From Actinomycetaceae bacterium (lineage in GTDB: Bacteria > Actinomycetota > Actinomycetes > Actinomycetales > Actinomycetaceae): a DNA stretch of 64,000 nt. Shown one piece after another: positions 1 to 64,000 of this stretch. Location: positions 4,671-68,670 of the forward strand of contig JBQDDG010000007.1 in NCBI GenBank assembly GCA_052093225.1, written 5' to 3'. Position 1 is the first letter of the stretch, and every line of letters starts with the position of its first letter. The notes below the pieces were generated by a model. The model made no database searches, was not told where the DNA came from, and worked only from the letters and a program-made list of their open reading frames with translations. The position numbers and the translations under genes are program-made.

Positions 1-2
1 AC

Positions 3-383
3 CCGCGGACGCGGTTCCGGCTCCTCACCGGGATCGCGGCGATCGTGTGGGCGACGTACTCGGTGGCCCTCGGGTTCGGCGCCGGTGCCGCGCTCGCGCA
101 CCAGCCGCTCCTGGGCGTGGCCGTCGGCGTCGTCGGCGGGTTCCTCCTCGGCGTCCTGCTCGAGCGGGTCCTCGGCTGGGCGCAGGGGCGTCTCCTGCCG
201 AGGCTCTGGCCGGAGAGGGCCGGCGACGGAGCGTGGGCGGAGAGCGACGCGGAGGTACCGGAGGACGGGTCCGGCACGGCCGCCCCGGAGGCGGTGTGGT
301 CGCCGGAGGACACAGCCTCGCCGGACGCGGGGGAGGACGGGCCGGGCGGGTCGGAGGCCGACCCCCGCGAGCGGTCCGCCTAG
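3..383 (+). CDS. DedA/VTT family membrane protein, C-terminal part (5' end outside window)
   Basis: Open frame from nt 3 reads PRTRFRLLTGIAAIVWATYSVALG..., resembling the DedA C-terminal motif, followed by TM helices. DedA genes often neighbour coaA in actinobacteria. Confidence 0.6.
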   Translation, partial: PRTRFRLLTGIAAIVWATYSVALGFGAGAALAHQPLLGVAVGVVGGFLLGVLLERVLGWAQGRLLPRLWPERAGDGAWAESDAEVPEDGSGTAAPEAVWSPEDTASPDAGEDGPGGSEADPRERSA

Positions 384-440
384 CTGATCGCCGCACGTGC
401 CACGGCATCCCGCCGGCCGGGTGTCCGACGGCGCCGCGGC

Positions 441-1433
441 TCAGAGCTTGCGCAGGAGCATGCGGTGCATCCGGTGCTGCCCGTCCTTCGTGATGACGAG
501 CTTCGCGCGGCTGCGCGTCGGCAGGATGTTCTGCTCGAGGTTGGGGGCGTTGATCGTCTCCCAGATCTCGGACGCGGTGGCCACCGCCTCCTCGTCGTCG
601 AGGTCGGCGTACCGGCGGAAGTACGAGCCCGGCACCGAGAACGCGGTCGACCGCAGGGTGAGGAAGCGGTCGATGTACCAGCGCCGCACGTCGGCGGTCC
701 GGGCGTCCACGTAGATCGAGAAGTCGAAGAAGTCGTTGACCGCGAGCATCGAGGAGCGCCGCGCCGTCTGACGGGCCGGCTGGAGCACGTTGAGCCCCTC
801 GACGATGAGGATGTCCGGGTGCTCGACGACGTTGCGCTCACCCGGGAGGATGTCGTAGCTGATGTGGTCGTAGACCGGGGTGGAGGCCCTCGGCGCGCCG
901 GCCTTGACCGAGGCGAGGAAGCGCAGCAGGGCGCGACGGTCGTAGGACTCGGGGAAGCCCTTGCGCTGGAGCAGGCCGCGCCGCTCCAGCTCCGCGTTCG
1001 GCAGCAGGAACCCGTCGGTGGTGACGAGCGAGACGCGCGGGGTCGCGGGCCAGCGCCGGAGCAGCTCGCGCAGCAGCCGGGAGGTCGAGGACTTGCCGAC
1101 GGCGACGGAGCCGGCCACGCCGATGACGAACGGCGTGCGCTGGTAGTGCCCCCCGAGGAACCGCGCCGTGCCCGTGTGCAGGTGCTCGGTGGCCGCCACG
1201 TACTGCTGGAGGAGGGCGGAGAGCGGACGGTAGACGACGTCGACCTCGGACAGGTCCAGAGGGTCGCCGAGCCCACGCAGGTTGACTACGTCGGCGTCGG
1301 TCAGGGGCAGGGGGGTCGAGGCCGCGAGCCGGGACCACGAGCCGCGGTCCAGCTCGATGTAGGGCGTGAGATGACGCTCAGGGTCGCCGCCGTTCCGGGA
1401 CGCGTCGGCAGGTCGATGAGCAGCGTCGGTCAC
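441..1433 (-). CDS. coaA: Type I pantothenate kinase
   Basis: GVAGSVAVGKSS P-loop, TTDGFL, KGFPESYD and IVEGLNVLQ motifs. Confidence 0.97.
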   Translation of the reverse strand: MTDAAHRPADASRNGGDPERHLTPYIELDRGSWSRLAASTPLPLTDADVVNLRGLGDPLDLSEVDVVYRPLSALLQQYVAATEHLHTGTARFLGGHYQRTPFVIGVAGSVAVGKSSTSRLLRELLRRWPATPRVSLVTTDGFLLPNAELERRGLLQRKGFPESYDRRALLRFLASVKAGAPRASTPVYDHISYDILPGERNVVEHPDILIVEGLNVLQPARQTARRSSMLAVNDFFDFSIYVDARTADVRRWYIDRFLTLRSTAFSVPGSYFRRYADLDDEEAVATASEIWETINAPNLEQNILPTRSRAKLVITKDGQHRMHRMLLRKL

Positions 1434-1474
1434 GCGTCCATCCTGCCACCGCCGTGGCGGTTATCCTCGCTGCC

Positions 1475-3328
1475 ATGTGTGGAATCGTCGGATACGTCGG
1501 CCCGAGCGCCCCGTCCACCCGCCCCCTCGACCTCGCGATGGAGGGCCTCGCCCGCCTCGAGTACCGCGGGTACGACTCCGCCGGGGTCGCGCTCCACACG
1601 GGCGAGGAGATCGTCGTCCGCAAGCGGGCGGGCAAGCTGCAGAACCTGCGCGACGCGATCGAGGAGGACCCCGTCCCCCTCGCCGTCGCCTCGCTGGGCC
1701 ACACCCGCTGGGCCACGCACGGGGGCCCGACCGACCCCAACGCGCACCCGCACCTGGGCGGCGACGGCGCCGTCGCGGTCATCCACAACGGCATCATCGA
1801 GAACTTCGCTCCGCTGCGCCGCGAGCTGGTCGAGTCCGGCGTCGAGCTCGCCTCCGAGACCGACACCGAGGTCGTCGCCCACCTCCTCGCCGCCGCCTAC
1901 GACGGCGACCTCACGGCCGCGATGCTCAGCGTGGTCGGCCGCCTCGAGGGCGCCTTCACGCTGCTCGCCCAGCACAAGGACCAGCCGGGCACCGTCGTGG
2001 GCGCCCGCCGGTCCTCGCCGCTCGTCGTGGGTCTCGGCGACGGCGAGAACTTCCTCGGCTCCGACGTCGCGGCCTTCATCTCCGGCACCAAGGAGGCCCT
2101 CGAGCTCGGCGAGGACCAGGTCGTGACGATCACGCCGGACTCCGTGGACGTCGTCGGGTTCGACGGCACGCCCGCGCAGGGGCGCCGTTTCACCGTGGAC
2201 TGGGACGCCGAGGCCGCCGTCAAGGGCGGGTTCCCCACGTTCATGGACAAGGAGATCCACGACCAGCCGGCCGCCGTGCGCGACACGCTGCTCGGGCGCC
2301 GCGACGAGGAGGGGCGCCTCGTCCTCAACGAGATGCGGATCGAGGAGTCGGTCCTGCGGACGGTCGACAAGGTCGTCATCATCGCCTGCGGCACCGCCGC
2401 CTACTCCGGCCACGTCGCGAAGTACGCGATCGAGCACTGGTGCCGGATCCCCTGCGAGGTCGAGCTCGCCAGCGAGTTCCGCTACCGCGACCCGGTCGTC
2501 ACCGAGCGCACCCTCGTCGTCGCGATCTCCCAGTCCGGCGAGACCATGGACACCCTCATGGCCGTGCGGCACGCGCGCGAGCAGGGCTCCAAGGTCCTCG
2601 CCATCGTCAACACCTTCGGCTCCACGATCGCCCGCGAGGCCGACGCCGTGCTCTACACGCACGCCGGGCCCGAGATCGCCGTCGCCTCCACCAAGGCCTT
2701 CCTCGCCCAGATCACCGCCTGCTACCTGCTCGGCCTCTACCTCGCCCAGCTGCGCGGCAACAAGTACCCCGAGGAGGTGGCGGGCTATCTCGAGGAGCTG
2801 GCCGCGATGCCGGACAAGATCGCCGAGGTGCTCGAGAAGGAGGAGGAGAACGTGCGGGCGCTCGCGCGGTCGATGCGCGACACCGGCTCGGTGCTCTTCC
2901 TCGGCCGGCACGTCGGCTTCCCGGTGGCCCTCGAGGGGGCGCTCAAGCTCAAGGAGCTCGCCTACATCCACGCCGAGGGGTTCGCGGCCGGCGAGCTCAA
3001 GCACGGCCCGATCGCGCTCGTCGACGAGGGCGAGCCGGTGTTCGTCGTCGTCCCGACCCCGCGGCGCCCCGTCCTGCACCAGAAGGTCATCTCCAACATC
3101 CAGGAGGTGCGGGCCCGCGGCGCACGCACGATCGTCGTGGCCGAGGAGGGGGACACCGACGTCGAGGAGTTCGCGGAGACCGTCATCCGCGTGCCCCGCA
3201 CGCCGACCCTCATGATGCCGCTGGTGACCACCGTGCCGCTGCAGATCTTCGCCTCGGAGATCGCCGCGGCCAAGGGCCTCGACGTCGACCAGCCGCGGAA
3301 CCTCGCGAAGTCCGTCACGGTCGAGTAG
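1475..3328 (+). CDS. glmS: Glutamine--fructose-6-phosphate transaminase (isomerizing)
   Basis: N-terminal MCGIVG (catalytic Cys), EYRGYDSAG, GHTRWATHG, two SIS domains and C-terminal PRNLAKSVTVE. Start set at ATG 1475. Confidence 0.99.
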   Translation: MCGIVGYVGPSAPSTRPLDLAMEGLARLEYRGYDSAGVALHTGEEIVVRKRAGKLQNLRDAIEEDPVPLAVASLGHTRWATHGGPTDPNAHPHLGGDGAVAVIHNGIIENFAPLRRELVESGVELASETDTEVVAHLLAAAYDGDLTAAMLSVVGRLEGAFTLLAQHKDQPGTVVGARRSSPLVVGLGDGENFLGSDVAAFISGTKEALELGEDQVVTITPDSVDVVGFDGTPAQGRRFTVDWDAEAAVKGGFPTFMDKEIHDQPAAVRDTLLGRRDEEGRLVLNEMRIEESVLRTVDKVVIIACGTAAYSGHVAKYAIEHWCRIPCEVELASEFRYRDPVVTERTLVVAISQSGETMDTLMAVRHAREQGSKVLAIVNTFGSTIAREADAVLYTHAGPEIAVASTKAFLAQITACYLLGLYLAQLRGNKYPEEVAGYLEELAAMPDKIAEVLEKEEENVRALARSMRDTGSVLFLGRHVGFPVALEGALKLKELAYIHAEGFAAGELKHGPIALVDEGEPVFVVVPTPRRPVLHQKVISNIQEVRARGARTIVVAEEGDTDVEEFAETVIRVPRTPTLMMPLVTTVPLQIFASEIAAAKGLDVDQPRNLAKSVTVE

Positions 3329-3334
3329 CGCCCC

Positions 3335-3691
3335 GTGGGAGTGCGCTCGGTGGGCATCGACGTCTGTTCGGTCGACCGGTTCGTGGCGGCGCTCGAGCGC
3401 TCGCCACGGCTGCTCGAGCGGCTGTTCACGCCCGACGAGCGCGACCTGCCGCCCGCCTCGCTCGCCGCGCGGTTCGCCGCGAAGGAGGCCATCGCCAAGG
3501 CGCTCGGGGCACCCGGCGGCATGCGCTGGCACGACTGCACCGTCCGCCGCGTGAGCGGGGGCGCCCCGCAGGTGGAGGTCTCCGGGACCGTCGCCGCCCG
3601 GGCGGCCGAGCTCGGGATCGTGCGCTGGCACCTGTCGATCTCCCACGACGCCGGGATCGCCGCCGCCGTGGCGATCGGGGAGGGCGACTGA
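3335..3691 (+). CDS. acpS: Holo-ACP synthase
   Basis: [21 protein letters not shown] and HLSISHD motifs. Confidence 0.96.
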
Positions 3692-5310
3692 TGCGCACCG
3701 CACTGACGTCCGCCGACGTCCGCGCGCTCGAGGAGCCCTTCCTCGCCGCCGGCGTGCCGCTGATGGAGCGGGCCGCCCGCGCCGTCGCCGACCGCGTCGA
3801 GACGGAGCTGCGCCGGGTCCGCAAGAATCTCACCGACGCGCGCGTCCTCGTCCTCGTGGGCCCGGGCGCGAACGGCGGCGACGGGCTGCACGCGGGCGCG
3901 ATGCTCGCCGCGAAGGGCGTCCGGGTCGTCGCCCTCGTGCTCGGGCAGAAGGTGCACCCGGCCGGCCTGTACGCGGCCCGCAGCGCCGGCTGCGACGTCC
4001 AGTCCGCGCCCGGCTCCGGCTTCACCGACGATCCCGGCGTCGACCTCGCCGATCTCGCGCGGTGGCCGGAGCTCGTCGTCGACGCCGCCACCGGCACCGG
4101 GGGGAGCGGCCCGCTGCGCGGCACCGCCCTGGCGGCGGTCGAGGCGCTGAGGGCGGCACCGCGCCGGCCCGTCGTGGCGATCGACGTGCCCTCCGGCGTG
4201 GGCGTCGAGAACGGCACGCTCCCCGGCCCGGTCCTGGCCGCCGACGTCACGGTGACGATGATCGCCGCCAAGCCCGCGCTCCTCCTCCCGCCCGCCGCGG
4301 GCGTGGCCGGGCGCGTCGAGGTGGCCGACATCGGGGTGCCCGCGACCGCGGCGCCGCGCGTGCTCGCCTCCGACCGCGCCGACGTCACCGCCCGGCTCCG
4401 GGCCCCCACCTGGGACGACGACAAGTACAGCCGTGGCGTCCTCGGCGTCCTCGCCGGCTCGTCGACCTTCCCGGGCGCGGGCGTCCTCACCGTCGGCGCC
4501 GCGCTGCGGACCGGCCTCGGCATGGTCCGCCACCTCGCGGGCGGGCGCGCGAGCGACCTCGTCCTCGCCGCCCACCCCGAGGTCGTCGGCGCGGCGGGAC
4601 GCGTGCAGGCCCGCGTTCTCGGGCCCGGCACCGACGGCGAGGCCGACGCCGAGGCGATCACCCGGGAGCTGGACGCCTCCCGCGAGGACGGCGTTCCCAC
4701 CGTGCTCGACGCCGGCGCGCTGGACGTCCTGCCCCACCACCTCGCGGCGGCCGACGCCGACGGCGTGCGCCCACCCGGCGCCCACGTCCTCACCCCGCAC
4801 GCCGGCGAGGCCGCCCGGCTGCTCACCGCTCTCGGCGAGGGCGAGGTGTCCCGGAGCGACGTGCTCGCCGCCCCCGGACCCTGCGCCGAGCGGCTCGCCG
4901 GGCTCACCGGCGCGGTCGTCCTCCTCAAGGGTGCCCGGACCGTGGTCGCCGGGGGTGGCGCCCTGCGCGTGGCCGACGCCGCCGTCCCGTGGCTCGCCAC
5001 CGCGGGCTCGGGCGACGTGCTGGCCGGCGTCCTCGGCGCCCTGCTCGCCACCGCCCGGGCGGGCGCCGAGGCGGACGGCACCGCCCTCGAGCACGCCGAC
5101 CTCGCGGACGTCGCCGTCGCCGCGGCCGTCCTGCACGGGACCGCCGGGCACCGGGCCGCCGGTCCCGCGCCGGGGCGCCCGATCACCGCGAGCGACGTCG
5201 TGGCCGCGCTGCCCGGCGTCGTCGCCGACCTGCTCGCCGGACGGGACCCGGCGGACGACGGCCCCGGTGAGACCGCCCCGGGGCTGCTGCGCCGGTTCGG
5301 GCTCGGGTGA
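3691..5310 (+). CDS. nnr: Bifunctional NAD(P)H-hydrate epimerase/dehydratase
   Basis: LMERAA, GPGANGGDG, AIDVPSG, DDKYSRG, VLDAGAL, TPHAGEAARL and LATAGSGDVLAG. ATG overlaps the acpS stop. Confidence 0.93.
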   Translation: MRTALTSADVRALEEPFLAAGVPLMERAARAVADRVETELRRVRKNLTDARVLVLVGPGANGGDGLHAGAMLAAKGVRVVALVLGQKVHPAGLYAARSAGCDVQSAPGSGFTDDPGVDLADLARWPELVVDAATGTGGSGPLRGTALAAVEALRAAPRRPVVAIDVPSGVGVENGTLPGPVLAADVTVTMIAAKPALLLPPAAGVAGRVEVADIGVPATAAPRVLASDRADVTARLRAPTWDDDKYSRGVLGVLAGSSTFPGAGVLTVGAALRTGLGMVRHLAGGRASDLVLAAHPEVVGAAGRVQARVLGPGTDGEADAEAITRELDASREDGVPTVLDAGALDVLPHHLAAADADGVRPPGAHVLTPHAGEAARLLTALGEGEVSRSDVLAAPGPCAERLAGLTGAVVLLKGARTVVAGGGALRVADAAVPWLATAGSGDVLAGVLGALLATARAGAEADGTALEHADLADVAVAAAVLHGTAGHRAAGPAPGRPITASDVVAALPGVVADLLAGRDPADDGPGETAPGLLRRFGLG

Positions 5311-5330
5311 GTGCCTGGCACACTGTCGCG

Positions 5331-6500
5331 GTGACGAACGACCACCGGGACGCCGCGTCGTCCTGGCCGGCGCGGGCGCGGGTCGACCTCGACGCCTTCG
5401 CGCACAACCTCCGCCGGCTCCGTGAGACGGCGGGCGGCACCGACGTGCTCGCCGTGGTCAAGGCCGACGCCTACGGCCACGGCCTCCTGCCCGTCGCCCG
5501 GACCGCCCTCGCCGCCGGCGCGACGATCCTCGGGGTCGCCCAGCTCGCCGAGGCCCTCGAGCTGCGCGCCGGCCTCGGACCGCACGGGCGCGTCCTCGGG
5601 TGGCTCTACGCCCCCGGCGCACCGCTCGCCGACGCGATCACCGCGGGCGTCGAGATCGGCGTCGGCGCCCCCTGGATGCTCGACGAGGCGCTCGCCGCCG
5701 CACGGACGGCCGGCCGGCCGGTCACGCTCCACCTCAAGCTCGACACCGGGATGGCCCGCAACGGGCTCTCGCGGGCCGGCCTGGGCGAGGTCGCCGCGAC
5801 GCTCGGCCCGGCCGTCGCCGAGGGCGCGGCCCGGGTGGCCTCGACGTTCTCCCACCTCGCGAGCGCCGACGAGCCGGCCTCCGGCACGACCGAGGTCCAG
5901 ACCGCGCTCTTCCTCGACCGGGTCGCCGAGCTGCGCGGCGCGGGCATCGACCCCGGGGCCCTGCACCTCGCGGCCTCCTCGGGTGTCCTCCTGCACCCCG
6001 CCACCCACCTCGACATGATCCGGCCCGGCATCGCCCTGTACGGGGTCTCCCCGGCCGAGGACATCATCCCGGCGGCCGAGCACGGCCTGCGCCCCGTGAT
6101 GACCGTGAGCGGCTCGCTCGTCCTCACGCGCGAGGCCCCCGCGGGCACCGCGATCGGCTACGGGCACACCGCCACCACCGAGCGGGACACGGTCCTCGGG
6201 CTCGTCCCGCTCGGCTACGCCGACGGCGTCCCGCGCGCCGCGTCCGGCGCGGTGGCGCTCGCCGCCCGCGGCCGGCGGGTCGCCCAGGTGGGACGCGTGA
6301 GCATGGACCAGATCGTCGTCGACCTCGGCCCGGACGCGGCCGACGTCGTCGGGGAGGACGTCGTCCTGTTCGGCGACCCGGCCCGGGGCGAGCCCTCGGC
6401 GTGGGACTGGGCCCGGCCGGCGGGCACGATCGCCTACGAGATCCTCACCGCGGTGGGACCGCGCATCCCGCGCGTCCACGTCGGTCAGGAGGGCGCATGA
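5331..6500 (+). CDS. alr: Alanine racemase
   Basis: AVVKADAYGHG (PLP lysine), KLDTGMAR, GYADG, GRVSMDQ and GTIAYEI. GTG 5331 chosen because a CACACT -10-like hexamer lies 6 nt upstream. Confidence 0.97.
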   Translation: MTNDHRDAASSWPARARVDLDAFAHNLRRLRETAGGTDVLAVVKADAYGHGLLPVARTALAAGATILGVAQLAEALELRAGLGPHGRVLGWLYAPGAPLADAITAGVEIGVGAPWMLDEALAAARTAGRPVTLHLKLDTGMARNGLSRAGLGEVAATLGPAVAEGAARVASTFSHLASADEPASGTTEVQTALFLDRVAELRGAGIDPGALHLAASSGVLLHPATHLDMIRPGIALYGVSPAEDIIPAAEHGLRPVMTVSGSLVLTREAPAGTAIGYGHTATTERDTVLGLVPLGYADGVPRAASGAVALAARGRRVAQVGRVSMDQIVVDLGPDAADVVGEDVVLFGDPARGEPSAWDWARPAGTIAYEILTAVGPRIPRVHVGQEGA

Positions 6501-7036
6501 GGGCGTGGAGCGCCGTGGCGGCCACCGGGGCCGACACCCGGGCGCTCGCCGCCCGCCTCGCCGCGCACCTGCGCGCCGGGGACCTCGTCGTGCTCGACGG
6601 GCCCCTCGGCGCGGGCAAGACCACCTTCGTCCAGGGGCTCGGCGCCGCGCTGGACGTGCGGGGCACGATCGCCTCGCCCACGTTCGTCATCGCCCGCGCG
6701 CACCGCGCGCTCGCCGGCGGACCCGACCTCGTCCACGTCGACGCCTACCGGCTCGGCGGGCTGGACGAGCTCGACGCCCTCGACCTCGACAGCTCGATCG
6801 AGGAGGCCGTCACCGTCGTCGAGTGGGGCGGCGGGACCGTCGAGACGCTCGCCGGCAGCCGCCTCGACGTCGCGATCGAGCGGCCCGTCGGGGACGCGCC
6901 GGGACCGGACGGGCGTGCGGTCGACGACGCCACGATCGACGAGGCCCCCCTCGACGAGCCCCGGACGATCACGCTCACCGGGCACGGCCCCCGGTGGGCC
7001 GGCGTCGACCTCTCGGACGTGGTGGCCGGCCCGTGA
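6497..7036 (+). CDS. tsaE: tRNA threonylcarbamoyladenosine biosynthesis ATPase TsaE
   Basis: GPLGAGKTTF, SPTFVIAR and HVDAYRL motifs; canonical alr-tsaE order. Confidence 0.95.
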   Translation: MRAWSAVAATGADTRALAARLAAHLRAGDLVVLDGPLGAGKTTFVQGLGAALDVRGTIASPTFVIARAHRALAGGPDLVHVDAYRLGGLDELDALDLDSSIEEAVTVVEWGGGTVETLAGSRLDVAIERPVGDAPGPDGRAVDDATIDEAPLDEPRTITLTGHGPRWAGVDLSDVVAGP

Positions 7037-7923
7037 CCGGCGCCCTCCGGCTCCTGCTCGCGATCGCCGTGCTGGGGGGCGCGTTCCTCGGGGCCGTCGT
7101 GGCAGCCCCCGCCCACGCCGCCCCGGTCGCCGCGGAGGTCCCGAGCGGGGACGGGACCGGGTCCCCCTCCGCCGGGACGCTCGAGCCCGACCCGGCCCTG
7201 GCGGGTCTCCTCACCGTCACCCCCTCCGTCGAGCAGTGGTTCGACGTGGAGGCGGAGGCCGTCGCACGGTCGGCGGCGGACACGGTGCTCGCCGAGGCCG
7301 TCGCGGGCCGCGCCGACGAGATCGTCGTCGGCGACCCGAGGCCGGTGCTCGGCTGGTCCGACGACCTCGTCGAGGCCTCGTTCGACGGCCCGTTCGTCTC
7401 GCCCACCAGCAGCGCGGTCGCCCCGGTGCTCCTCGACGGCGCGGCCATCGGCGTGGTGGTCCTCGAGACCCGGAACGACTCCTTCGAGGGCGAGCTCCGC
7501 GCGGTCGCGGGACTCCCCGCGGCGCTCCTCGAGCTCGACCCCGGCGTCGCGGTCGTCCACGACCCGAGGACCGACGCCTGGTACGGGTACTCCCACGAAC
7601 GTGTCCGGCCGCTGGACGACTCCGCCCGCAGCATGCTCGCCGGCACCGTCGACATCGTCGACTACCGGCCCTTCCTCCTCGACCCGGAGGCGGGCACCGA
7701 CGCGCCGGGGGAGAGCGACGGCGCCGTGCGCTGGGTCGTCGTCGGCGGCGTGGTCGCCGTCGGGCTGGTCCTGCTCGCGGCGGGCATCTCCGTCTGGATG
7801 CGGGTGCCCGAGGCGGAGGCGGAGACCGAGGAGCGGCCCCGGCCTCCGCGCGAGAGCCTGCGCGCGCGGGTGCGGGCCGAGCTGCGCAACGGACGGCCGG
7901 GCAGCTGGAACCACCGCGGATGA
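7033..7923 (+). CDS. Hypothetical secreted/membrane-anchored protein
   Basis: Signal peptide ending A-H-A|A, acidic extracellular domain, C-terminal TM helix and Arg-rich tail. Overlaps the tsaE stop (GTGA). Confidence 0.75.
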   Translation: MTGALRLLLAIAVLGGAFLGAVVAAPAHAAPVAAEVPSGDGTGSPSAGTLEPDPALAGLLTVTPSVEQWFDVEAEAVARSAADTVLAEAVAGRADEIVVGDPRPVLGWSDDLVEASFDGPFVSPTSSAVAPVLLDGAAIGVVVLETRNDSFEGELRAVAGLPAALLELDPGVAVVHDPRTDAWYGYSHERVRPLDDSARSMLAGTVDIVDYRPFLLDPEAGTDAPGESDGAVRWVVVGGVVAVGLVLLAAGISVWMRVPEAEAETEERPRPPRESLRARVRAELRNGRPGSWNHRG

Positions 7924-7943
7924 CCCGCGCCTACCCTGGACCG

Positions 7944-8633
7944 GTGCGCGTCCTCGTCATCGACACCTCCTCCCGTCCGATCGTCGCCCGGGTCGACGCC
8001 CCGGACGGCGACCCGGCGCGTGCCGTGCTCCTCGGTGCCACCGCCGGGGAGTCCGACCGGCGTCACGCCGAGGAGCTCGCCCCCGCGGTCGCCTCGCTCG
8101 TCGAGCGGCACGGGAGGCCGGACCTCGTCGTCGTCGGCACCGGGCCGGGGCCGTTCACCGGGCTGCGCGTCGGGCTCGTCACCGCGCGCACCGTCGCCCG
8201 CGGCTGGGGTGCCCGGCTCGCCGGCGTGCCGTCCCTCGACGCCGTCGCGCGCGGCGCGCTCGACACCGCGCCGGAGCGGACCGTCCTCGTCGTCACCGAC
8301 GCGCGGCGCCGGGAGGTCTACCACGCCCGCTACCGCGCCCTCGGCGCGCACGAGGTCGAGATCCTCGCCGCTCCCGCCGTGGCGAGCCCCGCCGTGGTGG
8401 CGGACGCGGCCGGACCGGAGGACGTCGTCGTGGGGGAGAAGGCCGCCGACGTCACCGGCGCGGCCGGCACCGCTCCGGACAGCGTCGAGCCGGCCGGTGC
8501 GGTCCGGGGCGTCGACCCGACGGCCCTCGCGCGCCTCGCCCTCACCCGGCTCGCCGCCGGCGCGGAGCTGCCCACCGAGCCGCTCTACCTGCGCCGACCC
8601 GACGCGGCCGTCCCCGCCCAGGTGCGGCCATGA
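7944..8633 (+). CDS. tsaB: tRNA threonylcarbamoyladenosine biosynthesis protein TsaB
   Basis: VLVIDTSS, HAEELAP, GPGPFTGLRVG, DARRREVY and EPLYLRRPDA. GTG 7944 follows TACCCT by 6 nt. Confidence 0.95.
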   Translation: MRVLVIDTSSRPIVARVDAPDGDPARAVLLGATAGESDRRHAEELAPAVASLVERHGRPDLVVVGTGPGPFTGLRVGLVTARTVARGWGARLAGVPSLDAVARGALDTAPERTVLVVTDARRREVYHARYRALGAHEVEILAAPAVASPAVVADAAGPEDVVVGEKAADVTGAAGTAPDSVEPAGAVRGVDPTALARLALTRLAAGAELPTEPLYLRRPDAAVPAQVRP

Positions 8634-9091
8634 CCTACCGGCTGCGCCCACTGCGCACGGGGGACCTCGCGAGGGTCGCCGAGCTCGAGCCCGTGCTCTT
8701 CGGTCCCGACGACTGGTCGGCGGGGGTCTACGCCACCGAGCTGTCGCTCGCGGACCGCACGTACCTGGCCGCGGTCGACGAGGACGACCGCCTCGTGGCG
8801 TGGGCCGGGACCGCCGCGGGGGACCAGACCCAGGTGATGACGATCGGCGTCGACCCGGACCACCGGCGCCGCGGTCTCGCCACCCGGCTGCTCGACGAGC
8901 TGCTCGACCGGGCCCGCGCGGCCGGCTCGTCGAGCGTGGTCCTCGAGGTCCGGGCCGACGACGACGGTGCCCGCAGCCTCTACGAGCGGCGCGGGTTCGA
9001 GGCGATCGGGATCCGGCCCCGGTACTACCAGCGCTCCGGCCGCGACGCCGTCGTCATGAGCCTCGACCTCGGGCCCGGAAATCACGACTGA
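8630..9091 (+). CDS. rimI: Ribosomal protein S18 alanine N-acetyltransferase (GNAT)
   Basis: MTIGV...RRRGLA, LEVRADD and RPRYYQ...DAVVM motifs; follows tsaB. Confidence 0.92.
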   Translation: MTYRLRPLRTGDLARVAELEPVLFGPDDWSAGVYATELSLADRTYLAAVDEDDRLVAWAGTAAGDQTQVMTIGVDPDHRRRGLATRLLDELLDRARAAGSSSVVLEVRADDDGARSLYERRGFEAIGIRPRYYQRSGRDAVVMSLDLGPGNHD

Positions 9092-9224
9092 ATATCGTCC
9101 CGAGGTCATCACGAAAAGCAATTGATGACGCATTGTTGACACGGATAAAAGCCGTTCTGGACCGAATTGTCTCGCCGTGCCGAGATCGCCAGAAAGGCCC
9201 GGCGACGAGGGTTAGGATCGGCTG

Positions 9225-9926
9225 GTGACCACCACTGCAGCGCCGGCGAGGGCGCGAACAGCTCGCAGGACCACGGTCGCACTCAAGGTCGCGATGGCCG
9301 TCACGGGTGTGATCTTCGTGCTCTTCGTGCTCACGCACATGTACGGGAACCTCAAGGCGTTCCAGGGGGCCGAGGCGTTCGACTCCTACGCGCACTGGCT
9401 GCGCGAGGCGTTCTACCCGATGCTGCCGCACCAGGGCCTGCTGTGGGTGATGCGGGTGGTCCTGCTCGCCTCGCTCGTCGTCCACGCCGGCGCGGCCTTC
9501 GCGCTGTGGAAGCGCGCGCGGTCGGCGAGGACCACGCGCTACGTCATGCACAAGCGCGTGCAGCAGACCTACGCGTCGCGCACGATGCGCTGGGGCGGCG
9601 TCATCCTGCTCGCCTTCATCATCTTCCACCTCCTGCAGTTCACGACGATGACGATCGAGGTCGGGGGCTCGTTCGACAGCCCGCACGCCCGCATGGTCGA
9701 GGCCTTCCAGCCCGAGCACTGGTGGGTCTACGCCGTCTACCTCGTCGCCATGGTCATGCTCGCCTTCCACGTCCGGCACGGCGTGTGGTCGGCGCTGCAG
9801 AGCTTCGGCCTGTCGACGCGCCGCCGCGAGGCCATGTTCAACGGCATCGCGATCGTCGTCGCGCTCCTGCTCCTCGTCGGGTTCATGGCGACCCCGACGG
9901 CCATCCTGCTCGGCATCGTGAATTGA
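9225..9926 (+). CDS. sdhC: Succinate dehydrogenase cytochrome b558 subunit (single large anchor type)
   Basis: Five TM segments with heme-ligand His residues (HMYGN, VVHAG, IFHLL, FHVRHG); first gene of sdhCAB. Confidence 0.92.
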
Positions 9927-9936
9927 GGCGCAAGGC

Positions 9937-11897
<1,961 letters not shown>

Positions 11898-11901
<4 letters not shown>

Positions 11902-12644
11902 AGATCACGATCAACGCCTGGCGTCAGGCCGGCCCCGGCGCCACCGGGAAGATGGAGTCCTACCGGCTCGACGACATCGCCGAGCACATGTCCTTCCTCG
12001 AGATGCTCGACGTGCTCAACGAGCAGCTCTTCGCGGCCGGGGAGGAGCCGATCGCCTTCGACCACGACTGTCGCGAGGGCATCTGCGGCGCGTGCGGCAT
12101 CGTCATCGACGGCGTGGCCCACGGCCCCGAGGTCACGACGACCTGCCAGCTGCACATGCGGTCCTTCAAGGACGGCGACTCGATCACCATCGAGCCGTGG
12201 CGCGCCGACGCGTTCCCGGTGATCAAGGACCTCGTCGTCGACCGCTCGGCGTTCGACCGGATCATCGCCGCCGGCGGCTACGTCTCCGTCAACACGGGTG
12301 CCGCGCCGGACGCTCACGCGAGCCCCGTGCCGAAGAACGACGCGGACCGCGCCTTCGAGGCCGCCGCGTGCATCGGCTGCGGCGCCTGCGTGGCAGCCTG
12401 CCCCAATGCCTCGGGGATGCTCTTCCTCGGCGCGAAGGTCACGCACCTCGGCATGCTCCCGCAGGGACAGCCCGAGCGTGAGGCGCGGGTCGTGGACATG
12501 CTCGCCCAGCACGACGCCGAGGGCTTCGGCGGCTGCACCAACATCGGCGAGTGCGCCGCGGTGTGCCCCAAGGAGATCCCGCTCGACGTCATCAGCCAGC
12601 TCAACTCCGACCTCGGCCGGGCCACGATCTCCGGCCGCGCCTGA
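11898..12644 (+). CDS. sdhB: Succinate dehydrogenase/fumarate reductase iron-sulfur subunit
   Basis: [21 protein letters not shown] and [12 protein letters not shown] cysteine clusters. Confidence 0.97.
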
Positions 12645-12658
12645 GTCCCTTACGCGCT

Positions 12659-12692
12659 ACGGCGCCCCGCCCCCTCGGGGGCGGGGCGCCGT
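12659..12692. terminator. Hairpin between convergent sdhB and esterase (likely bidirectional terminator)
   Basis: Perfect inverted repeat ACGGCGCCCCGCCCC-ctcg-GGGGCGGGGCGCCGT. Confidence 0.75.
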
Positions 12693-12719
12693 TCGCGTCC
12701 GTGGCAGGTCGTCGGCGGG

Positions 12720-13856
12720 CTACTCCGAGAGGTGCTGGGCGAAGAAGTCCCAGATGAGCTCGTTCGCCTCGATCGCGTCCGTGGGCGTGCCCGCCCAGTC
12801 GGTCTCGTCCTCGAACGCCGGGCTCCCGGGCCACACGTGCCCGGCGTCGGCGATCGACCACGACTGGATCTCGTCCGGCCCCGTGCCGTCGCCGATGGTC
12901 GTCAGGGTGACGCCGTCCTGCTGCTCGGACTCCTCACGGACCTCGAAGCCGCCGATCTCGGTCCACCGGGCGAGAGCCGCCTCGTGGCCGTACCCCCAGT
13001 AGTCGGCGCCGCCGCCGCCCAGCGGGTTGACCGGGTCGTCCTCGCCCACGAACGTGATGATCGGGGTGACGGACCCGGGCGCGCAGGTCTCCGGGTCGGG
13101 GGCCCAGGTGCCGCCCTCCTCCTCGACCGGGACGCCGGAGCGCAGGCCGGTGACCGGGGCGATGGCGCGGAAGAGCGTCGGGTCCTCACAGGCGGCCTGG
13201 GAGATCATACGCCCGCCGCCGGAGTAGCCCGACGCGAAGACGTCGTCGGTCGACGTGCCGTACTCCTGCGCGGCCCAGTCGATGAGCGCGCGGAGGAAGG
13301 CGACGTCGTCGGGTGCGTCCTCGGGAGCCTCCGTGACGCCGGGGACGTTCCACAGCCAGCCGTCGCCCGGGTTCTCGATGCCGCCGTTCGGCAGGAGCAC
13401 CACGTAGCCCTCGGCATCGGCGTTCTCGGCGGCGTCGGCCCAGCGCACGTGCTCGGCGCCGTCCGAGCGGGAGCCGTGGAGGTTGAGCACGAGCGGCAGG
13501 TCCGCGTCGGGCGTCCAGCTCTCCGGCAGGAGGACCACGCCCGTGCGGGTGTGGCCGTCGATCTCGGCGCTGAACTCGTGCTGTCCGGGGGAGTGGCCGG
13601 TGGCCGACTCGCCGGCGTCGGAGGAGGAGGACTCTGGGGACGCGGATGCGGACGCGTCGTCGGTGGTGGACTCGTCGGCGTCGGCGTCGGCGTCGGCGTC
13701 GGAGGAGGTGGATTCCGCGGACTCGGCGTCGGTGGCGGACCCGTCGGTGGACGGGGCCGGCTCCGCGCCGCCGTCGTCGGTCGAGCAGGCGGCCAGCGCC
13801 AGCAGGAGGACGCCGCCGGTGGCGACGGTGCGGGAGAGGGGGCGGGGGATGGTCAC
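12720..13856 (-). CDS. Lipoprotein esterase, PHB-depolymerase/LpqC-like alpha/beta hydrolase
   Basis: Lipobox LALAAC, Ser/Asp-rich linker, LNLHGS, DDVAFL, GYSGG nucleophile elbow and HVWPG. AGGAG SD before GTG 13856. Confidence 0.85.
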
Positions 13857-13949
13857 GGTGCTCCTGGTCGGTGGGTCGGAACCCGCATGGTTGCGGACCT
13901 GCGGTGTCCAGATCCGGGCCGAGGTGCGAGGTCCCGCATGCTGAGACCC

Positions 13950-14069
13950 GGGCGGGGCGCCGTTCGCGTCCGTGGCGGGTGGTCGGCGAGCTACTCCGAG
14001 AGGTGCTGGGCGAAGACGTCCCTGATGAGCTCGTTCGCGGCGAACGGGTCCGTGGGCGAGCCCGCCCAG
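13950..14069 (-). pseudogene. Duplicated 3' fragment of the esterase gene plus half of its terminator
   Basis: 120-bp direct repeat of 12679-12798 with 10 mismatches. Encodes [25 protein letters not shown] versus [25 protein letters not shown]. Confidence 0.85.
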
Positions 14070-14071
14070 CC

Positions 14072-14866
14072 TCAGGGCGACGGCGGCGCGTACATCACCA
14101 CGTGCAGGTCCGTCGCGTCGGAGGGGACGAGCCGGTGGTGCTCGTAGGTCACCAGCCCCCTGCCGGGGTGACGGAACGTGCGACGCCGGGACTCGAAGCT
14201 GGAGACCTCGAGCTCGGCGGCGTGGGCGCAGAACTCTGCGCTCTCCGCGGACAGGCGCTCGACCACCGCGCGGTGGCCCGGCCCCGAGAGCCGAAGCCCG
14301 GCCCCGGCCCGGAACTCGGCGAGGAAGCGCCGGCTGTCCCGGTCCCAGTCGGGGAGCATGCGGCGCAGCCCCGGGTCCGAGTAGACGAGCCACAGCAGGT
14401 TCCGGTCCGCCTCGGCCACCTCCGCGATGCGCGGGTACAGTTCGGCGTAGGCCCGGTTCCACCCGAGGATGGCCCAGTCCGCGCGCACGACGAAGGCGGG
14501 GAAGTCCAGCGCGTCGACGAGGTGCTGCAGGTGGTCGGGGACCCGCGTGCGCGCCCGCGTCGGGGCGGCCGGCTCCTCGCGCTCGGCGAGGCCGAGCACG
14601 TACGAGGTCTCGTCCTCGGTCAGCGCGAGCACGCGTGCGACGGCGAGCAGGACCTGGCGCGAGACGTTCGTGTCCCGCCCCTGCTCGAGCCACGTGTACC
14701 AGCTGCCGCTGACCCCGGCGAGCGCGGCGACCTCCTCGCGGCTCAGCCCGTGCGTCACCCGGCGGCCCGCGGGGGGCAGGCCGAGCGTCGCGCGCCCCGA
14801 GGAGAGGCGCCGCGCCCGCAGGAAGGCACCCAGCTCCTCGCGTCTGGGGGTGCGCGGACGGATCAC
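14072..14866 (-). CDS. XRE-family HTH regulator with MmyB-like ligand-binding domain
   Basis: [47 protein letters not shown] and RNLLWLVY motifs. Confidence 0.92.
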
Positions 14867-14873
14867 CCGCCGA

Positions 14874-14896
14874 TGGTACTGCCGGTACCAGTACCA
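14874..14896. promoter_or_regulatory. Palindromic operator candidate between the regulator and ilvD
   Basis: TGGTACT-N9-AGTACCA with nested TGGTAC-N5-GTACCA; overlaps the regulator's minus-strand -10 (TACCAT). Confidence 0.55.
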
Positions 14897-14950
14897 GCCG
14901 CACCGGGTCCGCGGGGCCGCACGGCGGTGCCCGCGGGTGAGGATGACGCC

Positions 14951-16813
14951 ATGCCTCCCTACCGCTCCCGCACCGTCACCCACGGCCGCAACATGGCCGG
15001 CGCCCGCGCCCTCATGCGTGCCTCCGGGGTGGCGGGGGCCGACATCGGCCGCAAGCCCGTCATCGCGGTGGCGAACTCCTTCACCGAGTTCGTCCCCGGC
15101 CACACGCACCTCGCTCCGGTGGGCCGCATCGTCTCGGAGGCGATCCAGGAGGCCGGCGGCATCGCGCGGGAGTTCAACACGATCGCGGTGGACGACGGCA
15201 TCGCGATGGGCCACGACGGGATGCTCTACTCGCTGCCGTCGCGCGACCTCATCGCCGACTCGGTCGAGTACATGGTCAACGCGCACTGCGCCGACGCCCT
15301 GGTGTGCATCTCCAACTGCGACAAGATCACCCCCGGCATGCTGCTGGCCGCCCTGCGGCTCGACGTCCCCACGGTGTTCGTCTCGGGCGGACCGATGGAG
15401 TCCGGCCGGGCCACGCTCGTCGACGGCACCGTGCGCACCCTCGACCTCGTCGACGCCATGTCCGAGGCCGTCAACGACGGCGTCTCGGACGCGGACATGC
15501 TGCGCATCGAGGAGGCCGCCTGCCCCACCTGCGGCTCCTGCTCGGGGATGTTCACCGCCAACTCGATGAACTGCCTCACCGAGGCCATGGGGCTCTCGCT
15601 GCCCGGCAACGGCTCGGTCCTGGCCACGCACACTGCGCGCCGCGACCTCTACGAGAACGCGGGCTCGCTGATCGTCGACATCACCCGCCGCTACTACGAG
15701 GAGGACGACGACTCGGTCCTCCCGCTGAGCATCGCCACCCCCGCCGCCTTCGGCAACGCGATGGCCCTGGACATCGCCATGGGCGGGTCCACCAACACGA
15801 TCCTCCACCTCCTCGCCGCCGCCCACGAGGCGGGTGTCCAGTTCGGGCTCGACGAGATCGACGAGGTCTCGCGCCGCGTCCCCTGCCTGGCCAAGGTGGC
15901 CCCCAACGTCGCCGACGGCCGCACCTACTACATGGAGGACGTCCACCGCGCCGGGGGCATCCCCGCGCTGCTCGGCGAGCTGCGGCGTGCCGGGCTGCTG
16001 GACGAGGACGTGCACACCGTGCACGCGCGCACCCTCGGCGACTGGCTCGACGAGTGGGACGTCCGCGGCGGCCGCGCGAGCGAGGCGGCGACCGAGCTGT
16101 GGCACGCGGCCCCCGGCGGGCGCCGCTCGTCGACCGCCTTCTCGCAGTCGGAGCGCTGGGAGAGCCTGGACACCGATGACACCCACGGCTGCATCCGCTC
16201 GTTCGCCCACGCGTACTCCGAGGACGGCGGGCTCGGCGTCCTGCGGGGCAACATCGCCGTCGACGGCGCAGTGGTGAAGACCGCCGGCGTCGACGAGTCG
16301 ATCTGGACGTTCTCCGGTCCGGCCCTCGTCTGCGAGTCGCAGGAGGAGGCGGTCCAGCGGATCCTTGCCAAGGAGGTGAGCGAGGGCGACGTCGTCGTCA
16401 TCCGCTACGAGGGCCCCAAGGGCGGGCCGGGCATGCAGGAGATGCTCTACCCGACCTCCTACCTCAAGGGTCGCGGCCTCGGGAAGGCGTGCGCCCTCAT
16501 TACGGACGGCCGGTTCTCCGGCGGCACGTCCGGCCTGTCGATCGGGCACGTCTCGCCCGAGGCCGCGGCCGGCGGCGTCATCGCGCTGGTCGAGGAGGGG
16601 GACACGGTCTCGATCGACATCCCGCGGCGCAGCCTCCGTCTCGAGGTCGACGACGCCGAGCTGGAGCGCCGCCGCGCCGCCCTCGAGGCGGGCGGGGGGT
16701 ACCGGCCGAAGGAGCAGCGTCCCCGGAAGGTGACGCCCGCGCTGCGCGCATACGCGGCGTTCGCCCAGTCCGCGGACAAGGGCGCGGTCCGTCTCGTGCC
16801 GGAGATCGACTGA
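14951..16813 (+). CDS. ilvD: Dihydroxy-acid dehydratase
   Basis: [63 protein letters not shown] and TDGRFSG. Confidence 0.98.
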
Positions 16814-16866
16814 CGGCCGCCACCGGGGCCCGACGCCGGACGGGTCCCGGCGCGTACGATCCGTCG

Positions 16867-17910
16867 GTGACCTCACCGCTCGTCCTCGGCATCGAGACCT
16901 CCTGCGACGAGACCGGCGTCGCCCTGGTCCGCGGCACCGAGCTCGTCGCCGACGTCACCGCGTCCTCGATGGACGACCACGCCCGATTCGGCGGGATCAT
17001 CCCCGAGATCGCCTCGCGCGCCCACCTCGAGGCCTTCGGTCCGACCCTCGACGCCGCCCTCGAGCGGGCGGACGTCGACCTCGCCCAGGTGGACGCGATC
17101 GCCGTCACCGCGGGCCCCGGCCTCGTCGGCTCGCTCACCGTGGGCGTGGCCGCCGCGAAGGCGCTGGCCCTCTCGGCCGGCATGCCCCTGTACGGCGTCA
17201 ACCACGTCATCGGGCACGCCGCCGTCGACGCCCTCGTGCACGGCCCGGTCCCCGCGCGCTCGGTCGCGCTGGTCGTCTCCGGCGGGCACACGTCACTGCT
17301 CGCGGTCGGCGAGGGCATCACCGACGTCACCATGCTCGGCGAGACCCTCGACGACGCGGCGGGGGAGGCCTTCGACAAGGTCGGTCGCCTCCTCGGCCTG
17401 CCCTACCCCGGCGGCCCGCACGTCGACCGGCTCGCCGCCACCGGCGACCGCGGCGCCATCCGTTTCCCGCGCGGCCTGACCGCGCCCAAGGACCGGGAAC
17501 GGCACGCATACAACTTCTCCTTCTCCGGCCTGAAGACGGCCGTGGCCCGGGACCTCGAGGCCCGCACGTCGCGCGGCGAAGAGATCCCCGCCGCCGACGT
17601 CGCCGCCGGCTTCTCGGAGGCCGTCGCCGACGTGCTGGCCACCAAGGCGCTGCGCGCCTGCGCCGACCGGGGTGCGGACACCCTCGTGGTCGGCGGCGGG
17701 TTCTCCGCCAACTCCCGGCTGCGCGAGCTGCTCGCCGAGCGCGGCACTGAGGCCGGGATCGACGTCCGCATCCCGCCCATCAGGTTCTGCACCGACAACG
17801 GCGCGATGATCGCCGCCCTCGGGAGCGCCGTCGTCGAGGCCGGGCTGCCGCCGTCGGACCTGGGCTTCGGGGTGGACTCGGCCATGCCGACGACGACGGT
17901 CCGGGTCTGA
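16867..17910 (+). CDS. tsaD: tRNA N6-threonylcarbamoyltransferase TsaD
   Basis: [52 protein letters not shown] and CTDNGAMIA. Confidence 0.98.
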
Positions 17911-18122
17911 CGTCCCAGCGTGGGGCGGGGCGCCGCCTCGTGCTGGTGCCGCACCTCACCTGCCGGTAGGTTGTCGACCGCACGACGGCGCCGGGGCCGT
18001 CCCGGACGGAGGAGGACCGCAGTGTCCGCCAGCACTTTCGGTGTCGCCGCAGGCGAGCCGTCCGTCGGTGCGCCGACGCTCGCCGGCCGCGCCCGCCCGG
18101 CTCGTGCGGCGTCGGTGACCGG

Positions 18123-18842
18123 TTGAACCCCGCTGCAGCCGCGCGACGCGGGTCCTCGCGGGTCGACGTGCTGCTCGTCCTCCGCGCTGCGACGGCGGTG
18201 CTGATCCTCGCGGCCGTCGTCGGACAGCTCGTCGTGAGCGTGGCCTTCTGGACCGGGCGCGGCGACGAGTCCCTGGCCCTCGACGTCGTCAACTTCCTCA
18301 GCTTCTTCACCGTCGAGTCCAACCTGCTCGCGGCACTGGCGCTCGCCCTGCTCGTGCTCACCGGGCTGCGGGGGACCCGCGGCGGCCGGCGTCTCGACGT
18401 CCTGGTGCTCTGCGCGACCACGTACATGGTCGTGACCGGCGTCGTCTACAACGCCGTCCTGCGCGGCATCGAGCTGCCTCAGGGTGCGACGCTGGGTTGG
18501 TCGAACGAGGTGCTGCACCTCGTCGGCCCGCTGTGGATGCTCGTCGACTGGCTGGTCAGCGCGAAGGACCGTGACGTGCGCCACCGGGACGTGTGGGCGG
18601 TCGTCGCCTTCCCGATCCTCTGGCTGGTCTACACGCTCGTGCGCGGGCCGATCACGCCGGACGTGGCGACCGGGGACGGTTCCTGGTACCCGTACCCGTT
18701 CCTCGACCCGGCGACCCACGACAACGGCTACGTCGGGGTGGCGCTCATGTGCGTCGTCGTCGCCGCCGTCGTGGTCGGCGGTGCACTGGCCCTCGTCGCC
18801 GTCGCTCGCGCGGGCCGGCGCCGGCGAGCCTTGCACACCTAG
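18123..18842 (+). CDS. Pr6Pr-family integral membrane protein
   Basis: SFFTVESN, VLHLVGPLWMLVDWL and YPYPFLDP motifs; multiple TM helices. Start uncertain. Confidence 0.75.
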   Translation: MNPAAAARRGSSRVDVLLVLRAATAVLILAAVVGQLVVSVAFWTGRGDESLALDVVNFLSFFTVESNLLAALALALLVLTGLRGTRGGRRLDVLVLCATTYMVVTGVVYNAVLRGIELPQGATLGWSNEVLHLVGPLWMLVDWLVSAKDRDVRHRDVWAVVAFPILWLVYTLVRGPITPDVATGDGSWYPYPFLDPATHDNGYVGVALMCVVVAAVVVGGALALVAVARAGRRRRALHT

Positions 18843-19975
18843 GTGACGGGCCGGCCTGCTCCGGCCGTCAGCTCGGCCGCGAGCCTCAGCGGCACGGCGT
18901 CCCATCCGTCGGCGGCCGCCCAGGAGCGCTGGCGCTCGTAGGAGGCGCCGGTGTCGAGGATGCGCCCCACGAGGGCGAGCTCGTCCGTGCAACCGAGGCG
19001 CTCGGCGGTCGGGGCGAGGTCGGCCATCAGCGCGCGGACGGCGTCGCGGGCATCGAGGGAGCCGCCCTCGGTGTCGGTGACGAAGGTCGTGCCGAGACCG
19101 AAGCGTGCGGCGCGCCAGCGGTTCTCGGCGGTGAGCCAGCGGGGGAGCGTCGCCGGGTGCTCGCCGGCGTCGAGGCGCTCCGAGAGCGAGTCCACGAGGC
19201 AGACGGTGAGCGCCGTGAGCGCGGCGACCTCGTCGAGGGTGGGCGGGGAGTCGCAGACGCGGGACTCGACCGTGCCGAACTGCGTCGGCCGCACGTCCCA
19301 GCGGGTCTCGGTGCGCCGGGCGATGACGTCGGCGGCGAGGAGCTGCTCGACGACCGTCTCGTACTCCTCCCACGTGCGCATGACGTCCGGCAGGCCCGCC
19401 GTGGGGAGCTGCTGGAACATCATCGTGCGGTTGGACGCGTACCCGGTCCCCGTGCCGCGCCACGCCGGTGAGGCGCCCGAGAGCGCAAGGAGCGGTCCGA
19501 TCGCGTCGAGGAGGCCGCGCATGATCGGCAGGGCCTTGTCCCGCCGCTCCACCCCGACGTGGACGTGGAGCCCGTAGATGAGCATCTCGCGGCCCCACCA
19601 GCCCGTGCGCTCCAGCAGCCGCTCGTAACCCTCGGCGGTCGGCTGGGCCTGGGGGTCGGCGCTCGGGTGGGTGCCGCCGCCCGCGAGGACGAGCCCGCGC
19701 CGCTCCGCGGCCTCGACGAGCTCGGCGAGGACCTCGCGGACCTCGGCGACCGCGGAGCCGACGCTGTCGTGGACCCCCGTGACGATCTCGACCGTGTTGG
19801 CGAGCAGCTCGTGCGCCAGCCGGGGGTGCGGCGCGCCGCCGAGGGAGCGCAGGTCGTCGATGAGCTCGAGGCCGTCGCTGCGCAGCTCGCCCGTGGTCGC
19901 GTCGAGCACCTGGAGCTCCCACTCGACGCCGAGCGTCGAGCGCTCCGAGGAACCGAAATCGACGGGCACAGCCAT
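18839..19975 (-). CDS. Glutamate--cysteine ligase 2 (YbdK-type carboxylate-amine ligase)
   Basis: STLGVEWE, ELLANTVE, YGLHVHVG, ASNRTMMFQQLPTAGLP and WDVRP. The start may be the GTG two codons in. Confidence 0.92.
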   Translation of the reverse strand: MAVPVDFGSSERSTLGVEWELQVLDATTGELRSDGLELIDDLRSLGGAPHPRLAHELLANTVEIVTGVHDSVGSAVAEVREVLAELVEAAERRGLVLAGGGTHPSADPQAQPTAEGYERLLERTGWWGREMLIYGLHVHVGVERRDKALPIMRGLLDAIGPLLALSGASPAWRGTGTGYASNRTMMFQQLPTAGLPDVMRTWEEYETVVEQLLAADVIARRTETRWDVRPTQFGTVESRVCDSPPTLDEVAALTALTVCLVDSLSERLDAGEHPATLPRWLTAENRWRAARFGLGTTFVTDTEGGSLDARDAVRALMADLAPTAERLGCTDELALVGRILDTGASYERQRSWAAADGWDAVPLRLAAELTAGAGRPVT

Positions 19976-20032
19976 ATTCTGCCCCGAGGCCTCCGCTCCC
20001 ACGTGCACCGGGCGCCCCCGTCCCGCTCCGTG

Positions 20033-21301
20033 TCAGGGCCGGGCCGCGGGCGGCTCCTCGTCCCCGGCCCCCGTCCCGGCATCGACGGCGGCGGCCACCG
20101 GCTCGACGAGCAGGGCCACGTGCCGACCCTGTGCCCGCGTGAGCACGAGCGTGGCCCGGTTCGGCCCCTTCGGCCGGATCCTGCGGTGAAGCGTGCCGAC
20201 GTCCACCCCGGAGCCGCGCTGCTTGATCGTCAGGTCGCCGATCCTGCGCCGGGCGACCTCGCGGGCGAGGCTCCTGGCACTCGCGTCGAGCTCCTCGAGC
20301 ACGCGGTAGGACCGCGCGAACGGCGAGTGCGCGGGGGCGTCGGAGGTGAGGTAGGCGATCCGCTCCGACACCACGCCGGCACCGGTCCTGCGCCCCAGCT
20401 CGGCGACGAGCCCCGCCCGGATGACGGCGCCGTCGGGCTCGTGGAGGAACTCGCCGAGCGCGGCGACCGGGGCCTCCTCGTGCGGCTGCGACGGCGGGAG
20501 CGGACCGCCGCCCTCCGGGGCGAGCAGGTGGGCCCGCTCGCCGAGCACCACGAGTGCCGACCGCCCGGGGCCCTCCGGCGCCGCGTCCCCGAACCAGAGC
20601 GCCGCCTCGACCACCTCGCGGTCGACGGAGACCCACTGGGCGTGTGCGTCGTCGGGGATCCGCGCGAGCTCGATCCCGGGGGCGACCTTGATGCCGGCCG
20701 CGCGCACGCGGCGGGCCCGGTCGACGACGTCGGCGAGCGGCGGGCCCCAGCTCTCCGGGTCGGAAAGGCGCCGTCCTGCGGCGTCCCGCCGGGCCGGGTC
20801 CGCCCAGAGGGCGTCCGCCCCGGCGGCCTCCAGGTCGAAGCCGAGGGCGTCGCCCTCGACGACCCGCGCGTCGTCGAACGGGCCGAGGTTCGCCGCGGCG
20901 AACGTGGCGGTGACCGGGTCCTGCTCGACGCCGATGACCCCGGTACCGAGGCCGGCGACGGCGAGCGCGTCGAGCCCCAGACCGCAGCCGAGGTCCGCGA
21001 CGCGTGCGACTCCGGCGCGCCGGAACCGGTCGGCGTGATGGGCGGCGACGACCGTGCGGGTGGCCTGCTCGAGGCCCGTCCGGGTGAGCAGGAGCAGGTC
21101 GGCGACGGGGCCGAGCCGGTCCGCGGCCTCGGCGCGCAGGCCGAGCTGGGTCAGGGCCGCCGAGGCGAGGTCGGGGTCCATGCCGTGCGCGCGCAGACGC
21201 TCGTTCATCCGCGCGGCGCCCTCGGGGGTGTAGGGCGGCAGGGCGGCGAGCATCGCGCGCCCCTCGGGCGAGGCGAGCAGCCGGGCGGTCGCGAGCTCCA
21301 T
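20033..21301 (-). CDS. Class I SAM-dependent methyltransferase with THUMP-like C-terminal domain
   Basis: LEQAT, DLGCGLGLDA, ADPARR, KVAPGI and EPDGAVIRAGLV; conserved gene upstream of groES in actinobacteria. Confidence 0.88.
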   Translation of the reverse strand: MELATARLLASPEGRAMLAALPPYTPEGAARMNERLRAHGMDPDLASAALTQLGLRAEAADRLGPVADLLLLTRTGLEQATRTVVAAHHADRFRRAGVARVADLGCGLGLDALAVAGLGTGVIGVEQDPVTATFAAANLGPFDDARVVEGDALGFDLEAAGADALWADPARRDAAGRRLSDPESWGPPLADVVDRARRVRAAGIKVAPGIELARIPDDAHAQWVSVDREVVEAALWFGDAAPEGPGRSALVVLGERAHLLAPEGGGPLPPSQPHEEAPVAALGEFLHEPDGAVIRAGLVAELGRRTGAGVVSERIAYLTSDAPAHSPFARSYRVLEELDASARSLAREVARRRIGDLTIKQRGSGVDVGTLHRRIRPKGPNRATLVLTRAQGRHVALLVEPVAAAVDAGTGAGDEEPPAARP

Positions 21302-21358
21302 CCGCCCATCGTCGCAGCAGGAACCGCACCCTGTGCCCGGGAGAGGGGTGACCACAAT

Positions 21359-21385
21359 CTGGCACTCTGATTGCGCGAGTGCTAA
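21359..21385. promoter_or_regulatory. CIRCE (HrcA operator)
   Basis: CTGGCACTC-N9-GAGTGCTAA upstream of groES; consensus TTAGCACTC-N9-GAGTGCTAA. Confidence 0.92.
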
Positions 21386-21504
21386 TCCTCGCCGTAGTGT
21401 GGACCGTGGCGGCCTTGCCGACCACCCGACCCCCGCGACGGCGGGCGGACGTGCAAGGGCGACAGTCAGAGTTCCACTTCATACGTAGGAAGGTGAGGTC
21501 CGCA

Positions 21505-21801
21505 GTGTCGGTCTCCATCAAGCCGCTCGAGGACCGCGTGGTCGTCCAGACCCTCGAGGCCGAGCAGACCACCGCGTCCGGTCTCGTCATCCCGGACACC
21601 GCCAAGGAGAAGCCCCAGGAGGGCACCGTCGTGGCGGTCGGCCCGGGTCGTGTCGACGACAACGGCAACCGCGTCCCGCTCGACGTCGCCGTGGGCGACG
21701 TCGTCCTGTACTCCAAGTACGGCGGCACCGAGGTCAAGCACGACGGCGAGGACTACCTGGTCCTCTCCGCCCGCGACCTGCTGGCGGTCGTCGAGCGCTG
21801 A
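21505..21801 (+). CDS. groES: Co-chaperonin GroES
   Basis: [26 protein letters not shown] and [10 protein letters not shown]. Confidence 0.99.
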
Positions 21802-21816
21802 CCCGCGCCCGAGCAC

Positions 21817-21858
21817 GCACGGACCCCCGCAGCCCTGATGGGCTGCGGGGGTCCGTGC
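21817..21858 (+). terminator. Hairpin terminator after groES
   Basis: GCACGGACCCCCGCAGCCC-tgat-GGGCTGCGGGGGTCCGTGC perfect 19-bp stem. Confidence 0.8.
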
Positions 21859-21962
21859 ATTGCTGGGGGCGGCGGGGCCGGTCGGGCGTGACCCGCCGAC
21901 CGCCTGCGGCCGCGGCACGTGTGCGGCAGCTGACCGCCGGCAGCCGACCGTGCCGCGGCGGG

Positions 21963-22265
21963 TCAGCCCGCCCGGGGCGCCGACCGGATGCTCGAGGCCC
22001 GCAGGGCGGCGGCGCGCTCGTCCTCGCTCATGCCGCCCCACACGCCGTACGGCTCGCGCACGGTGAGCGCATGGGTGCGGCACTGCTCGATGACCGGGCA
22101 CTTCTCGCAGACGGCCTTGGCCGCGTCGTCCCGACGCCGCCGCACACCGCCGCGCTCGCCCTCGGGGTGGAAGAACTGCTCGGGGTCCGCGCTGCGGCAC
22201 GCACCATCGACCTGCCAGCTCCAGACGTCGAGCAGCGGTCCGGGAAGTCGGGACAGCTCAGCCAT
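21963..22265 (-). CDS. WhiB-family Fe-S transcription factor (WhiB3/WhiD-like)
   Basis: MAELSRLPGP...WQVDGAC...FFHPEGERG...C..CPV...C...EPYGVWGG: four Cys plus the GVWGG motif. Confidence 0.95.
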   Translation of the reverse strand: MAELSRLPGPLLDVWSWQVDGACRSADPEQFFHPEGERGGVRRRRDDAAKAVCEKCPVIEQCRTHALTVREPYGVWGGMSEDERAAALRASSIRSAPRAG

Positions 22266-22486
22266 GGGGGCCTCCTCCGGTTCGGTGGGACGAGGACGAC
22301 TGCGCGGCCCCCGTCGTGCGTCACTGCTGCACAGGTTATGGATTGCGCGAAAGTTGCGCAAGGGCATGGGTAGCGGCACACGCGTGACGCCTGGTCGCCG
22401 CGGACCCAAGTTGCGCAACTGGTCGACGCGCATAGGTTGGAGTCGGCCCGCGTTGCCGATGACGACCGACGAAAGGACTATGGAGC

Positions 22487-25241
<2,755 letters not shown>

Positions 25242-25268
25242 CCCCGGGGGCCGCGTTCCGGACCCGGT

Positions 25269-25982
25269 CTACGCGGCCGGTTCGACGGGCCAGGCGCGCG
25301 AGATGACGTCCTCGCGCCCCTTGCTGCGCAGGAACTGCTCGAAGTTCTCCGCCCACGCGGCGTGCCAGCGGGCCTGGGCGGTGTGCATCTCGGCGGCGGT
25401 CATCTCGCCGATCTGGCCGTGCGTGCGCGCGAGCGCCCCGAGGACGGCGAGCGTGTGGGCGACGTCGCCGTCGGCCGTGTGGGCGGCGGCGTTCTCGTCC
25501 ACGCCGTAGGCCTGGCCCATGAGCTCGAGCGTGCGCTTGCCCTTGCGGTAGCGGTCGACGTGCCGGTCCACCACGAGCGGGTCGACGACGGGCGAGACCT
25601 CCCGGCCGAGCCGCTCCTCGAGCGTGGGCAGGCCGTGCCGCACGAGCTCCGCCCGCAGGATCGTCAGGTCGTAGGTGGCGTTGAACGCCACGAGCACCGC
25701 GCCGGAGGACAGGGCACCGGCGATGACGGTGGCGACCTCGTCGAGCGCCTGGACCGGCGGCGCACCGTGCTCCCGGGCGTAGGCGGTCGTGATCCCGTGC
25801 ACCGCCGTCGCCCCCTCCGGGATCTCGACCCCCGGGTCGACGAGCCACGTGCGGGACTGCCCGGCCGAGCCGTCGGCCTCCCGGACGACGAGCGCGGCGG
25901 TGACCACCCGGTCCGCCGCGACGTCGACCCCCGTGGTCTCCGTGTCGAAGCCGAGCCACACGGCGTTCGTCCATCCGGTCAT
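25269..25982 (-). CDS. DEDDh 3'-5' exonuclease (DnaQ-like)
   Basis: GFDTETTG (Exo I), AFNATYD (Exo II) and AHTADGD (Exo III). Confidence 0.9.
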   Translation of the reverse strand: MTGWTNAVWLGFDTETTGVDVAADRVVTAALVVREADGSAGQSRTWLVDPGVEIPEGATAVHGITTAYAREHGAPPVQALDEVATVIAGALSSGAVLVAFNATYDLTILRAELVRHGLPTLEERLGREVSPVVDPLVVDRHVDRYRKGKRTLELMGQAYGVDENAAAHTADGDVAHTLAVLGALARTHGQIGEMTAAEMHTAQARWHAAWAENFEQFLRSKGREDVISRAWPVEPAA

Positions 25983-26047
25983 GCGTCCTCCTGACGTCGG
26001 GCCCACTGTCGCAGAACCTGCCGACATCGGGCAGGTAACCTCCACAT

Positions 26048-27172
26048 GTGAACATCGAGATCGAGATCGGACGCGGCAAGCGCGGGCGCCGCGCGTATTC
26101 CTTCGACGACATCGCCGTCGTGCCCTCCCGCCGCACGCGCGACCCGGAGGACGTGTCGATCACCTGGCAGATCGACGCCTACCAGGTGGACATCCCCGTC
26201 CTCGCGGCGCCGATGGACTCGGTGATGTCCCCGGCCACCGCGGTGGCGCTCGGCCGGCTCGGCGGCATCGGCGTCCTCGACCTCGAGGGTCTGTGGACCC
26301 GGTACGAGGACCCGGCCCCGTTCTACGACGAGATCGCCCGGCTGGACGAGGACGCCGCGATCACGCGCATGAAGGAGATCTACGCCGAGCCGATCAAGCC
26401 CGAGCTCATCACCGCGCGCCTGCAGGAGATCCGCGCGAGCGGCGTCACCGTCGCCGGCTCGCTGTCCCCGCAGCGCACGCAGGAGCACTGGCGCACGGTC
26501 GTCAGCGCCGGCGTCGACCTCTTCGTCATCCGCGGCACCACCGTGTCCGCCGAGCACGTCTCCTCTGCCGCCGAGCCGCTCAACCTCAAGCGGTTCATCT
26601 ACGAGCTCGACGTCCCCGTCCTCGTCGGCGGCGCGGCCACCTACACGGCCGCCCTCCACCTCATGCGCACGGGCGCGGCGGGCGTGCTCGTCGGCTTCGG
26701 CGGCGGCGCCGCCTCGACGACGCGCCAGGCCCTCGGCATCCACGTCCCCATGGCCTCGGCGATCGCCGACGTCGCCGCCGCGCGCCGCGACTACCTCGAC
26801 GAGTCGGGCGGACGGTACGTCCACGTCGTCGCCGACGGCGGGGTCGGGCACGCGGGGAACCTCGTCAAGGCCGTGGCCTGCGGGGCCGACGCCGTCATGC
26901 TCGGCGCCGCGCTCGCCCGCGCCGAGGAGGCGCCCGGCAGGGGCTGGCACTGGGGCCCCGAGGCCTACCACCCGCAGCTGCCGCGCGGCCACCGGGTCAA
27001 GGTCGGCACCTCCGGGACGCTCGAGGAGATCCTCCACGGGCCCTCCGACCGCGCCGACGGCACCGTCAACCTCACCGGAGCACTGCGCCGCGCGATGGCC
27101 ACGACCGGCTACTCCGACGTCAAGGAGTTCCAGCGCGTCGAGGTCGTCGTCTCGCCGTACCAGGCGTCCTGA
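26048..27172 (+). CDS. guaB3: GuaB3-family IMP dehydrogenase-related protein
   Basis: [39 protein letters not shown] and [21 protein letters not shown]. Confidence 0.95.
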
Positions 27173-27335
27173 CCCGGCGCGGAGGGGCCTTCTGGGCCTT
27201 CGCGGTGCGTCACCGGGCCGCGGGTGCCGTGAGCGCGGTCCGGGGCGCCTCCGCCTGCCCGCCGCGGGTGGGAGACTGTGGGCGAGCGGGCGCTTGGCTG
27301 CGCCCCCAGCACCGGAGCGAGAGGGAGACAACGAC

Positions 27336-28730
27336 GTGACCGAGTACCGGACCGAGCACGACACGATGGGAGAGGTGCAGGTCCCCAAGGACGCCCTCTA
27401 CGCGGCCCAGACCCAGCGCGCGGTGGAGAACTTCCCGATCTCCGGCAAGACGCTGACGCCGCACCACATCCACGCGCTCGGCCAGATCAAGCGGGCCGCG
27501 GCCATCGCCAACAAGGAGCTCGGCGTCGTCGACGGGCCGGTCGCCGACGCGGTCGCCGCCGCCGCGGAGCAGGTGGCGGCGGGGGAGCACGACGGCGAGT
27601 TCCCCATCGACGTCTTCCAGACCGGCTCGGGCACGAGCTCGAACATGAACACCAACGAGGTGGTCGCGACGATCGCCACGCGCGACTCGGGCCTCGCGGT
27701 GCACCCGAACGACCACGTCAACGCCTCGCAGTCGTCGAACGACACCTTCCCGAGCTCGATCCACATCGCCGCCACGCACGTCCTCGTGCGCGAACTCGTC
27801 CCGAACCTCACCGTCCTCGCCGAGTCGCTCGAGCGGAAGGCCGAGCAGTTCGCGGACATCGTCAAGTCGGGCCGCACACACCTCATGGACGCCACCCCGA
27901 TCACGCTCGGGCAGGAGTTCTCCGGGTACGCGCAGCAGATCCGCAACGGCATCGCCCGCGTGGAGGCCACAGCCCCCCGCCTCGCCGAGCTCCCCCTCGG
28001 TGGCACCGCCGTCGGGACCGGGATCAACACCCCGGAGGGCTTCGCGCCGCGCGTCATCGCCCTCATCGCGGAGCACACGGGCCTGCCGCTGACCGAGGCG
28101 CCCAACCACTTCGAGGCCCAGGCCGCGCTCGACTCGGCGGTCGAGACCTCCGGTGCGCTGCGCACGGTGGCCGTCTCGCTGACGAAGATCGCCAACGACA
28201 TCCGGTGGGGCGGCTCCGGGCCCCGCACCGGGCTCGGCGAGCTGCGGCTGCCGGACCTGCAGCCGGGCTCGTCGATCATGCCGGGCAAGGTCAACCCCGT
28301 CCTCCCGGAGGCGACGATCCAGGTGGCCGCCCAGGTCATCGGCAACGACGCGGCGATCGCGTTCGCGGGCGCGCAGGGCAACTTCGACCTGCTCGTCATG
28401 CTGCCGGTGATGGCGCAGAACCTGCTCGAGTCGATGACGATCCTCGGCAACGTCTCGCGCGTCCTCGCCGAGCGGTGCATCGACGGGCTCGAGGCGGACG
28501 AGGAGCGCTGCCTGCGGCTGGCTCAGTCCTCGCCGTCGATCGTCACCCCGCTCAACCGGGTCATCGGCTACGAGGCGGCGGCGAAGATCGCCAAGCACTC
28601 CGTCGCGAGCGGGCTGACCATCCGCGAGGCCGTGGTCGACCTCGGCTTCGTCGAGCGCGGCGAGATCAGCGAGCAGCAGCTGGACGAGCTGCTCGACGTG
28701 CGCACGATGACGGGCCCGAACCGGTCCTGA
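27336..28730 (+). CDS. fumC: Class II fumarate hydratase
   Basis: [32 protein letters not shown] and [11 protein letters not shown]. Confidence 0.97.
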
Positions 28731-28744
28731 CGCGTTCCTCCACC

Positions 28745-28990
28745 GGACAGGGGGTGTGGCCACTAGGGAGGGGTCCGTGTGGCCTGCCCAGTGGGGCAAG
28801 TCCCTGCCCAGTGGGACCTGATGCGCCGGCGCGCGCGGGCGCGGTCCGGTTTCTGCTCGCGCGCGCTGCAGGGCGGGCTGCTGCTCGGCCTTCACTGGGC
28901 AGGGGGTGTGGCCACTAGGGAGGCGTCCGTGTGGCCTGCCCAGTGGGACAAGCCCCTGTCCAGTGGGACGTGACGCGCCGGCGCGCGCGG
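28745..28990. repeat. Two 94-bp direct repeats with internal palindromes (BIME/REP-like)
   Basis: 28745-28838 versus 28897-28990, 7 mismatches; internal CCTG(C/T)CCAGTGGG sub-repeats and an inverted CACTGGGCAGG copy. Confidence 0.85.
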
Positions 28991-28997
28991 ACCGGCC

Positions 28998-29080
28998 GAC
29001 GAACCGCAATCTCGACGGCGACGAACCGCAATCTCGGTGACGAACCGCAGTCTCGACGGTGACGAACCGCAATCTCGACG
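28998..29080. repeat. Tandem array of 4 x ~19-22 bp GACGAACCGCA(A/G)TCTCG units (REP-like)
   Basis: Copies start at 28998, 29020, 29039 and 29061. Confidence 0.9.
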
Positions 29081-29106
29081 AGCCCCGGGAGTCCCGGCGG
29101 CAGGGG

Positions 29107-30290
<1,184 letters not shown>

Positions 30291-30294
<4 letters not shown>

Positions 30295-32360
30295 GCGATC
30301 TCCTGACCCTGGGCCTGGACGGCCGTGATGGCGACCGTGTTGACGATGTCGCCGACCAGGGCGCCTCGCGAGAGGTCGTTGACCGGCTTGTTGAGGCCCT
30401 GGAGCACGGGGCCGACGGCGACCGCGCCCGCGGAGCGCTGGACCGCCTTGTAGGTGTTGTTGCCCGTGTTGAGGTCCGGGAAGACGAAGACCGTCGCGCG
30501 GCCGGCGACCTCGCTCCCGGGCAGCTTCTTCGAGGCGACGGAGGCGTCGACCGCGGCGTCGTACTGGATCGGGCCCTCGACGACGAGCTCGGCGGCCCGC
30601 TCCCGCACGGCGTCCGTCGCCGCGCGCACCTTCTCCACCTCGGCGCCGGAGCCGGACGCGCCGGTGGAGTAGGACAGCATGGCGATCCGCGGGTCCACCC
30701 CGAACTGCGCGGCCGTCTCGGCGGAGCTGATGGCGATGTCGGCGAGCTGGCCCGCGTCCGGGTCGGGGTTGACGGCGCAGTCGCCGTAGACGAGGACGCG
30801 GTCGGCGAGGCACATGAAGAACACCGAGCTGACGATCGAGACGCCGGGGCGGGTCCTGATGATCTCGAAGGACGGCTTGATCGTGTGCGCGGTGGTGTGG
30901 GCGGCGCCGGAGACCATGCCGCCGGCGTGGCCGAGGTGGACCATGAGGGTGCCGAAGTAGGAGACGTCGGTGACGATCTCGCGCGCCCGGTCGAGCGTCA
31001 TCCCCTTGTGCTCGCGCAGCCGGGTGTACTCGGCCGCGTACTCCTCGACGAGCTCGGAGGTGGCCGGGTCGATGACGTCGGCGGCGTCGATGTCGAGACC
31101 GAGCTCGGCGGCGCGCGCCCGCACCTCGGACTCCTTGCCGAGGATCGTCAGGTCGGCGACCTGACGGGACAGGACGGTCGAGGCGGCGCGCAGGATCCGG
31201 TCGTCGTCCCCCTCGGGCAGCACGATGCGCTTGCGGTCCGCCCGGGCGCGGTCGAGCAGGGTGGCCTCGAACATCAGGGGCGTGACGACGTCGGTGGTCG
31301 GCAGGTCGAGCAGCTCGAGGATGCGTTCGGCGTCGAGGTTCTGCTCGATGACGCCGAGCGCGAGGTCCCGCTTGCGCTGCGTGTGGCGCGACATCACGCC
31401 GCGCGTCCCGGAGACCTTCATCGCCGTCTCGAACGTGTCGTCCTCGGTGGTGATGACCGGCAGCCGGTCGACGAGGCCCGACATGAGCTGTCGCAGCTGC
31501 TCGCTCGGCAGGTGCCCGCCGTTGAGGACCAGTCCGGACAGCGAGGGGAAGCCCTCGGCCGCGTGGGAGGCGATGACGGCGAGCACGGCGTCGACCCGGT
31601 CCGCGGGCGCGATGACGAGCGTGCCCTCCTTCAGCCGCTCGATGATGTGCTCGGCGTTCATGCCGGTGACGAGGATGTGCTCGGCCTCGCGGGAGAGCAG
31701 GTCAGGCTCGCCGAGGTAGAGGCGGCCGCCGAGCGCGCGGCGGACCTCCTCCACCGTGGGGGCGGCGAGGACGGGGATCTCCGGCAGCACGCCGGTGGGC
31801 AGGTCGTCGCCCGCGAAGGCGGCCCGGACCTCCTCGAGCCGGTCGCTCTCGCACCGGTTGACGACGACGCCGACGGTGCGGGCGTGCCCCTCGGCGATCT
31901 CGTTGCGGCCGACCTGGATGACCTGACGGATCTCCTCGATGTCCCGGCCGAGACCGCGCGCGACGAGGAGCACGGGTGCGCCGAGGTTGGCGGCGATCCT
32001 GGCGTTGGCGGCGAGCTCGGTCGGCGTGGTGACGTCGGTGTAGTCGGAGCCGACGATGACGACGACGTCGGTCTGGCGGGCGACGGCGCGGTACCGCTCG
32101 ACGATCGTCGTCAGGGCGGCGCCCTCGTCCGCGAACCACTCGTCGTAGGTGACGCCGAGGCAGTCGTCGAAGGAGAGGTCGACGGCGTCGTGCTCGAGCA
32201 GGAGCTCGAGGACCGGGTCGCGCTCGTCCCGCGACTCGACGAGCGGGCGGAACACGCCGACCGTCGACGCCCGGCGCGCGAGCTGGTCGACGATGCCGAG
32301 CGCGACGAGCGACTTCCCCGTGAAGCCTTCGATCGAGGCGACGTACAAGCTCTGGGTCAT
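30291..32360 (-). CDS. pta: Phosphate acetyltransferase (long form with DRTGG-type N-terminus)
   Basis: N-terminal GFTGKS; C-terminal RIVLPEG, VSGAAHTTA, EGPIQYDAA, FPDLNTGNNTYKAVQR and PVNDLSRG. Confidence 0.97.
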
Positions 32361-32514
32361 GCTCCGGGCTCCTTGTCAGGGTGGACGGGACGCGGTGCCG
32401 ATGCTTCCAGATCGCTGCCCACCGTGCCCGTCACCACGTGGCGGAGGGACGGCGGGCCCGGTGTGGGCAACGACGGCCCAGTCAACACCCTGCGCGCTCG
32501 CCTACCCTTGGACC

Positions 32515-33687
32515 ATGGACCCGACCGCCGACCGATCCGCCGGGGTAGACGCGGAGCAGCGGCCCGAGGCCGGCGGGGTCGCGACGGCACAGGAGCAGGC
32601 GGCCGCCCGGCACGAGCAGGGGAGGGCCCGGCACGACGGGTCGGCGGCCCGGCACGACGGGTCGGCGGCTCACGAGGACCGGCCGACGGCGTCGCCGGAC
32701 CCGGCACCCGGGCCGCACCCCGGTCGGGGGCTCGCCCCCGACAGGGACCCCGCGGCGATCGCGGCCGACGCCGCCGCGGCCACATTGGCGAGGGGGTCGA
32801 AGGGATCCAGAAGGGCGGCGCGGAGGCGCAGGCCGCGGCTTCGCCCCGGCGAGCTCTGGCGCTCGGCTCTCTCGCCCCGGATGATCGGCTTCCTCGTGCT
32901 GCTCCTGGCCGCCGCGGTGGTCTGCGTCCAGCTCTCCGCGTGGCAGTTCGACCGCGCGGCCCTGCGCGGCGCCGAGCGGGCGGTCGCCGCCCACGAGGCC
33001 ACCCTCTCGGCCGACCCGGTGCCGCTCGAGGACGTGCTGCGCACGCAGACGAGCTTCGGCGCCGACGTCTACGCCACCGGCGTGAGCGTGACCGGCGAGT
33101 GGGAGCAGGACCACCAGGTGCTCGTCGTCGACCGCGCGGTGGAGGGGGCGGAGGCCGTCCTCGTCGTCACGTCGCTGCGGCTCACGGACGGGCCCGACGC
33201 CGGCGCGATGCTCCCGGTGCTGCGCGGCTGGCTCCCGGCCGACCAGGTGGAGATCAGCGCGGAGGGCGCCGTGGCCGAGGACCCGGGCGCGCTCACGGTT
33301 CCGGATGGTCAGGTCGAGGTCGTCGGGCACCTGTCGAACTCCGAGCAGGTGCGTGACGGGAGCACCGCCCCCGGCACGGAGCTGTCCATCTCGTCCGGGG
33401 CGCTCGCGGGCGCCTGGGGCGGACCCACGTTCTCCGGCTACCTCGTCCAGGGTGCCCACGACGGCGAGGGCTGGGTCGGGCTCGACGACGGCCTCACCCA
33501 GGCCCCGGACCCGACGATCGCCGTCGACACCGGGTTCAACCTCCAGAACCTCGCCTACGCCGTCGAGTGGCTGGTCTTCGGGGGCTTCGCCCTGTGGCTG
33601 TGGTGGCGCCTGGTGCGTGACGACGCGCTCGACCGCCGCGACGAGGAGCTGCTCGCGGCCGCCGAGCCTCGACGACCCCACGAGTGA
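32515..33687 (+). CDS. SURF1-family protein
   Basis: N-terminal TM (LSAWQFDRA), PVLRGW, GGPTFSGY and C-terminal NLQNLAYAVEWLVFGGFALWLWWRLVRD. Confidence 0.82.
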   Translation: MDPTADRSAGVDAEQRPEAGGVATAQEQAAARHEQGRARHDGSAARHDGSAAHEDRPTASPDPAPGPHPGRGLAPDRDPAAIAADAAAATLARGSKGSRRAARRRRPRLRPGELWRSALSPRMIGFLVLLLAAAVVCVQLSAWQFDRAALRGAERAVAAHEATLSADPVPLEDVLRTQTSFGADVYATGVSVTGEWEQDHQVLVVDRAVEGAEAVLVVTSLRLTDGPDAGAMLPVLRGWLPADQVEISAEGAVAEDPGALTVPDGQVEVVGHLSNSEQVRDGSTAPGTELSISSGALAGAWGGPTFSGYLVQGAHDGEGWVGLDDGLTQAPDPTIAVDTGFNLQNLAYAVEWLVFGGFALWLWWRLVRDDALDRRDEELLAAAEPRRPHE

Positions 33688-33847
33688 GGGGCTTCTTCCA
33701 CGAGTGAGGGGTGCGCGGCGTCCAGGTGATCGCCGCCGCGGTCGCGACGCTTCTCGTTCCACGTCTGAGGGGCGGCCGGGCGGCCGGCCCGCCGGCCGGG
33801 TGCTGGACCTGTGCGGACACGTGCCACGCAGCGTGCCCCTCACTCGT
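33678..33847. repeat. REP-like cluster CCACGAGTGAGGGG between convergent genes
   Basis: Direct copies at 33678, 33698 and 33759 (variant); inverted CCCCTCACTCGT at 33836-33847. Confidence 0.7.
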
Positions 33848-33856
33848 CGGGACAGG

Positions 33857-35590
33857 TCAGTCCTGCTGCCAGCTCTCCCAGAGCGCGGCGTACTCGCCGC
33901 CGGCGGCGACCAGCTCGTCGTGCGGGCCGAGCTCCACGATCCGGCCGTCCTCCACGACGGCGACCCGGTCGGCGTCGTGCGCGGTGTGCAGCCGGTGCGC
34001 GATGGCGACCACCGTCCGCCCGGCGAGCACGTTGGACAGCGACCGTTCGAGGTGGCGGGCGGCGCGCGGGTCGAGCAGCGAGGTGGCCTCGTCGAGGACG
34101 AGCGTGTGCGGGTCGAGGAGCACGAGGCGCGCGAGAGCGAGCTGCTGGGCCTGCGCGGGCGTGAGGTCGAGCGAGCCGGAGCCCACCTCGGTGGCGAGGC
34201 CGTGCTCGAGGCGGTCGACCCACTCGAGCGCGTCGACGGCGTCCAGCGCGCGCCGCATGCCGTCCTCGTCGACGCCCTCGTCCGCGAGCCGCAGGTTGTC
34301 CGCGAGCGTCCCGACGAACACGTGGTGCTCCTGCGTGACGAGCGCGACCTGGCGCCGCAGCTCCTCCTCGGGCAGGTCGACGAGCCGGACCCCGCCGACG
34401 GTGACGGAGCCGCCGGTGGGCGGGTGGATGCCGGCGAGCATGCGACCGAAGGTCGACTTGCCCGCGCCGGAGGGGCCGACGATCGCCAGGCGCTCGCCGG
34501 GCCTGAGGTCGAGGTCGATGCCGTGCAGGACGTCCTTGCCCTCGACGTAGGCGTAGCGCACCTCGCGCGCGGTGATCTCGGTGCCGGTGGGCCGGTCGCC
34601 GGCGGCTGTGCGGTCCGGCGTCACGAGCGAGACGCCGAAGATGCGGGCGAGGGACGCGGTGGCGACCTGCAGCTCGTCGATCCACATGAGGAGCTCGGTG
34701 AAGGGCTGGCGGACCTGCATCGCGTAGAGCGCGACGGTGGTGACGGCGCCGATCGACACGACGTCGTTCCCGATGAGCCAGGCACCCCACAGCACGACGG
34801 CGGCGAGCGGCAGGACGAAGCTGAGCTCGAGGCTGCGGAAGAGGTGGACGCGCAGCCAGATGGTGACGACCTCCCAGTGCCACGCCTCCGCCATCGCCTC
34901 GTCCGAGCGGCGGCGGCGCGCGCGGCCGAGCGACAGGGCGTCGACGGTGCCGGCCTGCTCGACGTTCTCGGTGACGACCCCGTTGATCTCCGCGAAGGCG
35001 GCGGAGTCCGCGAGGTAGGCGGGCATGGCCCGCCTGAGGTAGCGACGGGCGCTCCACCACAGCAGCGGCAGCCCGACGAGCAGGCCGATCGCCACCCGCC
35101 AGTCCACGAGGAACGCGGCGCCGTAGGTGAGGACGACCGTGGTCGCGCCGACGAGCAGCGCGGGGATGCCGAAGCGCAGCACCCACTGCACGCGGTCGAT
35201 GTCGTTGGTCGTGCGTCCGAGCAGGTCGCCGGTGCCGGCGCGCTCGACGGTCGAGAGCGGCAGGTGCGTGACGGTGCGCAGGAAGTCCTCGCGCAGCTCG
35301 GCGAAGAGCTGCTCACCGAGCACGAGGGACGCGCGGTGCGCCCAGGCGGCGAGCAGGGTCTGCAGCACGACGGCGGCCACGAGCCAGAGCGCGGTGCGGT
35401 CGACCTCGCTCGCCGTCGTCCCCGCGGCGACGGAGTCGACGAGGCGGCCGAGCAGCCACGGCATCGTCAGCGCCGCGACGGCCGCGAGGGCCTGGACGGT
35501 GACGACGAGCGCGAGCTGGCCGGCGTGCGCGCGCAGGAAGCGCAGACCGAGGCGCGCCGTGGTGGGGGCGTCGGCGACGGGGAGCCTCAT
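33857..35590 (-). CDS. ABC exporter half-transporter (TMD+NBD), catalytically consensus subunit
   Basis: Six TM segments; GPSGAGKS, LVLDEATS and AIAHRL; degenerate signature (LTPAQ). Confidence 0.93.
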   Translation of the reverse strand: MRLPVADAPTTARLGLRFLRAHAGQLALVVTVQALAAVAALTMPWLLGRLVDSVAAGTTASEVDRTALWLVAAVVLQTLLAAWAHRASLVLGEQLFAELREDFLRTVTHLPLSTVERAGTGDLLGRTTNDIDRVQWVLRFGIPALLVGATTVVLTYGAAFLVDWRVAIGLLVGLPLLWWSARRYLRRAMPAYLADSAAFAEINGVVTENVEQAGTVDALSLGRARRRRSDEAMAEAWHWEVVTIWLRVHLFRSLELSFVLPLAAVVLWGAWLIGNDVVSIGAVTTVALYAMQVRQPFTELLMWIDELQVATASLARIFGVSLVTPDRTAAGDRPTGTEITAREVRYAYVEGKDVLHGIDLDLRPGERLAIVGPSGAGKSTFGRMLAGIHPPTGGSVTVGGVRLVDLPEEELRRQVALVTQEHHVFVGTLADNLRLADEGVDEDGMRRALDAVDALEWVDRLEHGLATEVGSGSLDLTPAQAQQLALARLVLLDPHTLVLDEATSLLDPRAARHLERSLSNVLAGRTVVAIAHRLHTAHDADRVAVVEDGRIVELGPHDELVAAGGEYAALWESWQQD

Positions 35591-37434
35591 CGCACGGCCT
35601 CCTGCTCGTCCTCGGCCGTGGTGCGGGTGACGACGGCGCGGTACCGGCGGGCGACAGGGTCGCCCTCGCGGGCGCGACGGGCCAGCTCGGCGTGCGGGGC
35701 TGCGGCGGTCACCCGTCCGGCGTCGAGGAACGCGACGGAGTCCGCGTGCTCGAGCATGAGCGGGGAGGACGTGACGACGACGGTGGTCCGGCCGGCCCGG
35801 CGCTCCGCGAGCGCGCCGGCGATCCGGGACTCCGTGTGGGCGTCGACGGCGGAGGTCGGCTCGACGAGGACGAGCGCCGGCGCCTCGGTGAGCAGGGCGC
35901 GGGCGAGCGCGACCCGCTGGCGCTGACCGCCGGACAGCGAACGGCCCTTCTCGGCGATCTCGCCGTCGAGCGTGCCGCCGACGGAGTCGAGGACGTCCTG
36001 GCCGTCGGCGGCGGCGAGCGCCGTGAGGAGCGCCGCGTCGTCGCCGGTCTCGCGCACGTCGAGCGTCTCGCGCAGCGTGCCGGCGAACAGCTCGGGGTTC
36101 GAGCCCGCGACGACGACCCGCTCGCGGACCTCGGCCACGGGCAGCTCGTTAACGGGGGTGCCGTCGATCAGGGCGGGGGAGCGGGGCGGCGTGGCCGGGG
36201 AGCCGGTCGCGTCCGGGACCAGGTTCGGGTCGACGAGCCCGAGGTCGGACTGCTCGGGGTCGAGGAGCCGGCCGAGCCGGGCGGCGAGCGCGTTCGCGTC
36301 CTCGGGCGGGTCCGAGACGACGGCGACGAACCGGCCGGCGTCGGCGACGAACCCCGAGGTGGGGTCGGCCAGCGCCACGCCGTCGCCCGTCCGGGCCGGC
36401 CCGGGGGAGGGGCGGGCGTCGGCGGCCTCGGACTCCGCGAGCGTGCCCGCCGAGGGCTCGGTCCCGACGACGTTGATCACCTTGTCGGCGCCCACCCGCG
36501 CCCGGACGAGCACCTGGATGAACTGGGTGAAGGACTGCAGCGGCGCGGCGAGGTAGGTGGTGAAGCCGAACAGGGTGACGAGGCCGCCGGGCGTCATGTC
36601 CCCGGTCAGCGCGAGGTGGGCGCCGAACCAGACGACGAACGCGACGAACAGTCCGGGCAGGAGCACCTGGAGGCCGCGCATCATCGAGGCGATCGTCGCG
36701 ACCGAGACGCCCGCGCGGCGCACCTCCTGCGAGCGGGTGGCGTAGCGGTCGGTGAAGACGTCCTCGCCGCCGATGCCGCGCAGCACGCGCAGGCCGGCCA
36801 CCGTGTCCGTGGCGAGCGCGCCGAGCCGCCCCTGGGCCTCGCGCTGGGCCTTCTGCCGCACCTGGAGGGGCTTGATGAGCAGGGCGACGACGGCGGAGAC
36901 GAGCGGCATCCCGACGAGCACGACGAGGCCGAGCAGCACGGAGGACCCGAAGAGCACGCCCGCGACGAACACGACCCCGAACAGCGACCCGACGAAGCGC
37001 TGGGTCATCTCGAAGAAGTTGCCGATGTGGAACGTGTCGTTGGTGATCGTCGCGACGACCTCGCCCGTGGGGGCGTTCTTCGTGACGTTCGGGCCGACGC
37101 GCGTGACGTGGTGGCCGACGAGCCGGCTCGTGTGGAACGTGCCGTGCACCCAGCACAGCGTCTCGTAGAGGTGCCCGTAGGCCGAGGAGAGGGAGGCGAC
37201 GACGCCGACGAGCAGGACGGCGCCCGCCCCCCACCAGGTGGCGGCCGAGAGCCCCTCGGTGAGCCCGGCGTCGAGGGCGCGGCCGAGCACGAGCGGGATC
37301 GCCGCCGTCGAGACCTGCTTGACGACGCCGAAGGCCACCGCCACCAGCAGCGCGAGCCGCTGCTGCCGGGCCAGCCACAGCAGGACGCTGTTCGCGCTGG
37401 TCAGGGGAGGGGACCCGGGATGGCCGGTGGGCAT
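35587..37434 (-). CDS. ABC exporter half-transporter (TMD+NBD), degenerate subunit
   Basis: TMD; intact LSGGQRQR signature but no Walker A, Walker B reads LVLVEP, and the H-loop is replaced (VVVTSS). Confidence 0.9.
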   Translation of the reverse strand: MPTGHPGSPPLTSANSVLLWLARQQRLALLVAVAFGVVKQVSTAAIPLVLGRALDAGLTEGLSAATWWGAGAVLLVGVVASLSSAYGHLYETLCWVHGTFHTSRLVGHHVTRVGPNVTKNAPTGEVVATITNDTFHIGNFFEMTQRFVGSLFGVVFVAGVLFGSSVLLGLVVLVGMPLVSAVVALLIKPLQVRQKAQREAQGRLGALATDTVAGLRVLRGIGGEDVFTDRYATRSQEVRRAGVSVATIASMMRGLQVLLPGLFVAFVVWFGAHLALTGDMTPGGLVTLFGFTTYLAAPLQSFTQFIQVLVRARVGADKVINVVGTEPSAGTLAESEAADARPSPGPARTGDGVALADPTSGFVADAGRFVAVVSDPPEDANALAARLGRLLDPEQSDLGLVDPNLVPDATGSPATPPRSPALIDGTPVNELPVAEVRERVVVAGSNPELFAGTLRETLDVRETGDDAALLTALAAADGQDVLDSVGGTLDGEIAEKGRSLSGGQRQRVALARALLTEAPALVLVEPTSAVDAHTESRIAGALAERRAGRTTVVVTSSPLMLEHADSVAFLDAGRVTAAAPHAELARRAREGDPVARRYRAVVTRTTAEDEQEAVR

Positions 37435-37580
37435 GCTGAGCACTGGTCGGACGCTACGCCGCCGGGCCGACACCGTTCCATCCCAAATGGGGTGACGGCG
37501 GACTCACGGGCGGACCCTCGCGTGACGGACGCCGTCGGCCCGGTGCCCGGCCAGGCCCTGCGGCGGGGGACAATGGCCCC

Positions 37581-38051
37581 ATGACCGAGCCCGACCTCAC
37601 CCCCTCAGCAGAGGCCCGCGACGCCGGGCAGGCCGCCGCCGAGGCGGCCGAGACCCGGGCCCACCGCGCCTTCGGCTGGTACCGCGCCATGGCCTTCGTC
37701 ACCGGCGTCATGCTGCTCGTCCTCACCGCCGAGATGGTGCTGAAGTACGTGTTCGGCGCCGCCGGGTACGAGGACGAGTCGAAGTGGTGGACCGCGCGCC
37801 CCGTCATGGGCTCGTGGATCGCCATCCTCCACGGCTGGATCTACGTGGTCTACGCCGCCACCGTGCTCAACCTGTGGTCGGTCATGCGCTGGGGGCTGGG
37901 CCGGATGGTCGCCCTCATCGCCGCCGGCGTCGTGCCGGTCCTGTCCTTCGTGCTCGAGCGGAAGGCGCACGGCTGGCTGGAGGCCGACCTGCCCGCCGTC
38001 ACCGGACGTGCCCGGGTGGTGGCCGAGCGGCGCACTACCCTGGGCAGGTGA
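37581..38051 (+). CDS. DUF3817-family membrane protein
   Basis: [25 protein letters not shown] and [13 protein letters not shown]. Confidence 0.85.
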
Positions 38052-39652
38052 CCACGGACGCGCCGGACACAGCCGGCACCACGAACCACCGCCCGGTCCT
38101 CGTCGTCGACTACGGGGCCCAGTACGCGCAGCTCATCGCACGGCGCGTGCGCGAGGCCGACGTCCTCTCCGAGGTCGTCCCCCACACGGCGAGCGTGGCG
38201 GAGATGCTTCAGAAGGATCCCGCCGCGATCATCCTGTCGGGGGGACCGGCGTCGGTGTATGCCGACGGCGCACCCGGCGTCGACCCCGCCCTGTTCGACG
38301 CGGGCGTACCCGTGCTGGGCATCTGCTACGGCTTCCAGGCGATGGCCCGCGCGCTCGGCGGGACCGTCGACGAGACGGGCGAGCGCGAGTACGGCGGCAC
38401 GATCGTGCGGGTGGACGGCTCAGGCGAGGGCTCGACCCTGCTCGCCGGCTCCCCGGACGTGCAGACCGTGTGGATGTCCCACGGGGACGCGGTCACCGCG
38501 GCCCCCGAGGGCTTCGACGTGCTCGCGACCTCGGCCGGCGCGCCCGTCGCCGCCTTCGAGGACACCGGTCGCCGCCTGTACGGCATCCAGTGGCACCCCG
38601 AGGTCCACCACACCGAGCACGGCCAGACCCTGCTCGAGACGTTCCTCCGCGACGGCGCGGGCGTCGCCGCGGACTGGACCGCCGAGTCGGTCGTCGCCGA
38701 GCAGGTCGAGGCGATCCGCACCCAGATCGGCGACGCGCGCGTGATCTGCGGGCTCTCCGGCGGGGTGGACTCCTCCGTGGCCGCGGCGCTCGTCCAGCGC
38801 GCGGTCGGCGACCAGCTGACCTGCGTGTTCGTCGACCACGGCCTCATGCGCGCCGGCGAGGTGGAGCAGGTCGAGCGGGACTTCGTGGCCGCCACCGGCG
38901 TCGACCTGCGGGTCGTCGACGCGTCGGACACGTTCCTCGACGCGCTCGCCGGGGTCACCGACCCCGAGGAGAAGCGCAAGATCATCGGTCGCGAGTTCAT
39001 CCGCACCTTCGAGGAGGCCGCCGCGTCGGTGGTCGCCGAGGCGGGGGAGCACGGCGAGCAGGTCCGGTTCCTCGTGCAGGGCACGCTCTACCCCGACGTC
39101 GTCGAGTCCGGCGGCGGCGAGGGCGCGGCGACGATCAAGTCCCACCACAACGTGGGCGGCCTGCCCGAGGACATGACGTTCGAGCTCGTCGAGCCGCTGC
39201 GCCTGCTGTTCAAGGACGAGGTGCGCGCCGTCGGCCGCGAGATCGGCGTCCCCGAGGCGATCGTCGCCCGCCAGCCGTTCCCCGGCCCCGGGCTCGGGAT
39301 CCGCATCGTCGGCGAGGTCACCCGCGAGCGCCTGGAGATCCTGCGCGCCGCGGACCTCGTGGTGCGCGAGGAGCTGAGCGCGGCCGGCCTCGACGAGGCG
39401 ATCTGGCAGTGCCCGGTCGTGCTGCTCGCCGACGTCCGCTCCGTCGGCGTCCAGGGCGACGGCCGCACGTACGGCCACCCGATCGTGCTGCGGCCCGTGA
39501 CCAGCGAGGACGCGATGACGGCCGACTGGTCGCGGGTGCCCTACGACGTGCTGGCGCGCATCTCGACCCGCATCACCAACACCGTCCCGCAGGTCAACCG
39601 GGTGGTGCTCGACGTGACGTCGAAGCCCCCGGGCACCATCGAGTGGGAGTGA
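38048..39652 (+). CDS. guaA: GMP synthase (glutamine-hydrolyzing)
   Basis: [46 protein letters not shown] and [10 protein letters not shown]. Confidence 0.99.
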
Positions 39653-39731
39653 CTGCCGGGCCCCGGTGGGAGTGACCAGTCGCATCGCGACCCGGCCACT
39701 GTGCTGACACGGTGACAGATAACCTGGACGC

Positions 39732-40079
39732 ATGGACATCGTCAGCGGCATCTTCCTCGTCATACACCTCCTTGGCTGGGCGATGGCCCTCGGCATGGCG
39801 ATCGCGGGGCTCCGCTCCGGCGAGCTCCCCAAGGGCGCGACGCACGGCGTCCTCACCGCCCTCGTCGCCGGCATCGTGCTGGTCGGTCTCGCCGAGATGG
39901 GCGACGGCGACCTCAACCACATCAAGATCGGCGTCAAGCTCGTCGTCGCGATCGCCGCGACCGTCGTCGCGTTCCTCGGTGACCGCGACCGCAAGGCCGG
40001 CACGAAGGGCTCGCCGATGATCGGTGCCCTCGTCGCTCTCATCGTCGTCAACGTCGGCATCGCCGTCCTCTGGACCTGA
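39732..40079 (+). CDS. Small conserved actinobacterial membrane protein
   Basis: Four hydrophobic helices; NHIKIGVKLVVA motif. Confidence 0.75.
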   Translation: MDIVSGIFLVIHLLGWAMALGMAIAGLRSGELPKGATHGVLTALVAGIVLVGLAEMGDGDLNHIKIGVKLVVAIAATVVAFLGDRDRKAGTKGSPMIGALVALIVVNVGIAVLWT

Positions 40080-40092
40080 TCCGGTACCTCCT

Positions 40093-40128
40093 CGAAAGGC
40101 CGGGACCCGCATGGGCCCCGGCCTTTCG
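40093..40128 (+). terminator. Intrinsic terminator-like hairpin
   Basis: CGAAAGGCCGGG...CCCGGCCTTTCG inverted repeat. Confidence 0.7.
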
Positions 40129-40197
40129 TGTCCCCGTGCGCGTAGCCTCTGACCCGCACCGCCGTCCGGCGGACCCCCACGAGCCGGGAGCCTCACC

Positions 40198-40671
40198 GTG
40201 GCCGAGCTGCTGACGATCCTCGCCATCGCCGTCGGGCTCTTCGGGACCGTGACGATGATCTTCCCCGGCGGCGGGCTCGTCGCGGCCGCCGTCGCGATCT
40301 GGGGCTGGTACCAGGGCGGCACGCTCGGCTGGACCGTCGCCATCATCGCCGTCGCGTCGTTCCTGCTCGCGATGGTGCTCGGCTACGTCGTCGCCGGTGG
40401 CTACATGAGGCGCGGCGGGGTACGGACCTCCACGCTCGTGATCGCCGCGGTCGCCGGGATCGTCGGGTTCTTCGTGGTGCCGGTGGTCGGGCTGTTCCTC
40501 TTCTTCGTCGGCGCCGTGTTCCTCGTCGAGCTCGCCCGCTCGAAGGACGCCCGACGCGCCTGGCCGGCCACCGTGCGCGCGCTCAAGGCCGCGGGCCTGA
40601 CCATCCTCGTCGAGCTCGCCGGGGCGATGGTGGCGGTCGGGGCGTTCGTCGTGGCCTGGATCGTGCGCTGA
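40198..40671 (+). CDS. DUF456-family membrane protein
   Basis: GLFGTVTMIFPG, GIVGFFVVPVVG and GAVFLVEL patterns. Confidence 0.78.
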   Translation: MAELLTILAIAVGLFGTVTMIFPGGGLVAAAVAIWGWYQGGTLGWTVAIIAVASFLLAMVLGYVVAGGYMRRGGVRTSTLVIAAVAGIVGFFVVPVVGLFLFFVGAVFLVELARSKDARRAWPATVRALKAAGLTILVELAGAMVAVGAFVVAWIVR

Positions 40672-40739
40672 CCGCACGGACCGGACCCGACGTCGCCCCG
40701 CGCGAGGTGGTCGTCCGGCTGCTGATCCTGTGACGCCGG

Positions 40740-41396
40740 TCAGTCGGCGGGCTCCGCCCGGTCGACGAGCACCGCGACCTGCGTGCGGTTCGACGCGCCC
40801 AGCTTGTCCTGGACGTTGCCGAGATAGGTCTTGACCGTCGTCTCGCCCAGGTGCAGGCGCCGCGCGATGTCCCCGTTCGACGCGCCCTGGGCCACGAGCC
40901 GCGCCACCTCGAGCTCGCGCTCGGTCAGCCGTGCGACCGCCTCGCGCGCCGCCTCCCGCCGCGAGCCGCCGCCCGTGATGCGGCCGAGCAGCCCCCGCTG
41001 CACCCGGGGCGAGATCGCCCCGTGCCCGGCCGCGACGTCGCGGATCGCCGCGAGGATCTCCTCCGGCGCCGCCGACTTCAGGAGGTAGCCGACGGCCCCG
41101 GCCCGCAGCGCGGCCTCGACGTTGGCGTCGAGGTCCCACGTGGTCAGCGCCACGACGGCAGGTGCCGACGGACGTGCCGCGATCCGCCGCGTCGCCTCGA
41201 CCCCGTCGACACCCGGCATCTGCAGATCCATGAGGACGACGTCCGGGTGGTGGGCGATCACCTGGTCGAGCGCCGCCGCGCCGTCGCCCGCCTCGCCGAC
41301 GACGGCGATCTCGGACGAGGTCTCGAGGATGCGGCGCACGAACGCCCGCACCATCGGGTCGTCGTCGACGACGAGCACACGGACGGGCGGGGGCAC
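40740..41396 (-). CDS. NarL/LuxR-family response regulator
   Basis: VLVVDDD, DVVLMDLQMPGVDG, GYLLK and LTERELEV...SNGDIARRLHLGETTVKTY. Confidence 0.95.
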   Translation of the reverse strand: MPPPVRVLVVDDDPMVRAFVRRILETSSEIAVVGEAGDGAAALDQVIAHHPDVVLMDLQMPGVDGVEATRRIAARPSAPAVVALTTWDLDANVEAALRAGAVGYLLKSAAPEEILAAIRDVAAGHGAISPRVQRGLLGRITGGGSRREAAREAVARLTERELEVARLVAQGASNGDIARRLHLGETTVKTYLGNVQDKLGASNRTQVAVLVDRAEPAD

Positions 41397-41405
41397 CCCG
41401 GCAGT

Positions 41406-42728
41406 CTAGGAGCCGGTACCGACACCGCCGGGCCAGGGGAGGTGGACGTCGACGCGGAACCGGTCGCCGTGGACGCCGTGGCGCGCGTGGCCCCCGAAGA
41501 TCTCGGCCCGCTCGACGATGCCGACCAGTCCGGAACCGCCGGTGGTGGTCCCCGGCCCGCCGCCCGGCAGGGGCCGGGTCCACGCGCCGTCGTTGCGCGA
41601 CGCCCCGTCGGCTCGGGGGAGGCGGTTGGCCGCCGCGATGTCGATGCCCCGGCCGGGACCGCCGGTGACCCGCAGGCGCAGCGTCTCTTGCGGGGCGTGC
41701 CTGCGCGCATTCGTCATGATCTCGGTGGTGATGCGGTGCACCGCGCGGGCGAGGGGCGCCGGCGCCGAGGCCCCGGCGTCGACGTTGACCGTGGCGGAGA
41801 GCAGCTGGCCGGCGTCGGCGGACTCGTCGAGGACGTCCTGGAGCTCGTCGAGCGTGACGACCGGGTCCGGCGTCGGTTCCCGCAGCATCCCCACGAGCGT
41901 GCGCAGCTCGTCGGTCGCGACCGACGCCTGGGTGCGCAGGCGCGCGGCGGACTCGGCCAGGCGCGGGTCGTCCGCCGCCTCGAGCTGGAGCGCGCCGGCC
42001 TCGAGGCTGAGCAGGGAGAGCCGGTGGCCGATCCCGTCGTGGATCTCGCGCCCCACCTGTTCCCGTTCGGCCTGGCGCGAGACGGTCTCGACGGCGTCGT
42101 CCCGGCTGCGCAGCGCGGTCTCGGCGATCGCCTCGGCGCCGCGGGTGTCGGCCCGGTACCGCCGCAGCAGGCCGAGACCGATCGCGGAGGCGATCACGAG
42201 CGCGACGAAGACCGCGACGGCCGGCCAGGGCACGGGTGCGGGCGCGTGGTCGCTGGTCGTGTCCGCCAGGAGGACCCGGACCCACGACTCCCACCTCGTC
42301 CCGCCGAGGAGGTCGCGCCACGTGCACACGACCGTCGCGACGGCGACGGCGGCGCACGCGAGGACCGGGCGCTCGAGCCGCCGGTGCGCGAGGTGGCTGG
42401 AGAGCACCACGAGCGCGGCCACCGGGGAGAACGGCAGGAGAAGGGCGCTCGCCGTCGTGGTGACGAGCGCGGCTCGGGGCCGACGGGCCCGGGGCAGGAC
42501 GAGCAGGCCGTGGCACATGCCCGCGAGGAGCAGGACGAACATCACCCCGACCTTCCAGCCGGCGACCGTGTCGGTGTCCTCGGCCATCCAGCCCCGCGCG
42601 ACGGGTGAGTAGATGAGGTCCATGAGCGCGAACACCCCGAGGACGACGACGAGGATCGTCGTGCGGGCCCGCGCCAGCAGGCGGCGGCCCAGGGAGCTGC
42701 GTGGCCGCGCGCCGGTCGGGAGGGACAT
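41406..42728 (-). CDS. Membrane sensor histidine kinase (HisKA_3)
   Basis: Several TM helices; REIHDGIGHRLS H-box, EIMTNARRHA and GSGLVGIVERA. Confidence 0.92.
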   Translation of the reverse strand: MSLPTGARPRSSLGRRLLARARTTILVVVLGVFALMDLIYSPVARGWMAEDTDTVAGWKVGVMFVLLLAGMCHGLLVLPRARRPRAALVTTTASALLLPFSPVAALVVLSSHLAHRRLERPVLACAAVAVATVVCTWRDLLGGTRWESWVRVLLADTTSDHAPAPVPWPAVAVFVALVIASAIGLGLLRRYRADTRGAEAIAETALRSRDDAVETVSRQAEREQVGREIHDGIGHRLSLLSLEAGALQLEAADDPRLAESAARLRTQASVATDELRTLVGMLREPTPDPVVTLDELQDVLDESADAGQLLSATVNVDAGASAPAPLARAVHRITTEIMTNARRHAPQETLRLRVTGGPGRGIDIAAANRLPRADGASRNDGAWTRPLPGGGPGTTTGGSGLVGIVERAEIFGGHARHGVHGDRFRVDVHLPWPGGVGTGS

Positions 42729-42887
42729 GAGCGCATCGTTCCAGCAAGGGCCGACGCCCGTGCCCGTCCGTCCGGCCCGGCGGCCGGACCGGTCGGAGGG
42801 GGCGGTCGCGCCCGTTCGGGGGAGGCCCGGCAGGTGGCTGACAGGCGATTCTCGTGCCGTACCGATCGTCCCCCACGGAGGTTCACG

Positions 42888-43742
42888 ATGAACGCGCAGC
42901 CCACCCCGGAACAGCCCACGTCAGGCCAGGCCGACACGACGACGGGCGCCCCCGCCGTGCCGAACTCCTACGGCGCGCCCGCCGCGCCGATGACCAAGGC
43001 CGAGCTCAAGCGCCAGAAGCGCATGATGAAAGCCTCGCGTCCGTGGGTGGCCCGCCACAAGGTCCTCACCGGCGTGCTCGGGATCGTCGGCATCGCCGCG
43101 GTGGTCGGCATCGCGGGCGGCGGTGACGACGAGGACCCCTCGGCGGACGCACCCTCGTCCTCCGCGCCGGCCTCGGAGCCGGCCGAGGCGCCCGCGAGCT
43201 CGGACCCCGCCGGGTCCGGGGCGGCCACGGACGAGCAGCCCGCCGCCGACGACGTCGCCACCGAGCAGACGGTCGTCGACGAGGCGGCCCCGGAGGAGGC
43301 GCCGGCCGACGAAGAGGCGGCAGAGGAGGCCCCCGCGGAGGAGCCTGCCGCGTCGCAGGTCGGCGTGCCCGTCGAGGTCGGCGACCTCGAGCTCACCGTC
43401 ACCGGTGTGGAGCCGGGCATCGCGAGCGTCGGCGACCAGTTCCTCGGTGCGCAGGCGCAGGGCCAGTTCGTCCGTGTCGACCTCACCATCGCCAACACGG
43501 GCGACCGGGCCGAGACCTTCTGGGAGAACGACGCCGTCCTCGTCGACACCGAGGGTCGTCAGCACTCGACGTCGTCCGACTCGATCTACCTCGAGGACAC
43601 CTCCTGGCTGCTCACCGAGATCAACCCGGGCAACACGACGAACGGTGCCCTGCTGTTCGACATCCCGGCCGACGCCGAGGTCGACCTCCTCCAGGTCTCC
43701 GCCGGGCTGTTCTCCGGCGACGTCGAGATCCGCCTGCGCTGA
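42888..43742 (+). CDS. DUF4352-domain membrane-anchored surface protein
   Basis: Single TM, acidic Ala/Glu/Pro linker, and C-terminal Ig-like domain (AQGQFVRVDLTIAN...LVDTEGRQH...INPGN...LLFDIP). Confidence 0.8.
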   Translation: MNAQPTPEQPTSGQADTTTGAPAVPNSYGAPAAPMTKAELKRQKRMMKASRPWVARHKVLTGVLGIVGIAAVVGIAGGGDDEDPSADAPSSSAPASEPAEAPASSDPAGSGAATDEQPAADDVATEQTVVDEAAPEEAPADEEAAEEAPAEEPAASQVGVPVEVGDLELTVTGVEPGIASVGDQFLGAQAQGQFVRVDLTIANTGDRAETFWENDAVLVDTEGRQHSTSSDSIYLEDTSWLLTEINPGNTTNGALLFDIPADAEVDLLQVSAGLFSGDVEIRLR

Positions 43743-43858
43743 CGGCGCCCACGCACGCCCGGCCCGCGACCCTCCCCGGTGCGGGCCGGGTCCCGTCGTG
43801 CGGCTCGTCCACAGGCCGGCTCTCGCGTGTCGGCGCGCGCGGCTAACCTGGACCGACG

Positions 43859-46627
43859 ATGAGCACCCTGTTCGACGGACTCGACCTCCCCGCACGCCCG
43901 GGCCGCAGCACGGCCCTGCCGGCGACCCTCGCCCCGCGCCCCGACGAGGACGAGTGGGTGCCGCCGGAACCGCCGCCCGAGGACGACGCCGGGCCGTCGG
44001 ACGAGCTCCCCGCGCAGACCGACCCGTTCGCCGACCTCCCCCTCCCTGCCTCCGGCGCCGAGCTGCCCGGCAAGGCCGTGCGCGACGCCGCGCGGGCAGC
44101 GGCCGCGCGGAGCGGGAGCGACCGGTCCGAGGAGCTGCTGGTGGGGCTCAACCCCCAGCAGCGCCAGGCGGTGACGCACGCGGGATCCCCGCTGCTCATC
44201 GTCGCCGGCGCGGGCTCGGGCAAGACGCGGGTCCTCACGCACCGGGTCGCCCACCTGCTCGCCACGGGCCGCGCCCGGCCGGGCGAGATCCTCGCCATCA
44301 CGTTCACCAACAAGGCCGCGGCCGAGATGCGCGAGCGCGTCGAGGACATCGTCGGCGCCTCCGCGCAGCGGATGTGGGTCTCCACCTTCCACTCCGCGTG
44401 CGTGCGCATCCTCCGGCGCGAGCACGAGGCGCTCGGCATGCGCAGCTCGTTCTCGATCTACGACTCCGCGGACAGCCAGCGGCTCATCACGCTCGTCGCC
44501 CGGGAGCTCGACGTCGAGCTCAAGCGCTTCCCCGCCAAGCTCCTCGCACGCAAGATCTCCGACCTCAAGAACGAGCTCATCGACCCCGACGACCACGCGT
44601 CCTCGGTGATGGGCTCGGGCCAGGAGCTCGACGAGGTCGTCTCGCAGGTCTACCGCGGCTACGACGCGCGCCTGCGCCAGGCCAGCGCGATGGACTTCGA
44701 CGACCTCATCATGCGCACGGTCCACCTGCTGCAGGCGTTCCCGGCGATCGCCGAGCACTACCACCGGCGCTTCCTGCACGTGCTGGTCGACGAGTACCAG
44801 GACACCAACCACGCCCAGTACGTGCTCGTGCGCGAGCTCTCGGGCGGCACCGTGACCGACCCGGGCGGGCTCGGCGGGCAGAGCCCCGTCGAGCCGGCCG
44901 AGCTCACCGTCGTCGGCGACGCCGACCAGTCGATCTACGCCTTCCGCGGCGCCACGATCCGCAACATCCTCGAGTTCGAGGCCGACTACCCGGACGCCCG
45001 CACGATCCTGCTCGAGCAGAACTACCGCTCGACCCAGACCATCCTGTCCGCCGCCAACTCCGTGATCTCCCCGAACCCCGGCCGGCGCGCGAAGAACCTG
45101 TGGACGGACTCCGGCTCCGGCCCCCGCATCGTCGGCTACGTCGCGGACAGCGAGCACGAGGAGGCGCGGTTCGTCGTCGAGGAGATCGACCGGCTGCGCG
45201 ACGACGAGTCCGCGACCACCGGCGGCCCCGGGCCCGGCGCGCGGGGACTGCGCTACGGCGACATGGCGATCTTCTACCGCACGAACCAGCAGTCCCGGGC
45301 GCTCGAGGAGGTGCTCGTCCGCGCGGGCGTGCCCTACGTCGTCGTCGGCGGCACGCGGTTCTACGAGCGCCGCGAGATCAAGGACGCCGTCGCCTACCTG
45401 CGCGCCGTCGCGAACCCCGACGACGAGGCGAACCTCCGGCGCATCATCAACGTGCCCAGGCGCGGCCTCGGGGCCAAGGCGGAGGAGCAGCTCGAGCGGC
45501 ACGCCGCCCGCGAGCGCGTCTCCTACGGCCAGGCGATCGCCGACGCCGCCGCGAGCGCCGGCGAGGAGGTGGACGGGCGCACCGTGCCGGAGGTCCTCGG
45601 CCTGGCGACCCGCAGCCGGACCGCCGTGCGGGGCTTCCACGAGCTGATGAGCGGCCTGCGGGAGATGCTCGAGGGCGGGTCCACGCCCGCGGAGATCCTC
45701 GACGCCGCGCTCGACCGGTCCGGGTACCTCGCCGAGCTGCGCGCCTCGGAGGACCCGCAGGACGCGAGCCGCGTGGAGAACCTCGCCGAGCTCCACGCCG
45801 TCGCCCAGGAGTTCGCCGAGGCGGACCCGGAGGCGACCCTCGGGGACTTCCTCGAGCGCGTGGCCCTCGTGGCCGACGCCGACCAGATCCCCGGCCGCGC
45901 GGGGGACGAGGGCGTCGTCACCCTGATGACCGTCCACACCGCCAAGGGTCTGGAGTTCCCGGTCGTCTTCGTCACGGGCCTCGAGGACGGCACCTTCCCG
46001 CACCAGCGCTCGCTGGGGGAGTCCGACCAGATCGCCGAGGAGCGCCGGCTCGCCTACGTCGCGCTCACCCGTGCGCGCGAGCGGCTCTACCTCTCCCGCG
46101 CGGCCGTCCGCACCGCGTTCGGCCTGCCGCAGGAGATGCCCGAGTCGCGCTTCGTCTCCGACATCCCGCCCGAGCTCGTCGAGTGGCGGCGCGAGCAGTC
46201 CTCGACCGACGCGATCCGTGGCTCGGGCCGCGGCGGGGACGGGCGGACCTGGGCCTCCAGCGTGCGCGTGAGCCGTGCCGAGCCACGCACCGCCGGCGGC
46301 TCGCGCGGGTCCGGAAGCTCGCGCGGGTCCGAGAACTCGCGCGGGTCCGGAGGATCGCGGGGGAGCGGCGTCGGCACCTCCGGCACCTGGAAGCCGGGCG
46401 GGACGGTGCGCAAGGACGGCGAGGCCAGGTTCGGGTCCGCGAACCCCCGCCCCGACGTCGAGATCCCGGCCCTGAGCCCCGGCGATCGCGTCAACCACGA
46501 CGCCTACGGGCTCGGCACCGTCGTCTCGCTCGAGAACCCCGGGCCCTCGGCGGTGGCCAAGGTCGACTTCGGCGGCGGCCAGGTCAAGCGGCTGCTCCTG
46601 CGCTACGCCCCGGTGACCAAGCTGTAG
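43859..46627 (+). CDS. pcrA: ATP-dependent DNA helicase PcrA/UvrD
   Basis: AGAGSGKTRVLT, TFTNKAA, VDEYQDTN, VGDADQSIY, EQNYRS, TVHTAKGLEF and EERRLAYVALTRA; C-terminal Tudor-like domain. Confidence 0.98.
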   Translation: MSTLFDGLDLPARPGRSTALPATLAPRPDEDEWVPPEPPPEDDAGPSDELPAQTDPFADLPLPASGAELPGKAVRDAARAAAARSGSDRSEELLVGLNPQQRQAVTHAGSPLLIVAGAGSGKTRVLTHRVAHLLATGRARPGEILAITFTNKAAAEMRERVEDIVGASAQRMWVSTFHSACVRILRREHEALGMRSSFSIYDSADSQRLITLVARELDVELKRFPAKLLARKISDLKNELIDPDDHASSVMGSGQELDEVVSQVYRGYDARLRQASAMDFDDLIMRTVHLLQAFPAIAEHYHRRFLHVLVDEYQDTNHAQYVLVRELSGGTVTDPGGLGGQSPVEPAELTVVGDADQSIYAFRGATIRNILEFEADYPDARTILLEQNYRSTQTILSAANSVISPNPGRRAKNLWTDSGSGPRIVGYVADSEHEEARFVVEEIDRLRDDESATTGGPGPGARGLRYGDMAIFYRTNQQSRALEEVLVRAGVPYVVVGGTRFYERREIKDAVAYLRAVANPDDEANLRRIINVPRRGLGAKAEEQLERHAARERVSYGQAIADAAASAGEEVDGRTVPEVLGLATRSRTAVRGFHELMSGLREMLEGGSTPAEILDAALDRSGYLAELRASEDPQDASRVENLAELHAVAQEFAEADPEATLGDFLERVALVADADQIPGRAGDEGVVTLMTVHTAKGLEFPVVFVTGLEDGTFPHQRSLGESDQIAEERRLAYVALTRARERLYLSRAAVRTAFGLPQEMPESRFVSDIPPELVEWRREQSSTDAIRGSGRGGDGRTWASSVRVSRAEPRTAGGSRGSGSSRGSENSRGSGGSRGSGVGTSGTWKPGGTVRKDGEARFGSANPRPDVEIPALSPGDRVNHDAYGLGTVVSLENPGPSAVAKVDFGGGQVKRLLLRYAPVTKL

Positions 46628-46867
46628 GGGCCGGGCTCCCGAGCCGCACGTCCGCGGGTGACGCGGGACGCCGTCCAGGCGTGCCGGACTGCACCCGCAG
46701 CCGTTCCACGAGTGGCTCGTGTGACCGGCGTGGCTGGTGTGATGCCGTCGCGGAGGTCCGGGCCTTCCTGCCCGCGCGTCGATCTTTGCGGCGTCCCTCC
46801 GCCGTCCTACCGTGTGCGCTGATGGCGCGCCGGGCGACCGCCGGGGCGCGGGACAGGTGGTGATTCG

Positions 46868-48967
46868 ATGAGCGGCCCGCGACCGACGCATGCCGACGCT
46901 CCCCCCGCGCGCGGTGGTGCGAGTGCCAGGGACATCGTCCGCTCCGGCCGCATCCCCGGACTCGACGGGGTGCGCGCGCTCGCCGTCGGCGCCGTCCTCC
47001 TCTTCCACCTCTTCCCGGCCGTGGCGCCCGGCGGCTTCATCGGCGTCGACCTGTTCTTCGTCCTGTCCGGCTTCCTCATCACCACGCTCCTGCTGCGGGA
47101 GATCGGTCGCTCCGGACGGATCGACCTGCCGGGCTTCTGGAAGCGGCGGGCGAGGCGGCTCCTGCCGGCGCTCGCCCTCGTGGTGGTGGTCTCGGTGCCG
47201 GTGGCGGCGCTGGTGGAGCGCGACCTCATGGTCAACATCGGGCGCCAGGTCCTCGGCGCGCTGACGTTCTCCTCGAACTGGCTCGAGATCGCCGCGGGCT
47301 CCTCCTACGCGGACAGCACCGCGCCCCAGCTCTTCGTCAACTTCTGGTCCCTCGCGGTGGAGGAGCAGTTCTACCTGCTGTGGCCGCTGCTCGTCCTCCC
47401 GCTCGTCAAGCTGCTCCGCGCACCGCGGGCGCTCGCGCTCGTCGCGACCGTGCTGGCGCTCGCCTCGGCCGTGCTCATGGCCGTCCTCGTCACGCCCGGC
47501 GCCGACCCCACCCGCGTCTACTACGGGGCGGACACCCACCTGTTCGGCCTCATGCTCGGCATCGCGGTGGCGTTCGTGGCGCAGGACTCGCGGGGCCCGC
47601 TGGCGAGCCCCGCGTGGCAGCGCGCGCGTCCCTTCGTCCCGCTCGCCGGACTGCTCACGCTCCTGCTCCTTGCCCGGTTCGTGCCGTTCGAGTCGGTCTG
47701 GACGTTCCGCGGCGGCCTCTTCCTCGCCTCGCTGGCCGCCGCGGCGCTCGTCGCCGCCCTGCTGGGCCCGCGCACCTGGTTCACCCGCGTGATGGAGCTG
47801 GCCCCGCTGCGGTGGCTCGGCGAGCGCTCCTACGGGATCTACCTGTGGCACTGGCCGGCCATCGTCGTCCTCGACGCGCTCGTGCCGACCGCCGAGGGGT
47901 CCGCCGCCCGCATCGTGCTGCGCACGGCGGCGCTCGTCGTCACCCTCGGGATCTCCGCCGCGTCCTACGAGTGGCTCGAGCAGCCCGTGCGGCGCCACGG
48001 CATCCGCGCCACCCTGCGCGGCTGGCTCGCCGCCGTCACCGGCTTCCGGCCCTCCGCCGTCGTCCCGGCCCGCATCGCGGGGGCGATGGGCGTCCTCCTC
48101 GTCGCCGGCACCGGCGTGGCCGTGGCCACCGCACCGGTGATGACGGACACCGCGGCGCAGATCGAGGACAACGAGGCGCGCCTCGCCGCGCAGCGCGAGC
48201 AGGAGCTCGCCGCCGCACGATCGGCGGACCCGGGTGAGACGCCCGGCGACGGCACCGACCCGGCCGCGCCCCCGGCCGGCGACGACGCGCCCGGGCCGGG
48301 CGACGACGCACCCGATGCCCGCGACGAGGCTCCCCCCGCCGACGGTGCGAATCCTGCGCCGGGCGAGGAGACGACGTCGGGCAGCGACGAGGGGGAGTCC
48401 ACCGAGGACCCCGGGGCGGAGGACGGGACCGAGGGCGACGAGCCGTCGTCGGACGCCGACTTCTCCGTCCCCACCGGGGAGGAGCTGTCCGTGTTCGGCG
48501 ACTCGATGGTCGTCACCACCCTGGACGCGCTCGAGTTCTACTACCCGGGCGTGCACGTCAGTGCCCTGTCCAACGACCAGTGGCCGCAGGGTGAGGCCGC
48601 CGTGGACGCGGCGCTCGAGGCCGGGACCGTGCGCCGCGCCGTCGTCATCCACTACGGCACCAACGGCGGCGTGCCGGACCCGAGCATCCCCGAGCGCATC
48701 CTCGACTCGCTCGGCCCGGACCGCCCCGTCGTGCTCGTCAACCTCTACGGCGCCTCCACGTGGATCCCCGAGGCCAACGCCGAGCTCGAGCGGATCGCCG
48801 AGGAGCGCCCCAACGTGGTGGTCGCGGACTGGAACGCCACCGCGTCCGCCACTCCGGGCGCGCTCCAGGCCGACAACATCCACCCGGACATCGACGGCGC
48901 CCACGAGTACACCCACACCCTGACGGCGGCCTTCGAGGAGCTCGCCGAGCAGCACGGCCAGGGCTAG
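46868..48967 (+). CDS. Acyltransferase-3 fused to an SGNH domain (OafA/OatA-like O-acetyltransferase)
   Basis: IPGLDGVRALAV, GGFIGVDLFFVLSGFLIT, WSLAVEEQFY and SYGIYLWHWP; C-terminal GDS and DNIHP. Confidence 0.92.
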   Translation: MSGPRPTHADAPPARGGASARDIVRSGRIPGLDGVRALAVGAVLLFHLFPAVAPGGFIGVDLFFVLSGFLITTLLLREIGRSGRIDLPGFWKRRARRLLPALALVVVVSVPVAALVERDLMVNIGRQVLGALTFSSNWLEIAAGSSYADSTAPQLFVNFWSLAVEEQFYLLWPLLVLPLVKLLRAPRALALVATVLALASAVLMAVLVTPGADPTRVYYGADTHLFGLMLGIAVAFVAQDSRGPLASPAWQRARPFVPLAGLLTLLLLARFVPFESVWTFRGGLFLASLAAAALVAALLGPRTWFTRVMELAPLRWLGERSYGIYLWHWPAIVVLDALVPTAEGSAARIVLRTAALVVTLGISAASYEWLEQPVRRHGIRATLRGWLAAVTGFRPSAVVPARIAGAMGVLLVAGTGVAVATAPVMTDTAAQIEDNEARLAAQREQELAAARSADPGETPGDGTDPAAPPAGDDAPGPGDDAPDARDEAPPADGANPAPGEETTSGSDEGESTEDPGAEDGTEGDEPSSDADFSVPTGEELSVFGDSMVVTTLDALEFYYPGVHVSALSNDQWPQGEAAVDAALEAGTVRRAVVIHYGTNGGVPDPSIPERILDSLGPDRPVVLVNLYGASTWIPEANAELERIAEERPNVVVADWNATASATPGALQADNIHPDIDGAHEYTHTLTAAFEELAEQHGQG

Positions 48968-49151
48968 GACAACACCGGCCCACGGGCAGGCCAAGAGCGG
49001 GCCACGAACGCGAGAAGCCGCGGGAATCCGGCCCGGAACGTGGCCCGGCACACCCTGAGACGCCCCGGTGGGGACGAAGGTCCCGCGCTAGTCTCGACTC
49101 GAATGTCTCGGAGTCGAGGCATCGCCATGAAGCGAGGGAAGGAACCATCGG

Positions 49152-50318
49152 GTGGACCTCTTCGAGTACCAGGCGCGCGACATGTTCGAGAAGCACGGGG
49201 TGCCCGTGCTGCCGGGCATCGTCGCCTCGACCCCGGAGGAGGCGCGTGCCGCCTACTCCGAGCTCGGTGGCGATCTGGCGGTGATCAAGGCCCAGGTGAA
49301 GATCGGCGGCCGTGGCAAGGCCGGCGGCGTCAAGCTGGCCCGTTCCGCCGACGAGGCGCAGCAGCACGCCGAGGCGATCCTCGGCATGGACATCAAGGGA
49401 CACACGGCCCGCAAGGTCCTCGTCGCGGCCGGCGCCGACATCGACACCGAGTACTACTTCTCGGTCCTCCTCGACCGCTCCGAGCGGCGCTACCTCGCCA
49501 TGTGCTCGGTCGAGGGCGGCATGGAGATCGAGCAGCTCGCCGTCGAGCGCCCCGAGGCGCTCGCCCGCATCCCCGTCGACCCGATCGTCGGCATCGACCA
49601 GGCCAAGGCGGACGAGATCGTCGCCGCGGCCGGTTTCCCGGACGACGTCGCGGGCAAGGTGGCGGACGCCATCCAGAAGCTGTGGGTCGTCTACCGCGAG
49701 GAGGACGCCACGCTCGTCGAGGTCAACCCCCTCGTGCGCACGCCGGACGGCGACATCATCGCGCTCGACGGCAAGGTCTCCCTCGACGACAACGCGTCGT
49801 TCCGTCACGAGGACCACGGTGCCCTCGTCGACGCGGACGCGGAGGACCCGCTCGAGGCCAAGGCCAAGGCCAAGGGCCTCAACTACGTCAAGCTCGACGG
49901 CGAGGTCGGGATCATCGGCAACGGCGCGGGCCTCGTGATGTCGACGCTCGACGTCGTCGCCTACGCGGGTGAGGACCACGGCGTCGGCCCGGCGAACTTC
50001 CTCGACATCGGCGGCGGCGCCTCGGCGCAGATCATGGCCGACGGCCTCGACGTCATCCTCGGCGACGAGCAGGTCCGCTCCGTGTTCGTCAACGTCTTCG
50101 GCGGCATCACGGCCTGCGACGAGGTCGCGCGCGGCATCGTCCAGGCGCTCGAGATCATCGGCGACCAGGCGACCAAGCCGCTCGTCGTGCGGCTCGACGG
50201 CAACAACGTCGAGGAGGGCCGGGCGATCCTCGCCGAGGCCAACCACCACCTGGTCACCCAGGCGGACACCATGGACGGCGGCGCGGCCAAGGCCGCCGAG
50301 CTCGCGGCAGCGAAGTAA
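49152..50318 (+). CDS. sucC: Succinyl-CoA synthetase beta subunit
   Basis: [30 protein letters not shown] and [12 protein letters not shown]. Confidence 0.99.
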
Positions 50319-50331
50319 GGAACCCACAGAC

Positions 50332-51258
<927 letters not shown>

Positions 51259-51275
51259 CCGACCCTTCGCACCAC

Positions 51276-51318
51276 CGACGTCGCCCCCGGCACCCTCGCG
51301 GTGCCGGGGGCGACGTCG
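51276..51318 (+). terminator. Hairpin terminator after sucD
   Basis: CGACGTCGCCCCCGGCACC-ctcgc-GGTGCCGGGGGCGACGTCG perfect 19-bp stem. Confidence 0.8.
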
Positions 51319-51372
51319 TGAGCGGGGCCACCTGGGCGTGGCTCCCGCGCTCGCGGCACGATCGGCGCGACC

Positions 51373-52929
51373 ATGGCCCCGATGACCGCGACCACGACCC
51401 GCCCCGAGGCCTCCTCCGGCACCGAGCGGCGGATGCTGCTGCCCGAGGGCTGGCTGCGCGGGCTCGTCGCCGCGCTCGAGGCCGTGCTGCTCGGCTGGCT
51501 CGTCTGCGTGGTCCCCGCGATCGCCGCCTACACCGCGACGGCGGCGTCCCCGGCACTGGGTGAGTACACGTGGCACACGGCCCTCGGCCTGGGGTCGGCC
51601 GGGTGGCTGCTCGGCCACGGCGCGCCGGCGGGGTCTCTCTCGCTCGTGCCGCTGGGCCTGAGCGCCGTGTTCGCCGCGCTGGTCATGCTGATGACGCGGC
51701 GGCACATCCTGCTCGGGGGAGCGCTCGTCGTCGCCGGGGTCGGCTACGTCGGGCTCACCCAGGCCGTGAGCCTGCTGTCCCCCTACGACGTGGATCATAT
51801 GCGGCTCGCCGCCGGCTCCGCCGTCGTGGCGGTGGTCGGCTGCGCCTGGTCGTGGTGGCGCGCGGGCGCCCGCACCGCTCCGGTCCTCGCCGCCGACGCC
51901 GAGGGAGCGCCGAGCACGTCGCTGCGCCACCGGGGCCGCCTCGTCGCCGTGCGGGCCGCCCGTGGGGCCGGTGCGACCACCGCCGTTCTCGTCACCCTCG
52001 CCATGCTCGCCGTGGCGGCCGCCGTCGCCCTGCACGCGGACCGCGCGCTCACTCTCCACCAGGCCTACGACGCCGGGGTCGTGGGCGGTACCGTCCTCGT
52101 GCTCGGCCAGCTCGCCTACGTGCCGACCGCGGGGGTCTGGGCGCTGAGCTACCTCGCCGGGAGCGGGTTCGGCGTGGGGACCGGCACCACGGTCGCACCG
52201 ACGGCCGTCGAGCTCGGCACGGTCCCCTCGGTGCCGCTGCTGGGCGCCCTGCCCGGGACGACCTCCCCGCTGGGCCTGTGGCCGGCGCTCCTGCTCGTCC
52301 TCGCCGGCGCGGCCGGCGCCTGGTGGGCGGCGCGGCCGGGGCAGGCGCACCGCCTCGTCGACGCCGTCGCCGCCACCCTCGCCTCGGCGCTCACCGTCGG
52401 GCTCGCCACGTTGGTCGTGGCTGCCGCCTCGTCCGGCGCGATCGGCTCCGGCCGGATGGCCGCGCTCGGCCCGGACCCGGTGGTCCTCGCCGGGCTGGTC
52501 GCCGTCGAGGTCGCAGTCGGCGCCCTCGTGACGACGATCGCCCTCCACCCGCGCACGCACGCGGGGCTCGGCTCCGGCGCGCGGTCGGTGCGGGAGCGCC
52601 TGCGGCGGCCCGAGGACGACGGGGAGGACGAGGGGACGACCGCGGCGAAGGCATCCGCTGCGAGGACGACCGCACCGAAGGAGACGTCGGGGAAGGCCTC
52701 CGCCGCCGGGACGTCGTCGTCGGCGACCTCCACCTCTGGGAAGTCGACTACCGCGAAGGGCACGTCGACGTCCGGGACCGCGACCGCGAAGCGGACGAAC
52801 GACAGCTCGGCGAACGGCCGCGCCGTGTCACCCGGGCGGTGGAACGCCTCCGGGTCGATGGCCAGCGCACCCACGCCGGGCGGCGCGGCCGCGGGTCGGG
52901 CCGCGACCACGCCCGGCCTCACGTCCTGA
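51373..52929 (+). CDS. DUF6350/PerM-family membrane protein
   Basis: WLLGHG, SLVPLG, LGQLAYVP...W...Y..G.GF..G and PSVPLLGALP; canonical position between sucD and purN. Confidence 0.8.
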   Translation: MAPMTATTTRPEASSGTERRMLLPEGWLRGLVAALEAVLLGWLVCVVPAIAAYTATAASPALGEYTWHTALGLGSAGWLLGHGAPAGSLSLVPLGLSAVFAALVMLMTRRHILLGGALVVAGVGYVGLTQAVSLLSPYDVDHMRLAAGSAVVAVVGCAWSWWRAGARTAPVLAADAEGAPSTSLRHRGRLVAVRAARGAGATTAVLVTLAMLAVAAAVALHADRALTLHQAYDAGVVGGTVLVLGQLAYVPTAGVWALSYLAGSGFGVGTGTTVAPTAVELGTVPSVPLLGALPGTTSPLGLWPALLLVLAGAAGAWWAARPGQAHRLVDAVAATLASALTVGLATLVVAAASSGAIGSGRMAALGPDPVVLAGLVAVEVAVGALVTTIALHPRTHAGLGSGARSVRERLRRPEDDGEDEGTTAAKASAARTTAPKETSGKASAAGTSSSATSTSGKSTTAKGTSTSGTATAKRTNDSSANGRAVSPGRWNASGSMASAPTPGGAAAGRAATTPGLTS

Positions 52930-53021
52930 GCAGCCGGCCTCCCGTCGTCGGCGGCCGGCACCCGTGGCCTCCACGGCGGCCGGCACCCGTGGCCGACGAG
53001 GCGGCCCGGGCCGTCGGTCTC

Positions 53022-54224
53022 CTAGGCGGAGACTGACTCGGCGTCCGCGCGCGTGGTGACGCCGCCGTCGGTACACGAGCGTCGCGCGCGCTCCAACGCC
53101 GCCCGGAGGTCCTCGACGAGGTCCTCGGCGTCCTCGATGCCCACCGAGATGCGCACGAGGTCCTCCGGCACCTCCAGCGGGGTGCCGACCGCGGCCAGGT
53201 GGGTCATCGTCGCCGGCTGCTCGATGAGCGACTCGACGCCGCCGAGCGACTCCGCGAGCGTGAACAGCTCCGTGGACTCGACGAACGCGCGGGCGAGCGC
53301 GGCGTCGCGCAGCCGCACCGAGACCATCCCGCCGAACCCGCTCATCTGGCGCGCCGCGACCTCGTGGCCGGGGTGGGAGGTGAGGCCCGGGTAGAGGACG
53401 TGGGTGACGAGGTTGCTGTCCCCCAGCGCCTCCGCGACGCGCGCGGCGTTCTCGCAGTGCCGGTCCATCCGCACGCCGAGGGTCTTGACCCCGCGCGAGA
53501 CGAGCCACGAGTCGAACGGGGCGAGCCCGGTGCCGACGTCGTTCTGCAGGCCGCCCAGCTTCTCGGCGAGGGAGTCGTCCGCGAGCACGACGGCCCCGCC
53601 CACCACGTCGGAGTGCCCGCCGAGGTACTTGGTGAGCGAGTGGACGACGGCGTCGGCGCCGAGCGAGATCGGCTGCTGGAGGTAGGGGGTGGCGAACGTG
53701 TTGTCGACGACGACGAAGGCGCCGGCCTCGTGCGCGATCCCCGCGACCGCCTCGACGTCGACGATCCGCAGCAGGGGGTTCGACGGCGTCTCGACCCACA
53801 CCACGGTGGGGGTGCGCTCCGCGACGGCGGCGCGCACGGCGGCGACGTCCGAGAGGTCGACGGCGGCGTGCGTCACGCCCCAGGGACCGAACGCGGACTC
53901 GAGCAGGCGCAGCGTGCCGGCGTAGGCGTCGCTGCCGAGGAGCACGTGCGAGCCGGGGCCGACGAGCGCACGCAGGAGCGCGTCCTCGGCGGCCATCCCG
54001 CTGCTGAACGTCCGGGCGGCGAAGCCCCCCTCGAGCGAGGCCAGGGTCTCCTGCAGCGCGTCGCGCGTGGGGTTGGCCGTGCGCGAGTACTCGTAGCCGT
54101 CCGTCAGCCGGCCGACGGCCTCGTGCCGGAACGTCGACGTGAGGTGGAGGGGACGGACGACCGCGCCGGTCGCCGGGTCGGGGGACTGCCCGTCGTGGAC
54201 GGTGCGGGTGCTGAGGTGAGCCAT
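53022..54224 (-). CDS. metB: Cystathionine gamma-synthase/lyase (PLP trans-sulfuration family)
   Basis: YEYSRTANPTR, FSSGMAA, WVETPSNP, VDNTFATP, HSLTKYLGGHSD and LAESLGGVESL. Confidence 0.9.
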   Translation of the reverse strand: MAHLSTRTVHDGQSPDPATGAVVRPLHLTSTFRHEAVGRLTDGYEYSRTANPTRDALQETLASLEGGFAARTFSSGMAAEDALLRALVGPGSHVLLGSDAYAGTLRLLESAFGPWGVTHAAVDLSDVAAVRAAVAERTPTVVWVETPSNPLLRIVDVEAVAGIAHEAGAFVVVDNTFATPYLQQPISLGADAVVHSLTKYLGGHSDVVGGAVVLADDSLAEKLGGLQNDVGTGLAPFDSWLVSRGVKTLGVRMDRHCENAARVAEALGDSNLVTHVLYPGLTSHPGHEVAARQMSGFGGMVSVRLRDAALARAFVESTELFTLAESLGGVESLIEQPATMTHLAAVGTPLEVPEDLVRISVGIEDAEDLVEDLRAALERARRSCTDGGVTTRADAESVSA

Positions 54225-54410
54225 GTGCGCGACGGTAGCGATCGGCGTCGGAGTCGTAGCGCGCAGGTCCGCACGGTCCGACTGGTGGACGCTCCCGCGG
54301 TGGCGTCGCAGGTAAGAGACACGCCTCGCGCCGGTGGGCGGCCCACGACGCCGGGCTGCGCGACGCCCGACGCCCAGGTGGACGCTCCAGGGGCGCGATG
54401 GCCCCGGCGG

Positions 54411-55022
54411 CTACTCCGTGCCGAGCCAGCCGAGGAGCCGGTCGTCGAGACCGTTCTCGCACGCCTCGACGGCCTGGTTGGTCACGGCGCCGTCGAGGCA
54501 CTCCTGGTGGCTCGCCGACACGGACCAGGTGAGGGCCGGCGCGAGGTGCAGGAACGCGATGATCGAGCCCATGACGATGGTGACGATCGTCGATCGCTCA
54601 CGTCGTTGGCCGACCGTGGGCTCGGGCCGCTTGCGGGACGTGCCGTCCGCCGATCCGCTGCCCCGACCGGTGGAGGCGGGCCCGGAGCCGGGACCCACCC
54701 CTGCTCCGTGACGCGCCCCTGCTCCGTGACGCGCCCCGGTGGTGCCGGGCCCCTGCCCGCCGGCACCGGACGGCGTGGAGGGACGGTCCTTGAAGTGCCG
54801 GGCGAACACGGCCGCGGCGACGCCGCCGAGCGCGAGGAGGCCGAGGGCGATCGTCTCGGGGAACCGGGCGATCAGCAGCGTGCCGAGCGCGCTCGCGATG
54901 ACCAGCAGCGCTCCCGCCTGCGACCACCGGCCGAGCTGGGCCGCGCGCTCCTCGGCGTCGGACTCGGGCGCGCTCGATGGACGCACCGGTCCCGGTGCCT
55001 TGCCGGTCGGAGGGGTCGTCAC
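54411..55022 (-). CDS. Hypothetical membrane protein
   Basis: Two TM helices, Gly-rich linker, a third TM and C-terminal HQECLDGAVT...C; GACAAT -10 lies 6 nt before GTG 55022. Confidence 0.7.
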   Translation of the reverse strand: MTTPPTGKAPGPVRPSSAPESDAEERAAQLGRWSQAGALLVIASALGTLLIARFPETIALGLLALGGVAAAVFARHFKDRPSTPSGAGGQGPGTTGARHGAGARHGAGVGPGSGPASTGRGSGSADGTSRKRPEPTVGQRRERSTIVTIVMGSIIAFLHLAPALTWSVSASHQECLDGAVTNQAVEACENGLDDRLLGWLGTE

Positions 55023-55104
55023 GCGTCCATTGTCACCCGATCGCCGGTCCCGGCGGGCAGTCCCGCCGGTCGTCGCTCGCCGCCGCCGTCTACGGTGGGT
55101 CGTC

Positions 55105-55776
55105 GTGACCCACTCCGGCGCCCGCCCGCTCCGCCTCGTCGTGCTCGTCTCGGGCTCCGGCACACTCCTCCAGGCCGTGCTCGACGCCGTGGCCGACGGC
55201 GCGCCGGTCGAGGTCCTCGCCGTCGGCAGCGACCGGCCCGGCACCCGGGGCGAGGAGCGCGCGCGGGGCGCGGGGCTGCCCACGTTCGTCGCCCCCGTGG
55301 GCGAGCACCCCGACCGCGCCGCCTGGGACGCACACCTCGCCCGCGAGATCTCCGCCCACGGTCCGGACGTGGTCCTCAGTGCCGGGTTCATGAAGATCCT
55401 CGGGCCGGCCGTGCTCGGCGTCGCCCCGGTCCTCAACACCCACCCCGCGCTCCTGCCGTCCTTCCCCGGGGCCCACGGCGTGCGCGACGCCCTCGCCCAC
55501 GGTGTGCGGGTCACCGGCTGCACGTGCCACGTCGTCGACGCCGGGGTCGACACCGGCCCGATCGTCGCCCAGCGCGCGGTGACGGTCCTCGACGGGGACA
55601 CGGAGGAGTCGTTGCACGAGCGCATCAAGGTCGAGGAGCGCGCGATGCTCGTCGAGGTCCTCACCCACCTGGCGTCCGGCGAGACCACCCTGCCCACCGC
55701 CCCGTCCGCCGGTCCGTCCACCACCGTGCCCGCCGACCCGTCCGCTTCCCTGCCGTCGGCCCCTGGCGCGCCGTAG
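55105..55776 (+). CDS. purN: Phosphoribosylglycinamide formyltransferase
   Basis: VVLVSGSGTLLQA, SAGFMKIL, NTHPALLPSFPGAHGV and GVDTGPI. Confidence 0.97.
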   Translation: MTHSGARPLRLVVLVSGSGTLLQAVLDAVADGAPVEVLAVGSDRPGTRGEERARGAGLPTFVAPVGEHPDRAAWDAHLAREISAHGPDVVLSAGFMKILGPAVLGVAPVLNTHPALLPSFPGAHGVRDALAHGVRVTGCTCHVVDAGVDTGPIVAQRAVTVLDGDTEESLHERIKVEERAMLVEVLTHLASGETTLPTAPSAGPSTTVPADPSASLPSAPGAP

Positions 55777-55784
55777 ACTGGGGG

Positions 55785-55861
55785 ACGGTCGCAACTGGCG
55801 AACGAGGTGGGTGACCACCGGGGAGCGGCCGAGCACCCCTCACAGCGCCGCTCGCCTGGGC
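55785..55861 (+). ncRNA. ZMP/ZTP (pfl) riboswitch
   Basis: GGTCGCAACTGGCG...GGTGGGTGACCACCGGGGAGCGGCC...CGCCGCTCGCCTGGGC matches the pfl motif as I recall it; directly upstream of purH, its typical target. Confidence 0.92.
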
Positions 55862-55914
55862 GCCGGGGCCGGGCGTCGACCGCGCCCGGGACCACCGCAC
55901 CGAGGAGGACCCCC

Positions 55915-57717
55915 GTGACCGACCAGCCCACCGCGCCCGCTCCCACGCCCACGAACGGTGACGCGCCGTCCGCCGAGACCGCCCCTGGCGCCGGTCCCGA
56001 CCGCCAGGCCCGCGCGGCCGCCGAGCGTCAGCCGATCCGCCGCGCCCTCGTCTCCGTCTACGACAAGACCGGGCTGAGCGAGCTCGCGACGGCGCTCGCG
56101 GGCGCCGGGGTCGAGATCGTCTCCACCGGCTCCACGGCGGCACGGATCGCCGACGCCGGTGTGCCGGTCACTCCCGTCGAGTCCGTCACCGGGTTCCCGG
56201 AGTGCCTCGACGGCCGGGTGAAGACGCTTCACCCGAACGTCCACGCCGGCATCCTCGCCGACCGCCGCCTCCAGGACCACCGCGAGCAGCTCGACGAGCT
56301 CGGCATCGCGCCGTTCGACCTCGTCGTCGTCAACCTCTACCCGTTCGCGCAGACCGTGGCCTCGGGCGCCGCCTACGACGAGGCGGTCGAGCAGATCGAC
56401 ATCGGCGGTCCCACGATGGTCCGGGCCGCCGCGAAGAACCACCCGTCGGTCGCCGTCGTCGTGGACCCGGCCCGCTACGCGGAGGTCGGCGCGGCGCTCG
56501 ACGGCGGCGGGTTCAGCCTCCGCGAGCGGCGCGCGCTCGCCGCCGACGCGTTCGCGCACACCGCCGCCTACGACGCCGCCGTGGCCGGCTGGTTCGCCGA
56601 GCAGGTCGCCGCGGCCGACGCCGAGGGGACGGACGCCGTCGGGGGACCGGCCGACGCCGCACCGTCCGCGCAGGCCCCCGCCTTCGTCGGGCTCGCCCTC
56701 GAGCGGCGCGCGACGCTGCGCTACGGCGAGAACCCGCACCAGTCCGCCGCGCTGTACGCGCCCGCGGGGGCGGTCGACGGCATCGCCGGCGCCACCCAGC
56801 TGCAGGGCAAGGCGATGAGCTACAACAACTACGTCGACGCCGACGCCGCCGTGCGGGCCGCGCTCGACCACGAGCGCCCCGCCGTCGCGATCATCAAGCA
56901 CGCCAACCCGTGCGGCATCGCGGTGGGGGAGAGCGTGGAGGAGGCCTACCGCGCCGCGCACGCCTGCGACCCGGTCTCGGCCTACGGCGGCGTCATCGCC
57001 GCGAACCGGCCTGTGACGGCAGAGATGGCGCAGGCCATGAAGGGCGTCTTCACCGAGGTCCTCGTCGCCCCCGAGGTCACCGACGGGGCCCGCGAGATCC
57101 TCTCGAGCAGGAAGAACCTCCGCGTGCTCACGGTGACCCCGGCCCCCCGTTCGGGCACGGAGATCCGACCGATCACGGGCGGGGCGCTGGTCCAGGCGCG
57201 CGACGCCGTCGACACCGACGGGGACACGGTCGAGGGGTGGACGCACGTCGCCGGCGAGCCCGCCGACGAGGCGACCCTCGCCGACCTCGAGTTCGCCTGG
57301 CGCTCCGTGCGGGCCGTGCGCTCCAACGCCGTGCTGCTCGCCGACGCCGGCGCCACCGTCGGGGTGGGCATGGGGCAGGTCAACCGGGTCGACTCCTGCC
57401 GGCTGGCCGTCGAGCGGGCCAACACCCTCGGCGTGACCGTGTCCTCCGACGTCGAGACCGCGGGCGGCGCCCAGGCCGACGACGCCGGGTCCGACGACGC
57501 CGGCGAGGCGCCCGCCACGCCGGAGCGTGCCCGCGGCTCGGTGGCCGCCTCCGACGCGTTCTTCCCGTTCGCCGACGGCCTCCAGGTACTCATCGACGCG
57601 GGCGTCCGCGCGGTCGTCCACCCGGGCGGCTCGATCCGTGACGACGAGGTGACCGAGGCGGCGCGGGCCGCCGGCGTGACGATGTACCTCACGGGCACGC
57701 GCCACTTCGCCCACTGA
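55915..57717 (+). CDS. purH: Bifunctional AICAR formyltransferase/IMP cyclohydrolase
   Basis: [46 protein letters not shown] and [17 protein letters not shown] before GTG 55915. Confidence 0.98.
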
Positions 57718-57734
57718 CCGACCCCGCTGTTCAC

Positions 57735-57792
57735 CGAGACTGCGGTTCGTGCCCGTCGAGATTGCGGTGGGACGAACCGCAGTCTCGACGGT
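57735..57792. repeat. REP-like hairpin sharing its core with the 28998-29080 array
   Basis: CGAGACTGCGGTTCGT / ACGAACCGCAGTCTCG 16-bp perfect stem with a third partial copy in the loop. Confidence 0.85.
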
Positions 57793-57820
57793 CAGGGGGT
57801 GGCGGCCCCGGCGGGCCTGC

Positions 57821-59164
57821 TCAGCGGCGGGTGATCGCGTCGCGCAGCCGGCGGGTCGGGTCCGCGGCGACCACCGGGTCGAGCTCCGGCCGCCCGCCGC
57901 CGGCGAGGGCGCGCCTCAGCGGCGGCACGTCCCGCGGGTGGTCCGCGGTGGCCCCGGCGACGAGCCGACCGTTCGTGTCGGTCCACAGCCAGGTGGTTCC
58001 GGCGTCGTCCCTGCGCACGACGCCGGGGCTCCCGACGGGCGTCCCGACGATCGCGAGGTCGTGCCCGAGCTGCTCGGAGAACACGTACGGCGCGGGCAGG
58101 TCGGGGAGCGGGAGCCCGAGGACCGAGGCGGCGACGGCGTCCGGGTGGCGGAGCGCCGATTCCCAGTGGGCTCCCGGCACGACGACGTCCCCGGCGTCGA
58201 TCGCCGCCGCGTCCCCGACCGCCCACAGCCACGCCGGCCCCTGGGACCGGCCCCCGGCGTCGACGAGGACGTGCCCGCCCGGCCCGCGCGGCGTGAGAGC
58301 ACCCAACCATTCGGTCTCCGGGACCGCGCCGAGAGCGGCGACGACCACGTCGGCGGCCAGCTCGCGCCCGCCGGCGAGCGTGACGACCTGGCCTCCGCCG
58401 GCCGCGGCGTCGACCGAGGCGACCTCCGCGCCGGTGACGAGCTCGACCCCGGCCTCGGCGAACCACGGGCGCGCGTGCTCCGCCAGCACGTCCGGTGCGT
58501 GCCCCAGCGGCTGCCCGGCCGCCTCGAGGACCATCACCCGGGCCCCGGCCGCCGCTGCCGCTCCCGCGAGCTCCGTCCCGATCCATCCCGCCCCGACGAC
58601 GACCAGCCGCGTCCCGGGGCCGACCGCCGCGCGGAGGTGGGCGGCGTCCGCCGCGGAACGCAGCGTCCGGGTGGCCGGCCACGGCGGGGTGACGGCCCGC
58701 GCACCGGTGGCGACGACGACGCGGCGCGCGCGCACGCGGGTGGGGCGGTCCTCCGCGGCGACGGGCGAACCCGACCCGGCCGGCACCGCGCCGGACGGAC
58801 GCAGCTCGACGACCGCTCCGTCGTCGTCGGACGCGATCGTGGCCGCGCGCAGGCCCGGCCACCACTGGGCCCCCAGCTCGTCGAGGTCGCCGAGGCCCTC
58901 GGCGGCGAGGTCCGGCGGGGACGCGCGGGTGAACAGGTCGACGGACAAGGTGGTGCGGTCGTAGGGTGCCTCGGCCTCGGCGCCCACCAGCGCGATCGAC
59001 CCGTCGTGTCCACGCGCACGCAGCGCCGCGACGGTCCGCAGCCCGGCCACCCCGGCGCCCACGACGAGCACGTCGACGGCCCGGGAGGCGGTCCCGGTGT
59101 CGGCGCCGATGGGGTCGGTGCCGGTGACGTCGTCCGGCCCGGGGCGCCCCTCGTGATCGTCCAC
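57821..59164 (-). CDS. FAD-dependent pyridine-nucleotide oxidoreductase (ferredoxin reductase-like)
   Basis: VVGAGVAG, EAPYDRTTLS, VATGA, VVGAGWIGTE, WAVGDAA and PYVFSEQ. Confidence 0.88.
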   Translation of the reverse strand: MDDHEGRPGPDDVTGTDPIGADTGTASRAVDVLVVGAGVAGLRTVAALRARGHDGSIALVGAEAEAPYDRTTLSVDLFTRASPPDLAAEGLGDLDELGAQWWPGLRAATIASDDDGAVVELRPSGAVPAGSGSPVAAEDRPTRVRARRVVVATGARAVTPPWPATRTLRSAADAAHLRAAVGPGTRLVVVGAGWIGTELAGAAAAAGARVMVLEAAGQPLGHAPDVLAEHARPWFAEAGVELVTGAEVASVDAAAGGGQVVTLAGGRELAADVVVAALGAVPETEWLGALTPRGPGGHVLVDAGGRSQGPAWLWAVGDAAAIDAGDVVVPGAHWESALRHPDAVAASVLGLPLPDLPAPYVFSEQLGHDLAIVGTPVGSPGVVRRDDAGTTWLWTDTNGRLVAGATADHPRDVPPLRRALAGGGRPELDPVVAADPTRRLRDAITRR

Positions 59165-59187
59165 CGCTCCACGGTAGCCTCGCCGCC

Positions 59188-59457
59188 GTGACGACCAACC
59201 GCGCCCCGGTCCTGCCGGGGCTCGCGATCCTCGGGTGGGTCGCCGTCGTCGTCCTCGTGGGCGTCCTCGTCGACGTCCCGGCCGCCTGCTACCTGCTCGC
59301 CGGCATGCTCGCCGTGCTCGCGGTCGTGCGCGTCGCCTTCGGGGCGCGCGAGATCATCGGTGGTCGGGCGCTCGCGATCGACCTCCTCGTGCTCCTCGGC
59401 GGTGCCGCCATGATCGCGTTCCTCGCCCCCTGGGGCGACGCCGCCGTCGCGCTCTGA
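59188..59457 (+). CDS. DUF3017-family small membrane protein
   Basis: Three TM helices, LAVVRV...GRALAIDLLVL; usual position after purH/folD. Confidence 0.65.
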   Translation: MTTNRAPVLPGLAILGWVAVVVLVGVLVDVPAACYLLAGMLAVLAVVRVAFGAREIIGGRALAIDLLVLLGGAAMIAFLAPWGDAAVAL

Positions 59458-59557
59458 GCGTCGTCGGAACACGAGCCGGGACCAGGGCCGGACCCGGCGC
59501 CGGAAGCGGAACGCGACACAACGGTCACCGCGGCGGTGCTCCGACCCTGATAATGGG

Positions 59558-62069
<2,512 letters not shown>

Positions 62070-62093
62070 CCCTTTCTGCTCCACCCGGACGAC

Positions 62094-62128
62094 GCAGCGG
62101 CCGCCACCTTCACGGTGGCGGCCGCTGC
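62094..62128 (+). terminator. Hairpin terminator after mdh
   Basis: GCAGCGGCCGCCACC-ttcac-GGTGGCGGCCGCTGC 15-bp perfect stem. Confidence 0.78.
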
Positions 62129-62154
62129 CGCGAGATCGGGGCGACGAGCGGACG

Positions 62155-62250
62155 GACGGGCCATGCCGCACCACGGGAGCCGGGCCGGTGAGCAGCAGGG
62201 GAGACGGGCCGGGCCGCACCACGTGAGCCGGGCGGTTGCACAGCAGGGGA
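62155..62250. repeat. Two tandem degenerate 48-bp repeats
   Basis: GACGGGCC..GCCGCACCACG.GAGCCGGGC.G..G..CAGCAGGGGA at 62155 and 62203. Confidence 0.75.
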
Positions 62251-62376
62251 GAGGTCCCCGGCCGTCTCGGGACGGGGGCCGGACCGGACCTGTTGAATGT
62301 CTCCGACACCACATACCGAGCCGGCCATCGCCTGCGCTCGATGATGCCTGGACGACGAGCCGTGATCAGGAGCGAC

Positions 62377-63090
62377 ATGACCGAGTACGAGGACGAGAGC
62401 GGAGTCGAGCCGGAGCTCGTGCTGGGGACGGACGAGGACCGGTTCGTCGAGATCGGGGTCGATCTCGCGGGCCGCATCGCGCACGTCGAGATCGACGGGG
62501 CGTGGTCGGCGGAGCTGACGACCGAGGAGTTCGCCGATGCCCTGATGGGGGCCTACGGCAACGCATCCGTAGCACTGGTCGAACGGCTCAGTGAGCAGAA
62601 CGACTCGTCGGCGGGCGGTGTGGTGCCGCCAGTGACGCCGATCAGCGAGCGGGTCCGCCGCCGGGTCGACGAGCGCCGTGCAGAGGGTGCCGCAGTCGGC
62701 GACCGGCAGCCGGCCGAACCGTCTGCTCGCAGCGAGGCGGACGAACGGCGCCGTGAGGACCAGCTCGAGGAGGCGATGCGCACCGTCGAGCTCGCCGGGC
62801 GCGCGCGCGAGGAGCGGGCGGGATACCAGGAGCGGCTCATCGAGCTGCACACGACGGAGTTCGAGGACTCCAGCTCCGAGCACACCCTCACCGTCGTCTC
62901 GCGGTACGGGACCCCGGTGAGGTTCGAGCTGAGCGACATCTGGACCCGCCGGCGGGCCGAGCCGCTCGCCCGCGCGGTGATCGAGGTGACGGAGGCGGCG
63001 GCAGCCAGACGCGAGGAGCTGGACCGACAGCTCGCCGTCGAGTTCCCTGCGACGACCGAACTGATCGCACGATCCACCACCACCAGCTGA
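62377..63090 (+). CDS. Hypothetical protein with two putative YbaB/EbfC-like (EspD/EspH/EspL-like) domains
   Basis: SD AGGAG; two segments with the pattern [S/D]xDxxVxVxVxxxGxxxxxxI...LxxAxxxA (DEDRFVEIGVDLAGRIAHVEID; SSEHTLTVVSRYGTPVRFELS). Family call is pattern-based only. Confidence 0.55.
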   Translation: MTEYEDESGVEPELVLGTDEDRFVEIGVDLAGRIAHVEIDGAWSAELTTEEFADALMGAYGNASVALVERLSEQNDSSAGGVVPPVTPISERVRRRVDERRAEGAAVGDRQPAEPSARSEADERRREDQLEEAMRTVELAGRAREERAGYQERLIELHTTEFEDSSSEHTLTVVSRYGTPVRFELSDIWTRRRAEPLARAVIEVTEAAAARREELDRQLAVEFPATTELIARSTTTS

Positions 63091-63119
63091 CGTCCACCCA
63101 CCTGAAACGGAGAACACCG

Positions 63120-63425
63120 ATGAACGTCAAGGTCGACACCGGAGACCTGCGTCGCGACGCGGCGCACTGGAGCTCGTTCTCGAGCGACACCTACTCACCG
63201 ACCGCGAACAAGGTCGCCTCTCTCACCCTGCCCGCCGGCGCATTGCCGGGCGCCGCGCTCGACATCGGCGTCGGTGACGCCTATGAGACGGTCCGCTCGA
63301 CGGTGGACACGCTCGCGGGGGACGCGCCCACGGCCTTCACCTCGATCGCCCAGGTGTTGCGCCGAGCGGCGGACATCTACGACGAGACCGACCAGCAGTC
63401 CGAGATCGACTTCAACCGCGTCTGA
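63120..63425 (+). CDS. EspC/EspF-like type VII secretion target (~100 aa)
   Basis: N-terminal VKVDTGDLRRDAAHW; C-terminal LRRAADIYDETD with the YxxxD signal; 101 aa and predicted helical. Confidence 0.7.
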   Translation: MNVKVDTGDLRRDAAHWSSFSSDTYSPTANKVASLTLPAGALPGAALDIGVGDAYETVRSTVDTLAGDAPTAFTSIAQVLRRAADIYDETDQQSEIDFNRV

Positions 63426-63455
63426 GCGCCCCGACGACCAAGGAGACAGGACGAC

Positions 63456-64000
63456 ATGTCACTCAAGGACTCGATCATCGCCGAGGCGGACCCGCTGCTG
63501 ACCGACATCAACCAGTTGATCGATGACTGCACCGAGGTGCAGGTCTCGTGCCCGGGAATCCTCCGGTACCTCGTCGACCCGACGATCGACCCGCTTCGCG
63601 AGGACGCCCGGCGCCTCATCGAGTACGTCGAGGAGATCATCGACCGGCTCGGTGACGCCGAGCTCATCCGGCAGACCGCGCTCGACTGGCAGGCCTGGGG
63701 CGACGAGATGGGGACGAACGCCACCCAGATCAGCGACACCGGCACAAACCTCCCGTCGCTCGACTCGTGGGAGGACAACGGCGACGTGTACAAGAAGGTG
63801 CAGGGCCAGCAGCACGCAGGGGTCGCTACGGCACTCACCGAGATCGCGTACGCCATCCACGACCAGCTCGAGGACATGGCGCAGCACCTGGAGAACTACT
63901 GGCGGCAGGCATTCGAGTTCATCGGGCAGATGGTCGTTGGGGTCGTGGGCCTCATCGGGTCGATCGCAGGACTCATCGCGGCGTGCCTGGGCACGTTCGC
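63456..64000 (+). CDS. WXG100-like/EspA-like N-terminal domain protein, partial (runs off window; not in ORF track)
   Basis: SD AAGGAG; open frame MSLKDSIIAE...LGDAELIRQTALDWQAW...DSWEDNGDVYKKVQGQQHAG... followed by a hydrophobic helix; no stop before 64000. Confidence 0.65.
   Translation, partial: MSLKDSIIAEADPLLTDINQLIDDCTEVQVSCPGILRYLVDPTIDPLREDARRLIEYVEEIIDRLGDAELIRQTALDWQAWGDEMGTNATQISDTGTNLPSLDSWEDNGDVYKKVQGQQHAGVATALTEIAYAIHDQLEDMAQHLENYWRQAFEFIGQMVVGVVGLIGSIAGLIAACLGTF

Follow-up and report, generated by a model that had tools for sequence, protein, structure and literature searches.

A putative ESX-type secretion substrate cassette with a presumed tandem YbaB-fold helper in a Georgenia-like actinobacterium

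Three consecutive genes (ORF1, ORF2 and ORF3) at the end of the window, the whole 64,000-nucleotide stretch of DNA that was analysed, probably form an ESX-type (T7SSa) substrate module made up of a chaperone, a YxxxD partner and a WXG-hairpin cargo, since ORF1 has a YbaB fold, ORF2 marginally matches EspC, ORF3 has family-level links to known substrates, and a T7SS core is encoded in the genome. The host resembles Georgenia. A sequence-only reading of the window had already placed ORF1, ORF2 and the start of ORF3 at the coordinates below, with ORF3 running off the window, and these boundaries were borne out. The features of the locus are:

61080–62069: mdh (NCBIfam malate dehydrogenase, 544 bits)
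62094–62128, plus strand: terminator hairpin of mdh, an inverted repeat with a 15-bp perfect stem and a 5-nt loop
62155–62250, strand not applicable: a pair of direct repeats of 48 nt in tandem (85% identity), located in the spacer 5′ of ORF1 (repeat search)
62377–63090, plus strand: ORF1, 237 aa, predicted tandem YbaB-fold protein (Pfam, AF2, Foldseek, hhalign)
63120–63425, plus strand: ORF2, 101 aa, EspC/CFP-10-like small helical partner (Pfam PF10824, YxxxD motif)
63456–64000 in the window, ending at window-equivalent 64226, plus strand: ORF3, 256 aa in full (contig extension, AF2, family alignment)

The three genes are co-oriented, and each carries an AGGAG/GGAG box 6–9 nt 5′ of its ATG, in agreement, together with the NCBIfam match for mdh, with the earlier description of three SD-led genes following mdh. 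Since the mdh terminator hairpin sits before ORF1, the cassette was taken to be its own transcription unit. The 48-nt tandem repeat upstream of ORF1, a single site within the genome (blastn), could serve in regulation or as part of a promoter. The contig runs on for 15 kb past the window end, and ORF3 could be read to its stop at residue 256, followed by a terminator-like GC-rich hairpin, a 250-nt spacer, and a gene for a signal-peptide LTD/SpaA surface protein unrelated to the cassette. The sequence-only reading had expected a toxic C-terminus and an immunity gene past position 64000 and had proposed extending the sequence in search of them; neither was found when the sequence was read on.

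The AF2 model of ORF1 was confident (pLDDT 83.3) and comprised two β-β-β-α modules, residues 15–79 (three strands and a helix) and residues 118–222 (a helix, three strands and helices), joined by an acidic/basic linker modelled at low confidence (residues 80–117). As modelled, the protein would carry the helix/three-stranded sheet/helix "tweezer" fold. Foldseek searches against the PDB returned YbaB-family structures (1j8b, 1pug, 3f42, 1ybx, 5yrx) at ranks 1–3, 5, 7–10, 12 and 14, with probabilities of 0.98–1.0, TM scores of 0.61–0.79 and rmsd values of 1.9–4.5 Å, at E-values of only 5e-3 to 7e-2. At the sequence level, residues 15–75 matched Pfam YbaB_DNA_bd (PF02575) at 16.9 bits, under the cutoff of 25.5 and within the N-terminal module only; the C-terminal half alone gave no sequence-level match in the profile search, and alignment of the N-terminal half with the C-terminal half (hhalign) gave P=0.008. 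The two YbaB-like repeats first suggested from sequence were recovered as two modules in the model, and the Foldseek matches, taken over the whole protein, point to the YbaB family. ORF1 is presumed to be a chaperone of the kind proposed for YbaB-like EspD, EspH and EspL, which would serve EspA/C and EspE/F (PMC6107294, PMC6109436).

ORF2 matched Pfam PF10824 (T7SS_ESX_EspC) at 23.9 bits, marginally (0.4 bits) over the cutoff of 23.5, with residues 2–95 aligned to profile positions 4–95 of 100; the same region scored 22.0 bits, under the cutoff, in a six-frame genome search. Its C-terminus (...IYDETDQQSEIDFNRV) contains Y87-x-x-x-D91 in the form Y87-D-E-T-D91, 10 residues before the end of the chain, and the T-D-x(6)-F motif is invariant (TD and F98) across six relatives. 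The best PDB matches of the ORF2 profile were full-length EsxA and EsxB, and also the YxxxD region of EspB, all weak (E about 0.1), and when the ORF2 family was compared with bona fide EspC (hhalign) the C-terminal motif alone aligned. The marginal PF10824 match and the motif uphold the initial description of ORF2 as EspC-like with a YxxxD.

From its N-terminus, ORF3 consists of two helices, a helical hairpin that is WXG-like (with W78, W105-EDN-G109, Y112 and Q119), a second hairpin that is hydrophobic and free of charged residues (about 55 residues, about 152–208; hydropathy), and a tail of 48 residues in which a G-x-W-P motif is conserved. Its AF2 model was all-helical (pLDDT 79.8), and W105-E-D-N-G109 was placed in the loop between helices 68–92 and 109–178. 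The WxG of ORF3 is degenerate, W105-E-D-N-G109 being a two-residue expansion, with W105, Y112 and Q119 conserved in the family alignment; most family members have the canonical W-x-G-x-A-x-x-A-Y. The hydrophobic hairpin is rich in small residues, with one GxxxG (168–172) and six small-xxx-small-xxx-small runs between residues 168 and 204, and no strict GxxxGxxxG zipper was found in the membrane segment. Its flanks are strongly acidic (30 acidic versus 10 basic residues before the hairpin, 6 versus 2 after it). In direct Pfam and NCBIfam scans, ORF3 itself matched neither WXG100 (PF06013) nor EspA_EspE (PF18879) at E <= 1 and gave weak membrane-family noise only (Holin-X, E 6.8e-4; MARVEL; PspC-TM). 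Foldseek searches of the model against the PDB gave nothing significant, only generic helical bundles.

The ORF3 family comprised 57 representative clusters (50% identity), with lengths of about 214–308 aa save for two outliers, and mostly about 230–265 aa. Across 18 diverse members, lengths were uniform and the C-terminal G-x-W-P motif was conserved, and matches, most likely below cutoff, were obtained to EspA_EspE (9 of 18, best E 6.5e-5), WXG100 (10 of 18, best E 6.8e-6) and WXG100_2 (4 of 18, best E 5e-8). The family profile also found a protein with PF18879 at 83 bits (E 1.5e-6, HMMER, per genome; by hhalign, probability 53%, E 1.3e-4), whose neighbours are an EspC gene (72 bits) and a YbaB-like gene, i.e., an espA-espC-espD-type locus. 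A further match was to the N-domain of an Ntox15 toxin from the same genome, a 958-aa protein encoded on contig C18, where YbaB-like and EspC genes precede it and the cassette also has a small ORF. The WXG100/EspA-like character first proposed for ORF3 is suggested by these family-level matches, and a direct Pfam or NCBIfam match is absent. The three-gene architecture was seen in no fewer than 7 independent contexts, with esx genes adjacent in two of these (L047, L048); with the Foldseek results for ORF1, the marginal EspC match of ORF2 and these family-level links, the proposed three-part logic of YbaB helper, EspC-like partner and WXG/EspA-like cargo was supported. In four distant family members (L023, L040, L047, L048), a small membrane protein gene lies 3′ of the ORF3-like gene. 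Comparison of the downstream membrane proteins of C44, L040 and L023 revealed no significant mutual similarity and no shared immunity family, and those of L040 and L023 had no homologue in this genome. A paralogous copy of the cassette is kept on another contig of the genome.

The ecc genes are not adjacent to the cassette, and the sequence-only observation that the window holds no Ecc machinery extends to the entire contig. The eccC, eccB and mycP genes, whose search in the genome had been suggested, were all located: EccC on contig C1 (TIGR03924, 841 bits, cutoff 509), and EccB (TIGR03919, 201 bits, cutoff 154), EccD (Pfam, 86 bits) and the mycosin MycP (E 1e-68, under the equivalog cutoff) on contig C59. 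Esx proteins are also encoded in the genome, and four WXG100 proteins were found. EccC was present in 7/7 genomes with the ORF3 family versus 16/61 relatives overall, the 7 positives among the 61 relatives compared representing only 4 independent genera.

The cassette is syntenic after mdh in 4/4 genomes of the genus, with reading frames intact in all four and dN/dS values of 0.15–0.35, indicating purifying selection. Identity across the genus was 27–54% for ORF1, 72% for ORF2 and 51–80% for ORF3, versus 94–95% for mdh; the cassette genes evolve fast relative to mdh. GC3 was 0.87, 0.92 and 0.93 for ORF1, ORF2 and ORF3 (genome median 0.946), placing them at the 11th, 29th and 36th percentiles within the genome, so the excess of A/T-ending codons noted from the window proved unremarkable. 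An accessory origin, which had been put forward on that codon usage, was rejected on these percentiles and on the shared post-mdh position in all four genomes; synteny, near-normal codon usage and the paralogue together indicate that the cassette was not inserted recently as accessory DNA.

In the mechanism that we propose, ORF3 would be the cargo, in which a WXG-like domain of helices related to EspA/EspE is joined to the hydrophobic hairpin. ORF2 would form a helical bundle with the WXG domain of ORF3 and contribute YxxxD as one half of a bipartite export signal, to be read by EccC. ORF1, as a single-chain tandem YbaB, may act as a pseudo-dimer of the EspD/EspH/EspL helper type, holding the ORF2–ORF3 pair in the cytoplasm and shielding the hydrophobic hairpin until export. 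Secretion would proceed through the EccB, EccC, EccD and mycosin machine encoded on the other contigs, after which the hairpin of exported ORF3, a protein without an enzymatic toxin domain, would insert into a membrane. The target could be the envelope of the producer itself, in a non-suicidal role, or that of a competitor; we lean towards the former because the copy in this genus is without an immunity gene, although some distant ORF3-family members do have a membrane protein gene downstream.

The same T7SS module might instead deliver an interbacterial membrane-depolarising or pore-forming toxin like S. aureus TspA/EsxX or S. gallolyticus TelE, with ORF1 as a cytoplasmic neutraliser like ExiAB and external immunity provided elsewhere or unneeded, a possible reading to which we give a clearly minor share of the weight. 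Consistent with it are the length and small-residue content of the ORF3 hairpin, with its one GxxxG and six small-residue runs, the weak Holin-X match (E 6.8e-4), the small membrane protein after the ORF3-like gene in L023, L040, L047 and L048, the faster evolution of the cassette than of mdh, and the glycine-zipper toxin domain of EsxX, which is sequestered by a soluble partner before export (PMC12744356). ORF3, however, lacks the strict GxxxGxxxG zipper, the downstream membrane proteins found elsewhere are not mutually homologous, and in all four genomes of the genus the cassette and its immediate flanks are devoid of immunity-like genes. A terminator follows ORF3; fixed position, vertical inheritance and a C-terminus that is not polymorphic also speak against a toxin of this type.

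The remaining readings depart further from an ESX substrate module. It is unlikely that the proteins are not secreted at all, with ORF3 a resident membrane protein (Sec/YidC, both ends cytoplasmic), ORF1 a nucleoid-associated or DNA-binding YbaB regulator, and ORF2 a small helical partner with no T7SS connection: YbaB proteins mainly bind DNA, the cassette is far from the ecc genes, the direct family matches are all marginal and those of ORF3 are to membrane families (Holin-X, MARVEL, PspC-TM), but the acidic flanks of the ORF3 hairpin are at odds with the positive-inside rule, YxxxD is conserved in ORF2 and WxG in the ORF3 family, that family co-occurs with EccC, the same cassette adjoins esx genes in L047 and L048, and the N-domain of a T7SS-type toxin is a homologue of ORF3. 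This last relationship, a trafficking domain without its payload, and the degenerate WxG would also fit a decayed, non-functional remnant of a toxin cassette whose toxin domain was lost, which we rate as quite improbable given intact frames under purifying selection in four genomes, uniform family length with G-x-W-P kept across 18 diverse members, and retention of a paralogous copy. The least probable reading by far makes ORF3 the N-terminal part of a polymorphic toxin with its toxic domain and immunity gene past 64000, on the pattern of the C18 cassette with its related 958-aa Ntox15 toxin; it is refuted by the contig sequence, in which ORF3 stops at residue 256 well within the 15 kb that follow the window and is succeeded by the GC-rich hairpin and the LTD/SpaA surface protein gene, and the 57 family representatives, two outliers excepted, are of similar length. 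No toxin family was matched by ORF3. No immunity gene lies directly 3′ of it, either here or in the relatives.

Starting from the favoured ESX-substrate reading, we tentatively suggest, as a conjecture that may well prove wrong, that the tandem-YbaB, EspC-like and WXG-hairpin set makes up a separate and so far undescribed type of T7SSa cargo among monoderm Actinobacteria: a small protein without an enzymatic toxin domain that would insert into membranes, forming pores or depolarising them, and whose hairpin, in place of DNA, would be clamped by the double YbaB "tweezer". A literature search combining YbaB, EspC and toxin gave no result. If such a class exists, membrane insertion would, by homology, be the original function of EspA/EspE-type proteins and of actinobacterial T7SS toxin N-domains; should the locus prove ordinary, it would simply be a further orphan set of T7SS substrates. 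The ORF3 family is small and without annotation, so any function assigned to it would be new. To our knowledge, the roles of EspA/EspC/EspD-type proteins are among the least understood in ESX secretion and have been studied almost only in mycobacteria. The cassette would offer a minimal relative of these proteins, with just three genes, a cargo of 256 aa and a helper in which two YbaB domains are fused, and its host, a small, non-pathogenic monoderm actinobacterium, would provide a simple background in which to ask whether YbaB-fold proteins are chaperones of hydrophobic helical hairpins, whether the export signal comes from the EspC-like partner, and what job a WXG-hairpin protein does outside the cell.

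Among known systems, the Firmicute T7SSb toxins TspA, EsxX and TelE resemble ORF3 in that a helical domain for T7SS targeting precedes a short membrane-active segment, hydrophobic and rich in small residues; in EsxX this segment is sequestered before export by the soluble partner ExiAB (PMC12744356). They differ in their strict glycine zipper, in the use of LXG domains and Lap-type partners instead of EspC and YbaB, and in dedicated polytopic immunity proteins encoded alongside, none of which is adjacent in this genus; no homology to the cassette was detected here. PE-PPE-EspG complexes follow the same logic, in which partners bearing YxxxD/E and WxG are accompanied by a chaperone shielding a hydrophobic tip, and PPE4 (6uuj_B) was among the structural matches of ORF3, though not significantly (probability 0.97, TM 0.53, E 0.78); the chaperone fold there is EspG and here YbaB, with no sequence relationship.

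Closer are the polymorphic toxin cassettes of actinobacterial T7SS, the C18 locus among them, in which a YbaB-like protein and an EspC/WXG100 partner accompany a toxin with a WXG/LDXD-type N-domain and its immunity protein, and of which EatA/TapA1/TapA2/EatI of M. abscessus has been studied experimentally. In these systems cargo reaches the T7SS by way of an elongated helical N-domain and of small helical partners (PMC3482391, PMC13444075). ORF3 aligns to the Ntox15 toxin of C18 over the toxin's N-domain, but the cassette lacks both a C-terminal toxin domain and an immunity gene, and its helper is a tandem YbaB. The EspA-EspC-EspD and EspE-EspF-EspH sets of M. tuberculosis and M. marinum ESX-1 have the same three roles as the cassette, a larger WXG-type substrate, an EspC-family (PF10824) partner of about 100 aa and a YbaB-fold helper, the last proposed as a dedicated chaperone (PMC6107294, PMC6109436). 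Relative to EspA-EspC-EspD, the gene order is reversed here (D-C-A); relative to both sets, the helper is a fused double YbaB instead of a single domain, ORF3 itself falls short of PF18879, is shorter (256 aa versus about 390) and has a fully hydrophobic hairpin at its end, and the host is a monoderm, non-mycolate, Micrococcales-type bacterium with a single T7SS.

Downstream of mdh, three co-oriented ORFs, each led by a Shine-Dalgarno-like box, were found just as the sequence-only reading set them out. The source genome is a 3.09-Mb draft of 73% GC, in which the window is C7:4671-68670 (C7, C18, C44 and C59 being contigs of this genome). Since a hairpin closes mdh and a 250-nt spacer follows, the cassette is a transcription unit apart from mdh.

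Features of the cassette, its flanks and two related loci (window coordinates unless a contig or extracted locus is named)
61080-62069, mdh, 5' of the cassette, identity at 544 bits
62094-62128, hairpin closing mdh, perfect 15-bp stem
mdh hairpin to ORF1, 250-nt spacer containing tandem repeats
62155-62250, 48-nt direct repeat in two tandem copies of 85% identity, 24-nt sub-periodicity, between mdh terminator and ORF1
62377-63090, ORF1, co-oriented with ORF2 and ORF3, 237 aa
63120-63425, ORF2, co-oriented with ORF1 and ORF3, 101 aa
From 63456 past the window end, ORF3, co-oriented with ORF1 and ORF2, 256 aa in full
L001 4150-8262, same contig right after the window, 1370-aa secreted protein with lamin-tail domain, nine SpaA-fold repeats and C-terminal GDWDGDGxDT repeats
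C18:58230-62445 (part in L006), minus strand, T7SS polymorphic toxin cassette: YbaB-like (21.4 bits), EspC (30 bits), 958-aa toxin, small ORF
C44:4460-6305 (L018), minus strand, diverged paralogous copy of all three cassette genes: 233-258 aa, 107 aa, 237 aa

The 48-nt repeat occurs at a single site genome-wide, and could serve the cassette as an operator or other control element. The gene at 59558-60982, upstream of mdh, encodes a CNNM/CorC-type DUF21-CBS membrane protein (best NCBIfam match PaeA-like, 210 bits, under cutoff); it is found 5' of mdh in Georgenia sp. Z1344 as well, and probably has no connection with the cassette.

The contig runs 15 kb beyond the window, and ORF3 closes at 256 aa, followed by a GC-rich hairpin and the gene for the 1370-aa signal-peptide protein, an unrelated surface protein. 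Neither a toxin domain in ORF3 nor an immunity gene directly downstream of it was found, and the earlier proposal that ORF3 is a polymorphic toxin, with a toxic C-terminus and immunity gene past position 64000, was ruled out by this extension. The SpaA-fold repeats of the 1370-aa protein include a near-exact internal duplication of ~210 aa, and in Georgenia sp. Z1344 and Actinomycetales bacterium JB111 an additional 2186-2236-aa protein lies between ORF3 and the lamin-tail/SpaA protein.

ORF1 was modelled with AF2 from an alignment of 7 sequences, producing a confident model (pLDDT 83.3) in which residues 15-79 and 118-222 each fold into a module with three strands and helices, and the linker between them is charged and disordered. 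Foldseek against the PDB placed the YbaB family (H. influenzae and E. coli YbaB, HP0035, Cth-383, Rv3716c) at ranks 1-3, 5, 7-10, 12 and 14, with probability 0.98-1.0 and TM 0.61-0.79, but E only 5e-3 to 7e-2. These modules and matches support two YbaB-like repeats at the fold level; the Pfam YbaB match to residues 15-75 was below threshold (16.9 bits, cutoff 25.5), and the N and C halves showed weak likeness (hhalign P=0.008). ORF2 matched Pfam PF10824 (EspC) end to end at a borderline 23.9 bits (cutoff 23.5; 22 bits in a six-frame search), carries Y87xxxD91 near its C-terminus, and shares an invariant T-D...F motif with its relatives. Its best PDB profile matches were EsxA, EsxB and the EspB YxxxD region, none individually significant.

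Direct Pfam/NCBIfam scanning of ORF3 gave only weak membrane-family noise. The AF2 model (pLDDT 79.8) is all-helical (3-31, 34-63, 68-92, a loop, a 70-residue helix at 109-178, 184-205, 208-232), and residues ~152-208 form an unbroken uncharged hydrophobic run with strongly acidic flanks, long enough for a two-helix hairpin. Exhaustive HMMER searching of 1.84 billion representatives returned only 57 relatives, nearly all of 214-308 aa and aligned across most of their length, with W78, W105, Y112, L138 and W249 invariant; most carry the canonical W-x-G-x-A-x-x-A-Y, which reads W-E-D-N-G in ORF3 itself. Known families were matched by members as follows, most likely at scores under the family cutoffs: WXG100 10/18, EspA_EspE 9/18, WXG100_2 4/18. 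The family profile also found a PF18879 protein (83 bits) in another actinobacterial genome, followed by an EspC gene (72 bits) and a YbaB-like gene, and thus a bona fide espA-espC-espD-type locus, and matched N-terminal residues 86-260 of the C18 Ntox15 toxin of the same genome as ORF3 (E 2.4e-7; hhalign probability 75%). Judged from these family links, ORF3 is probably a short relative of EspA/EspE and toxin trafficking domains, without payload. A 300-aa bona fide EspA_EspE protein (encoded within L027 396-2262, actinobacterial genome G111) has a Pro-turn hydrophobic hairpin at ~190-255 directly after its WXG domain, which suggests that the hairpin is common to EspA/E-type proteins rather than peculiar to ORF3.

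The T7SS machinery sought in the genome was found: EccC (841 bits), adjoined by a second EccD-like protein, and on C59 consecutive genes for mycosin, EccB and EccD with esxA/B, as well as more WXG100 genes. Downstream of esxA/B, C59:10020-13426 encodes a pair of small helical paralogues, 127 and 114 aa long and beginning M-x-IEL-x-PEVL-x-ARV (no Pfam match for the 127-aa protein), together with a third protein of 247 aa or more; these may be further T7SS substrates. In the C18 cassette, the YbaB-like and EspC genes precede the toxin, in which SNPSNPPGDSTP-type Pro/Ser repeats make up a long linker and the C-terminal domain is Ntox15 (E 1.4e-19); the 127-aa ORF that follows, without family match, may be its immunity gene. 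The C44 paralogue, also present in two sister genomes, has clearly lower GC3 (0.73-0.84, 0.7th to 5th percentile), and a convergent gene, coding for a four-TM protein of 145 aa, stops 26 nt away.

GC3 of ORF1-ORF3 is unremarkable for the genome, which, together with the conserved place after mdh, refutes the accessory origin proposed from codon usage. The cassette lies 3' of mdh in Z1344, JB111 and one further member of this GTDB genus, with identities of 94-95% for mdh, 27-54% for ORF1, 72% for ORF2 and 51-80% for ORF3, and dN/dS against Z1344 of 0.27, 0.35 and 0.15 for ORF1, ORF2 and ORF3 (rough values, dS being near saturation). ORF3-family matches at E<=1e-5 occurred in 7/61 relatives, with EccC in 7/7 of those versus 16/61 overall; as the seven represent only 4 genera, this co-occurrence is suggestive rather than strong. 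The trio of tandem-YbaB (~200-260 aa), partner (~101-107 aa) and WXG-hairpin protein (~230-265 aa) recurs in loci L024/L039, L040, L046, L047 and L048, adjoining WXG100 esx genes in L047 and L048.

Direct family assignments of the three ORFs are all marginal; the ESX-substrate reading is supported by the YbaB fold, the PF10824 match, the ORF3-family links and the T7SS in the genome. EspD/EspH/EspL are YbaB-like proposed chaperones of EspA/C and EspE/F (PMC6107294, PMC6109436), EspA pairs with EspC (PMC3227618), and T7SS toxins are targeted by small helical partners (PMC13444075, PMC10801868). On these precedents, the locus is probably a T7SS module in which ORF1 would be the helper, ORF2 the partner and ORF3 the cargo, whose payload would be a membrane-inserting hairpin. 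Such a cargo could be an antibacterial membrane toxin, as a membrane protein gene follows the cargo gene in four distant loci (L023, L040, L047, L048) and would suit an immunity role; these membrane proteins bear no likeness to one another, and none follows the cargo in the query genus. The lack of an immunity gene in that genus and the fixed chromosomal position mildly favor an envelope component of the producer.

For the action of ORF1 within the helper-partner-cargo module, a concrete model is offered by the glycine-zipper toxin EsxX, since a soluble partner masks the hydrophobic motif of EsxX before export (PMC12744356); by analogy, ORF1 may likewise sequester a hydrophobic motif until export.
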